Of a stretch of DNA of 64,000 bases, positions 1-64,000 are shown piece after piece; within the stretch, counting starts at the first letter, position 1; every line of letters starts with the position of its first letter. Both the position numbers and the translations under genes were made by a program. The stretch is from Orbicella franksi. Taxonomy: Eukaryota. A model generated the notes under the pieces. The model had not been told where the DNA came from. It ran no database searches and saw only the letters and a list, made by a program, of their open reading frames with translations. The stretch covers positions 2,914,001 through 2,978,000 of the forward strand of contig OZ116701.1 of NCBI GenBank assembly GCA_964199315.1, given 5' to 3'.

Positions 1-1279
1 TCAAAACGGAATTGGCTCGAATACCAACCGCTGTTCAGGAAAGGAGCCACCGCTAGCAGACCAGACTCAGGAGACAGGTCTAAGCCTACAAAGGGAAATA
101 AGAGCGTTTCTTTTATTATTTCTTCGAGTGCACCGTAAAAGATACTTTGACAGCTAAAAATTGTGGCGTTCCGTCATGAACACCGTAAGTAAGGCCAGAG
201 TCCTTGGTTTATACCCCTCGGAGAGACGACGAAAATCCCCGACCTTTTCATGTGGGAGTTCCTCGGGCGACCCCGCTGTCTGGAGGATGCCCTTGATTCG
301 GACCTACAAGGTGTGTGACGACACAGAACAAAGATGGGTAATATGCGACCGACCCCGAAGAAAAACCACTTCCGCAAAGGATACCGGCGAAAGGACTTTA
401 TTTGCAAGGGAACCCCTGTCCGAAAAACCAGCATACTCCAACACTTGTGACTGTATGCTTAGCATCGAACGAGGTTTTCCTCCATGCTCGCTATGGAATT
501 CTGGATAAAAATCGACAAAGAACACAGTACACAGAATTTCACTTTACTTGTTTTGTTTTATTTGTTGTTTTGGACTTTGCCTTTTTGATGGTTTGATTTT
601 AGGCTGACATTTAGGTATATATACCAGAGGGACTTTTTTTGACAGCATTTTTAATTAGTCAGGATTGAGTTTGTTTTAAATCAGAGTAACAAATAGTTCA
701 TATACGTAATTTTGACATCTGGAAATAAATATAACACTGAAAAGGAAATGCTAAAAATGAACGTTTTGAAATTATTGCAACCTAAGTCAGAACATTTAAT
801 TTCATCAGTTCCGATCCAACATGGCTAGTTCAGAAGATCTCATTGAATTAAAACAGAGGGAAGATATTGTTCAAACCTGAGCCCTCGGTATAGCGAAACC
901 AGGCCCGATGGTGGCCAAGATTGTAGGTTACAACACAATCCACGGTCAACGCTACAAGTTGGCAGGCCATTTTATTTTGCCGAGACCACTTTAACTTAAG
1001 AAATACTAAAAGTATAAGTTGGTGAAAAATTTAAACTACTGATCATTGATGACTTAGAGAAGATGGCCCTCAACAGATCGGGCTGTCCTTCTTAGAATAC
1101 TTTATAATATACATATTTACATATTTACAACTATTTCACTGTAGGTATATACATCCATCGTTTCATTCTGTCTACTCTTTAACGGACGAATAATAAATAA
1201 CTTTGAATAACTGAATAAATAAACTTAATACTAAATCTGATCATCACGTGAAGAAACACTTGTTGGATAGACTGATAAA

Positions 1280-4200
1280 CTACTTGGTAGCCAAAAGGTA
1301 CTGTGGAGGTCCTTCTGGGTTCTTGTCAATGTTAGTCACCATGATCACAAATTCTGAGGAAGAAGAGATTAAAAGATTCAGGAAAAAAATCTACATAGAA
1401 AAGGCTTCTGACGGAGGTGGTAGGTGGTAGGTGGGGAGGGGGAGGGGTCCTTGAAGATGCTAACGGAGGCCGGCTGTATCAGTATCCACCACTTAAAAGG
1501 AGCTCAGTCACATCCTTTTGAGCTATTTTGGCCACGTACAAAATTACATTTACATTGAAGCAAACCTGAAAATAATGCGGTTTACCAAGACAGAAAGACA
1601 CCAAAGAAATAATAATAAACCATGATAGAACAAGCTTGGTTAAGGATGGAGAAGATTAACACGGATTACAAACTACGAACTTGGAAACATTTAGGTTAAA
1701 CTTTTCACGATGCGCAAACAGTGACGTGGCTCCTTTAACGCTCACATAATTACCTTCAAAGTTGATAAATCCATCTCCATTGAGGTCCGCTTCTCTCATC
1801 ATTTCACTGACTTCTTCCTCAGTTAGCTTCTCTCCCAAACTTGTCATGACCATACGAAGCTCTGAGTGACTGCCGCCAAACGTTTACAAAACATAAATAA
1901 CAACATAGCAAGTCAGGGGACATTATAGCTGCCTTTAGTTTTTAGATTGAAAGTGAGCTGACATTTTGAGAGCTAGCCTATTTAAGCCCTCGTCCGGGAG
2001 ATTGTATGTTAAGCGAGTGTTTGCATGAGGAACTGAACTATGTGGGAATGTTTGTTTTATCCTTTATTTTGTGGGGTTTTCTATCTTGCTCTGACGCAGT
2101 TCTCGCCAAGAAAGATCACCAACAGCCTGTGATTGATAGAATACCGGGAAGATTACGCTGTTCATTAGCTGCTATAAGCCAAGATTTGACATGGTAAATG
2201 TATGTTTTACAAGTGTCCTAAAATATTACGTGACTACTAAAACTCTGAAATAAAGTGGAAATGAAACAAGGGTTACGGCAAGCTGAGAAGAAAGGCAAGA
2301 ACAAAGGAACTAAAGTGGCACGCAAAGCAGAAAATAGCGGCGAAAAAAAACAACTGTAATACCCTACTTGATTGAAAGATTATTGTCATTAGTTAAACTA
2401 CAATGAGAGCCGATGATTTTTATTAAATATCGAGGCCACTACGCAGGAGAAATTTGAAAACGTAGCTTTATTTCCACGCTACCATCCACACTAATCCCCC
2501 ACGAAAAAGGAGCTTTAAAACGCTCTTCAAATCGGTGTAATTTGAAAACGCCGGCTTTGCGTTTTAGTGTGGACGGAAAACATTTTGAAAACGGAGCTTT
2601 TCGAAAACGATGGCGTCACGATTATCATGTGATTTCACTGTCAGAGTTTTCCTCAAACACAAATCCAAAATGACCGGTCATTGCTGCATTTTCATACTTC
2701 TCCTGGCTAGCGTGGACGAAAAACATTTGATGCGTTTTCAGAGTGAAAACACCGTTTTCAAATTTCTCCGGCGTAGAGTTCATCCCTGATGCAGATATCT
2801 TCTCACCTTATCTGTCCGTCTCCATTTTTATCAAAGACTCTGAATGCCTCACGCATTTCACTCTCAGTGTCACGAGCCTGCATCTGTTTCTTCATCATCA
2901 ACAGAAACTCATCGAAATCCACTTCACCGTTTCCTAAAGATGGCAGAGGACATTTTGTGTCATTAAATATATCTTATTAGCCAAATGCGAGGGGCGTACT
3001 GGAACAATAGGGAGCTAGGCAATGACGACGGCGACCCGGAGCACACCGAGGTTCATACAAAAAAGACATTCTCCCTGTAGGGTCCCGAGCAAGATTTGGT
3101 TAATACGAGATTAATTACACGACCGAAAATGTGTAGGAAAATAGCGGACTGGAAAATAGCGTGCAATTCTGATGGGGGAGCCGACAAAAGGCGTATCGCT
3201 CACGTCTGACGTTAAATAAAACAGAAGAAGAAAAAGAAGAGGAATCTCTTATTTTTGGAGCAAGTTTTTTCAGAAACATACGTAAGCCACGAAACTGTAC
3301 AGAAAATCTTCAAGAGTGATCGTGTGTGATCAGTCGCAACAGTGTCCGGTCCAATACTGAGAGAATATTGGACTGGCAATGAAGCAGTCTGATTGGTTGA
3401 TTTTAATTATTGGCCCTCTGATCTACCTTAGTAGTGTAATAACTCGGAATATAGGATCTCATCAGTCCTTATTCTTTTTGAAAGGTTCTGTAGGCAAGAA
3501 CACGTTCGCCTTGTACTTAATAACACTCGATCTGCGTCAAGTGATCACCAAGTTAAGGATTATGAAATCAAAACCGGCTTTCAAAGTGTTTCAAAGAATT
3601 CCTGCCGTCGTCCCGAATTTTCTCAAGCAGTCAAGGTTTTTTCAAACCGACTACTCTGCCCTCTAAGTGCCCCCCAAATATGGAAAGCTAAAAGTAAATA
3701 AAAACAAAAACGCCCTCAAAATATTTTGCAGATTTTGAAAGTCAATCTCTCCTTGAATATTACACCCAAAGAACTAACAATTTTACCAATTTACTAAGTT
3801 TTACCAGCTCTTTAAATGTTTGGCGCCAATTTGTGTCTAGCGTGATGCCTTCTCTGCGCAAAGTCGTATGTTAATGAGGCATAATGTAAACAATGACGTC
3901 AGCAAAGTTCACTCTGCTCTTTTGAACAGAGCTATAGAAAATTGGATTTTACCGAGGCGTTAATTAATATTATTTAAACGCAAAATGAATATCGAAAAGC
4001 CTCTGGTAAAAAAAACTGTAGCACCAACCTGTTAACTATGGGGTTAATTCCTTCAAAACATGGCTAATTAAAATAGTTCATTCAATAGCAAATCATTTGC
4101 AGTGAACTATACTTAGGTGTTAATTACTTGCCGAGTTTAAATGAACCTTAATTCAGACACCTCTGGGTATTTGTCTTTTGTATTTTTCTTTGTATCTTGA

Positions 4201-7200
4201 GACGACTTGCGGTCTCGCTGGCTAACCCAGCTTTTGTCTTGCTTATCGATATTTTATTTTTCCCATGAATATCGACAAAGTATCTTTAAACCATTCAACC
4301 AATGGAGCTGATAATGGCGCTGACTACAACTAGATAAAACAACAGGACTGAATCCGATGTTTACAACGTTAAACGTGCTAAAATGTCTACAAATTTGATG
4401 TTGTGAAGAGGAAAACTTGCAGTCGTAACACATGGAACGAAATAAAAAAGGATTTTTGTAGCCTCATTCATTGTTAGCCATCGTTGAAGTGACAAGGTAA
4501 CCCACTCTAAAATCTTGCGCTACTTCTTTGAGTATTTCTTTGTTCAACCATGCCTAATTACTGATGGCGCGAAAAAATCGTAATCTGGTGAATTCAAGGA
4601 TGAATTGCAGGTTATTCTTAGCGAAAAAATGTATTTATGAGCATGTGCTAAAGAAAAGGAAAAACTACAGCTGTGACACATATCAAGACCTATCAATCGT
4701 GGTTTGTCTGGTGACGCATGAGTATTTGCCACAGACATGACAACCCGTAGTAGAAGGCAAAAATACTGCGGACCAGTTTTGGAATGGTTTAACTACGGAT
4801 ATTTGATTTGTTCAGGCAAATTATTGACAGTGATTCGAAAAGCACACGCCTTAAAATGAGCAGGTTTCTATGTTTGAATCCAATACAAAAATTTTCTCAC
4901 TGTAGCCCGGTCCTCACTAGCGACGAAAGCATAAGCATAAGCATACGAAGGTGGTTATGCTTATATGTCGCGGCCGTCCCCCATGACTGACACATAAGCT
5001 TCTTATTCTTATGCTTATGCTTATGCTTTTGCTTACGTCGCTAGTGAGAACAGGGGTTTTGGCCGAAGTTTGTATTCAGCCATGTTCCTGTTTTGCTGTA
5101 CAGACACTGCAAAGTGCCAGCTGCCTTCTACTGATTTCAAGATGTAATTTCATTCTCAGGCGCTCTTTTAAGACTTGAAAGGCTTTGAGGAGGTCTACTG
5201 AAGCTATACATGAGACAAATACAAATCAATATAATTTTTCGAGGACGTATTGTTAATCCAAAACTAAGCCGACCAGCTGCAGACTTACTATGACATCTAA
5301 ATGACGTACTCAGTTTTGATTGGAAAGGCTCCAGTTTTCCTCAGTTGAGTAATTTATTTTCGTCACTTGTGCACTCTTTGCAGATTAAATTGTTTTGTAA
5401 GTTTTCTGTAAAAAGTGCAACTAAGTCTTCATTTTTAACTAAGAAGTGAGCATGTACTAAACACGTTCATTACATTCGACGCGGCACACGCCAGTACTGA
5501 TTACATCAAGTGCAAATTCAAAACGTGATGCTGGATCGGGTCAAGTGAGAAAGCTTTGTTGTGATATATTGCACGGTTTTGTCACTTCCTAATCACAGAT
5601 CTCGTTTTCCTACGTTTTATTTCAATCAAGAGAAAACTATGATCTCCTCTAAATGTCGTGAGGTAACGAAGTCTCAACAGCGATATAAAAACAGATAACA
5701 CTTAATTTTACTTACTAGTTAACTTCCCTTCCAATTTCATTTTTTTTAAAAACAATAAGCTATTTTTTAGTTGAAATGTTTTGTACCATTTTGGGGCAAA
5801 GTTTGACTGTTTTCGCTTTTATTTCACGCTCTTAGCTTGTTTTTCTTGTTTCATCACGAAACCAAAAGAAATTGATGTCTCGCAAGCGTCTTATAGACAC
5901 TTAGCATAGAACAAACAAGTCCAAAACATATTTAGCCTTGACCCCTTTATTGTTGAGAATGATTTTTAAAAAGATGCGGTTTTCAGAGCCAATTAGCATG
6001 GCAAAGATAGATGTACTAGAGTTTAGTCTTTGATCGATTGAGAAATACAGCCCCCAAAAATTATAAGATTATCACTTTTATCTTGGTCACACGTTTGGTG
6101 GGATTTTATTCCGTTTAAAACTATCTCATTAGTGTCTATTTATGTTTATTTATCGTATACGATCTGGAATTTCCAAAAGCCTAAGAAAAACGTGCGTTGC
6201 GTATGCAAATATATCTTTTTTATTTGATCTGCCGATGAAATGAATATATGCGAAGGATAAAAGGCATTCAATTTGCCTGATATTACAGAGCAAACACACT
6301 GGCAATTTCTTCCGATTGAAATTATGTAATATTTCCATGTTAAAATTGTGTTATTTACCTGCGGCTTTTCACTGTAAGCCTAGTTTTATTTAGCAAAATA
6401 TTATGTTAAGAAAATTTGGAGGTATCCCTTGAATCGAAAACAAGCTATTTTCAATTTTTGAGTGAATTATTTAGTTTTACGACAAAAAGAAAAGTATTTC
6501 TAGTTTGAAAGGTAGTCTTAAATAATTCTGAAAATAGCCAATGACATTATTCTAGCAGTTTAGGGGGCGCTAACGAGAAGAAAGGAAAAAGTTTGCAAGA
6601 GGATTAATTAATTTTGAGAATCCTCCTGCATTTAAAATTAAAAATAGCAGGAATACGTGTTTTTCTTCGGCTCATTGGAAAGCAAAATCAATTTCCTTAA
6701 AAGGGATTTGGAAGTTGAAAGTAGAAAGTTTTCATCCTAAGGATAAGCTTTCATTATGTTAATCGGAAAATTATTGAGAGTAGACAGAAAAAATTGCAGT
6801 GACAGAACTCATCTCTCCATTAAGTATGAAAGATATCTAAGTGCGAAGTAGAAACATGATCAAATTCTCAAATAATAGCGCTCGGTAAAACGCGGGGCTC
6901 GAAATTAGACTGTAACAACTAAATATCTGATTGCCCGGGCTGCAATATTTGTTTTATTAGTGCGCTGGTTGGTGGGTTATTAACTTCAGAATTTATATTC
7001 GGTTTTTTTTTTTTACTGTAGGGGCAGAACCGTATCCTACAGTGTTAAAAAGTGTACGAAAACAAAACATTTCACACTGCATGTAATCCTTCAGATAGTT
7101 TTGGTTATCACGTTTTGTGCCAATGTTTTGCAATTTGCCCAAAACATATATATCAACCCGTGCCTAAAACTAGTTAAACTTTTTATAATCCAATTTTTAA

Positions 7201-7894
7201 CCAGATTAAAAATTACTTGGATCTTTAGATCAGAATTTCGACGAGAGCATTTGCAGCAGCTTTCAAACATGTCAAGATTTCTGTCGGCTGACAATTAAGT
7301 TTAAGGAGTGATACCTTCAAGTAAGTTAGCATTTAAAACGAAACCAATTTACCGTCTACATCAACTTCGCGTATCATTTCCTGAAGTTCGTCTTCAGTGG
7401 GGTTTTGTCCAAGGGACTTCATGACGACTTCGAGCTCTTCATTGGAAATAGTGCCGCTACCATCTTTGTCGAAGAGCGAAAACGCTTCGCGTAATTCTGA
7501 ACAGGAGAAGAGTTCAGTACAAATTCATTATTACCGATTCGTTCTGGTCTGAGCAGCTTTCAGAACTTGTAATGTTACAATCAAAATATAAATGACATCT
7601 CCAGAGATGTTTCAATGTCTTACCGTTAATTTGTTCCTCTGTAAGTTGGCGCTCGACCTGACAAAAGAGGAACACAGAATACACAGGATCAGGGTGAGTT
7701 TAAGTGTTTAGTACGAAAAAGAGAAATCGAAATACGCAGTCTCCAAAACTCCAGACCTAGCTGGCTTGCACTTCGCGTAGGCTTTCGATGACACTCCGTT
7801 GTGAGAAAACATTTGAAAGCGGCGCTTGTTAGACCAGCAATCAAAGCAGTAGCAAAATTGTATTCGCAAAATGACGCTATCGTTTGCTTACCAT
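1280..7894 (-). CDS. Calmodulin-like protein A (4 EF-hands, 165 aa, 6 coding exons)
   Basis: Exons 7892-7894 (ATG|gtaagc), 7624-7657, 7353-7496, 2807-2933, 1754-1869 and 1280-1353; all GT-AG and phase-consistent; total 498 nt. Translation: [165 protein letters not shown]. The ATG-only first exon and 144-bp third exon are typical of calmodulin genes. Confidence 0.93.
2434..2788. mobile_element. PIF/Harbinger-like MITE (degraded ends) in intron 4 of calmodulin-like A
   Basis: Internal sequence clearly homologous to the copies at 17272-17649 and 62447-62804 (gaaaacgtagctttatt...ccacactaatcc...gaaaacggagcttt...gataatcatgtgattt). Confidence 0.75.
4905..5056. mobile_element. ~150-bp palindromic MITE
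   Basis: Arms cccggtcctcactagcgacgaaagcataagcataagcata and tatgcttatgcttatgct...cgtcgctagtgagaacagggg are inverted repeats. Confidence 0.75.
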
Positions 7895-8049
7895 GTTTTT
7901 TACTCGTAGAAGTGAAGGAACCTTTCGCCGTACGGTTCATACACCTTGGTTTGTGGTGGACAAACGCGCTCGATAATAAACAGCTCGCAGCTCGTAGCAA
8001 TCAACACATACAGTCAAATTCGCATAAATTTTCAATGTTTTGCTGCTTC

Positions 8050-8057
8050 TGACGTCA
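8050..8057. promoter_or_regulatory. Perfect CRE palindrome TGACGTCA ~155 bp upstream of the calmodulin-like A ATG
   Basis: Motif seen directly; function is inferred only. Confidence 0.35.
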
Positions 8058-11000
8058 TCGCGTTTTGGAAGCCTCCCGAACACTCCGAACTAATTTCCAT
8101 TTTCAATGTAATGACGCGACTGAACACCTGTATACAAATATAATACTTGTGTTTGATTGGATGCAGAGCAAAGAATAGGTTTGTATTCTCATTACAAAAA
8201 CACCAGTAGCCACATAGACGACGTTTCCTCTTATTATTTTGTCTGTGAACGTTGAATTTCCCCGTCATCCACATTAATCTTTTAAACCATTACAGAAAGG
8301 TCCCACTCTTTTGCAATTGAAAAACTTGCAAAAATACTCGCTGAGCACTTGACTTGCTGTTAAATCCTTTGAGAACAAGAATGAAAAACAAAGCTTTGGT
8401 CGAAATGACTTGATTTGAAAAATAATGACCTCCTTTTCATTTGCGAGGTGTCAGCGACCGAAAATAGCCGAGCCCCGATCAGCCAGTCCCTCAAGGCAAA
8501 GGAAAGCGACTAACATTTAGTTTTCCGGAAAGCGATCGATAAGTTATTGAATAACGTCTCATGCACTGCGTTTAGATGAAGCATTACGATAGCTTTGAGG
8601 CTGGACAATTGTGACTTGTCAAGTAAATCATAGAATTGTATTATATTTTGTCGCGGACGTTAAATATTTGTGAAGAATAACAAGGAAATTTCTCTCCATT
8701 AGCAACTAAGGGAGACATGTTGAATAATCAAACCTCGAGGGCAATTTAATAGGTGTAGGAAAAGTGGAAGTTTTATAATAGTGAGATAAAACGAAAAAAA
8801 GGTAGCAGTATACGAAAACAACAGTAAACATTTAAATACGTAGTATATGTGAGAACTAGCTGTAGATTCTAACTTTTTCCTGAAAATTTTAGCCCATTTT
8901 CTCAGTCTGAACAGCCAAATACAGTCCTTCAGTTTTTCTTTTCCTGGCGCTGTTCGAGAGAAAATCGTATCTTTCTTCTTTCATTTCCTTCCCTTATTTT
9001 TCAAAATAATCTTTCAATCTTTTTCGCGTAGTTCCCATGCAAATGAGATTATCACATATTACTGCAGAGTGAAGAAGTTTCAGGTTTTCTTTTGGGTATT
9101 CACACGTTCCTAATGAGTTTTTTTACCATAAAGGAAAACTGCAAGACTTAGACATTTTTTCTGACTTCTCCACATGGATTACTTAGACTTTTTCCAATGA
9201 TTCAAATTGCGTGTTCATATGAAAATTCCCTGAAGGCAGAAATTAAGAGAAATATTCCTCTTTGAAGACATTACGTCGGTTCTTTCTTTCATCTGTCAAA
9301 ATATTTGCATTAGCTGTATCAACAGTTATTGTTCACTAGCGTTCAGTGACTAAAGCCGCCTAAGTCTGGTTAGATGTTTGTCTTGCTTATTAAGCCGTGA
9401 GCAGAACTGCGTGCAGTGACAGATCGAAACTTTTGAAAGTTGACTATAGATAAATATTCAGCAATAATTATCACTTAAGAGGAACTACGAAAGAAACCGG
9501 ATGCGATGTCTCCTCAAAACAAATTTTAGAGTGGAAGAAGGTAAAACCTCACAGAGGGTTACTTGGGTTATCGTATACCCGTGTGCAAATCACGGAGATG
9601 CTTTCCTTTAAGGAGATACCATAAAGATCCGAAAGTAACGACCCTCGTTACTTGTACTTTGACTATTTTCAGAATTACCAGCCTTAGGAGCTCGCTACTT
9701 CCGGGGGTAGCTACGGTCGCGTCGGGGAGCAAACAACATTATGTAATGTGTACAAAAGACGGAATCCTTGAAACATGACATGAAATTCTTTCTTTCAGTT
9801 TGAATTTACCATGTCTGTCTATGTCTAGACCGTGTTGTCAGTGGTCAGCAGAAGAGCTAGCCAGACATCGTAAACTGTTTCTACATCATGCCGCGAACTA
9901 CATGCTACGTGACTCTGCTGTATCAAGATTTCACTGCGCTGGTCGAGTTGTCAATTTTAATTTGAAGAAAACTTCCTCTTAGTACATTACTGTTATTTGA
10001 TGGACATTTCGGGGGTTTTAGGTTTACACGGCGCAACATGAACTGATGAAGCACAAATAGGCCACTTTCGATATATCAAAATTCAGCTTGATAGTAAGGC
10101 CTAGAGGACACAAACAAAAGAAATGAATAAACACGGTTATTCAATTTCTTTTGTTTGTGCTTGTCTTGCTCATTTCTGGTTGGGAGGGGTGGAGGGGGGG
10201 GGGGGCAGCGTGGAGGCGGACTCGCCTCTTTCGGGGGGGTCGTTAGTTTTGGGATAATACGGTACATCTTTTGAATAGAGATCCATTTATAGACTTCATT
10301 ATGTATCGCTGATAGTGTGACTAGAAGGGCAATTAACAACGAGACACACGAAAGTGTTAAATATCAAGGGTTAAATTTATTCCAATCATGAGCGTAAACA
10401 GCACATAAATCACTGGGTTACATTCTAATGCCAAAGAAGTTAGTTTTAATTGAAACATCTTTGTTATGAGACTACAATGCAGTTCATAATAAGTTAGTTC
10501 TTATAACGTATACTTTCCACATCCATCTCAAATTGGTCTCACCCATTTTCGTTTCCTTTCTTGAAGCTGATTGGCAAGAGGACAGTGTAATGAGACAGAA
10601 TTAAACACTGTATAATTATCAAATCAATAAACCATAAAACTATATATGAATGTTAATGCTATTTCTTGGGCGAAAGACCGTCTTTTTTGTTCAGTTTAAA
10701 TATATGATATGCAAGTCGATTTAAAGCAACGACACGAAGTTGGCGAAGTTAAAATCCAGCGATTCTGTTAAGAATCGCTTTACATTTCTCACTAACTTGA
10801 ATAACTTAATTGTCTATGAATAATACCAAAATGAATCTTGCAATACGCGCGTGATTGTCTATTCAAAAGCTTACCAATTAAGAATAAGTAACTAACATTA
10901 ACAATTAACTAAATATGACTATGCCGTAATCATAGGAAGGCGAAAAAAATATACTTTGAAACAACTCACTTTTCTGTCGAATAGTTGTTGTAAGCTAAAA

Positions 11001-12425
11001 AAGGCATATACAGACAAGACGTAGTATAAAAATTACGCCCTTGAAGAAAGTTTAGTCACCACACCTTTCACCACTGGGCTAGGATCTTCTCAGGCATGCA
11101 ACTCTAAGATCCTTTCCGTTCGGATTAGCTGGCGCCATCTTAGATTTGAACAGAGGAGACCCTGGGGTGAAGTTTGCTCCACGAACAAATTTGCGCATAC
11201 GTGTTTCATTACAAATGATTCATTTCTGTAAATAGCGACTTCCAGTTTAAAACAATTAATTTCTCTGTGCTAAAAAAAACATGAATTAAGCTACTGCGCG
11301 TAATGGTTTTATTTTCTCCTTCGTAATCCATCTAAATCTTTCTTAGTCGAAGTCATCCTTGTCTAGGTTGTCAAGTTTTTCATTACTCTACCATAGGAAA
11401 CTATTATTTTGAGATTCAATTTCAAAATAATCAGAAAAATGACTTGAAATATTGTGACATTGGTCATTTATTACAAAATCATTAAGCACTATTTACCAGG
11501 TGTGGTATTCTTAATTTCCTTGCTGCTATCTATTTTTTTTTATCATAATCAACTCTGAATAACTATGAGGAGTTAACTCGAAAACCATGTGGTTACTTTA
11601 GCTTTCTCTAGACTCCAATTACTTTCCTTAGAATTTTGTTTAATCAACTTGTAATCTGATGTGTATAATTCTTGTCCTGAAATTTATGTTAGTGTGAGTC
11701 CATAAAGATTATTGTTGTTGTTGTTGTTGTTAAGATGTAACTTCTAAATCTGCTTTATATGAATGCCAGCGGTTAATATAAATATAAGACTAATGAATAA
11801 TCAAATGAAGTTTAACTGAACTGTAAATGTCAGCATTACTGAATTTACTCAAGAGAGATAGATACTAACATCACATTGAAAAATGGATGAACGAAATAAG
11901 CGCCCCGAACTTGCTCCCTTTCAAAATAAAAATTAACTAAAATATAACATTAAAACGTTTCAGTTTAATGTACTATCAAAATATCAATTTAGAAGTTAAA
12001 AAGAAAAGACTTATCCTTATGTTCAATTATTTCATTTAAACGTATGTTAGAGGTAAAGCTGAGACCACTATTGTGCAAGTCAAGCCTAACCGTGCATAAA
12101 CACAACAATGTATACTTCATTTCGAAGTTAAAACAAATCTTGATATTTCAAACTACATTCGCTAATGTAACGCGTTAACCAGGCAACATTTGAACAGCAA
12201 CTGATAATAAGTGTAATGTCTTCTTGTTACAAGACAGTGTCAAACCAGCGTCTTTTTACAACATACTCCTTCTCCCCCTTAACAAACACTCGTCAAAATT
12301 TTGCTAGGATCTTTTATCTTCTTGTCAAGTGGCGGTGCATTCTGAGGGACAAGTGCAATAATTGCCACCAAGCGTTGAAAAGGTTTCACCTTCAAGCAAG
12401 GTTATGTTAAATCTCAGAAGTTGCT

Positions 12426-15400
12426 TTACTTGGTCATTAGAAATCGGAATTCTGTGGCAAAAGTAGAACAAAGAAAAACAGTTAGAATTTAGTCTACTAG
12501 CAGGCAAACGGAAGCACTTTGCCTCACTCATATTTTTTGTATTTGTTGTTTGTAGTCATCATAGCACCCTTAATGCCTAAGCACGCCTTCATCAGATAGC
12601 ATGAAAATGCGTTGACAAGATATTTTGGGAAAAATAACTAATAACATCAATAGAAAAAAGATCCCCCTTCCCCCCTGCTGACAACGTTGTAAACGATAGA
12701 TGACGACTTCATCAGGATAAACAACATTGAATTGGGGGGGAGGGGACGAACTGATAAATTCCCCTGACAGATATTGCAAAAGTGGGCAAGTGTGCCAGGA
12801 CTTTTGTCGGGGATTGTAGGAAGAGAATTCAAACATAGTCATTGCCTCAGTCATAATTTTTATCTGACTACGGCTCTGTTTACAGTTGCTAAAGTTTATC
12901 ATCTGACACTCAGTTAAATTCAAGCTGCATCATTGATGACGTTTTTCTCCGGTTCGAATTCAGTTTTTGTTTCATTTTCAAAAAAACTTTCACAGTGCAA
13001 ATGTCACAATACAAAGTTCTGGTGATCTGCCAGCGTAAATAGAGCGGATGCACATCACGTCATGGCAGCCATATTGGTGTTCCAAAACAATGAAACGGCA
13101 GTCATGTTGGTGTACAAAACCAATCCTGTAGGAGTTGAACACTTTTCTTATGTAGTCTCACGTCGGGAGTTAAACTCTATCAAGTACTGACCATACTGTG
13201 AGGGTCATTCAGGTGAGTCGAGGGAAAAGGCAAGTCTTTTAAGTGGCGTTATAAAACAATTTATGCTTTCTTGAATATTTTGACATCTTGACTAGTCCGT
13301 CGTGGAAATACAGTAGGAAGTGCAGTCATCTCTCGTTATAGCGGACACGCTTGGGGACGTCGTTTGGCGTCCGTAATAGCGAGAGTCCGTAGAAACTAAG
13401 AATTTTAGTTCTCGCTATCAGTTTTTCGTTCGACGGTGGAGCCGCCACACATCTTGAAAATTACCATTTGCATGTGCTACATCGTTTGTGCTAATTATTA
13501 AAATGACAGTAATAAATTCAAATTTGGCCTTCAAACAAAGTTTTCTGATTTATTTTACCTTCATAATCAATCTGTCCATCTCCATTAAGGTCAGCCTCTC
13601 TCATCATTTCATCCAACTCTTCATCTGTGAGTTTCTCGCCAAGATTCATCATAATTTGTCTTAACTCGTGCGCACTTATCAGCCCGTTTCCATCCTTGTC
13701 AAAAATTCTGAACGCATCCCTTATTTCCTCCTCTGTATCGTTTGTAGTTATTTTCTTAGACATCATTTGGAGAAACTCTTCAAAATCTATCTCACCATTT
13801 CCTAAAAAACGAACAAATACTATGAGAAGTGAACAGAGAAGAATTGCAGTGATCATTTTAATGACGTTTATGTTCGTCACAATTACCCTAGAATTTCCGA
13901 ATAAAAGTAAAGTCTGCATACGAGCCTAGTGGCCCATCAGGCCGGAGCTTATCCCGGTTTCTGTAGCATGAAACGACTAGGAGTATTTATACTCTCCCCT
14001 GGATAGGATGCTAGTCCATCGCCAGGTTACCCCCAGCATTAAATTCGCCGGTACCCATTTGTACACCTAGGTGGAGAGAGGTACTGTAAGAGCAAAGTGT
14101 CTTGCCCAAGAACACAACACAATGTCCCCGACCAAGGCTCGAACCCGGACCGCTCGATCCAGAGTCGAACGCGCTAACCATGAGGCCACCGCGCCTCCTA
14201 GGAATTTCCGAAAAATGTTGTCAAATCAGAAATAGCATGAACATTCTAATAATGACGTCATATTACTCAAGAACATCTTTTCGAAAAGACCCGACGATTC
14301 AGCTGGATTCCGACAATACTAGACGTCTCTCGTTGGCATCACTCGATGAACGTCCGATCATTGTAAGCCAGTCATAAGCAGCTGCCTTCGTCGGTCGGAA
14401 ACATCCGAGAAATTTTCGATTCTAGACGGACAATAAAAATTAACAGCCCTCGTCGGTCAGATCAAATCCGTTGCCGTGAACTGACAGTTCACAGTTTATG
14501 CCAGGTAAGGGATTTTTCTGACTGCTATACAAGAATTTGAGATTTTCGGGCGATTTTTAAAATCCAGAATTCTTTAAATCAACTGAGGAATAAGATATAT
14601 TGAGTTCTAGATCAAACACACCGTCTTCATCTACATCAGCTATCATTTCCTTCAGTTCGTCTTCAGTTGGATTTTGTCCCAAAGATCTCATCACAGCAGC
14701 AAGCTCCGATGACGAGATCGATCCACCGCCATCTTTGTCGAACAAGGAGAACGCCTCTCGGAACTCTAAACAGAATGCAAAGGAATATAAATGATTTTCC
14801 CATACGCGTTTCTTATTCTGCTCGTTTATTTTGTGCCAAATGCAAACTAAACAATCTGATGTTTCTGAGCAAGACAAGATTCGACTTCCGTTGCTTCGTG
14901 GTAGAGGTTAATAAAAAGAAATGGCGAGATAAAATCATTGAAAAAATAGCGGGAAAGAACTTTTTTAAAAAGTGTCTAGTCACGAAAAAGGGAACAACGT
15001 CCATATATGGCAGCAAAAATACCGCACCCAGATCCCACAATTAAAGGCAGAACTCATTGCAGCAGTGATAGGAGTGGCTCAAACGATCAGTAGTTAAGCA
15101 GAGCACTTTTTCCTTGTTTACATAGCCTCATCTAAATAAGAAGGGGGTTCGGAGAATTCGAAACAGTTATGCAAACCCGAGTCTTGGTTTGCATATTAAC
15201 TTTCGAGAATTCTCTCAACCCCTCAGATGTTTAGACGAGGCTATGTAAGCAGGGAAAGAGTACTCTGTTGCTTTTATAAAATAATTCACAAAAATACGCT
15301 TGAATCTAAAACGTCACAACCGTGTTTACACACTCTCATCTAAACACACATATCGACCAATGAGAGCGCGCGTAGTATCTCAGTTATTTATCAAAATACC

Positions 15401-18400
15401 AGCGCTCCTCCTCTGATAGTCTTGATAAGCAATGCATGACTTTTGATTGATTAAATATTTTGAACTAAGAAACTTTTTCCATTTTTTTTTAAAGTTTGTG
15501 GCGGCAATTCCAATTATAGACCGCAACTTGAGCGTGGTTAGTCGAGAAACTCGATGCTCCTTTAATCGTAGTGTAAAAATTGGCGTCCGCTGTATCGAAG
15601 TGGTTTTGGTTCCTTATTGCTTGATATGGCTTAACTTCATCACTTGTATCTGCAAACACAATATCTCGGTAGTTCCTTTAGTATAATATAACATTGTACA
15701 TTAGTTACAGTTTGCAGATAAGTCAAAGTTCGAAGACTAAAGATCTGCTGACCAGCGTAACACAATTCGATAAATCTCTTGAACTCAATTTTTGTTTTAC
15801 ACGCCGTAAAAGAATTGCTTGAATGATTTCTTTAATCAAAATCTGAATATAAATTCTTGATAGTGGCTACCAAGTAAACCTTACCAGCAATTTGACGTGG
15901 ATATGTTCCTTCGAGATTCACAGTACTTTGAGTTTTACTGGCAGTTTCGCTCATTGTCGCGTTTTAGGACACTAAACGAATCATCAGTAAGTTTCTGGGT
16001 GATTTTACGTTGTCGCCTTTCATGAAAAACCTAAAATCGATGTTATTAATAAACAGGATTCCAAGCCATCAAATATTTACCAATCTCATAAGAAATTCAA
16101 TAACCACTTGAGTTGTGATATTAGACCCCCCGGGGGGGGAGTGCTCCAAGCAAAGTTGGGTGGGGGTGTGTGGCTCTCTTCCCAAAACCCTTACCTTATT
16201 AATGACCAAAATCTGCGTGCCTACCCTATTTGCGACCTGACCAAAAGTTCGATACCTTATTTATGACCGGACCTTTAAATCAATACCCTTTTTCAGACCT
16301 GTCTTATAATGAGTTCCTTAGTTCAGACTGATGTTTATGGCATTATGAAGGGCTTTTGTTGATGGTCTTATCAATAATGATGAAAAAGTGGCTTCGTCTA
16401 GAAGCATACCTATTTCAAGACAAAAGTGCAAAACCGATACCCTATTTGAGATCAAAATGGCCAAAATCGATACCCTATTTCTGACCAAAACGGCTAAAAA
16501 GCCATACCCTTTAGGGCCGACATACCCATATAGCCCATATAAGGGAGTAACCCCTCCCCCCCGTACTAGACCTTACTCGATCAATTACTTTTGGTTATTT
16601 TCAATTCCGTTATCTGCGCAGTAGCAGCTTCGCACAATGTGTGGTAGAGATTAATTATTTCAGTGAAAAGTTGTCAAGTTAACAAAGCTTGTTCATGATA
16701 TGTCTAGAAATATCTCAAGTAAAAAAATAATCAGTCGTTCTATGATGCTATGGAGGAAAACAAAAACATTTTTTGATTAAAAAGTGTTGGAAATAATTAA
16801 AGATAATAAACTCAGCCGGAGGATGCTTAGTGGCGTGTTGTTTAACACAATGGTGCATAAATTCCTTCATATTTTACTTTCAAAATTCTGATGGCCATAT
16901 TACTTTCGCGGGCTGGGTCGTTATAGTGAAATTTACCATCCAGAAAGCATCCTCGGATACCCAGGGGCTGCTAGTCGGGACGATGCCATATTTTCGGGCG
17001 AAAGTTTACTTCAAGAGCAGACAAGCCCCCTGGGCACTTATTCTTACTGAACCAGTTCCAGAAGTGTTCGAATTCCGTCCCGCTGATGGGCCAGAAAAAT
17101 ATTTTATCAACTTTAAAAACTAGTTCTTTTGTACTTTTAGTTTCAAAACAGTACGCCGTCACTAAACGTCACGCGTGACTGTGTTGTGATAGCATTTTAA
17201 CTTCCTTAGAAATTAAGTCTAAGGAAGTTGTTGACGAATGACCGATTTCAACAAAGTAGTCATTGGCTTAAGGCACCCTCCACACTACACCGGGAAAATC
17301 TGAAAACGTAGCTTTATTTCTACGGTCATGCCTACCGTCTACACTAATCCGTCACGAAAACGGAGCTTTACGAAAACGCACTCCGGAGGAATTTGAAAAC
17401 GTCGGCTGTGCGTTTTAGTTTGAACGAAAAACATTTTGAAAATGGAGCTTTTCGAAAACGATGACATCGCGATAATCATGTGATTTTCCTGCGATAATCA
17501 TGTGATTTTCACGTGATTTTCCGCAAAACCAAAATGACCGATGATTGTTGAGTTTTCAGATTCCTCCGGCGTAGCGTGGACGGAAAATTGATGTGTTTTC
17601 AGAGCGCAGACACCATTTAAAATTTCTCTGGCCTAGTGTGGACGGGGCCTAACATTAGACATCGGTATTCAGTGCTAACGTGAAACCTGGGCGGGTGTAG
17701 ATGTGGAGGGTTCACAAAAACGAAATTAAATTGTTTCATTTTCTTTGCCCAAATAGACGCAATCTACCCATCAAAGCCTTACAGTGAGAGCGCTGAATAT
17801 AAATTGACTTTGTTGGACAGTCTTCCGTGCAGCATAAGACTTCAAAGGAAAATGATCGTTGTGATCATGAAACTCCCACTAAAAATATATAACACGTTCA
17901 GGGCCGTCAGGTTTTTAGAGAAAGTTTCGAACCTTTGTGTGAAGTCAGACAACTGTTTACCAATATAAAAACTTGTTTTGATATAAAAATGACCAATATT
18001 CGCTTTGCATGAGGAAAGAATCTAGTGCAGAAACATCATTATACAGGACATAATTTGCTTAGTCATGAAGCCATCAAACACAAGTCAGACCACTGTTAAT
18101 GGATTTGTTTATATCAATCATTGCACTACCAACTTCTTACTACGTTGAACTTCAGTGGATTTCCAGTCTAAAGTTTAAGACATAAATATTGTTGCCTTTG
18201 CTTAACTTTAAAATATGGCTTAGATGGTTCGGTTGTCCGCGAATCGGTGTTTTTCCACCACTCGTTTGTGAAGCTGCTTCACTGAATAATTAAACATGTG
18301 TAGATGTTCTATTCGTACACTCAACACTAAAGCTGCCGGCGGCAGGTGCGGTGTCTTGTCATTGTTTCCTTAAACATCACTCCCAATCTAAGATGTTTTG

Positions 18401-19114
18401 CATACAATTCAGTCTCCATGTACTAAACAGTTTGAACATTTCCCAGTCAAATACCTTGTTCATATTTGAAGGCATGCTAAATTAAAGAAAGCCGCCAAGT
18501 TTAATTCAACTCGCAGTCATCATTGCTGTACATATCGATCGGAAAGGAGTGGATACTTTTGAGTTTTCGCTTTCGAATCATATGCAAGCTTCTGCCTCGT
18601 GTTTTTGAAGACAAAAGAAAACGTTTGTTCCTTAAGGCAATGCGTTCGTCCCAGATTAAGCTGCCTCTCAAAGTTCACAACACACTCGGATATTCTCATT
18701 ACCGCAAACTTCTTATACAATTGGCTTTTACTTTCGATACTGCTCGGTTTCTTACCACGTAGATGAGAGAACCGCAGAATTGGTCACGACAACATTGCCG
18801 AATTAATATGCTAAGCATGGTTTTTGCTGGTGACCAAATACACCGAATCAACAAAACGCAACTAAGTGGAAAACTTACCAGCGACTTGCTCTTCGGATAG
18901 CCTTTTGTCCTGTTTCTATGGACAGACAGTTTAACAAAAGAAAGCTTAAACACAAGCAGGAACTCCAAAACACAGATAAATTATTATAACCATCCTAGCT
19001 ATCAACTCATTCTGTGGTTTGTACGCGTTGTAAAACAAACGGGTGCTTCACAAAAATTGTAGGCGAATAAATGAGCAGTGTAAAAGATTGTACCTCTGTC
19101 GTTTTATTCGGCAT
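12426..19114 (-). CDS. Calmodulin-like protein B (4 EF-hands), distal-first-exon isoform
   Basis: Core exons 14622-14765 ([15 protein letters not shown]...DVDEDG), 13559-13801 (NGEIDFEEF...DGQIDYE) and 12426-12451 (EFRFLMTK*, long pyrimidine tract). Distal 5' exons 19094-19114 (MPNKTTE|gtacaa) and 18879-18915 ([12 protein letters not shown]|gtaag) join in phase to give [20 protein letters not shown]. Core exons are high confidence; the 19094 exon is less certain. Confidence 0.88.
13905..14198 (-). mobile_element. tRNA-derived SINE, near full length
   Basis: Minus-strand head GGAGGCGCGGTGGCCTCATGG (A box) ... GGTTCGAGCC (B box), then a body shared with four other copies in the window. Confidence 0.85.
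15095..15400. repeat. Non-autonomous repeat with long internal inverted repeat
   Basis: tttacatagcctcatctaaa...gagaattc...gttatgcaaacccgag / tttgcatattaac...gagaattctc...tttagacgaggctatgtaa form a fold-back. Confidence 0.6.
15885..15954 (-). CDS. Alternative first coding exon of calmodulin-like B
   Basis: 70-nt exon ATG...[23 protein letters not shown] + G|gtaagg; phase 1 joins the 14622-14765 exon to give QIAEFREAF (160-aa isoform). Confidence 0.65.
16126..16563. mobile_element. Non-autonomous DNA element with C/G-run TIRs
   Basis: Begins ccccccgggggggagtgctcc and ends gggagtaacccctccccccccg; internal repeated ataccctattt...gaccaaaa motifs; non-coding. Confidence 0.65.
17272..17649. mobile_element. 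PIF/Harbinger-like MITE
   Basis: Terminal inverted repeats GGCACCCTCCACACTA / TAGTGTGGACGGGGCC flanked by TAA on both sides (3-bp TSD); non-coding. Confidence 0.85.
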
Positions 19115-19364
19115 TCCGTTCATCGGGGATAAGGAATTTAAATCTTCGAACAAACCATCCTGAGGGAATATTGTTTACTTCTGTTTTTTTTTTTCTCGCC
19201 AGCGCACGTTCTCTCGGGGGTCTAGAACTGACTGCTGTCTCAACAGATAAATTATTTATAGTTGCCATTTGCCCCATCAGCATAGTGTGATATCGAGTGA
19301 AGCTCTCACGTCACCAATTCAACTCCATGTGGGTATTAAGTCAGACAGGCGAAAAGAGGAAATC

Positions 19365-19479
19365 ATGAAGAAAAAGCACGCAAGATTATTAATATTGATT
19401 TTGGTAGGTTTGATGGCCGCGGTAATATTTCGACGTAAACTTTACTTCGTGACTCAGCGCAGCAGAGCGATATTAGAAG
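19365..19479 (+). CDS. Putative first exon encoding a basic-hydrophobic-basic signal-anchor peptide (partner exon uncertain)
   Basis: MKKKHARLLILILVGLMAAVIFRRKLYFVTQRSRAILE followed by G|gtaaaa donor, ~430 bp upstream of the sulfatase-like ATG. No homology recognised. Confidence 0.35.
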
Positions 19480-19905
19480 GTAAAAGAAGCTTGCATGAAC
19501 TCAGTGTTGTTTTAACCCATTCAATATAATTTGAAAGAAAGATCTTAATTACTCAAGGCGACATGAAACTCCGTGACAAATAATGGGTTAACAAAATTAA
19601 TCCCCACGGTGGTTTTAATTCAAAATGAAATCATTTTAGTTTCAACCTGAGTTTCAACCGTTTAAAACTAAGTTAACTCCGTGACTAATCTAAAATGTAT
19701 GTCTTGTTGGTTTTACTATCAGTAATAAATTTTGCTTAATATGCGCGACCATTAACATTTGATATAAGATACTAATTGTTTCTAGGTAAGGTACCATTGT
19801 AGTTCAAGTCCATTCGGTGACGTATGGTTTTGGCGGGGAGAACCTGGAGCCGAAGGGCAGGCGATAATGTAATACCGAGTACAGCGGATAACTTCAAAAT
19901 TCAAC

Positions 19906-21167
19906 ATGGCGGCTTGTCCCGCAATTTTCATTATTCTTGTCTATCTGTTTTCCACTTGTTTTTCCCTCAATATTTCTCTTGGAGGAAGTCCAAACATTAT
20001 CATCTTTATGACTGACAATCTCTCTATTGGAGATCTAGGCATTTACAACAATAATTCGCCGCAAACATTAACTCCAAACATCGATCGTCTAGCGGAAGAA
20101 GGAGTCGTATTTTCTCGCTGGTATTCTCAGTCATCAAGGATTTCATCCATCGCATCCTTACTAACGGGATTATTACCACCTCGTACTGGAATTATCAAAA
20201 GTAAGTTTCTTTCTTTCAAGGAAATCCCGTCGATTGCATCTTCTGGAGGCTTACAGCACAACGAAATAACCTTGGCAGAAGTTTTAAAGGCGAAAGGTTA
20301 CGCCACAAATTTTGTGGGCTTGTGGGGTTTAGGGGTGGGAAAAAATGGAGAATACTTGCCTCTTGGTCACGGGTTTGACTCGTGGTATGGGGTTCCATCG
20401 GCACACAAAGACCAGTGCATGGAAAGCTACAAGACAACGTCAGATTCGCAATACACTTGGCAAGCAGTGTGTTCGTTCTTCAGTCCGTTGCTTTATATTC
20501 TTCCATGTGTTGCCTTCATTGGTTGGTATAATGGACTTGGCAAGATAATCACTGTTTTCACGGTTATAATAGCTTTCATCTTGTACAGCAGTATACTGCA
20601 TGATGTGATTCACTTTATGATGGATTTCATCCAAGTAAGAAGTTGTGTTCTGTACAGAAACAGAAGTATTATAGAACAGCCCTATACTATAGAAAACATG
20701 ACCCTGCGGTTTACAAGAAATGCTGTACAATTTTTGGAGACATCGTCAATTTCAAGTAAACCCTTTTTTCTTTTTGTCAGTTACATGAACCTCAATCACC
20801 CAGTATTTACATCACGGTTCTTTTTAAATTCAACGACAAGTTCATACTCTGATGCTCTGAAAGAGGTAGACTGGAGTGTTGGAAGGATACTAAGAACATT
20901 GAAGGAACGTGACATTGATAACAGTACATTAGTTCTGTTTACGTCAGCGACTGGACATTACTTTGATGAATCATGTGACACTTGTAAAGAGGAAGAGACT
21001 GAGGATACTGATGAAACCATATTTTTAAGAGGTAAGACAGACCTCTTTTTTTATTGATCATTTATAATAATGATAATAATTTTATTATTATAAATTGATA
21101 CTGATTATTAGTTTTAAGCAATAGGAAGGGTTAGTTTAGACTTCCAGTTGTTTTAGTGAAGCACAAA

Positions 21168-21200
<33 letters not shown>

Positions 21201-23540
21201 AATGATGATGATGAGGACGGTGATGGTGATTGACGAGCTTCTGGATAGTGATTTATGAAAGATGGTGCCAGGCAGGATATAAGCTTCAAGAAGAGGATGT
21301 AGGTATCCATGGCAACCCAGAGAGTGGTAACCACCTGGCACTGTCTCATTAAAAAATCAGTTGAGATACTTATCAACCCAAACAATGAGTGGCCAATAGC
21401 AGTGAGGAAGATGGAGTGAAAGGCATGCAAAAAGCTTAAAGTAACTGAGCATCCTCACACAGCTGAAAATTATGCAAAACATGTAACTATAGCCTTGAAA
21501 AACCCACAGCACACAACTACTCCAAAATGCTGCTGACCAGCATTGGTTTAAGTCAAACTTGGCCTCAACATTCATAATTTCCTTCATAATTTGATAAGTA
21601 AATAAGATCCAGAACAGGATGAGAAACATTTTTCGACTCAAAAGTTGTTTTTAATACCCTCTCGTGAAGTGACAGTAAATTTTGTAGGTTAACTATCATT
21701 ATACTCCGAACAAGAGTACACATGATTAATGTTGTTTCCCCAGGGGGACTTCCATTTAAAAGGACAGGGGTGCTCATTGGAAATTTTGAAAAGAACCACT
21801 AAGAGGTACCATGGGTACGTGGGTGTGGCTTGAAATTTTTTTCTCCTAAGAGGTGCCAAGTCTAAAACATGTTATCTCCTGTCATATTTTTCCAGCTCAA
21901 TACCCTATATGGTACTGCAAAAGCTCCCGCTATGGACTTTTTGAGACTGACCACCCTAGGAGGTACCCACACCAATTTTTCAACCCCTAAAAGGTACAAC
22001 GAGCACTCCTGACCATTTTCTATGGGAGCCTTCCCTGGGGCTGTATCTTTATCTGTGACAACAAGCTATGGGAATGTTATTCTCTTGTAGGTAGCAGCAA
22101 GAATGATATTTGTGAGAGCATCATTCGTGTGCCAGCATTGATGAGATGGAAAGAAGAACTTGCAGAAAGACAGATAATCAGAACGCCTGTGACAGTGATG
22201 GATGTCATGCCAACCGTATTAGAATTATTAAATCACAGCACTGGTGCATTCTACTCGGACGGCAAAAGTTTATTGCCTGTCTTGTTTAACTCGTCACAGG
22301 AATCTCAACACAAATATATTTTCCATTATATAGAAGTTACCAAGCCTGCAGCCATAACTTCTGGCCCTTACAAAGTTGTATATACAGAGATTAAAGGTAA
22401 GTATCAAGTCTATGAGATGCAACTAAGTTTTTGCTACTTGGGTCATTAGGTCTACATCTTACAAATGTCATGCATTTAGCTTGTATGTTTTCTTTTATCA
22501 AACAAATCCTCTAAATGGTCTCAAATCAGTATGCTGGACACATGTACAACAATATATTTAATACAATGCTGGCATAAAGTTTTGAGTCACCTGTTGTTGC
22601 TGTCCACACCTGAAGCAAACTTGTTACTTTGTGGTTGAATTCTATCAACAACAGGCAATATCAATGGAAAATCAAGCATACTCAGCTGTAACAGGTGTTA
22701 CTGGTTACAGTCCTTAATAACAGCCCAGTTTAAAGAGGGTGACACCGAAAAAGTTAACCCTAACCATGCTCTAAGTATATATATTATACATTAAACAGGA
22801 TTTAGGAAGTCTTAAATTACATTGCCATTCTTATGGTATTTTAATTCCTCTGGTACCCACTGGGGTTGCAAAGAACCTTCTGCATTTAAGAGTTGGCTAG
22901 GTTGCACAATCTAACCTTGAATTAGTAAGCATACACACAATGAAGCTACAGGCTACCTCAAACCCTCTGCACATGTTTAGGGCCTGTTACATCATTACAT
23001 ATTTGTCAGATTTTTATGATTTTAATTATTTCTCTGTTCTCTTGTTAGTTTTACGTTTGATTGATGAGATGTATCAAACATGGGAGACAGTGTTTTATCA
23101 TATTTTCAAACAAGTTCAAACTTCTCAAAAGTATGCTGCTGCACATCATATTTTCAACTCTCTTCTCAGTGTTTGGAAATGTGGTAAGACACAGTTACTT
23201 GTGTTTGATACTTAAGTATTACATCAAGCACATGTAAACCATTCTAGTTCCTTTATTTTTCTCTTGATCAGATAACAGAGGACAACAGTCCTTTGAAACT
23301 CCACTGCTGTTTAATGTCGAGACAGACCCAGAGGAGACATCACCTCTGCCAAATGCAGAACACAGTGAGCTTTTGGCAAACTTTTCAGAAGCCCTGGTTG
23401 ATCACATGAAAACAAGAAGAAATAAATGGCACTCACAGCTGGATAGTAGAATAATTCCTTTCTGGTTTCCTTGTGCAAATTTTCCACATTGTTTCCAAGT
23501 TTGTAACGAGAACAGTGACTTTTCAGATTTGTTCAACTGA
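19906..23540 (+). CDS. Steroid sulfatase/arylsulfatase D-H-like membrane protein (566 aa), predicted catalytically inactive
   Basis: Exons 19906-21031, 22091-22396 and 23272-23540 (phase 1 junctions, 1701 nt). Signal peptide, PNIIIFMTD..GDLG, TPNIDRLAEEG, LLTG..P.RTG, EITLAEVLKAKGYAT, GHGFDSWYG, hydrophobic hairpin insert, KPFFLFVSY, EVDWSVGRILRTL, IRVPALMRW, PLLFNVETDPEE and C-terminal PC..FPHC match the STS/ARS family layout. Confidence 0.9.
21168..21231. repeat. (GAT)n microsatellite
   Basis: Direct reading; in intron 1 of the sulfatase-like gene. Confidence 0.9.
21738..22040. mobile_element. Non-autonomous DNA element in intron 1 of the sulfatase-like gene
   Basis: TIR-like ends ccccagggggacttccat / atgggagccttccctgggg; internal repeated ctaagaggtacc-like motif. 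Confidence 0.6.
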
Positions 23541-25387
23541 GAGACTTCATGTGTAAGCAGTTAAGGTGTGGTGAATCAAAACTAGGTTGCCCACAGTTTG
23601 CTGAACAAACAGGCCTTGTTATAAGCAAAGTAGTAGTGAACACCTACTTGCTGTTTTTAAAAAAGACATTTGTTAATTAAATTTCATCTGTAATCCCAGT
23701 TAATGTTAGAGAAAAAATTGCAAGGAAAAAATGGATAACTATAGGAAAAGCTGGCCTGCTTACAGGCTATGGTTTCAGTCAGTCATTTACAGTTGATTCA
23801 TCACCCCTGGCCTTCAACCTACATTCAACAGTATCTCCACTTGGCCAAACTCAAATACCACACCTATTTCACACCTGATACATTACTTGCAAAAAATTTT
23901 GGACCATTGTAATTTCAGACAAAACGTCTCCAAAAATAAAAGTCTGAAATTTTTGAGTGTCCAAAATTTTAAGTGTCCAAACTATTTGCAATACAGTAAT
24001 AATACTTTGAAGAAGCTCCAGAGCTCTTAGTCTCCTTTATGCTGGGCTTTATGGAGCAAACTCTAGTTGAGACACTACTTGACATAGGTGTATGTAACAC
24101 CTTGATAGAATTTGCCTAATTTTCTCATTGGTGTATTTGTAAAACCTTGTAAAGCGCAGAAAAACTATCATCTTTTGATGTTGTTCCAGTCTAATTTGCT
24201 GTTTTTTGCCGTAAATTACTTAAGCTATGTTTCAGCAAAGTGTCCGAAATGAGATAAAAGTGTCTGAAAATTAATTGTCTGAAATAAAACGTCTGAAATT
24301 TTATGTAATAATGTATGTTTCTCTGTTTCATGTGAAAATCAAATGAATATCTTTTTGTCATCCAAGTGTCTGAGTTTACTACAACAATCAAATGAAAACT
24401 GAATATTTGCAAAGCAAGCAGAAATATATTGACATTCAAAAAGATTATGTCAAGGCATTGCATTCATGTCATTGGCCGAGGTTAAAATTCCCAGCAAGAT
24501 GCTCCTGGCTCTTTGCAAGTTTTCCGTTTTGACCTGTCACACCATCTTTTGGGGAAAAATTATTCCATGAGATGGCAAAAGAATACATGCAATGAAAACC
24601 AAAAAAAATTGTAATTTTATCATTGTAATTTATAAAGTCTCCTTTGCAGCCATTACTAGGGTCATCATGTAACACTTCTTCCCTCTAATGGCTGCTTAAA
24701 TATTATGTGCACCCTAAACCAAGGGAAAGGAATCTGGTTCAGGTTTAAGCAGTTGCTAGTGGGGAGAAACGTTGCGCGACGACCCTAATAACGGCTGCAA
24801 GGGAGACTGTAACAATATACAGTCTGTACATAAAGTGTGTTTCTGCACAACCTTGACTTTTAGAGCTATAAACTCACTTTATTATACTTTTGAACATATT
24901 CATATTGTCTACAAATCTATCTTCCTTTGTCCAGTTGCCTACTGAAACTGGTTAGTTAGTTACAATGCTGTATCACACTGTTAGTGACTGTGTCTGGCTG
25001 TAACATATTGGGCATATTTGTATTCATTTAGTCAACTCTGAACATTTATTTGCACAGATGGTACGCTAAGCATTGCCTGACACAATGAAATCCTAGCATT
25101 TAAACACACTTCAAAATCCTGTGACATTTTTTGTGTTGTAAGAAAAGCTGCACAGGTTTCATTTATGCAAAACATTATTCATATTATACACTGTAAACTT
25201 GTAAACCATTGCAAGCAAAAATGACACACAGTTGTCGTCATCATCATGATCAATGTCATTGCCAATTTCTTTGTCATTAGTAAAGAGCTCATCTATATTT
25301 TAATAATTTATACAATTGTCTCTAAATTGCAATCACATTTGTACCACAACCATTGCCATTTCTGTAACAGTACCAAGCTGTTGAGGC

Positions 25388-28300
25388 TTAGTTTCCATTT
25401 TGTGATCCCAAGAAGGAACTGGCAACTCCCTCATCAGTGTTTAAAGAATTCTCCTGATCTGGGGAATGAACAACTGTGTTCATAGCTTCATAGGGATTGG
25501 AGCGTCTTTCCAAAACATGAAGCCATCTATACATGAATAAAACGACATCAAGGTTACTCCCATAGTCAGTTATGAGCATGTTTGAGGTAACATTCATGTA
25601 GTGACAGTCATTTGATATCAAATGATACTGTCTAGTTGAAAAGGTTCAATTATATAATATGCCAAATTATTTTTGCACTTTGATTGGTTCTCACCTATGA
25701 TCTATAGAAGGACGGACATACAGATGACATCATTAACAGTTTTTGTTTCTTTAATATAGAGCAGATACTAGATTCCATGTTGCTGTACACTGTATGTCTG
25801 TTCAGTAACAGATCATAGAAGACGTCAAAATGTGGAAAGAACATCAGTGACACACTTGTCAAACGGCTTGTGTACCATTTTTTTTGTTCTTATCACATTT
25901 TGAAGTCATCTGTGATCTACAGGTATTACTGAAAAAATGCAAAGCAACATGGGATCTATTTGACTGTTAAACTGATACAGTATGTGACTAACTGGGGTAT
26001 TACGTATGTATGTACGTATTATGTGGACTTTGTGAATAAAGTAGTTCTGAGCACTACATGTAAACAACTGGGAACAAAAAGCTTATTACTAGGTCTCGCT
26101 TTTTTACACACATGAACAGGATGCGGATTCCACTCTTTGATCCAAATAATTGCTAACGTTTTCACTGTTGCAGAATGCATGCTTTGCTCTAACAAAAATA
26201 TATTCATCAGAAATCCACAGAAAAGAAAGCATGATCATGCTGATATTAATCAATACATTTTTTGTCAAAGAAAAAAAGGTACAGTTCTGTTACAATCTGT
26301 GATGTTCGTTCTTTTTGCCATGGATAAAATAGGTTCCAAATTGTAACTAGCAGCAAACTGCATTAAAATTACAAAAACATTCTAGGAAGTGCTCTGCCCC
26401 TTTTATGCCCTGAATGCAGATGACCATGGGTTGGAAGCTAGCTCCATATTCCTTAACTGCCTGCTTGGAAACTACTTGTTAGCTACAAGCCGTTATTACT
26501 CACAAAAGCAAGCAGATGGGAATAACAACCAGTCCTGACATCAAGAAGTATGAAAATCCTGGCAGCCATTCCACTGTGGCACTGTAAATATTATTAAAGA
26601 TGATGGAAGCTAGAAGTGTCTCCAACACTTCCAGGGATGCAACAAGAGCAAATGTTGTACCTACAAAAAGAAAGTAGCAACAGGGGTAAGTTAGAAAATT
26701 TTGCGGCCAACTGATGATAGTTTGCTCCAGGAGAGATTGACACCTTATTTGTTAAGGGGTGTACTGTGATGAAAAGTTCCAATTTTTGGCATTGCATCTG
26801 TGGATGTTTAGTTTGATATAGTGAACTCCACAATAGTCATGGTTGATGTTCTTAAAAGACTGATACAGTCACAGCACTACCTCAAAATCCCCATATTCCA
26901 TTCATAAACATTTGACAAAATCTGATGACATTTAATAATTATGCAATCTTTGTACAAGGAAATTTCACATACACCATTCCGGTCAATATTTTGACATAAT
27001 ATGACATGGTAATCTGTATGCAAAATAGAATCAGAAAAAGACATTATTACAATTTGGCTCAATATTTTGTCAATATGACAATCTCACTGTAAATTATCTG
27101 CATACAATATTGTATCAGACAGGAAGATTATACATAAAAACCATTTGGTCAATATTTTCTCAATAATTTTCTACAGGAAAGAAAAAAAAATCTTTTTTCA
27201 GAAGAAATTATAGAGGCTATTACCTAGTTCAGAAGATTCCACTTGCTTTGAAATAATCGATCTTAGGCAAGGTGGAGGGATTCCAGTACCAACTGCGATT
27301 AATCCTCCTGAAAAGAAAACAGCAGTGAAGATGTTCTCTCATTTCAAGAAATCAAAAAACCCTTTGTGTTATTCTCATGTAATGAACACTCATCCTTTCT
27401 GCCATGGTCCCCTGACTCTTGGGAGAGTTCATGGTTCAGTGCATGTCTGTATTATTTATTTGGCTGTGCATGCTTTTTGGCACAGGCCCAGTTTTTCATT
27501 GTTTAGGAACCAATCGTAAGCAAGTTACCTACTTCCCATCCAAATACTGGTGGCTGTAAAATCATCAACTGTAGAATAAACTGTATGGGTCAACTCTAAA
27601 TTCAGCGGTCGAAAGCGTTGATAAAATCCACTAAATTCTTCTGAGAATTTTGGTCATCAGTCATGCCACGACTTAACTATAGCATTTGATTACTTTAAAG
27701 CGATAACACTGATAAGAAGTCAACAAAAGTATTTTGATTTTGAGACATGCGCCGAACCGTGAAACCCTCCCTTTAAGAGCTAGAAGCAAGGTTTATTAAA
27801 TTCTTCCAAGATGAGCCTCTAATCATAGGCGGACTAACCTTACCAGAAAAAAATTTAGTGTTGTATTATGTTTTGTTGTTTTTTGGCTGATCTTGAGAAA
27901 TTATGGTCATTTTGGGTCCAATAAGAGTTCTCACAGTTCTCTGCATCCTAGTTGTTTTTAAAAATGTCTGTCTTATCTGGAATAATTAATTTAACTCTCT
28001 TGAACTCTCTTGTCAACAGCAGTTCTGAAGATCAACACTCAACCATATTTACTGCAGTGAATGCATGGTTGCATTTGTTATGTCTTGGTGAAAGGCAAAG
28101 TATTGCTATCTTTCCTGGTTAGCTGGGTGTTTACCATATCAAGGGTTTCAACCTGAAAAGTATTTTCATTTTTGCAATGTACTGAGAAGGAGAAAAAAAA
28201 AAGAATAAGATGAAAATACAGTCCAACAGCTTTTAACTAAACATGGCAGGATTTTCAATACCATATGAAAGTATTTACTTGGGTTTCTACTACATAAAAA

Positions 28301-29892
28301 TCTTAAACGCTACTGATACTTACCTACAAACATCATCCATTTGTTTGATGCAAGTCCAAGAAAAATATACAAGCAAATGGATGTGAAAGCGCCTGTAATA
28401 GCGATGGTGAGATCTGACCAATTGAGAATCTTATTCATTAGTGGTATCCCCAAAACGACCCCAATACCTTTAAGAAACAGAACCTCCGCAAAGAAGTAAC
28501 CAATCTGTGAAGGACTGAAGTTGCGTGGACTGTGCTTGCTGTAGATAGCTGTAATATCATTGAAACCACCAAAAACTGAAAGCAAAGTGATAGTAAAAAG
28601 ACATAATTAACAGTAAAAATAAAATGGTAATCATTTTCGGGAAATATGATCCATATCCACCTCCAAAGAAGAATTAAACATGATTATTTGCCTTTATTTG
28701 CTATTATGTTTTTTTTCCCCAGACACCCGTCCCTAAATGCTTTGGTAAGGTAACAGGTAAAGTCTACATAGAGCCATGTGGCCCATCAAGCAGGCGCAAA
28801 TATCTCCGGTTTCTGTAGCATGAAGTGACTAGGAGTATTTCTACTTCCCCCTGGATGGGATGCTAGTCCATCACAGGGTTACCCCCAGCATTAAATTCTC
28901 TAGTACTCACTTATACACCTGGGTGGAGAGAGGCACTGTAAAATTAAAGCGTCTTGCCCAAGAACACAACACAATGACCCCGACCAGGACTCAAACCTGG
29001 ACTGCTAAATCCGGAGTCGAGCACATTAACCATGAGGCCACCACGCCTTCCAACGCCTTGATACATTATCTTTACCATAAAAAAGGTACTCACTTATTAG
29101 AATAAAAGGTAGCGCACCAAATGTGATCACCAATAAATTCAGTCTCTGATGTCGGGGTCGTTGCTTGGATAAAACTCGGAAGCAAGCCTTGAGGTGATTG
29201 TGCACAGCAACTAACGCCCAGTTTCCTTCCTGATCTCCTTCCGGGAAGTAAGACTCTGGAAGAATTAAACTAACGTAGAGTATAACGATAACATTCAAGC
29301 CTAAACACAAACCGAATGCCGCCATAAAGCCCTGATGTTCCACTAGCACGCCACCGATTAGGTTACCAACAGTGCCTCCTAAAAATATCATGGACTCCAG
29401 AATGGCTACTCTCAGAGTTCGCTGAGATTTATCAGTGATATCAGAAATGTAAGAAAAAACACCAAGAAGTGTTGTGGCAAATCCACCAAAGAAACCCGAG
29501 ATGCAGACTCCGATAAGGATGAAATTCACGTCAAGTGAAAAATACCCCACATTCAGCATGTAATTGATGTAAAGTAGAACGCTTCCAATGGAAGGCAGAA
29601 TTAGCACTGTTTTGCGGCCGACTTTATCTGACCAGGAACCCAAGATCAAGGAGGCAGCAATAGAAGGTACCATCAGAGAAACAGATTGATACAAAATCCA
29701 TTTCGACGTTTTTTCGTGTACAAAATCTTCTTGTGACTTGGTCAGGTTTTTGCATGTTTCGGCGCCATACTTATCGTAACAGATCTTTTTAAATGCTAGC
29801 TGCTGTATCAGTGGAAATGACATGAAAGTGCATAGCATGTAAAAGAAAAGAACGGGCTCCACAGTGATTTTTCGAAAGTCGATGATCGCCAT
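25388..29892 (-). CDS. SLC46/proton-coupled folate transporter-like MFS transporter, paralog 1 (476 aa)
   Basis: Exons 29094-29892, 28324-28575, 27224-27307, 26504-26660 and 25388-25526 (1431 nt, phases consistent). Motifs ITVEPVLF, GSWSDKVGRK, SYISDIT, RVAILES, SIISKQV and GTTFA are typical of SLC46. Confidence 0.93.
28755..29049 (-). mobile_element. tRNA-derived SINE, same family
   Basis: Colinear with 13905-14198 (gtggcccatca...ggtttctgtagcatgaag...ttacccccagcattaaattc...cttgcccaagaacacaacacaatg). Confidence 0.85.
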
Positions 29893-29973
29893 GTTTGTTC
29901 CTTGACCTGGGTATAAAACGAATCCCTTACATGAATGGCAGATTGGTGTTGTCCGCTACCGCTGGAGGAAGCC

Positions 29974-30855
29974 GGGGGGGGGATAGGGGGTAGGGATAGG
30001 GGGTAGGGGAGTAAATGGGGAAAATGGAGGAATGGCGAAATGGCGAAATGGGGAAATGGCGAAATGGGGAAATGGGAGAATGGGAGAATGGGAGAATGGG
30101 AGAATGGGAGACTGGGAAACGAGGAATGGGAATGAGGAATGGGGAATGGGAAATGGGAAATAGGGAATGGGATATGGGATATGGAAAATGAGAAATGGAG
30201 AATGGGGAATGGGAAATGGGGAATGGGGAATGGGGAATGGGAAATGGGAAATGGGGAATGGGATATGGGATATGGGATATGGGGAATGGGGAATGGAAAA
30301 TGAGAGACGGGAAACAGGAAACGGGAAACGGGGTTTGCGGAGTGGGGAACGGGGAATGGGGAATGGTGAATGGGGAATTGAAAATGGAAAATGAAAATAA
30401 GGAATGAGGAATGGGGAATGGAGAATGGGGAATGGGAAATGGAGAATGGGGAATAAGGAATGAGGAATGAAAAATGGAAAATAAGGAGTGGGAAATGAGA
30501 ATAGGGAATGGGGGAATTGGAAATGGAGAATATGGAATAAGGAATGGAAAATATGGAATAAGGAATGGAAAACGAAAAATAAGGCCTGGGGAATGGGTAA
30601 TGAGGAATGGGGAATGGGGAAATAGGGAAATGGGAAAATGGGGAAATGGAAAATGAGGGAATGTGAAATGAGGAAAGGGGAATGGGGAATTAGAAATAGA
30701 AAATGAGGAATGAGGAATGAGGAATGAGGAATGAGGAATGAGGAATGAGGAATGAGGAATGAGGAATGGGGAATAAGGGATGAGGAATCGAAAATAGAAC
30801 ATAAGGAATGGGGAATAGGAAATGAGAAATGTGGAATGGGAAAATGGGGAATGGA
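29974..30855 (+). repeat. ~880-bp purine-rich satellite of GGAAT/GGGAAT/GAGGAAT/GGAAAT units with a 5' G-run cluster
   Basis: Direct reading; perfect (GAGGAAT)n block near 30704-30765; almost no C on the + strand. Confidence 0.95.
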
Positions 30856-31199
30856 AGTTATCCGAAGGTGTGCATATAAAGTTTTTTAACTGCAAAGCTG
30901 TGAACGAAGATCCTGTTTGATTGAACATTGGATCTTACAGGAGATCTAATCAGCCAAACTTGAAAAGTAAAATGATGAGAAGTCAAGGACTACTGCAAGG
31001 CCGACACATCATGGTATATTTAAAACAATATTTCAGCTGGCCAGACCAGGCTTCTTAGGGTTTAGGTGTTACTAAATTATAAAAATGAAATTACAATATT
31101 ATCTAGTGGTGGATGTCATAGCACATAAAAAGGATTGGCGGAAATAAGGAACACTGACAAACTAAATAAAGTAAGGATAACACGAGTCTATGTAGGTTA

Positions 31200-31650
31200 C
31201 AAGTTTTACTATTCATCATATCTATTCATACTGTGGGGTTCTAATGTCCCCGCTAAATCTATAAAAAGGACCCTCTGGCTTTTCTGATTGAACTACGTGA
31301 GGAGTGGATAAGTTCAAGTGGGATAAGTTGCTTGTCAGTGTAGCAATAATCAGGATGAGAAAGAAAATGTTCGGCAACAGTGGTGGATCTGGATTTAATG
31401 TTAGTTTTATCAACAGGGCATCTATGTTCGTTGAATCTGTCTTTGAGAGGTCGCTTGGTTTCTCCAATGTATTGTAAATGGCAGTGGTTACACTGTATCA
31501 TGTACATTAAATTTTTGGTGTTACAGGTTATGTGTGAAGTGATGTGATGGGTAGCAGCTGTGGAGAAGAAAGTATAGTGTGTATGGCCATTAGTAATGTA
31601 AGGACAAGTAGCGCAATCTTGTTCAGTCATAGACACGCACTTTATTAAGA
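31200..31650 (-). mobile_element. Penelope-like retroelement fragment (GIY-YIG endonuclease C-terminus), degenerate
   Basis: CATCPYI...ITCNTKNLMYMIQCNHCHLQYIGETKRPLKDRFNEHR...VAEHF...RKAR.SFL, then a frameshift to DLAGTLEPHSMNRYDE*; typical PLE GIY-YIG ending. Confidence 0.85.
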
Positions 31651-33134
31651 CACGGTAAAAACATCAGTTACAAGATTGAGATTTAAAAAAAGGATTTACA
31701 TGTTTGCTGTGTGGGAGTGTGGGGAGGACAGTTGGTGATTAATCTCATTTCTTAAGTTAATAAAAGATCTAATGGCTCTGATGGAATGAGCCCAGTGGTA
31801 AACTAGTTTTGTTAGGAGTCGTGATAGTGCATAGGTACAAACCTTTGCTTTTTTATATAAATATTTTAAGAACTATTATTTACCACTAATTTTTTTATAA
31901 GTCAACCAGCTAGCCAATAAATACATGGCCCAGAGATATGTTATTGAACTAGAAATATTGTTCAAGTTTCTATTTGTGCAGCAACACTTGTCAACAGCGC
32001 ATAGAAACAAGACAACGAATACACTTTGTTTGAGTTCTTGGATTTCAAATTACTTACATGTACATCAGTAAGACTTGAATCAGGCAAAGGCCTTTGCATT
32101 CAGACGTAAGCTCGAAGAGCTCTTTGATTTTTGCAGTTTTATGGACCGAGTTGCAGTTGAGGTCCATAAACAAAACATTCATGTCCTTATATATCCCTAC
32201 AGCTTGAAAAAAGGTACTGTTTTTTGGGTGGCATCTTCGGTCATCCTCCGGGGTGTGTGGTGAAATTGTGAAATGATGAAATGGCACTATATATGGGTAA
32301 GAGTTAACTTGGGATATGGGTATCTGTAAGGGTTAACCCCCCTGAGGGTGGCCACTGCAGGAAGGTTTCAATAAAAGAAAAAAAAAATCATAAAAAATAA
32401 TCATAATTTATTCCACTTTATTGCAGGCCGTATACAGAATTAACTAATGCCTGAGGTAGTTACAATAAAAATAGTGCAAGCCCAATATGGATTGGTGCAC
32501 AGTTTGGGCAAAACCTCCCACCCCTCCTGCATATCATGTGTTCATACATTTCTGGGTGCACAACAATTGAGGCAAGAGCAAAATTATAACTTGCCCCAAC
32601 TTTTGTGTGACCAAAAATGGGAAAAAACCCCCTAGCTTATCTTTATTTATCATCTGACACACCGTCTGTGGTCTGTGCAGTACTCCATTGAACCTTGCAA
32701 ATCACACTAACAATGTTTGCCATAAAAATTATCTAAATATTTACATAGAATAATCTTATAACATTTCAGGTCATATAAAAATTGTTATACAATTTTAGGT
32801 CATTTGCACAAAATTATTGAAATATAATTAAATAATCATATAATTGGAAATGTATTTTACATGCCATTTTCTCTTCAAATTCTTCACTTTCCGTTTTATT
32901 AAGTCTGTTTTGACTCATTGTTAAGTATGTCTCCAGAAATGAGTTTTTTGTAATTTAATTTTCACATTTTTAACGTAGTTTTGTAAACATTATTAGGTTA
33001 TTTTTTTAATTTATAATTTTATTATGAAGTTCTGAGAGAAACAAGGTATGTTGGGTAAAAAAATAATAGTAAAAATTCAGATTATAAAGCCTCTTTACTA
33101 TAAGCCCATAAGCTTACATATATATATTTTTCAT

Positions 33135-33332
33135 ATTGTGTGGTTCCAGAAAATATCCATACTCCCCCCACAGAAGGAATTGGAATTTCCTGGGGGGGGG
33201 GGGGGGGCTCTATGAGACCAAAAAATTTAAAGAAATGTATGAAGCTTAACTGGAATTTCCAGTAGGGGTGGGGAGGTGTTAGAAAAAATCCCTTCTGTAG
33301 CAGATGTATGGATATTTTCTGGAACTACACAT
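33135..33332. mobile_element. MITE with ~28-bp TIRs
   Basis: ATTGTGTGGTTCCAGAAAATATCCATAC ... GTATGGATATTTTCTGGAACTACACAT with a central poly-G. Confidence 0.8.
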
Positions 33333-34128
33333 ATAACCCCCCTACACATTTTAGAGTACAGTACTACACATTCAACTTCTTGTAATATATTTTTTAATAA
33401 CTCCCCCACTCCCCTACTGCAGAACTTGCTTTGTATTATTTTCTTGTTTTTAGAGTACAGTACAGCCTTGTCTAATTTCAGTCAGTTTTATCCAACTTTC
33501 TCCAGTCTCAATTTTCTGATTTTTTTCAATGGGTTAAATAGGTATTGTGTTGATCCAGTCTTCAGCTGCACAGGCAGCACAAAAAATTGACGAAATTTAT
33601 CATTTGTTACCTTGTCTATAACTTAGCATAATTAATGAGAAGAATGTGACTCACAGAACACTGCTTACTTCAGAGAGCCACATTCCACTCCATAAATCAT
33701 AATTACCCTCATTTCTTATATTTTTTATGAGTCTGGACTGCTAGAGGAGTCAGTAAAGAACATCATAACATGGCTAGTCAATCTGTACATAGTACTTTTA
33801 CTAACAGGTCATAAATATTCTGATCAGTGCCGTAGCAGTATGAGGTGAACTGAGGCTCTTGCATCAGGCCTTTTTTTTGTTTTTGTTGTTGATTTTGTTT
33901 GTTTTTTGAAGAGGGACAGTAACATACTGCTAGCAAATAAAAAAGAGAATTTAACTGTGGTAATGGCCTCAGTCATAATATTTTTTCTGAATACAGCCCT
34001 GTTGATTATTGAATTAATGTTGCGTCAGTGAAACAATCTAATGCTGTTGTGGCTTAGTTTCTGCATCAGGACCCTGATGCTGCCTTGGCAAGTTCCTTGT
34101 TGCTATTTGCAGAACTTTCCAGATCTGG

Positions 34129-34216
34129 TTATTGAACACTTGTGTCCATTGTCACGTAAGGATTGCTGCGTTGCTCTAACATATACAACCATCTACATGA
34201 AAAAAAAAAAAAAACC

Positions 34217-34251
<35 letters not shown>

Positions 34252-37200
34252 ATCAAACAAACATTGGGGGGAAAGGTCACTAAGGTCATAATACCTATAA
34301 GACCTGTAAGATATGCACTTTAGTGATTGTAACAAGAGTGTCTGTCTCTAGCTGTCCTGGGTAAACAAATGTGTCTCTTCATGGTCTCAATATTTCCACA
34401 TACCTAGCGCTGTCTGTGTTAATACATAGGGATGTCTGAGTTAATACCTAGGGATGTCTATGATAATACCTAGGGATGTCTGTGATAATACCTAGGGATG
34501 TCTGTGATAATACCTAGGGATGTCTGTGATAATATCTAGGGATGTCCGTGCTAATACCTAGGGATGTCTGTGATAATACCTAGGGATGTCTGTGATAATA
34601 CCTAGGGATGTCTGTGATAATATCTAGGGATGTCTGTGCTAATACCTAGGGATGTCTGTGATAATATCTAGGGATGTCTGTGATAATACCTAGGGATGTC
34701 TATGATAATACCTAGAGATGTCTATGATAATACCTAGGGATGTCTGTGTTAATACGCAGGAATGTCTGTGTCAATACCTAGGGATGTCTGTGATAATACC
34801 TAGGAATGACTGTGATTGATTGATCTTTATTTGCCCCATAAATTCATCAATTTACAGCGATGTAATTACAAATCATATATATTTCATAGAGTACGAGTTC
34901 CCAACAAACCCTGTTGGGCTTACAAGGAGAGTCCCTATTAATACCTAGGGATGTCTGTGAAGACATCTGTGGAGCTTCAAAAAGCATTTGTTTACTCATA
35001 CTCATGCTAGCTTGTGATTGGGTTGGGGCAATCTGGGTACACCACACAACAATACACATGTTGAATATTAGACATATTTACTCACGTAAGCAAGAAGATA
35101 GCAATAACATTTAGCCCTGACATTAAAAAGTAACAAAATCCTGGAAGCCATTCCACCGTGGCACTGTAGATATTGTTAAAGATGATGGAAGCTAAAAGTG
35201 TGTCCAGCACTTCCAAGGATGCAACAAGAGCAAATGTCGTACCTGCAGAAACAAAACTAATTTTAAAAACTGAAGACTAAACCCATCTGAGTTGCTTCAT
35301 CTAAGGAAGGCTGTCAGTAACAAACCAACTCATTGGAAATCAGTTCGCATACCATAAGCTGAACTGGGAGGGAAGAGAGTGTAGAGAAATCATCTCCATT
35401 TTCCAAACTGCCAATGAACATTTATTACAAAAGCTCGATGTGCAAACTTCTGCTTTCCAGTTCACAAAGGAAGAAGTGCTCGTCCTCATAGCTCAGTCTG
35501 GCTGACAGGGCACGATTCCATCACAATCTTACAAAAACATACAGTGTAGAATAACTGTCCTACAAAAAGTCAACAAAACTTTACATGCCTCCTTTGTAAA
35601 AGAGTCATTGATCAAGGATTTGAGTTAGCCTGAGTGGGGCATCAGTTTTTCTGCTCCAGCTCATTATGTGGTTCCCACTTGCCACTAGCTTGCACATGGA
35701 AGGTTAAGGAACAATATTATTTATGATAGAGGATTCTGACAAGATAGTTGGTAAAGAAGTGGCTCTTATCAATCAGGGGACAGGGTTCTGTAAGTCGACT
35801 ATGAAAAAACTAGCAACCAAAAGTATGGTTGGTAATAAACTCTGCCCCACAAGAAGCTGTCCCTCTGAAGTACTGTCAGGGAAACTGAACCCTCAGAGCA
35901 GTTTTCAATTGAGTACCATAACAACAAAGCCAAACCAATTATTTACCAATTGGACTTCTCAGCCAATCTCAAACTAAAACCAAAGTAATTGCCTAATCAC
36001 TTGTGACACTCGATTGCCAAAAACTGCTTTATAACAGATGTGCAAAGTTAAGTTTCTAATTGTCAGAGCAAAGTCACTTTGCTCCGACAAAGTCCCAGGG
36101 TGTAATAACGACTGATGATGATAACAGTGGCTCCTTTAAAGGAAGAGGGGAATGAATGTGATTTGGTATTCTCTGAGTTACAATGTAGAGGTTAAAAGTA
36201 AAGTCTGTGTTGGGCCAAGTGGTTCATACTGCCCAAACTTACACTGGTTCCCATAGCATTGAGTAATTAGGTGTATTTCTACTTCCCCTGGATGGAATGC
36301 TAGTCCCATAATAATTTTATTACTTTTAAGTAAAATTTTATAGCATAACACAAATCATAAATATCAAGTGGCTGACTTACCTAGCTCAGAGGATTCCACT
36401 TGTTTTGAAATGATTGATCTCAGGCAAGGTGGCGGGATTCCAGCACCTACAGCAATCAGTCCACCTACAAAGAGCAAACAGCATTACAGTAAAGGCATTT
36501 TCAATCATTGTTGTGGTGTCTGAGAACAATTTCTAACTTTTTATCTTTTCACCATCATCTAACTGTACACAACCTGATAAAAACCTCCATTTTAACTTTA
36601 ACTTGATAATGAGCTTGGAGAACACTGTTTTTTATATTTGTCGAAATGTTATCAGCATAATAAGGTATTTAAGACCTTTAAATTTCTTTTTTTTCAGGGC
36701 CAGCTTATTGTTTTGCAAATTTGAAATTGCTCTGAACCTCCACTAGAGATGTTTTTTAAACTTGTTTCTCAATAGTTATGCTTAGCTACAACTTGGCTAC
36801 AACTTGGCTATCACTGCTGACCTCTGTTTGAGAGGCAAAACATGCTGTAAGCCATAAATGGGAAAAATTTGGCTTTGTGAAACAAAGCTGCTTTAATTTC
36901 AAGTTAATGAAGATAAACTTACAAAGACAAATCTGCCTTGCAAAGGCGAGGGCAGAAAAATCGCCCAAAAGAAAAGTTGCTTAAATTAGGATAATGATAA
37001 AGTCAGATTTAACATGAAAAATATGGCAAACAAGCTGTTGCCCAATTTATGAAAACAATACTGAAACCTGAGGCAATAAGACATTTAACTATGGAGGTGA
37101 ATTGGGGTGGAGGATGGAAAAATTTGTAACCAGCAAAGGTGCAACTTAAAAGCAAACTGTTTCCAAAACCATTGGTTTTACAACATCACATACGCCATGT

Positions 37201-39575
37201 ATGTGACATCAAATGAAACCTTAGATGGGGGCAGCTTGATTCAACATAGGCTGCCCCAATCATTCAACCCTAAACCATCTTGGTGAAAAAAAGATTAAAA
37301 TGAAAGCAAGCAAGAGCAAAGATGTTTGCTTTGCTCCAAATAAAAGAAAAAGATAGGCAAAGGCATAAAACTCTTTATTCATGAAACAAATAAATCACAC
37401 AAATACTTACCAACAAACATCATCCATCTGTTTGATGAAAATCCAATAAAAAGATAAAAGCCAGTAGCTATGAAAGCACCAAAAATAGCGATGGAAAAAT
37501 CAGACCACTTGAGAACTTTTGTTAATAGTGGTATTCCTAAAACCACTCCAACACCTTTGAGAAATAGAAACTCAGCAAAAAAGTAACCAATAAGTGATGG
37601 ACTGAAGTTCAGTGGGCTGTGCTTGCTGTCGAGGACAGTAATATCACCAATAGCACCAAACACTGAAAATATTAAAGCACAGAACATTTGGTGGGATTCA
37701 TTAAGAACATTGTGAATAAAGAGCTGACAAAAAAGCCAAAATTTATGAAGATAAGTAACGAAAAGAATAAATTTCAACTTAACTTTAGGTGGGTATGTGG
37801 GGTTAATGACCTTTGAAAGGTATAGGTACTGTTAGTTGTTTATCAGACGACGATCGAATAGTATCCCATGATGCAATTTTCTACCTACACGACGCAACAT
37901 CGAAGTTATCATGGATTTCAGTGTGAAATAATGTGGTTTTCTCTGCGGTCTGTTTCTTATTTTTATTGCAGTAAAAGGTTAGAAAAGTGCATTATTTAGA
38001 TCTTTGACACGATTATGATGATTTGTAAGTGTTTAAGAGCGCAGCCTTATAATAGTATTCTTGTCTTTGATTGTGCTATGTGACTATTCGCATCACAAAG
38101 TGTTTATTGACCCGTAACAAGGTCATGAATATTCGCTTTTCTTTGCACAGTATTATAACATCAGACAAGAAAGCTTAAATTCACTGAAAGCCACTCAATC
38201 AATCAGTCAATTGGTCGGTCGGTCTGCCAATTGGTCGGTCAGTTGGTCGGTTAGTCGGTTGGTTGGTCAGTCCATCAATCAGTCGATCCCTGCTATTTTG
38301 CTTGCAGTCTAGAAGATATGTGTTCTCTAGCCTCTTTATTGACTGACAATACTTCACACAGTCAATTCAGTTGCTAGTGTTCTAAGGTCCCCTAATGGTT
38401 AACACACTGGACTCTGGATTAAGCAGTCTGGCTTTGAGCATTGGCCAGGGTCATTGCATTGATTTATTGGGCAAGGTAGTTTATTCACAGTACCTCTCTC
38501 CTCCCAGGTGTATAATGGGTACTGGTAAATTTAATGCTGGGGATAACCTTGTGATGGACTAGCATCCCATCCAGGGGGAAGTAAAGATATCCCTAGTCAC
38601 TTCGCTGTCAAGGACTGAATCTCTAAGAGTGTGTATAACACAGCGGAGTCGTGTAATCAGGTCAAACAGACCCTTATCATATAAAGTCCATTGTTTTGTG
38701 TTTATGATTTGATTGACTGGTTTTCTTCTCAGTTTGACAAGTCGCACTGTAATGATTGATAACAAAAGCTACTCACATAGTACAATCAAGAAAAATATGC
38801 CAAACATGATCACCAGTAAATTCAGTCTCTGATGTTGGGGTCGTTGCTTGGATAAAACTCGAAAGCAAGCCTTGAGGTGATTGTGGACAGCAACTAACGC
38901 CCAGTTTCCTTCCTGATCTTCTTCGGGGAAGTAAGACTCTGGAAGAATTAAACTAACGTAGAATATAACGACAACGCTCAAGCCTAAACACAAACCGAAT
39001 GCCGCCATAAAGCCCTGATGTTCTACTAACACGCCACCGATTAAGTTACCAACAGTGCCTCCTAAAAATATCATGGACTCCAGAATGGCTACTCTCAGAG
39101 TTCGCTGAGATTTATCAGTGATATCAGAAATGTAAGAGAAAACACCAAGAAGTGTTGTAGCAAATCCACCAAAGAAACCCGAAATGCAGACTCCGATCAG
39201 GATGAAATTCACGTCAAGTGAAAAATACCCCACATTCAGCATGTAATTGATGTACAGTAGAACGCTTCCAACGGAAGGTAGAATTAGCACTGTTTTACGG
39301 CCAACTTTATCTGACCAGGAACCCAAGATCAAGGAGGCAGCAATAGAAGGTACCATCAGAGAAACAGATTGATACAAAATCCATTTCGACGTTTTTTCGT
39401 GCACAAAATCTTCTTGAGACTTGGTCAGGTTTTTGCATGTTTCGGCGTCATACTTATCTTGACAGATCTTGTTGAATGCTAGTTGCTGCGCAAGTTGAAC
39501 GGACATGATGGTGCATAGCATGTAAAAGAAAAGAACAGGCTCTACTGTAATTTTCCGAAAGTCTATGATCGCCAT
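34129..39575 (-). CDS. SLC46/proton-coupled folate transporter-like MFS transporter, paralog 2 (451 aa)
   Basis: Exons 38777-39575, 37411-37662, 36381-36464, 35086-35242 and 34129-34192. The first four exon lengths (799/252/84/157) are identical to paralog 1; the last exon stops early at TAA. Confidence 0.92.
34199..34252. repeat. A-run plus (CAA)n microsatellite forming the acceptor tract of the last exon of SLC46 paralog 2
   Basis: Minus strand (TTG)n-poly(T)-catgtag|ATGG. Confidence 0.9.
34400..34960. repeat. 22-bp minisatellite (TAATACCTAGGGATGTCTGTGA), ~19 tandem units plus one outlier
   Basis: Tandem units at 34400-34815 with no spacers; one more unit at ~34939-34960; in intron 4 of SLC46 paralog 2. 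Confidence 0.95.
35894..36031. mobile_element. Short MITE-like element
   Basis: Inverted ends agagcagttttcaattgagt / actcgattg..aaaactgcttt; a remnant of the same ends occurs near 60020-60055. Confidence 0.6.
36197..36308 (-). mobile_element. SINE 3' fragment, diverged
   Basis: aagtaaagtctg...gtatttctacttcccctggatggaatgctagtcc matches the tail of the same family. Confidence 0.65.
38196..38288. repeat. Degenerate (GGTC/AGTC/AATC)n tetranucleotide repeat
   Basis: Direct reading. Confidence 0.8.
38386..38602 (+). mobile_element. tRNA-derived SINE, diverged, + orientation
   Basis: ggactctggat...ttgggcaag...cacagtacctctctc...ccaggtgtat...gggtactggtaaatttaatgctgggg..aacc...gatggactagcatcccatccaggggg is the reverse complement of the family body. 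Confidence 0.75.
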
Positions 39576-39685
39576 CTTGTTTCTTGTTTGAACTGGGTAT
39601 AAACGAGATTGCTCACATCAAGTAGAAGTGTTGCGTTGTTAACTGCTGTTGGTAACTTCGCGGGCTCTACTCCGTTCTTTTCAAC
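39576..39685. promoter_or_regulatory. Compact bidirectional promoter region shared by SLC46 paralog 2 and FRG1
   Basis: Only 110 bp between the two divergent ATGs; TATAAA on the + strand at 39598-39603. Confidence 0.7.
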
Positions 39686-42600
39686 ATGGCGGATAGCTAC
39701 AAGCAAGTAAAGGCTGGACGTCTAAAACTGAAGGGATTAGGCGATAGCTCTCAGAAAAAGAAGCATAAGAAGAAGAAACGTGAGAGGGAACTAGAAGAGC
39801 CAACAGACGTCGATGCACTTCGCCATGGAGGATGGAGAAAAGTCGAGAACTTCCAAGAAGTTACCGGTAACATCGCTTTACAAACTTGTAAGAAATCTTA
39901 TGTGGAGGCATTAAACACTGGTCTGTTTACTGTTGGTGAACTTAGAGATGATGGCGAGAACTCGCCGGCTCCTGTTGAAGTTTTTACAGCTGTTCCATTG
40001 TCCGACAAGAAGATTGCATTAAAGTCAGGCTATGGTAGGTAACAATACATGTCATATCATCACTTATCGCCCAACCTCGGTCTGCCATAACCATCACAAG
40101 CGCCTTCCTCTCGAGCTTTGGTTCTCGAGCTTTTGCTGTTTCCGCTCCTGAACTCTGGAACAGTCTACCTGTTTCTATCCGCTCATGTGACAATCTAAGT
40201 TCTTTTAAATCTAAACTCAAAACTCATCTTTTTAAGAAAACTTATTATTCTTAGCGATTTTTACTTTCTATTACTTTCTTAAATGCACATTTTTAATTAT
40301 TAGGATTAGTACAGATCATTTTGGCGAATTGTACAGCGCCTAGAGCAGGCATGGATAGGCGCTATATAAATATTTATTTATTATTATTATTATTATTATT
40401 CCTCTGGAAATAAGATGCTGATCACTGTCATGGAATGCACCTGAACTAGAAGCCAGGGGTTTCAACAAAACAATGGCCCCCTGTCAGCTGAACCCCTTCT
40501 AACCCCATAAAAAAATCAACAGGAAAAAAATTTAAAAGCCCAGGGCTCTGAATGGGACCAATTCATTAATTCATGTTAAACTCATCAACAAACAATGAGC
40601 TTAGGGAATGGTGCCTAAAAGGCTGATGGAGCCCAAGAGCAAACTAAACTGAGCATGTGAGGTATCCATGACAACCCTGTGAGCTGCAACCACCAGGCAC
40701 TGTCACACTGAAAAAATAGTGGAAACACAGGAAACTTACCACATACCTACCCTCAAGCCAAAGGGGGATGGGTGGGCTGCGAGAAAAGCTTAATGAGCAT
40801 TGTCCAGCAGCGAAAAACACAGAGAATGATTTGACATCCGAAGCTGAGCTGTAAAATCCAGGCGCCCCTGCAAAAATCCCCTGGCCACCCTGAACTCACT
40901 CTGAGGGAGACTGCTGGCCAGCAATCTTGTTACGCGTTTAACTTAGCCTAAATTACATTTAGCCACATTGAAAGTTCCAAGAGAAAGGTCAAAAACCTGC
41001 CTTGTGTCCTCCATCTTGGAAATTTCAGATAAGCTTAATTTTCCTTGAACATTCTGTTGACTTTCTAGCAGGGTCAGTTGTGGGGACCAGTAGGGGGTCA
41101 GCTGACTGGAGGTTTCAGTGTTTTATTGAAACCCACAGGCAAAATTTACAGGGGGTAGGTTTGTGGTTGAAAAGATCATCCATGTCCAAGATACAGAAAT
41201 GGGTAACTCGTCAATGTAGGCTTGTGATTTACAGTATCTGTGGAAACTGTAAAAGTAGCAGTCAATCTGGTAACGATCTGTAAAATTTTTCTAATTATCC
41301 AATCATAATAGGAACTTAGCTTGTTAACATAATTTGTGGATTGCCAGGCACAAACATTTTGTCAATTCGTACAACTTGTGTAAATAGTGAAAGCGTTTGA
41401 AGAGCCACTCACAATCTGTTAGTTGCAACCCAAGTAAATGTGTAAGCCAAAGAAGATACAAAGTCCTGTAAATGTTACCTGAAGAACTTGAACATGACTC
41501 AGTCGTATATCTCTTTCTATAAGTGTGAGCTGCGAACTATCATACCTCGTAACACACCAAATTTTGTCTTGCAGAATGGATAAATAAACGTAGTGAGCAA
41601 AAATAAATCATGCCTGTTTGGGTGCATTGGACAACCCAATTTTGGTCATTTGGAGCATTATCTGTTATCTAGATGTACTACATGTACCAAAAACAAAATT
41701 CTCACAACCAAAGTTAAAAGAAATGTATGGAAATCAGTCAAGAGAGTCTGAAACTACACAGAGCACTTGCTGACAAACTTACTCTAGTGAGTCCATGGCT
41801 GATAAATTTTTGTTCTATAGGAAAATACATGTCTGTGAATATGATGGGAAATGTCACTGGTCGATCTGAAGCTATTGGCCCTCAGGAGCAATTTGAGTGT
41901 GTATTTGAAGAGGATAAAGTTGCTCTTGAAACATATAATGGCTGTTTTTTGTCTGTAAATGAAGATGGACATCTCTCTGCAACCAAAAAAATTGTGAGCG
42001 AAAAGGAGACATTCCACATACGGACCACTGTTCCAAAAGTGTAAGTGGAACCATTTTTTATATTGGTAACTGTGAAGTAACTGTTGTGGTTTGATTGTAT
42101 TTGTTTGAAGTTTTTCAAGGAAGTTTGTTTTTTTCACTTCCTCTTGTCTTATGATTCATAATTAAAATCAGGAAGAAAGGAAAATTACAATTCAAATGAA
42201 AAGTATATAAACCACAACATGACAGAATGTAGCAGTGTTGAAACAAGGTATTTATTTTTACTCTCTCTGCAAGACTATGGTTATTATTTACTTCTCAAAA
42301 TGAGAATATAATTATTATGAGTGTAAGTTTTCTATTAGCTGCACCTACAATTGGGAATAATTTCCCCCTCTGAATGGTAAGAATGTGGTTTGTCAGGAAA
42401 CAGTCGTTAATTATTAAAAGAATCAAAGAACCTGTTGGTGGTATCTGATTAGTTGGCAAGCAATGACATGGATGGCCATTCTTCATACTGCTCCCCAACT
42501 AACCAAATGCCTGGAACAGGCTACAAACCTATGAAATTAATGATTTGCATTTCAGTGCAGTAAGTATAATTTTTTAATCAAACAGTTGCTTGTTTGTGAT

Positions 42601-43217
42601 TCAGTGGGTTGCCACCTTATGAGTGATACAGCTATTTGGTAATTCAGAGTTTTGGCTGGCATGAAGCAGTTTTAATTTTTTTTTTTTGCTAGCTAGTTGA
42701 AAGTTGCATTCACTGGTTCAAAGCATTTAGTAATTATTACCAGTCCACTGAAAAAAAAAGTCAGGTTGACCTTTTCTATGGGTAAATCAGCTCCTGGTTG
42801 GCTTGATAGCACAGTTGGTAGAACACTGCTTCAGTATCAATATCATACCTGAAATTTTTCAGGCTTCTGTTTTAAAGTTGCAGACTTAATATGCATCAGT
42901 GTTTGTCTTTAAGTGGTTGTTCTTCTTACAGTTCAAAATACAGTATGGGATAGTAATGATAATTTCAGTTTTACTAAGATATTAACTTCATGGTTTATTG
43001 CAGCAAGGTATCTACCAGCAGTCTACCAGAGGATGAAAAGGATCTACGAAATCATGAAATCAGTTTTGTCAAGAAATTCCAAAGTTTTCAAGACAGAAAC
43101 CTGCGTTTAAGTGAGCAAGAGACAAGCAAACTGAAGAAAGCGAGAATGGATGGAAAGCTTCATGAAGAAATGTTGGACAGGAGAGAAAAGATGAAAGCGG
43201 ATAGGTATTGCAAATAA
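39686..43217 (+). CDS. FRG1: FRG1 (FSHD region gene 1) protein, 260 aa
   Basis: Exons 39686-40034, 41821-42040 and 43004-43217 (783 nt). N-terminal [13 protein letters not shown] with Lys-rich NLS, fascin-like [10 protein letters not shown]...[12 protein letters not shown], and the conserved C-terminus [27 protein letters not shown]. Confidence 0.95.
40075..40400 (+). mobile_element. 5'-truncated L2/CR1-clade LINE 3' end in FRG1 intron 1
   Basis: Translates to [40 protein letters not shown] (CR1/L2 ORF2 C-terminus), followed by a 3' UTR gcgcctagagca...ggcgctatataaat and a (TAT)n tail. Confidence 0.85.
42790..42870 (+). repeat. Decayed tRNA-like SINE head in FRG1 intron 2
   Basis: ggcttgatagcacagttggtagaacactgc resembles a tRNA 5' half (A box) but lacks an intact T arm and acceptor stem. 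Confidence 0.5.
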
Positions 43218-44217
43218 AATAGATGAAGGCATTCACATACACATTGTAATAACTAAATAAAGAGATTCATTTTGTTATAGTAAAAGTGATGAATGATGTG
43301 ACTTTTCACGTTTGCTGTACCTTTATGTTATTCTGTAGCATAACAAGTGGTCCTTTTCCTGGCAAATTTAACCTAGTATTCTTTATCTTTATCTGAAGCA
43401 TTGGTTCATAGTTAAAGAAATTAATTTTTCAGCCTAATCTAGGGTTTTATAGTGAGTCTTTTCTCTGTAGTAGCATATTCTGATTGTGTCTCTTGTAGTC
43501 TCTGTTCCTAATACTGTTTTCTCCTTTTAGTGTTGTAAAGTACTTTAAATTTTTAGAGCCTTGTACATAGTTACATACTATTACTCTGTATGTTAGAACA
43601 CAGACAGCCCAAGGATGATCATCAGCAGAAAAAAGTAACAGACAACAAGCAATACGCTGTGGAACTAAGATAGGGCATTTTTATCAAGAGCTTTCTAGTA
43701 GTTGTACCTCCTAAAACTGATCATAAATGTTCCTTTACAAAGTCCTATAATAAATTTTGCCCTGACTGCCCTTGCACTAGGAGTCTGTCACTCACACTTG
43801 GGCTGCCTGTGGTTAAAATCATCCAAAAGTTTTCTTTTTTTAGTCAATGACTAGTTATTTTCCAGCAAACTGTTTTGTTTACAAATGAGAAACATGCATA
43901 AGATTTGAATAAGCATTCATAGGGAACATTAAAATTTCATTCTTTGATTAGCCTGTGGAAATTCTCAGAATTTGAATTTTGTTGGTCAGTTGTGTGCTAG
44001 AGGACATGACAAGGCTGTTACTGGATGTCAGCAATAATATTTTTTTTACTGCGCATATTATTTCTTGTGAAATTAGATACATTGTACCTGCAGATGTTTG
44101 TAGGCATGGAATACAGTACACTTTCCTGAGTCTGCTGCCCCTTAAAATCCAGAAGTCACAATTCACAAATTGGTAAACAGCGGCAATGACTCCTAAAAAG
44201 AAAATAACCTCCCAACT

Positions 44218-44463
44218 AAGTCTGCATACGAACCAAGTGGCCCATCAGGTCAGAGCTTATCCTGGTTTCTGTGACATGAAGTGACTAGGGGCTGCTCCCC
44301 CCTGGATGGAATGCTAGACCATCACAGGGTTACCCCCAGCATTAAATTTACTGGTACCCATTTGTACACCTGGGTAGAGAGAGGCACTGTGAGAGTGCTA
44401 GGGCTCAAACCCTGGCCGCTCGATCTGGAGTTGAGCGTACTAACCCTTAGGCCATCATGCCTG
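44218..44463 (-). mobile_element. tRNA-derived SINE with internal deletion
   Basis: Colinear with 13905-14198 but lacking the cttgcccaagaacacaac segment. Confidence 0.8.
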
Positions 44464-46102
44464 CACAATCGTCCAACTAAACACTGTAAGAAATGTGTGG
44501 AGACCTGTAGGGGGAATTTGTATGTCAATCACTCTTGAGAATTTAAGGGTTAACTGGCTTGTTCTTGACCACACTCCTTGTTATAAACATACTAGCGTTC
44601 TGTCATGGATGCCATTCTCTGATTGGCTATGCTACTCACCATCTATTACGTTGTAGATAGTGAGTAGCCTAGCAGAGTGTTGTTGTTAACTAACTGGCTG
44701 CTACTTCTTTGCATCTTTGAAGTGTCTGTGAAGAGGATTTAGATAAAATTTTTGAACGACTAGTAGATTTATACTAAAACAATTAGATTATTTGCTCTCG
44801 ATTTCTTTTGTGATAGTTGACTTTGGCTCTGCCCTCGTTAACTATCATGCGATAGAAATCTCGAGCTCATAATCTAATTATTAAATACATACACCGGAAA
44901 AAAGTAGTATCATTTAAATAATTATTTTATTCAATTTCCTACCAAAAATATTTATGTCCTAAGATATTTTACCAGCATTGCACACACTCTGATGATTAAT
45001 TTGTTACTCAAGTTAAATCAAGATAAGAATATTGATAAAAAAGTTTTTCAGCATTTGATTTCTCCCATGCTATCCGTTGCTTTGTAATGAGGGCATGCTT
45101 CTCTCACTATCGACTCCATCCCAGTCAGACTATTTTATTTCTCTTCGCAGCTAATAAAATATAATGCCTTTTTGAGTTATAAATAATGTAGGTATATCAG
45201 CACGTTTTTTATGCTGTTTTTTTTCAGAAACAACGTTTACTTTTTTTAGTAAAAGTGAAAATACGGCGAGGTTTCTCGAAGGCAACCAGAAGGAAAATAG
45301 TACCTTGTCTGCCAGTTAGATGCTGCAATCAGAAATAAGGCTGATTTGGCTTCGGAACTTTTCTCTTCCTACGCAAGTGTTTCTTCTGTTATTTGCAGCC
45401 TCAGTCATTGCAGTTAATGTGTTTGAGTTCCAGTCCTTCCTTAGGATCAAAAGCCCCAAGTAGTTCATCACTTGTGATCACTTATGGCTCCTTTGGATTT
45501 TTTAAAACTGCTAGGTACTGAAGACAAGTCTTGTCAAGACTTATAAATGATTTTTCTTTTGGTTGCTTTAACTTCCTAAACAAACATGTTATTATGTAGT
45601 TTGTTTTTCCATTGGTACCAGCTTCACAATGATGGCTAAAAAGCTTTAAATTATTGCGCGGGTAATTTCTACTCCTATACATATTAAAAATACTACTGAC
45701 TTTCTTTGTCTGCATAATGGCAGCATTTAGCTGCGTTTGTAACATTTTCCAAATATTTTATCGCGTGCTTATAATTAACGTGTAAATAAACTTAATGCTA
45801 ACATGAAATAAATGAGCGAGTGTTCTTTAGACATAAAAAATCATGTGGTTATAACAATTCTAACATATTTCTTTGTTGTTCTGTAAAAAACAAACAAACA
45901 AAGAAAATTCGGAAGACCAGGGCTTGGATATTAAAACTTCTTTAAATTAGGACGATTTTCGACTCTCGATCTATGAACTGATAGTTTCCTGATCTCTTGA
46001 CGTGTACTTCAAAGCCATATTAAACCTATTTTTCACATGCTTGACATACTATATTTTATTCTTATCACCTTAGAAAAAAATGCTTATGTCTTGGTTACCA
46101 CA

Positions 46103-49100
46103 TTACACTCGAGCAAAATTATCGTTAACGAATTGTGTTATTTTTTCCACGAGTGACTCTGAAATGTCCAGTGCTTCTTGTGCTTGGTCGGTGGTGAAAG
46201 CATCGGAAGGGATCACATCATTGCGATGGAAGTGAGGGTACCTGGTCTGCTCATAGTAATTCTTGAGTTTAGCGGCCAGGAGAGGAACGTCCTCAGGAGA
46301 CCCATTCAACTCTGTTATCTCATAGGCAAGGTTCAACACATCATGTGTTTCTAGTTGGCTCTCGGCAATGCCACAGGCTGCGTACAGGGCACTCTTGAAC
46401 ACTTTTTCGGTTGCTTGTTGGCATAAGAAGCAAACTAAAGCAGGAAATTTGGGTACTTGAGCGTGTAAATGCTTAGCCGCATTTAGATCTTCTCTGGCTT
46501 GTTTCATCCATCGCTTTGCTTCGTTTCTCTGAGGGTTGGTCGACCGCTTTGAATACGGGGATCCCTGGTGTGTTTGCTGCTTAAACGTGTCGTACGTTTG
46601 CCTCTCTTGTCGAGCACGCTGGTTCCACTGGCTGAAGAAATCATGGAAGCCCCTGGCTCCGTCTTGTTTTCCTTTTTCCTTGGCATCTCGTAGATTATCT
46701 CTCCAGGAGTTAGGAAACAGCTTTTCCATTCTCTCTATTTCGTTTAGCAGGAATTGCATGACATCATGGCTAATATCACAACCGATATTCTTATCTGGAT
46801 GCCATCGAAGAAACAAACGTTTTATGACCTTTCTTCTTTCATTTTCCGGTAACTTCCAAGCTTCCCATAGGGTCTCTTTGATTTCTTTCTTTGCACTCTC
46901 AAGGCGTTCATTTCTGCTCGCCGCTCGACGCTCTGATTCCTTGGGGTCTCCAGTGAATAATGTCACTTCACGCGAGTCCGAGAGTTCAGGTACCGCATTG
47001 GGCACTTCAGAACTTGATCTATCGAACTTGTACAGGTCAAGTACACTGACTTCAACAAGGCGAGGCTCTCCAATATCAATGCGATATTTAGCCTTGAAGT
47101 TAAATCTGCTTGTCTCCATGGACCGTTTACGATTTGGTACTTTCCTAACTACTTTTGCGTAGACGTAGAGAGGTTCACTGTCATCAATTCTGCCATCTTC
47201 ACTTCTTCGCTCTTTCTCGTAGCCAACGATTTCACCTTGTCGAAAGAAGTACTGGATATCTTGCCTGAGAAGATAATGATACATAACAGGAATCTCGGAT
47301 CCAAGAACAGGCTCCGTCGTCCGCGCCTCGCTTCCCATGAGATCTTGAGCTACGCCACATCTGTCAAGTGATGGAAGTATCTCGTCTGGGACCCTGCATG
47401 CAAGCATTGCCTGAAGATAGATCTCCTTCTCGATTTGGTTATGAATTAAACGATTCACCTGAAAGCATAGTTGGATGTGGAGGGGATTTTCGTCAGTGCC
47501 ATGCCTAATAAACAACTCCCATTCCCCATTCTGCTCTTCTAAGAAACAGTCTTGCATTTCGTTACTGTGCTGAAGCGGGCGGCCAGATTCCAGGTGTATC
47601 AAGTGAGTGTCAAGTGATGCCATGCACGTCACACTCAGGGAGCTACAAAGGACCTGTACTTGTTCTTTGACTTCCTGCGGTAGATTGGGAGTTTGTCTCT
47701 GATGACGGATAACACGAAGAATCCCATTCACTAGCTTAGGAGAAAGCAAGATGTTTCGATATCTGTTAACGAATGGGCAGGGATCTGCGCCAAGAGAGTT
47801 GTCTACTATGCACCGCTTATCTCTACAGCTCGGATGTATCTCCTCCCGCAGCAAATTCTGGATGGTCTTGGCCCTGAGACGCAATGGTAGAAGACCGAGA
47901 AGGTACGATAGCCGATCTGCAGTTAACTCTCCTTCCCGACTTATATCGACAAAATCGCCGGCAAAGTCTCTTGCACGCCGTTCAAAGCTTGGACAGTCGT
48001 GAAAAATTAGTTCGTTTGATGGTTTAAGAAAACCGTCCTTGCTGGGTAAGTACAGTTCATTTAGTAATAGCAGATATCTCGTTGCCGCTTCTTCGCTTTT
48101 TTCTTTCACTAGCTGTGACAGAGTGGTAAAAAATCCATGCGTTGCCTCCCTGGCCACTCTTTTCTCGTTAGGTTCCATGTGCTTGTCTTCGCAAAGCTCC
48201 TTCAACCTTCCCAAGATATCGGCAAACTGTAATGGCGTTGGTTTTTCATTTGCTCCCAGTCTCTTGAGTAAGTGCTCAAAATGACCATACTCCCGAGGTA
48301 CCTTGTAGAAGAAAGGTGGCAGTTCCGTTGTGGTCTCAAACGCTAGCTGATTCCCCTCCACAAACACGCGGCCCTCTTCCACAGGAATGCATGCCGTTTT
48401 CATGAGAATATTGCCAACAGCAAGACAAGACTTGTTGCATCTTTCAGACAGTGAGGTTCCTGGGCAATTGCATTCACTTTTCAAGAAACTGAATGCCTCG
48501 TATATGACGTCATGAAGAAGCTCCCTTTGGTCCTTTGGGGTGTCTTTATGAACATTTCCACTGTGTGATTTTGTCAGAACAGCAACGTGATTGATAACTT
48601 TATCCAGCGGAGGCAGAAGGGAAACTCCGAGGTCTTCCAATACTTGTTTTTCGGCAGTATTTGGAGTAGCCCAAGTTGGAAGAAGGGGAACGCAAGTCCA
48701 CGCAAGTTTCTGCTGTTCACAGGGTAAGGCGCCATGGAACTCGGTGAAAGGTGGAACGTCTTCCTTTTTAAGGCAAGCAAGTTGTGGTTGTAGGGCTTTC
48801 AGTGCGTCTGAGGCAATCTCAGCTGCCACAAATTTGATGCTGGAAACAACATGTAGAAAGCTGGCATCATGCAAATCATCTTGTTGAAACAGACATGTCA
48901 CGAGTGTTTTTGACTTCTCCCTTATTTGGGGATCCCTGTATCTGGCTTTTGCTTCAGAGGCCAACGATTCGGCAAACTGAAGGAATTCCTGTTGTGTAAC
49001 ATTGTGCTTCAATCCAATCTGCCGAAGCAACGGAAGCCAGTTTGACAGTCGGTACTCTCCTGGTGGGAAATTACTCAGAGGGACCATTTCTTTGAATACA

Positions 49101-52100
49101 GGATTCTCAGGATCGTAAAATTGGCTCGCAGGAACAAGTCGGTTACTGCCATCGTGAAAAATACAGGCTTCTCGAAGAGCATCGAGTAACGTGGTCCTCT
49201 CACTTGAACTCTTCAAGGTGACAAGGAGTGTGTCCCTGATGTACATCAACACTTCTTGAACACCTGACGCTGAGATTGCGTCAAGATTTGGCAGGATATA
49301 CTTCACAAAGACATCTACTTGCGTAAGGTGGCTGATGTCCAATGCCTTGTACAGAGGTTCAATTTCTTGAATAGCTTCCAAGAGCACACAGCTTTCTTTC
49401 TCTACACGTCCTTCAATCTCTTCCAGTGAGACGCACTGTGGCAAGTCAACAACATATGAAAAGGCATACGAATCAAGACTGACAAGTCTACCATTCAACG
49501 TGTTGTACAGCGGAAGCTTTTTCAAAAGGGATTGGTTGCTATACACGGTGGTTACGTCCTCTTGCAGGAATCTTAGGAGAGTCACGATTTCTGCTTGTGC
49601 AAGTTCGCATTTAAATACATCACCTTTGGACAAGTAATGTAAAATACTGACCACATCTTGTCTTGAGTATGGCTTTGCGAGGTGGGGTGATACAATCAGT
49701 GATGCATCATCTTTGTTTATTCGTGAAAGAACTGTAAAATCCAGTTGAGCACTTCCAAGCTTGCACAGAATTCTTACCATCCTGTCTTCATCGTAAATGC
49801 GGGTACTCAAATCCAACACGGTTTTACCGAGGGACACTGGCGCAAGGGTGCCATTAGAGGTAGGGATAATGGGCCAGTCCTCGAGTGGACGAAGAGTTTC
49901 GGTTGCGTCTTCTCGGTCTTCAAAGCTTGACTGTCGCTCTTGGTATGTTGTGATAATCATTTCCCACAACGTTGTCAACCACTCAACAGATGGTACACTA
50001 TTTTCGCTTGGTTCCCATGGAACTTGCCTGTCGGCCGCAAACCACCTTGATGGAAGGATTTGGATCAGATATGGCGCAATCGATTTCGTGTCAAAACGTT
50101 TGAAGACTGTGGATTTCCAAATGTCATTTCTTGGAAACTTGGAAAACAGTGGAGTGAATTCTCTATGGACAAAGAGGTCTTTCTGTGAAGACACTAGACT
50201 TGAATGTGGTGTGAGGAAAACTGGATTATTGGAATCAAATTTTCTTAGTACTTCGTCGTCGGTAAGAAGGAGAGGCAACCCATTTAAACGTTGTAGGAAG
50301 TATTCATCCTTCATGCAGTATTCCATCAGTAGTTTGAGACAACTGGCATGTTTAAAGGTGGTATTATCAATTGAACAGGGAAGCACATCAATGTAACGCG
50401 TAGCTTTTGCAAGGAACGCCAAAACGATGTCGGGACTCACGGTTTTTACAGTTGCGGTTGCTTCTTTAAAATTTGAGTAGATTTTCGGCGAAGCCTTAAC
50501 GATTGGAACGCCAACCTTCAATAGCAGTTTTTCCAGGTCTGGGTTGGAAAGGAGGCTGAAAAATGCTTGTTGTTCGTCTTTGTCGCTACAGGGTGGAACC
50601 CACAAGCATGGACAGAGTGGTTTTGTGCCATACTTACTAAAGCTACGATTGGGAGACGCAACATCAATGAGCGGTGGTTCCTCTCTGATAATGGGAAGTA
50701 CAGGTTGGTTAGAGCTCGCTAGCAGTCTGTACACGGTTGTGGCAATACCCTTCCATTCAGTGTGAATGCTGTCTGGTTCAGGAAAGATGCTTTGGTACCA
50801 GTTCAAGCCACTCGTGGAATCAGTGATATGATTGAAGTACCATGGATCTCCCTGTGAAATTCCAGGTATGTAGGCCCTTGCACTGACAATCAACTCCACA
50901 TAGGCTGGTGCTAAAACGTGGTTCTTGATGAAGTTGTTCCACTGAGTTCTCTGACCCTGACCGCCTTCATCTTTCCAAAGATTCCGTCTAGAATTATCAA
51001 GTATAAATTGCCCATTAACTTGAACAGGGAGACCTGTTTCAACCGGTAACGGGAGGAAGCAAAACGCGCGATGAGTCTTGCTGGCTTGGTTGGTTTTGTG
51101 CTCACTTAAGGAACGTCTTCGTCGTGATGGCATATCATTTGTGGCCACACGGGCTGCCACCGCTGCTCGGGGAAGCAGACCGTACTTGTTTCCTTCTGGA
51201 ATTACTGGTTTTTCGCCATGCAAACGAGAACCAAGGCACTGATGAATAAGCCATTCCTCTCTTCTTCCAAGGGTATCTTGAATGGTATTGGTGTACGTAA
51301 TTCCAAACCATGGAATGCTATTGGTTTTCAGATTCCTGCATCGCATGACTTCTGCGTCAAGGGCATGGATCTTCGGTACATCTGTGGTTGAAATTTTTGC
51401 GGCTGCTTCGTATCGTCTTACTAATCTGCCATTTTCTATTCTGGAGATGCTTATTTTAGTGACACTTCTGAGGAAGAGGAGGATATCGCGGATCTCACCT
51501 TCAAAAATAGTGAGCAGTTGATCAATGCTCGAAGAAGTGAAAGCCTTGGAGGAGATTTGGGACTCTTTAGCAGTCAAATCCGTTCTTATAGGAAGACGGA
51601 ACATGGTAGAGTTTTGCAGTTCAAAAAACTCTTCTAGGTAGCAGGGTCGAACATCAGCAAAATTGTTCCAGAACTCTTCATCAAGCGGATCAAATCGACG
51701 TCCTGGGAACTCCATTGTTGCGTCAGGTGCGTATCGGGCGTGAGGATCGAGAACACACAGTGTTTCGCCGTTTGTAACAAAGCTTGGGCAATCAGTAATA
51801 TGGTACACCGCGTTAAACCCGATTCCATATTTTCCGGTCTTTTCAGGGCTGTCAGTCTTGCTTCCGATGCCAAGCCTCTGTATGCCCTCAATGTCCTGTT
51901 CAGTGAACGCACAATCATTGTAAATACACAGTGCAGGCCCTTGGAGTTCTTTCCATCGTTCCGACAGCACACGGGTGGTACCATGTTGGCGCGGGTCATG
52001 TACAAAATGTACCTCTGTGGTCCCAGCGTCATCTGCGTTTTGGATAATCTCTTTAAGAATTCCCACGTCACATGGATATGACTCCAGTACCTTTTTCAGT

Positions 52101-55100
52101 CGATCCGTAAGGCGTTCACTCTGACCAAATGGTCTTCCGATGCAGTGGGAATATCTATCCAACTTTTGTTCTCGAATAGTATGGGCTCCTAATCTGTGGG
52201 CTAATATCCCGGAGATGTCTCTGTGAACACATCTTTTTTGGTCTTGCTGGGGCATCCAAGGAGCGTCGTTGATGGCAAGCTCCCCCACAGGTGTTAGGAC
52301 TAAATCTGCATTTGGCAAGGGAAGTTGACCCGAATAGGAACTCAGGGCACCAGTATTCATCATTGCGATCTCCTCCAGGAAGGCTTTCACAGTCTTAAAC
52401 TCTTGTGATGTAAGGGGCTGACCTTGTTTTCTCTCCTCGAGGACGAAAAGAGCATCGACCATATCCTCTCCAGAAAAGGATTCCTGGACCCCAAGTGCTT
52501 TAAAGAGATCCTTGAATTTCAAAGTGAAATCTTCTGGAAGGCAGTAAAGAAAAGGAGCTCCATTGTTATTCCATGAAAAGGCTACTTGATTTGGTGTCAC
52601 GAACTTGCTCTCGACAAATATCCATGGCTTTCCGCTTAAAAGGTCTTGAATCACTTGTTTGTCTGCTGTGTTGATTCGCTCTTGGAGAAATTGATAAACG
52701 GCCAGGCAAATCTTTCTTATACATTCTCTGTTGGCGGGGTCATGCGTAACCAGGCCTTGTACAGCATAATACAGTTGCAAAAGGACGTCGTTCACGGTTG
52801 CGCGATGACTTGTGAACCCTAATAGCTTAGCAACATCTTTGCCCACACGGTCACAGCCTGTCTCTGGGGACTCGTCCAAGACTGGGTGTACTGATCCTAA
52901 CAAAAAGATAGAGTCGTCGCGGACTAACTCTGCTGCAGATAGTAGTTTCTGTACACCTTCCTCTGAACCCTTCCATGGCAGGCAGTACTCAGTAGGTCTA
53001 GCCATAACAGGAAGAAAATAAATCTCTGAAAGTTGTTTGCGTTGTGTTGGGCTTGGTGGAGATAACTTACACATGTTGTCGTTCAAATATTTAAGTAGGT
53101 TCCTTGATATCTGCAGGGCTTTGTCTTTGTCATGGGTGGCCAACGCGGCAATGAACACAGCTCTTTCACAAATCCATTTCCATGTCAACAAACTGTCTAC
53201 CATTCCCAGCTTTTTCAATGCGACGAGTCGTTCTGGTCTGAGGAAACTGGCTCCAGTTGGAAAGATATTCTCTTCCTCAAGAAATAGGCTGCTGGCAGCT
53301 CCAGTAGGATCAATTAGGTCTCCAGGCCGAGAAAGTTGATAACCCTCTGATGAAGTCGGAATACATTGCGATTCTCGCAAAGGCTTCGCGTACTTGTGAG
53401 AACCCCGCAAATATTCATCCAGTACGTGGCATGTGATTGGATCTCTCAGGTTGTTTGGCAGTTTGGCAATATTTGGAAAAAAGACGTCACAAACAAACTT
53501 GTCAAGAGTAACTGTCTGGTCAACAACCGCTTGTTGGAGACCTTGGTGAAATGCGTTGGAAATAAATCTTGGAAGCTGAACCACGTTGTAGCCACACTTA
53601 CACATTATAGGGTAGCTTTCAGGAAGCCTGGTCACATTGTCGTCCAAAAAGACGCCATCCTCCACAGATACCCACTGGGACTGACTCTTTAAAATTGGGG
53701 CTGGACTACTGGCTATGCTCTGATAAACACTGTCAGCAAACTTTGACCAAGTCTTGGATGGCGCTTTTTGTGTATCTGGCCAAAGAGTGTCAAATGGAAA
53801 TTCCACCACATTTCCTTGTCGATGGAGACTAACAATTCCTTCTAGAAGTTGAACGTAAGCCTTGGAAGCAGCGTCTTCTAAGAGGTATTGGTTCCAAAGA
53901 ACTTCAATCGGCTTTTGTAAAGAATGACCACCACTGGTATCTTCCCAGAGATTGCGGCGATTGGTTGTCACAGCGAAGCATCCGTTCACATGAACTGGAA
54001 AACCTGTTTCCACGCCCAGGGGTAGGCCAAGAAATGCTTCACCCACTATTGTCTCTGGTCTCCACCGCTTATTGTTGTCGTTGCCTAACAGAGCAGCAAC
54101 CTCAGCTTTCGGTAGTAAACCGTTGAGCTTCCCATCTTCACTCTTTGCCATTTCCAGTGATTTCCTATTGCCATAACATGAACTTATGAACCAAACCTCT
54201 TTCGCTAGTTGATTTCGTGAAGCCACCCACGAACCGCTAGGGTAGACTTGAGACTTAATTGACACTATTCTTGATGAACTGGTACGGTATTCATGCGATT
54301 GCTGTTCAAAGACCCAGCTTCCATTAAGATCAGCTTCAAGTGAAACATGGTTATTGTTTTCCTCCGATGGTATACTGTTGTCTGGATTGCTAGTCGACGA
54401 GAACGTCTCCAATGTTTCCTTTTCCACCTCAAACACTGCATTCGGAAGTGAAGGATCTTGATCGGAAGATATCTGGAAGAAACTTATCTTACAGACATTC
54501 TGTAGGAAGAGCAACATCTTGGACGCATTTTCCTGAAGGCCCGAGATCAATTTAGTAAACTGCTGCTCGTTGTAGTACTTGTTACAAATTTCGCTTTCAC
54601 TGGCCTGTCTCATCGTCCTTAATGGCAGCCTGAAAAGTGTTCCGTCATAGAAGAATGGTTCTCCCTTCTTCTCAAATGTGCATCCGAATACTCCTTGGTA
54701 AGGTTTAAACTGATCTGGAAAAGCGCCGAGTGCCACTGCGTTGCTTTTGAGATTCAGACGGATACCGGGACGAAACTTGTCCTTGATAAGGTCTCCTAAA
54801 TGACTTGTGTGTGGATCAAAAAAGGCAATGAATTCACGACTGATAAAGCTTGGAAGGTCAGTGATATTGTAGACTGTACAAAATCCTATTCCAAAGCGGC
54901 CTAGCTTGTCTTGATTTCCTATTTTGGTTGCCCCAGCAAGCTTGTTGATGTTCTCAAAGTCTCTGTCTGTAAAAAGAGCGTCGTTGTATACCCACAGCGC
55001 TGGTCCTTGTGTCTCGGATAATCCAGGAGACAAGAGCTTCTCGGCCTTGTTTTTCCTCCAATCAAGTAGAAACTTAACTTCCGTTGCTCCCGCATCGTCT

Positions 55101-58100
55101 GCATTCTGGATTAGTTCTTTGAAGGTCGCCATGTCATCAGTGTGGTCTTTAATAATATTTTTCAGTCTAGTGGTTACTGGCTCGAATGGTCCAGTCTGCT
55201 GAAAGCCGAGGGTCTCAGTAACTGCTAACTTCCTGCTTAAAGGAGGTGTCCCTAAAAGCTGTGCAGTACCAGTGGAAATGGTTTTGTGTACAAGAAAAGC
55301 AACGTCACTTATATTGGGATCGCTGTTGCCTTGTCTCAGCCACTCGGCATCGCAAAAGCTGACATCAGTACATGGTTGAAGAATAAGCCTGTCGTCCTCC
55401 GTTTGGATGGGAATTAAAACTCTTTTACGAATGTCCGAGGGAAGAGGTGTACCATCTTGTGTCAGGAAGTCCAGAACATCGCGAGTCAGTCGAAGATCGC
55501 GCTTTACCTCCTCAATACTTCGTCTCTCTTCCGAGTGCCAGTCTCGAATCATGTACAAGACGTCTAAGGCTGATGACTCATTGAACGTCTCTTGAACACC
55601 GCAGCGCTCAAAGAAGGCGGAGTAGCTCTGGAAATCGTCAGATAGTACGAAGATGTAGGGTCGTAGATCCAGAAGACACTCGCTTTTTAACGCAATGCAG
55701 CCGGGCTTGGCGAAACCAGAACCATGCCATACCCAAGGCAAAAACGAATGTTCCTTTAGAACTAATACGGCTTCAGCTATGACAATTTCGCTGGAGAGGT
55801 GGCTGTAGACATCCTTGAGCATCGCTTGGAACTTGAGCAATTCAATTTCAGAAGATTTGTGCACTTGCTGTTGCCAAGTAGTAATAGCACCTTTCAGCTG
55901 CGCTAGGACGTAGGAAATTGGTGGCGGAAATGACCATCCGAAGGCTTTCTTGAGTTTCTCATCGAGACTTCCTCTAAGCACCGGCATAGCTGAGCCAACA
56001 ATGTTCACCATGTCCGCATCTCTCATATCCTTTGGAGAGTACAGCCTTCTTGCCACACCAAACCAAGGCATAGATGTCGGATACTTGCTAAGTGGCTCTT
56101 TGGACGCAGGAAGCCAGGGTAAGCTTGATAATATGCTTCCAAGGGAAACTTTCTTCGCTGATCCGGAGCTTTCTTCTAACAGTACCTCGTATTCAACAAG
56201 GCATGAGTTGTCATTTAAGAACTGTAACAATGCCTCGGCCCTTCTTAGAGCTGACTGTTCGGGAGCTTGTGTGATCTGCTTTGCTATTAGAAAGATGTCT
56301 TTGGCTTCTAAGGAACGACTTCGCCTAAGACCCAAGAAGACTCGAAGCAAGCTTAGTGCGTGAGCTTTGGCAAACTCTTGAGCGGGAAACACGTCGGGTT
56401 CACCTTCAAAAAGCTTCTGGATGACTTCATCTTCGGGATCGTACAATTCGCACGGCGGTTTTAAACTCCCGTTTGCAACTGGAACAAACCGAACGTTCTT
56501 CAAATGTTCCGGGAAGGCTTTGTTGTCGCTTGATAGGGCAGGAAGTCTTTGGATTACCCAGAACATCAAGTCTGAAACTTGTTCTCGAGTGTAAAATCCT
56601 CCGTCTTCGATGTAAGGAAATATTTTGTCGATCAAGAGGTCTGAAGTGTTCAGGATTCGCAGTGGAAGTCGCCGCAACAGCTGGTATGAGTCATCGTCAC
56701 TAGCGGAGAGTATCTGGTGCGAGCACTGGATCTTCGTACTCGATGGCAAATGCAATCGTGGAGGGGCAACGTCGAGTTTCGTACCCGACAGGGGTCCACC
56801 TGGCTGCACTGATGTAAAAGTTGTGCCGTCCAAAGCTTGAAAGATTGGCAACGTCATCAACGCCACTACTTCGTCATCAGAAGGATTTCTTAAGCTCGAC
56901 AAGAATGCTCTAATGGCTACCTTCTCTTCTGCGGAACAGTTATTGAGATTGTCATTCCCTGGCTCATTCATGACCGTTGCTAGTACTTTTATAACTCCAG
57001 AAGGGGTTGGTGGTTCGATGTAATTCTTTAACGCTGCATGATCACAGAATGGAGGCAAGTGGGGAAGAACAATACAGCCTGCCTTTTGAAGTGCAGTTGC
57101 CACGATCCTTGGTAAAGACCCAAAATACGACGAGCTTTGAATCACACAGTGATCTTTCTTAAGCTTTATAAGGTAACGCTTCTCCATCCTTCCCTCTGCA
57201 AGTGGAAGAAGAGGGATGGTTTCAAATGCAGTGAGATCTTTTGGAAATTCTGTTTTAAGCCATGACCATAATCCCCGCAGCCACACATCACCAGGCAAAG
57301 ATTCATCTTTAGGATTCCAAGGTACCACAACAGAACTGCTTTTCCAAATTTCAGGCATACTTTCGTGAACTAACTTTGGGACAAGAGACGGTGTTAGTTT
57401 CACAAGCTGGGTGGGTCCTGAAAGTCTTCTTTCAATTTCCCCTGCGACAGAACGCAAGGTTTCTAGCACGCTTCCTTCTGTTCTCTCATCTAAGAATCTA
57501 TGATCACTTCCTGGAATAAGACTTCTTGGATGACTGCGAGATGCAATCAATATACTGCTCTTTGGGTCGTATCCATGCACGTCACTTCGAAACTCTTGGA
57601 AGGTTTCATCAGCAAGAGGGAGAAGAGGAAGGCCAGCAAGTTCCGTGAAGTTACGATCCATGAGAATGAATTCTAAGAGGCACAGTTTCTCCTTCCTACT
57701 CAGACGTTCAAAGTTTACCCTGCCTTGATTACTTGGCACCCGATCGTCTCTGTCCATACCTTTGAGCTCGTAAATGTCCAGTTTTGTACTAGGGTGCAGG
57801 TCTCCAGGTGAACTTCTAGGTGTCGTTACGTTCCCACTAAACCCGTTACTATTTGGCGAGCTCAATTCAGTAGGCCGATCCCCTTTTAAAACAGCGCGCA
57901 CATAAGATGGCGTGATTTCTTGAGGTCTCCTTACTCGATGTTCCACGTATTCGTCAACAGCTTTCAGAGCTTGTGAAGGAAGTGATATCACTGGTTCGTC
58001 AGCTTGGAGGAGTGTCTCAATAACTACTTCACGAACTTCGTCGCGTACTTTGTTTGGGGAACATTCCAGACGGTCCAAAACGCCCTCTTCTAGGGTAATC

Positions 58101-61100
58101 CATCGTCCGCCAAGAGATTGGGTCCAAAACGCCGCTTTATCAACCAGGGCTGTGAAGAAAGGCCTTAAGACAACTTTCCAATGACCTTGGACGCGATCCA
58201 GGTCTGGCCAAATGCTGTGAACTATGGGACGCAATTCCTCACTTGGGCACTGTGATTGGGTGAGCGCCACAATAAGGCTTGCATAGGCTTTGCTGACTAC
58301 ATCCCGTGTGAGAAAAACATTCCATTCCGCTGCGTCGTCGCTTTGGCTTTCTGGACCGGGCCACTTGAGGTTTCTTCGATTATCCGTAAGTCCAAAGGCT
58401 CCATGAATATGCACTGGCAGACCTGTTTTGCACTCTGAATCGACAGGGAGAGGAAGGTAGCAGAACACCCGTCCAGTTCCTATCCTGGTATTCTCACCAG
58501 TTGGGTGCAGTGATACTGCAACTCCTGCCCATGGAATCAGCCCAAGAGATGAAGAAAGCTCTCCCAATCTCATACTTTCATGCCCAACCCGATTCAAGAC
58601 CATGAATTTGAATTGTCGCTCGTACTTGTCTGGTCTGTTGATTTCCACCGTCGTCTCATAACTCATTTCAATAGGCTTGGCAAGGAAACCTGTAGCAGCT
58701 TCAATAAACTTTCTTTTCACTTCCCTTACCGTCTCTCTTAGCTCGTCTTTGATTTGCACGGTGAAGATCTTCCTTTCCTTCTCAGTCCAGCTGGTCTCGT
58801 AGATACTTATGGTCTCCACACTCTTCAGAAAAAGTAAAATTACCGGCGCTTCCTCCATGAAGGACTCAAAGAGGCCATTGACCTTGGCCGCTGTGTACGG
58901 CTTAATCGATATTTTAGATGGCCATTTTCGTAAAGGAAGACGAAACAACGTCCCGTTAAAATATCCAGAAGAGATGTCGCAACCAAGGACATTTTCGTAA
59001 GGTGAAAACTGATCCCTGTATTGATGCATCAGAGGTTCGCGAATATCGTACCGTCTACCAGTTTCTCCTGTTCCAAAATAGGTCTCTTGCGGGTCAAGGA
59101 AGGCGATATGGTGGTCACTGATGACGCTAGGCAGATCTAAGGGTGAAAACATTATGTGAAGAAATAAAAAGTTGTATTAGAAAAAAGGTAGGGAATGCGA
59201 CAGACTTATGTAAAACAGACAACAATTGCATTAGTCAAGATAAACATAGCTTGGTGTTTCTCAAATCATAGCTAATGAAAAATAAGTTCAAGTTTTCCCA
59301 AGGGAAACAGTGAGTTTTGTTTCCCCGAGACCCACAATGTTAAACCTTTTGTTAGGTTGTTAGGTGACGTTCTCGTTGCCATCGTCGTCGTGGTTTGCTT
59401 AAGTTCCCTAATATCAGTGATGGGTTTCGTATGATTTAAGTCATTATAAATCGTACCTGTCACGTGATAAACCGAGTTGAATCCAACCCCAAAGCGCCCT
59501 GCCGCCACTGGGTCCTTTTTCTTGGATCCCTGCATGATGCTCTCAATTCCAACCCAGTCCTGCGCTTTAAAGAGACCATTGTTATAAACATACAGGGCTG
59601 GTCCTTGGAACTTGGACAAACCAACGTTGACAAGAGAAGAGGTGCCGAAGGCATTGTCACGTGAATCGAACAAGAATTTCACTTCCGTTGCACCAGCATC
59701 GTCAGCATTTTGAATCAATTCCTGCGAGGCAATGCAAGCCATTAAAACAGTGTTTGGGATAATGAAAAGCAGCAAAATATTACTGGTATTATATAAAGTG
59801 TACAGGAGGTTAACGACTGGATCATATTGAAATGGAGTTTATGCAACAACAAGAACAAGAACAAGAACAAGAACAAGAACAACAAAAACAACAACAACAA
59901 CCTTTATTTGTACTCATTGTAAAAAAACTCCGCACATTTTATAGAGAATGAAATAGAGAGCTGACTGCCTGGAATAAACCATAGGGGCTAGTGGGGCCAG
60001 GAAGCCAATTCAGATTTTACAGAGCGGTTTCTGTCAATATTGAAAACCGCTCCATAGATATCGATAGAGAAACAGAAATAAAGGTCGGTTGACTTAATTT
60101 AAAGGCAATGTAGCATTGTGCTAACAACACAAAACACCTACACCAAACACACATAGCGCTCACATAGCCAGTATCATAATTGAATATACTTACTCAAAAC
60201 TGAAGATGTATGTAAAATAAATAAGATTAATCATTAATTTAAAAGGAAAACCTTAAGACAATAAAAGCATGTTTAATGTGGAAGGAAACTAAAGCTAGCA
60301 AAAGAAGGAAAATATTATAAACACGTAACTATGCAGAACTGGCATTTATTTATAAAGTTTTTACAAAAGTTGAGACAATGAGCAGTTTTGCAATTTCATC
60401 GACCTTGAGGTTAGCCCATCTTGAACATGTTAGCCTAAAATTTTTAAGTTTGTTATTTGTAATCGAATCGAATCTTCTTCGTCCTGGTTGCTTTTTGGTT
60501 TATTTATAATCACTTCTGGAGTTTTCTAAATTTAAATGGCATAGCTGTCGTTGTTATGATTATTATATAGCTGTCACGTACAAAGAAATCAATGCTAGAT
60601 AACTTTACTTTGTGCAAAACATGATCTGTACTGTTGAAAAAATCCTCTTGTTTGTTCTGAAACTGAAATTTTTATTTTGAACGGATATTTGATTGTTTGC
60701 ATCTCTGCTCACCTGGCTTTGGCTCTTATGATAAGTTGCAAATAATTACCATAAAAATTATTTCATGACTTATGGCCGACGAAACTTTCAAGATAGTATT
60801 GCTCTTCTTTCGAGTACGCTTAAAATGTCTTACCTTAAGTATCTGTCCGCCGTCGGGATATCCCTCAAGAATCCTTTTGAGAACGACTGCAAGCGACGGT
60901 CTTCTCTGGCCATAAGACTGCCCTGGAATATTGAGCAAACATTTCACACATGTTGCATTTTCATAACATGGCGGGCTATTCGTTAGAGTTACTCGTTATT
61001 ATAACGGGTATTAATCTTAGCAGATCGATATCGTAAGACCGGTTTAGATTTCCAGAATGTACTGAGGAAGCGATGTCTGAAAGAATAGATTGTAACTGGA

Positions 61101-62888
61101 TCGATCTTAAATTTGGTTCCATTTATCAGCGCAGCGGAAATTGTTGAAGCAAAAAATATAAACCACATTTAAAAAATGCTAATCACTTTTTAAAACACAG
61201 CTAGCTATATAGGAAAGCTGGCAGATTATTTCTTATTAAAACGTTCAGGGGAGAAGCAAGAAATTCGGATTAAATCACTCAGTTTCATCATTGATTTAAA
61301 ATCTTTACAGAAATTAGGTTTAATCACAATGGAACCTAAGAACGCTCGGAACGATTACAATGTTTTGTGTGCGTAAACATATCTTGACTTACTTCGGCTT
61401 CTCCGTGTTTGCGACATTGCTTGAAAAATATTCGTTCATTCTTCGCTCCTCTGCTTTCCACAGCAAGCTATTCCCAACATCAGTCGGTCCGATAGCCGAA
61501 TCGTTTCCGTTTTACCAATCAAGTTATACTTTGGATAAATATTTGTTGCCCTTTGGGCTTGGTTTTAAACGACAAGCTTTCGCGAATCCTAGCTGTTGAT
61601 TGGTTGTTTACAATGGTATACATTATTTATTATAAATCCTGTTTGCACCAAATTCAAACATCTCAGGTAGATCTTGGTGCCCGTCAGTTAGCGATTAGAA
61701 CAATTATTTCGCTGATGTTCACTCCGTGTAAGAAGCAACATTACTAAGCAACAGTGATCAAGTTGAAGTTTCATCTAACAGCATCAATACCTTATTTAAG
61801 GAGATAGGTTATGAGAATATGGACACTGCGATCTTGTCTTAGTTAACGTTACCTCTCAATCTGTTAATGGCTTGTTTACTCGGAAAGAGAAAAAGATATA
61901 AAGTTTACAGTGAAGGAAAATTAAAAACCACTTAGTCCCAAGGAAATCTGAACTGAAGTCTTTATGGATGGTTTGCTCCGGCCAACGAAATCAAATCATT
62001 CTTCATAAATATGTCGATATACTGTTATTACTTGTAGCCAAACCCGAGATTAAATATGGCGGAAAGTTTGAACGAGTTCGTGACAGTAACAGCGAGGCTT
62101 TTCTGTAGGAGAGTGAAAATGTAGAAAACAAATCGTTCAATGTACTGACAATTATATCAGCGTGAAAATGTTAGTGTACTTCGGAGAAAGTTTGCCTTCA
62201 GTATTTTATAGTTAAGTCGGCATTGTCAAAATAATCTTAGCTGGTCTAGGTGCTTTAACACTGACACCGAGAGTTTTCATTTGTACAATTTACGTTCCAT
62301 GAACTGATTCGTTACTAGAGTGATCACATCGATTTTCAAAGAAACTGAAGGATTAACTGAGCTACTCCAGCCCGCTAAGAAATGAACACTGAACAGGAAA
62401 TAAATATTGCATGAGAACTATGTTGTCCAGATAGTCGTTACACTAAGGCCTCGTCCGGCACACTACACCGGAGGAACAATATGAAAACGGTGTTTTTACC
62501 CTGAAAACACATCAAATATTTTCCGTCCTCACTACGCCAGAACCCGCCATATTGGATTTGTGTTTGAGGGGGACGTGGGCAGGGAAATCACAGGATTATC
62601 GTAACTCCGTCGTTTTCTAAGAGCTTCGCACAAAATGTATTCCGTCCGCACTAAAAAGCAAAAGACGACGTTTTTAATTCCTCCAGTTTGAAGGGCGTTT
62701 TCGAAAGGCTCCGTTTTCGTGACGGATTAGTGTGGACAGTATATGTAGCCTAACCGTAGAAATAAAGCTGCGTTTTCAAATTTCTGTGTAGTGTGGACAG
62801 GGCCGAAAAAGACCATGGGTTTCTTATGTCAGAAACATTCCCGGTGCCGTGAACCATGCTTACCTTGAATATTTGCGTCCGTGTCCAT
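46103..62888 (-). CDS. SACS: Sacsin (~4470 aa): three SRR Hsp90-like ATPase repeats, XPCB-like region, J-domain, HEPN
   Basis: Exons 62864-62888 (MDTDANIQ, least certain), 60834-60922, 59457-59721 and 46103-59136 (13,034 nt); phases consistent. Three ELIQNADDAG/G.FG.GF..VY..TD repeats, J-domain VIKRLFLRWHPDKN, HEPN EAKRWMKQA...TRYP. Confidence 0.95.
59844..60005 (-). mobile_element. Probable retroelement 3' tail with (AACAAG)n/(AAC)n microsatellite in a sacsin intron
   Basis: Minus strand reads ...gagtacaAATAAAggttgttgttg...: a poly(A) signal directly followed by a simple-repeat tail. Confidence 0.5.
62447..62804. mobile_element. PIF/Harbinger-like MITE, same family, opposite orientation
   Basis: TAA|GGCCTCGTCC...CACACTA ... 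TAGTGTGGACAGGGCC; internal sequence is the reverse complement of 17272-17649. Confidence 0.8.
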
Positions 62889-64000
62889 AACCAGTGCAAC
62901 AAAATGTCCTCAGACACTGACGTTCCGCTCAAATGAGCACATTGCCAATTCTGTTTATCAACGAAAAGAACAAAGTACAATGATTAATGAATATAAGCCT
63001 TACTACGGTAGTTTTACATAGCGAGTTAACTCAAAGATAAGTAAAGTGATACATCTAAAATTAATTTTCTCAGAACTTAGGAAATTTGCGTAAGTGCTTA
63101 ATGGGTTGATTACACTGTTTCAGCCTTCTAGAGCACTAGAATCATTTTATAGACTGACTTGTTTGTGAAACAATCAACTGTGCAAATATCGATTAAGAAG
63201 TAATCGATTACTATCTTTGTACAAATTCATGATCATAGTTAACGGAAGGAACAGTATTGGAACGTAAATTTGAATTCTTTTCCGGATTCAACCCTTTTAA
63301 CTGACTTCATCAGTTATATAAACTCACTTTCTAATTCGTGCCAAGCGAATTAGAAATATACGTTATGGTTGGCGGTACATGACAAATTTCAAACAAAGTT
63401 CAACGTCTCTGTTTTCTCACCTCTCTTACTGAAACATCTGCCTAAAATTCTGTAGCACCAGCAAGTTACTGAATGCTCAAACTGAATAGTTAACATCCAG
63501 GCTAACTTTAAGTTCACTTTGCCAAGTTCATTGATCGACTTTGAAACAATCTTTAGAGCGAATAAATTGTTTATTACTTTTTGGATTGACCAATGAACAA
63601 GTTAGAATGCTCGGGGACAATAGTGGGTCCCTCCGTGAGCCCACCCTGTTTATAACAAAGCAGTAAAACAAAGCAGTTGATGGTGGCCCATTACTTTGCT
63701 CATGCCATACATATTTTCTTGTTTCTGTAATGCGCGCGAAATCGATTGTGAGTTAACAAATTTGGTGTACATCGGTTGAAAGATGTGCCTCAGAAAAATT
63801 ACAAACTGGCTTTTCAGGATCATTACACAAATAATTGCTCATTTAGTGCGAAAGTGACGAAACGTAATGGGAAGTTAACGGAGTGCTTTGTCGCCGACGA
63901 AGCACGTTATTCAGTCGAGTTTTTGTTTGCACATTTTATCCCAGAAAAATTGTGTCACCTTTAGGGATGTTAAGCTTTTTCACTCCTTTCAGTTTATCTG

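Follow-up and report, generated by a model that had tools for sequence, protein, structure and literature searches.

A single three-exon gene on the forward strand, spanning positions 19906 to 23540, encodes a 566-amino-acid (aa) sulfatase homolog in the window, by which we mean the whole 64-kb stretch of Orbicella franksi DNA that was analyzed. A search of open reading frames (ORFs) and splice sites placed both introns between GT and AG, and one GT/AG exon combination alone yielded the 566-aa ORF (Table 1); three other in-frame combinations, of 563 to 565 aa, differed solely in the splice sites of intron 2. The exon 1 donor (21031/21032) was confirmed by a public contig, L009 (Ga0099806_1122196), which matches the window at 98 to 99% identity except that intron 1 is precisely missing. 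Intron 2 is retained in this contig, so that homology alone supports the junction between exons 2 and 3. No further sulfatase copies were found within the 64-kb window. Intron 1 carries a (GAT)21 microsatellite at 21168 to 21230.

Table 1. Features of the gene, in window coordinates
Feature	Position	Strand	Description and basis
Exon 1	19906..21031	+	Codons 1-375 and 1 further nt; remnant active site and membrane hairpin after a signal-like N-terminus; ORF/splice search, Pfam Sulfatase (E 1e-33), STS match
Hydrophobic N-terminal segment, probable signal peptide	19906..19968	+	Kyte-Doolittle peak 2.19, centre at residues 10-18
D37-N38	20014..20019	+	STS metal ligands D35-D36, second lost; alignments
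Degenerate formylglycine signature	20137..20169	+	R-I-S-S-I-A-S-L-L-T-G (C->R or deleted, P->S, R->I); alignments
Loop, residues 96-116	20191..20253	+	IIKSKFLSFKEIPSIASSGGL; aligns to STS 93-111; most conserved segment of the Cys-less clade
GLWGLG in place of GKWHLG	20317..20334	+	Residue 138; K134->L139, H136->G141; alignments
STS-type two-helix membrane hairpin	20452..20640	+	About residues 183-245; STS alignment, hydropathy, ortholog model helices
NLNH in place of H-x-H-T	20788..20799	+	Residue 295; H290->N297; alignments
SATG replacing SD[NQ]G	20944..20955	+	Residue 347; D342->A348, N/Q343->T349; alignments
Variable acidic loop	20965..21030	+	Residues 354-375; poorly modelled (pLDDT <50 for 355-374 in ortholog model)
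Intron 1	21032..22090	+	GT..AG; exactly missing from contig L009
Exon 2	22091..22396	+	C-terminal subdomain; Pfam SGSH_C/Sulfatase; 58-89% identity in seven orthologous loci
Intron 2	22397..23271	+	GT..AG
Exon 3 and stop codon	23272..23540	+	Sulfatase_C region; PF14707 (E 3e-8); 60-80% identity in five orthologous loci

By fold and by homology to PF00884, where the Pfam match passed the cutoff, the protein belongs with the type I sulfatases, and SGSH_C and Sulfatase_C were recognized on exons 2 and 3. The top match among solved structures was human steryl-sulfatase (STS; 8eg3/1p49), with an E value of 1e-48, approximately 30% identity, and an alignment unbroken across the membrane hairpin, which is continuously aligned with STS 184-240. 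Hydropathy showed a signal-like peak at the N-terminus followed by two peaks, at about residue 195 and at 217 to 230. An AF2 model of the Oculina ortholog (85% identical; pLDDT 81, pTM 0.84) contains two long helices, 179-208 and 210-244, and a Foldseek search with this model returned STS 1p49 as the best match (TM 0.75 to 0.77), all top matches being sulfatases. Conserved Cys171 and Cys247 flank the hairpin, and a glycosylation sequon aligning with the STS 'NLT' site is retained. The hairpin, the Cys pair at its base, the sequon, and the C-terminal subdomain are thus shared with human STS/ARSC (1P49, 8EG3) and the vertebrate ARSD-H group. With a two-helix hairpin in the catalytic domain and a place inside the hairpin clade of the trees described below, the protein falls within the membrane-bound STS subgroup. 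The intact ORF with clean splice sites and the STS-type hairpin of the initial annotation are borne out, and its signal peptide is probable.

The catalytic residues fared very differently from the fold. Nine of the 10 canonical positions are substituted, among them every motif singled out at the outset, which we recovered as quoted (MTDNL at residue 35, RISSI at 20137-20151, GLWGLG, NLNH, and SATG), along with the acidic stretch EEETEDTDE. The proposal that every catalytic residue had been lost holds for these nine and fails for one, the first metal-binding Asp (D37, STS D35). In place of the C/S-x-P/A-x-R of type I sulfatases, residues 78-82 read R-I-S-S-I, within an SSRISSI beginning at residue 76, without the Cys, Pro, or Arg of the motif. 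At the Cys position, HMMER placed a deletion of one residue and MAFFT a C-to-R replacement; both ways there is neither Cys nor Ser-x-Pro-x-Arg, and R78 is identical across 24 stony-coral sequences. Three of the four metal ligands (STS D35, D36, D342, and Q/N343) are replaced. The sulfate-binding and acid-base set (R79, K134, H136, H290, and K368) is missing as well, with I82 as the counterpart of R79 and the K368 region not conserved among corals. Compared with human STS, then, the formylglycine motif, D36, R79, K134, H136, H290, D342, and Q343 are replaced and K368 is not conserved, a loss of residues essential for catalysis of the kind that defines pseudoenzymes.

EEETEDTDE (residues 361-369) is present but does not qualify as an added insert, as the nearest active invertebrate relatives have an equally long or longer loop. 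None of the 22 residues of the variable loop is invariant among seven corals, and its acidity is limited to stony corals.

Ortholog loci were gathered from genome assemblies through exon 1 ORF calls. The exon structure is kept at seven orthologous coral loci: five of them (L001 to L005) span the whole gene, with the same three exons and intact ORFs of 561 to 581 aa, and L006 and L007 extend over exons 1 and 2. Synteny extends to an MFS transporter gene, which lies downstream of the gene in the window and at L001 and L004. Over 15 pairs, dN/dS (NG86) was 0.10 to 0.20. The closest pair, window and L006, which has the shortest branch, gave a dN of 0.038, a dS of 0.193, and an omega of 0.20 (Fisher p = 6e-14). 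Maximum likelihood under GY94 estimated omega at 0.219, with a log likelihood of -9222 against -9631 at omega = 1, so that neutrality was rejected (2ΔlnL of approximately 819). Omega values of 0.10 to 0.22 and a clade that reaches across Cnidaria amount to purifying selection across species, as pseudoenzyme status demands, and CxPxR occurred in no ortholog in the alignments. The gene is not a decaying pseudogene. The initial annotation had favored a selected pseudoenzyme over a decaying pseudogene, and the missing ortholog CxPxR, the low dN/dS down to the shortest branch, and the contig lacking intron 1 uphold that choice.

In the case of transcripts, the exon 1-exon 2 junction of L009, one short contig, fits a candidate transcript, which with intron 2 retained would be at best partly processed RNA. 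An anemone-like Logan contig (L008, protein P0028) joins the equivalents of exons 1 and 2 but then runs into nonhomologous sequence and lacks a poly(A) tail; it could therefore be genomic DNA from a species without intron 1, and we did not count it. A protein database search with the C-terminal portion of Oculina's ortholog gave no full-length spliced coral transcript; it found just three annotated coral proteins, and no full-length transcriptome-derived one.

In the trees, hairpin sulfatases were separated from the outgroup with 100/99 support, and the window protein was nested among them, in an 'invertebrate' hairpin clade separate from that of vertebrate STS. There it joins a Cys-less cnidarian clade with 100/100 support that includes Oculina, Montipora, Porites, Actinostola, a Paramuricea cluster, and Sanderia, and thus takes in hexacorals, octocorals, and one scyphozoan. 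This clade is nested among active bilaterian sequences, and no active sequence fell inside it in a 71-row tree. Such a pattern argues that the nucleophile was lost before anthozoans and medusozoans split. Judged from these sequences, the pseudosulfatase clade is pan-cnidarian, far older than the coral-only origin expected at first. The nearest active relatives (sister, 96/96) are 'steryl-sulfatase-like' or 'arylsulfatase H-like' proteins of echinoderms, hemichordates, nemerteans, and molluscs, such as Antedon P0162 and Ptychodera P0033. They share with the Cys-less clade a pre-motif shorter by one residue ('S-Q-x-x-C') as well as a related motif in the loop (KG.ILPF...GGL), but they keep 10 of 10 catalytic residues, whereas the cnidarian clade keeps none consistently. 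Isolated STS-like hairpin paralogs of Owenia (an annelid), Liolophura (a chiton), and Ylistrum (a scallop) also lack the catalytic Cys. Unlike the cnidarian clade, these are independent, lineage-restricted losses that sit amid active sequences of lophotrochozoans. The motif Arg is kept in Owenia and Liolophura, and Owenia additionally retains K134 and H136.

Conservation also falls on different parts of the protein in the two groups. Nine of 10 catalytic columns had zero entropy in 22 active proteins, compared to 0.75 to 2.45 bits in 28 inactive ones, yet overall conservation was equal (mean column entropy of 1.72 in the active set and 1.81 in the inactive set). The residue at the nucleophile position varies by cnidarian class among R, S, G, P, and Q. 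Loop 96-116 showed the opposite trend, with a column entropy of 0.87 bits in the Cys-less clade versus 2.19 in active enzymes; its confidence in the Oculina ortholog model is low (pLDDT <50), and its STS counterpart reportedly lines the substrate entrance in the 2003 STS structure. Residues conserved solely in the inactive clade are mostly hydrophobic or structural, and no polar constellation shared across the clade replaces the lost one.

These data support a model, to which we assign a probability of roughly three in four, in which a real gene maintained by selection encodes a catalytically inactive STS-type member of a pan-cnidarian pseudosulfatase family, with a nucleophile lost once before the anthozoan-medusozoan split, and acts through nonhydrolytic binding. 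The gene has retained the fold, hairpin, Cys pair, and 'NLT'-aligned sequon and given up the formylglycine motif, three of four metal ligands, and the sulfate-binding Lys and His. The protein would be placed as STS is, in an ER or secretory membrane and with a lumenal globular domain, would escape activation by FGE (the enzyme that generates formylglycine), and would hydrolyze no sulfate ester. Its job, to go by sequence, is very probably nonenzymatic and so far undescribed. It may act as a binding protein for a lipophilic ligand or for a protein partner, with the hairpin and the hyper-conserved loop 96-116 as the putative binding surface and pocket residues that have apparently turned small or hydrophobic. 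The early suggestion of a sulfated-ligand binder looks unlikely as far as the canonical site is concerned, because the sulfate-coordinating side chains are all gone and those that coordinate metal are mostly gone.

A more specific version of the binding model, which we offer tentatively and would not bet on, is that cnidarians turned an STS-type scaffold more than 0.5 billion years ago into a membrane-anchored, nonhydrolytic receptor for, or chaperone of, a lipophilic ligand resembling a sterol, keeping the entrance loop and hairpin while the chemistry was erased. If so, and together with a second Cys-less cnidarian protein (NVE16448, below), sulfatase folds would be a recurrent source of noncatalytic cnidarian proteins, and this would be the first described pseudosulfatase family. 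As a natural experiment in which the chemistry was erased and the hairpin and putative entrance loop were kept, the clade could help reveal the role of the noncatalytic parts of STS.

One alternative is a regulatory role toward active sulfatases or toward their maturation: the protein could form heteromers with an active sulfatase of the membrane or serve the FGE/SUMF1 pathway as a decoy. Pseudoenzymes are known to regulate active paralogs in general, pFGE/SUMF2, an FGE paralog without formylglycine-generating activity, being an ER-lumenal pseudoenzyme of the sulfatase pathway itself, and a protein that keeps its entire fold and its membrane anchor would suit such a role. The analogy with pFGE/SUMF2 is conceptual, as its fold is unrelated and it acts on FGE, while the coral protein has no FGE recognition motif. 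Neither the top 150 representatives at 50% identity nor the 120 best matches of the active echinoderm sister protein, many of which carry no taxon label, included an active hairpin-type sulfatase labeled cnidarian. The absence of the CxPxR recognized by FGE and of an active hairpin-type cnidarian paralog among these top matches weakens the regulator proposal of the initial annotation, and we consider it improbable.

Another catalytic activity might instead have been kept or gained, for instance through the conserved serines S76, S77, S80, and S81, since Ser and Thr act as nucleophiles elsewhere in the alkaline-phosphatase superfamily. QSSRISS[IL]AS[IL]LTG is nearly invariant over 24 stony-coral sequences, purifying selection is strong, and in anemone-like members Ser occupies the position of the Cys (S-x-S-x-R). 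Nucleophiles of this superfamily, however, require an adjacent metal site, and D36, D342, and N/Q343 are here N, A, and T; the variable nucleophile position and the missing replacement constellation also speak against a new enzyme, which we judge quite unlikely. It is least credible that the gene is a nonfunctional relic, its frame intact by chance, or a gene-model artifact: transcript support is one short public contig, but five independently sequenced gene-spanning coral loci share intact ORFs and splice structure, omega = 1 is rejected with 0.20 even on the shortest branch, the clade persists across cnidarian classes, and that contig contains the exon 1-exon 2 junction.

A cnidarian branch that is catalytically dead yet constrained would place sulfatases among the enzyme families in which pseudoenzyme lineages are ancient. 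Literature searches on pseudosulfatases or inactive sulfatases, sulfatase pseudoenzymes, steryl-sulfatase in corals, and nonenzymatic sea-urchin arylsulfatase found nothing specific to this family. Sea-urchin arylsulfatase has been described as a component of the extracellular matrix. Databases name the cnidarian proteins 'steryl-sulfatase-like' or 'arylsulfatase L-like', so that studies of steroids, sulfate metabolism, and expression in corals and anemones would count them as enzymes. Our analysis would correct this annotation, as the whole cnidarian branch is predicted to be catalytically dead under constraint equal to that of active enzymes.

Possibly inactive members have been flagged before among bacteria, where SulfAtlas notes that S1 sulfatases with Ile or Leu for the signature Arg 'may be inactive' (PMC5066984). 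These number nine, all from planctomycetes and lentisphaerae, and carry one substitution, in contrast to a conserved animal clade whose entire site is erased. A closer parallel is NVE16448, a pan-cnidarian cnidocyte 'arylsulfatase' and miR-2022 target that was treated as an enzyme (Cell Rep 2023, PMC10548089). Its published probe encodes D-T-P-S-R for C-T-P-S-R and GKWQLG for GKWHLG (PMC10548089). By its motifs this second Cys-less cnidarian homolog is ARSB-like, not of the hairpin type, and hence a different paralog, which suggests that cnidarians may have more than one conserved noncatalytic sulfatase. The gene described here is not that miR-2022 target: with the miR-2022 core confirmed against Table S2 of the same paper (PMC10548089), the best match in the window had 7 mismatches in 24, and the probe came from the ARSB-like paralog.

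Rebuilding the gene from the window gave a single combination of GT/AG exons for the 566-aa ORF that runs from the ATG at 19906 to the TGA at 23538-23540; three alternative GT/AG combinations, of 563 to 565 aa, differ only in the splice sites of intron 2. Exon 1 matches the Pfam Sulfatase family (PF00884, E 1e-33), exons 2 and 3 match sulfatase C-terminal families, and the top solved-structure match is human steryl-sulfatase (STS; 8eg3/1p49, E 1e-48), unbroken over residues 24-356 with the STS membrane hairpin included. Hydropathy of the window protein has a signal-like N-terminus plus two hydrophobic helices. For the Oculina ortholog (85% identical), an AlphaFold model with pLDDT 81 and pTM 0.84 places two long helices at 179-244 and returned STS as its top Foldseek match (TM 0.75-0.77). 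Intron 1 carries a (GAT)21 microsatellite at 21168-21230 and is 1059 nt long, versus 706 nt in the closest relative, coral locus L006.

Features of the window (window positions)
Feature	Position	Strand	Evidence or remark
Pseudosulfatase exon 1	19906-21031	+	ORF/splice search
Pseudosulfatase exon 2	22091-22396	+	ORF/splice search
Pseudosulfatase exon 3	23272-23540	+	ORF/splice search
MFS/sugar-transporter-like ORF block	29026-30928	-	Pfam MFS_1, 5e-22 and 5e-24 for the two blocks
MFS/sugar-transporter-like ORF block	38769-39575	-	Pfam MFS_1, 5e-22 and 5e-24 for the two blocks
Giant single ORF, 4349 aa	46103-59152	-	Adjoins SACS-domain ORF
ORF with Sacsin (SACS) domain	59272-59775	-	E 2e-34

All of the altered active-site motifs quoted in the initial annotation are present in the window protein, at the codons it assigned to them. 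Aligned with STS, only D35 is kept (D37), while D36 reads N38, P77 reads S80, R79 reads I82, K134 reads L139, H136 reads G141, H290 reads N297, D342 reads A348, and Q343 reads T349; C75 corresponds to R78 or to a deletion, depending on the aligner, and the GGK368 motif is not conserved in the alignments. Three of the four metal ligands and every sulfate-binding side chain are therefore gone, and because the sequence has no motif for the formylglycine-generating enzyme (FGE), it cannot carry formylglycine. The fold and the hairpin are retained, as are a conserved pair of Cys residues and a sequon for glycosylation. Judged by its residues, this is an STS homolog that fails every catalytic criterion of a type I sulfatase, and we assign it to a putative pseudoenzyme branch of the family instead of counting it as a sulfatase.

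Column entropies were compared between 28 dead (Cys-less) cnidarian sequences and 22 active ones ranging from protists to mammals. Nine of 10 catalytic columns had zero entropy in the active set, versus 0.75 to 2.45 bits for these columns in the dead set. Over 420 shared columns, mean entropy was about equal (1.72 versus 1.81 bits); purifying selection on the pseudosulfatase is about as strong as on the enzymes. Structural positions conserved in both sets number 35, among them the two Cys on either side of the hairpin and an N-x-T sequon matching the 'NLT' site of STS in the alignment. The acidic stretch initially annotated as an added insert proved to be not a conserved insert but a variable loop, poorly modelled with pLDDT below 50. 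Within the dead clade, conservation peaks in loop 96-116 (0.87 bits versus 2.19 in enzymes), with the consensus T-G-[IM]-[IL]-[KR]-[SG]-[KR]-[FIY]-L-[PS]-[FY]-x3-P-S-[LIV]-A-S-x-G-G-L. It aligns to STS 93-111, which includes R98, T99, V101, and L103, residues reported for the STS structure to lie at the substrate entrance adjoining the membrane.

Constraint on the entrance loop and hairpin, set beside a pocket whose residues (L, G, I, A, T) have become small and hydrophobic, leads us to favor putative lipophilic-ligand or partner binding rather than canonical sulfate-ester recognition. The pseudosulfatase would be a secretory-pathway glycoprotein that is anchored by its hairpin, faces the lumen, and may act by binding. 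Two points weaken the case for a regulator of active sulfatases: the FGE motif is missing, and no active partner labelled cnidarian was found among the best matches. New enzymatic chemistry is unlikely, as neither a metal site nor a polar constellation is present across the clade.

A pseudogene or artefact is contradicted by orthologs and selection, in keeping with the earlier proposal of a selected pseudoenzyme: ortholog ORFs are intact and dN/dS lies between 0.10 and 0.22. Protein searches recovered stony-coral relatives in Oculina (85%), Stylophora (76%), Montipora (61%), and Porites (60%). Seven orthologous genomic loci were compared, two of them shorter contigs covering exons 1 and 2; each of the five spanning the gene shares its three-exon structure, with canonical splice sites and an intact ORF (561 to 581 aa). 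Orthology is supported by a downstream MFS transporter gene common to the window and two loci (L001 and L004), and since this Sugar_tr/MFS gene has the same relative position as the window's two MFS blocks, the sulfatase-MFS neighborhood is conserved among corals. Nei-Gojobori dN/dS was 0.10 to 0.20 across all 15 pairs, with dS saturated in deep pairs; the closest comparison, window versus L006 (92% protein identity), gave dN 0.038, dS 0.193, and omega 0.20 (Fisher p = 6e-14). A GY94+F3x4 likelihood fit to eight sequences and 562 codons gave omega 0.219 (lnL -9222.0, versus -9631.3 at omega = 1).

An exact search for the predicted exon 1-exon 2 junction among JGI metagenome contigs matched one contig, Ga0099806_1122196 (L009, 1404 nt), 98 to 99% identical to the window. 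Positions 21032-22090 are precisely absent from it, its frame stays open from exon 1 into exon 2, and it retains intron 2. Its resemblance to a partly processed transcript is supportive, not conclusive; if it is RNA derived, intron 2 may splice slowly or stay in part of the transcripts.

Alignment with cnidarian orthologs, suggested in the initial annotation, recovered the same dead motifs in all stony corals among the protein search matches, and other cnidarian groups were likewise Cys-less, their motifs diverging progressively from the stony-coral form. An anemone-like group has S-x-S-x-R and GHWGLG; an unlabelled second group, placed with hexacoral sequences in trees, has GTATR with DD and ADNG still there; and a group whose cluster holds the octocoral Paramuricea has PTSSR, NQ, and GLWDQG. 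The octocoral member of the clade, from Paramuricea clavata, lies within 1038- and 1257-aa 'digestive organ expansion factor homolog' models (P0146/P0148, CAB3991684.1/CAB3991683.1), probably a fused annotation of two adjoining genes. An exhaustive HMMER search over 1.84 billion representatives added a further Cys-less group including the scyphozoan Sanderia; outside the cnidarians, it also picked up isolated Cys-less sequences of annelid, chiton, and scallop origin.

In a maximum likelihood tree with non-hairpin sulfatases as the outgroup, every cnidarian sequence fell into one clade (100/100). That clade sits inside a set of active bilaterian sequences, and its sister group consists of active echinoderm proteins (96/96); a 71-sequence tree agrees, with zero active sequences within the cnidarian clade. 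No active hairpin-type sulfatase labelled cnidarian was found in the top 150 representatives, nor in the top 120 matches of the active echinoderm sister protein. The simplest reading is that the nucleophile was lost once in the cnidarian stem and the rest of the site eroded class by class along different paths; the GTATR group looks like an intermediate because its metal ligands are still present. Together, these comparisons support and extend the initial pseudoenzyme proposal, pointing to an ancient, pan-cnidarian, membrane-anchored putative pseudosulfatase. The Cys-less hairpin paralogs of Owenia fusiformis (P0166, annelid), Liolophura sinensis (P0168, chiton), and Ylistrum balloti (P0176, scallop) are separate losses nested among active lophotrochozoan sequences. 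An active hairpin sulfatase attributed to the protist Rhodelphis marinus (P0299, EukProt) takes a basal position in the animal 'invertebrate' clade, which could be contamination, prey sequence, or a truly deep origin.

In the literature searched, no account of pseudosulfatases was found; SulfAtlas lists nine bacterial sequences with Arg->Ile/Leu that 'may be inactive' (PMC5066984). NVE16448, a pan-cnidarian cnidocyte 'arylsulfatase' and conserved miR-2022 target, was handled as an enzyme by its authors (PMC10548089). Its in-situ probe (PMC10548089 Table S2) translates to YYVSPMDTPSRASFMTGKYP and HAVGKWQLGFFA, including ...SPMDTPSR... and GKWQLG, so that the formylglycine Cys is Asp and the His of GKWHLG is Gln. 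Like the window protein it is without the Cys, but it is a separate ARSB-like paralog, and no miR-2022 site was found in the window; we therefore rejected the window gene as this target. Cnidarians may thus have in NVE16448 a second conserved pseudosulfatase, one of ARSB-like type that lacks the hairpin. Elsewhere in the window, the giant ORF and the adjoining SACS-domain ORF are, by domain match, a sacsin-like gene.
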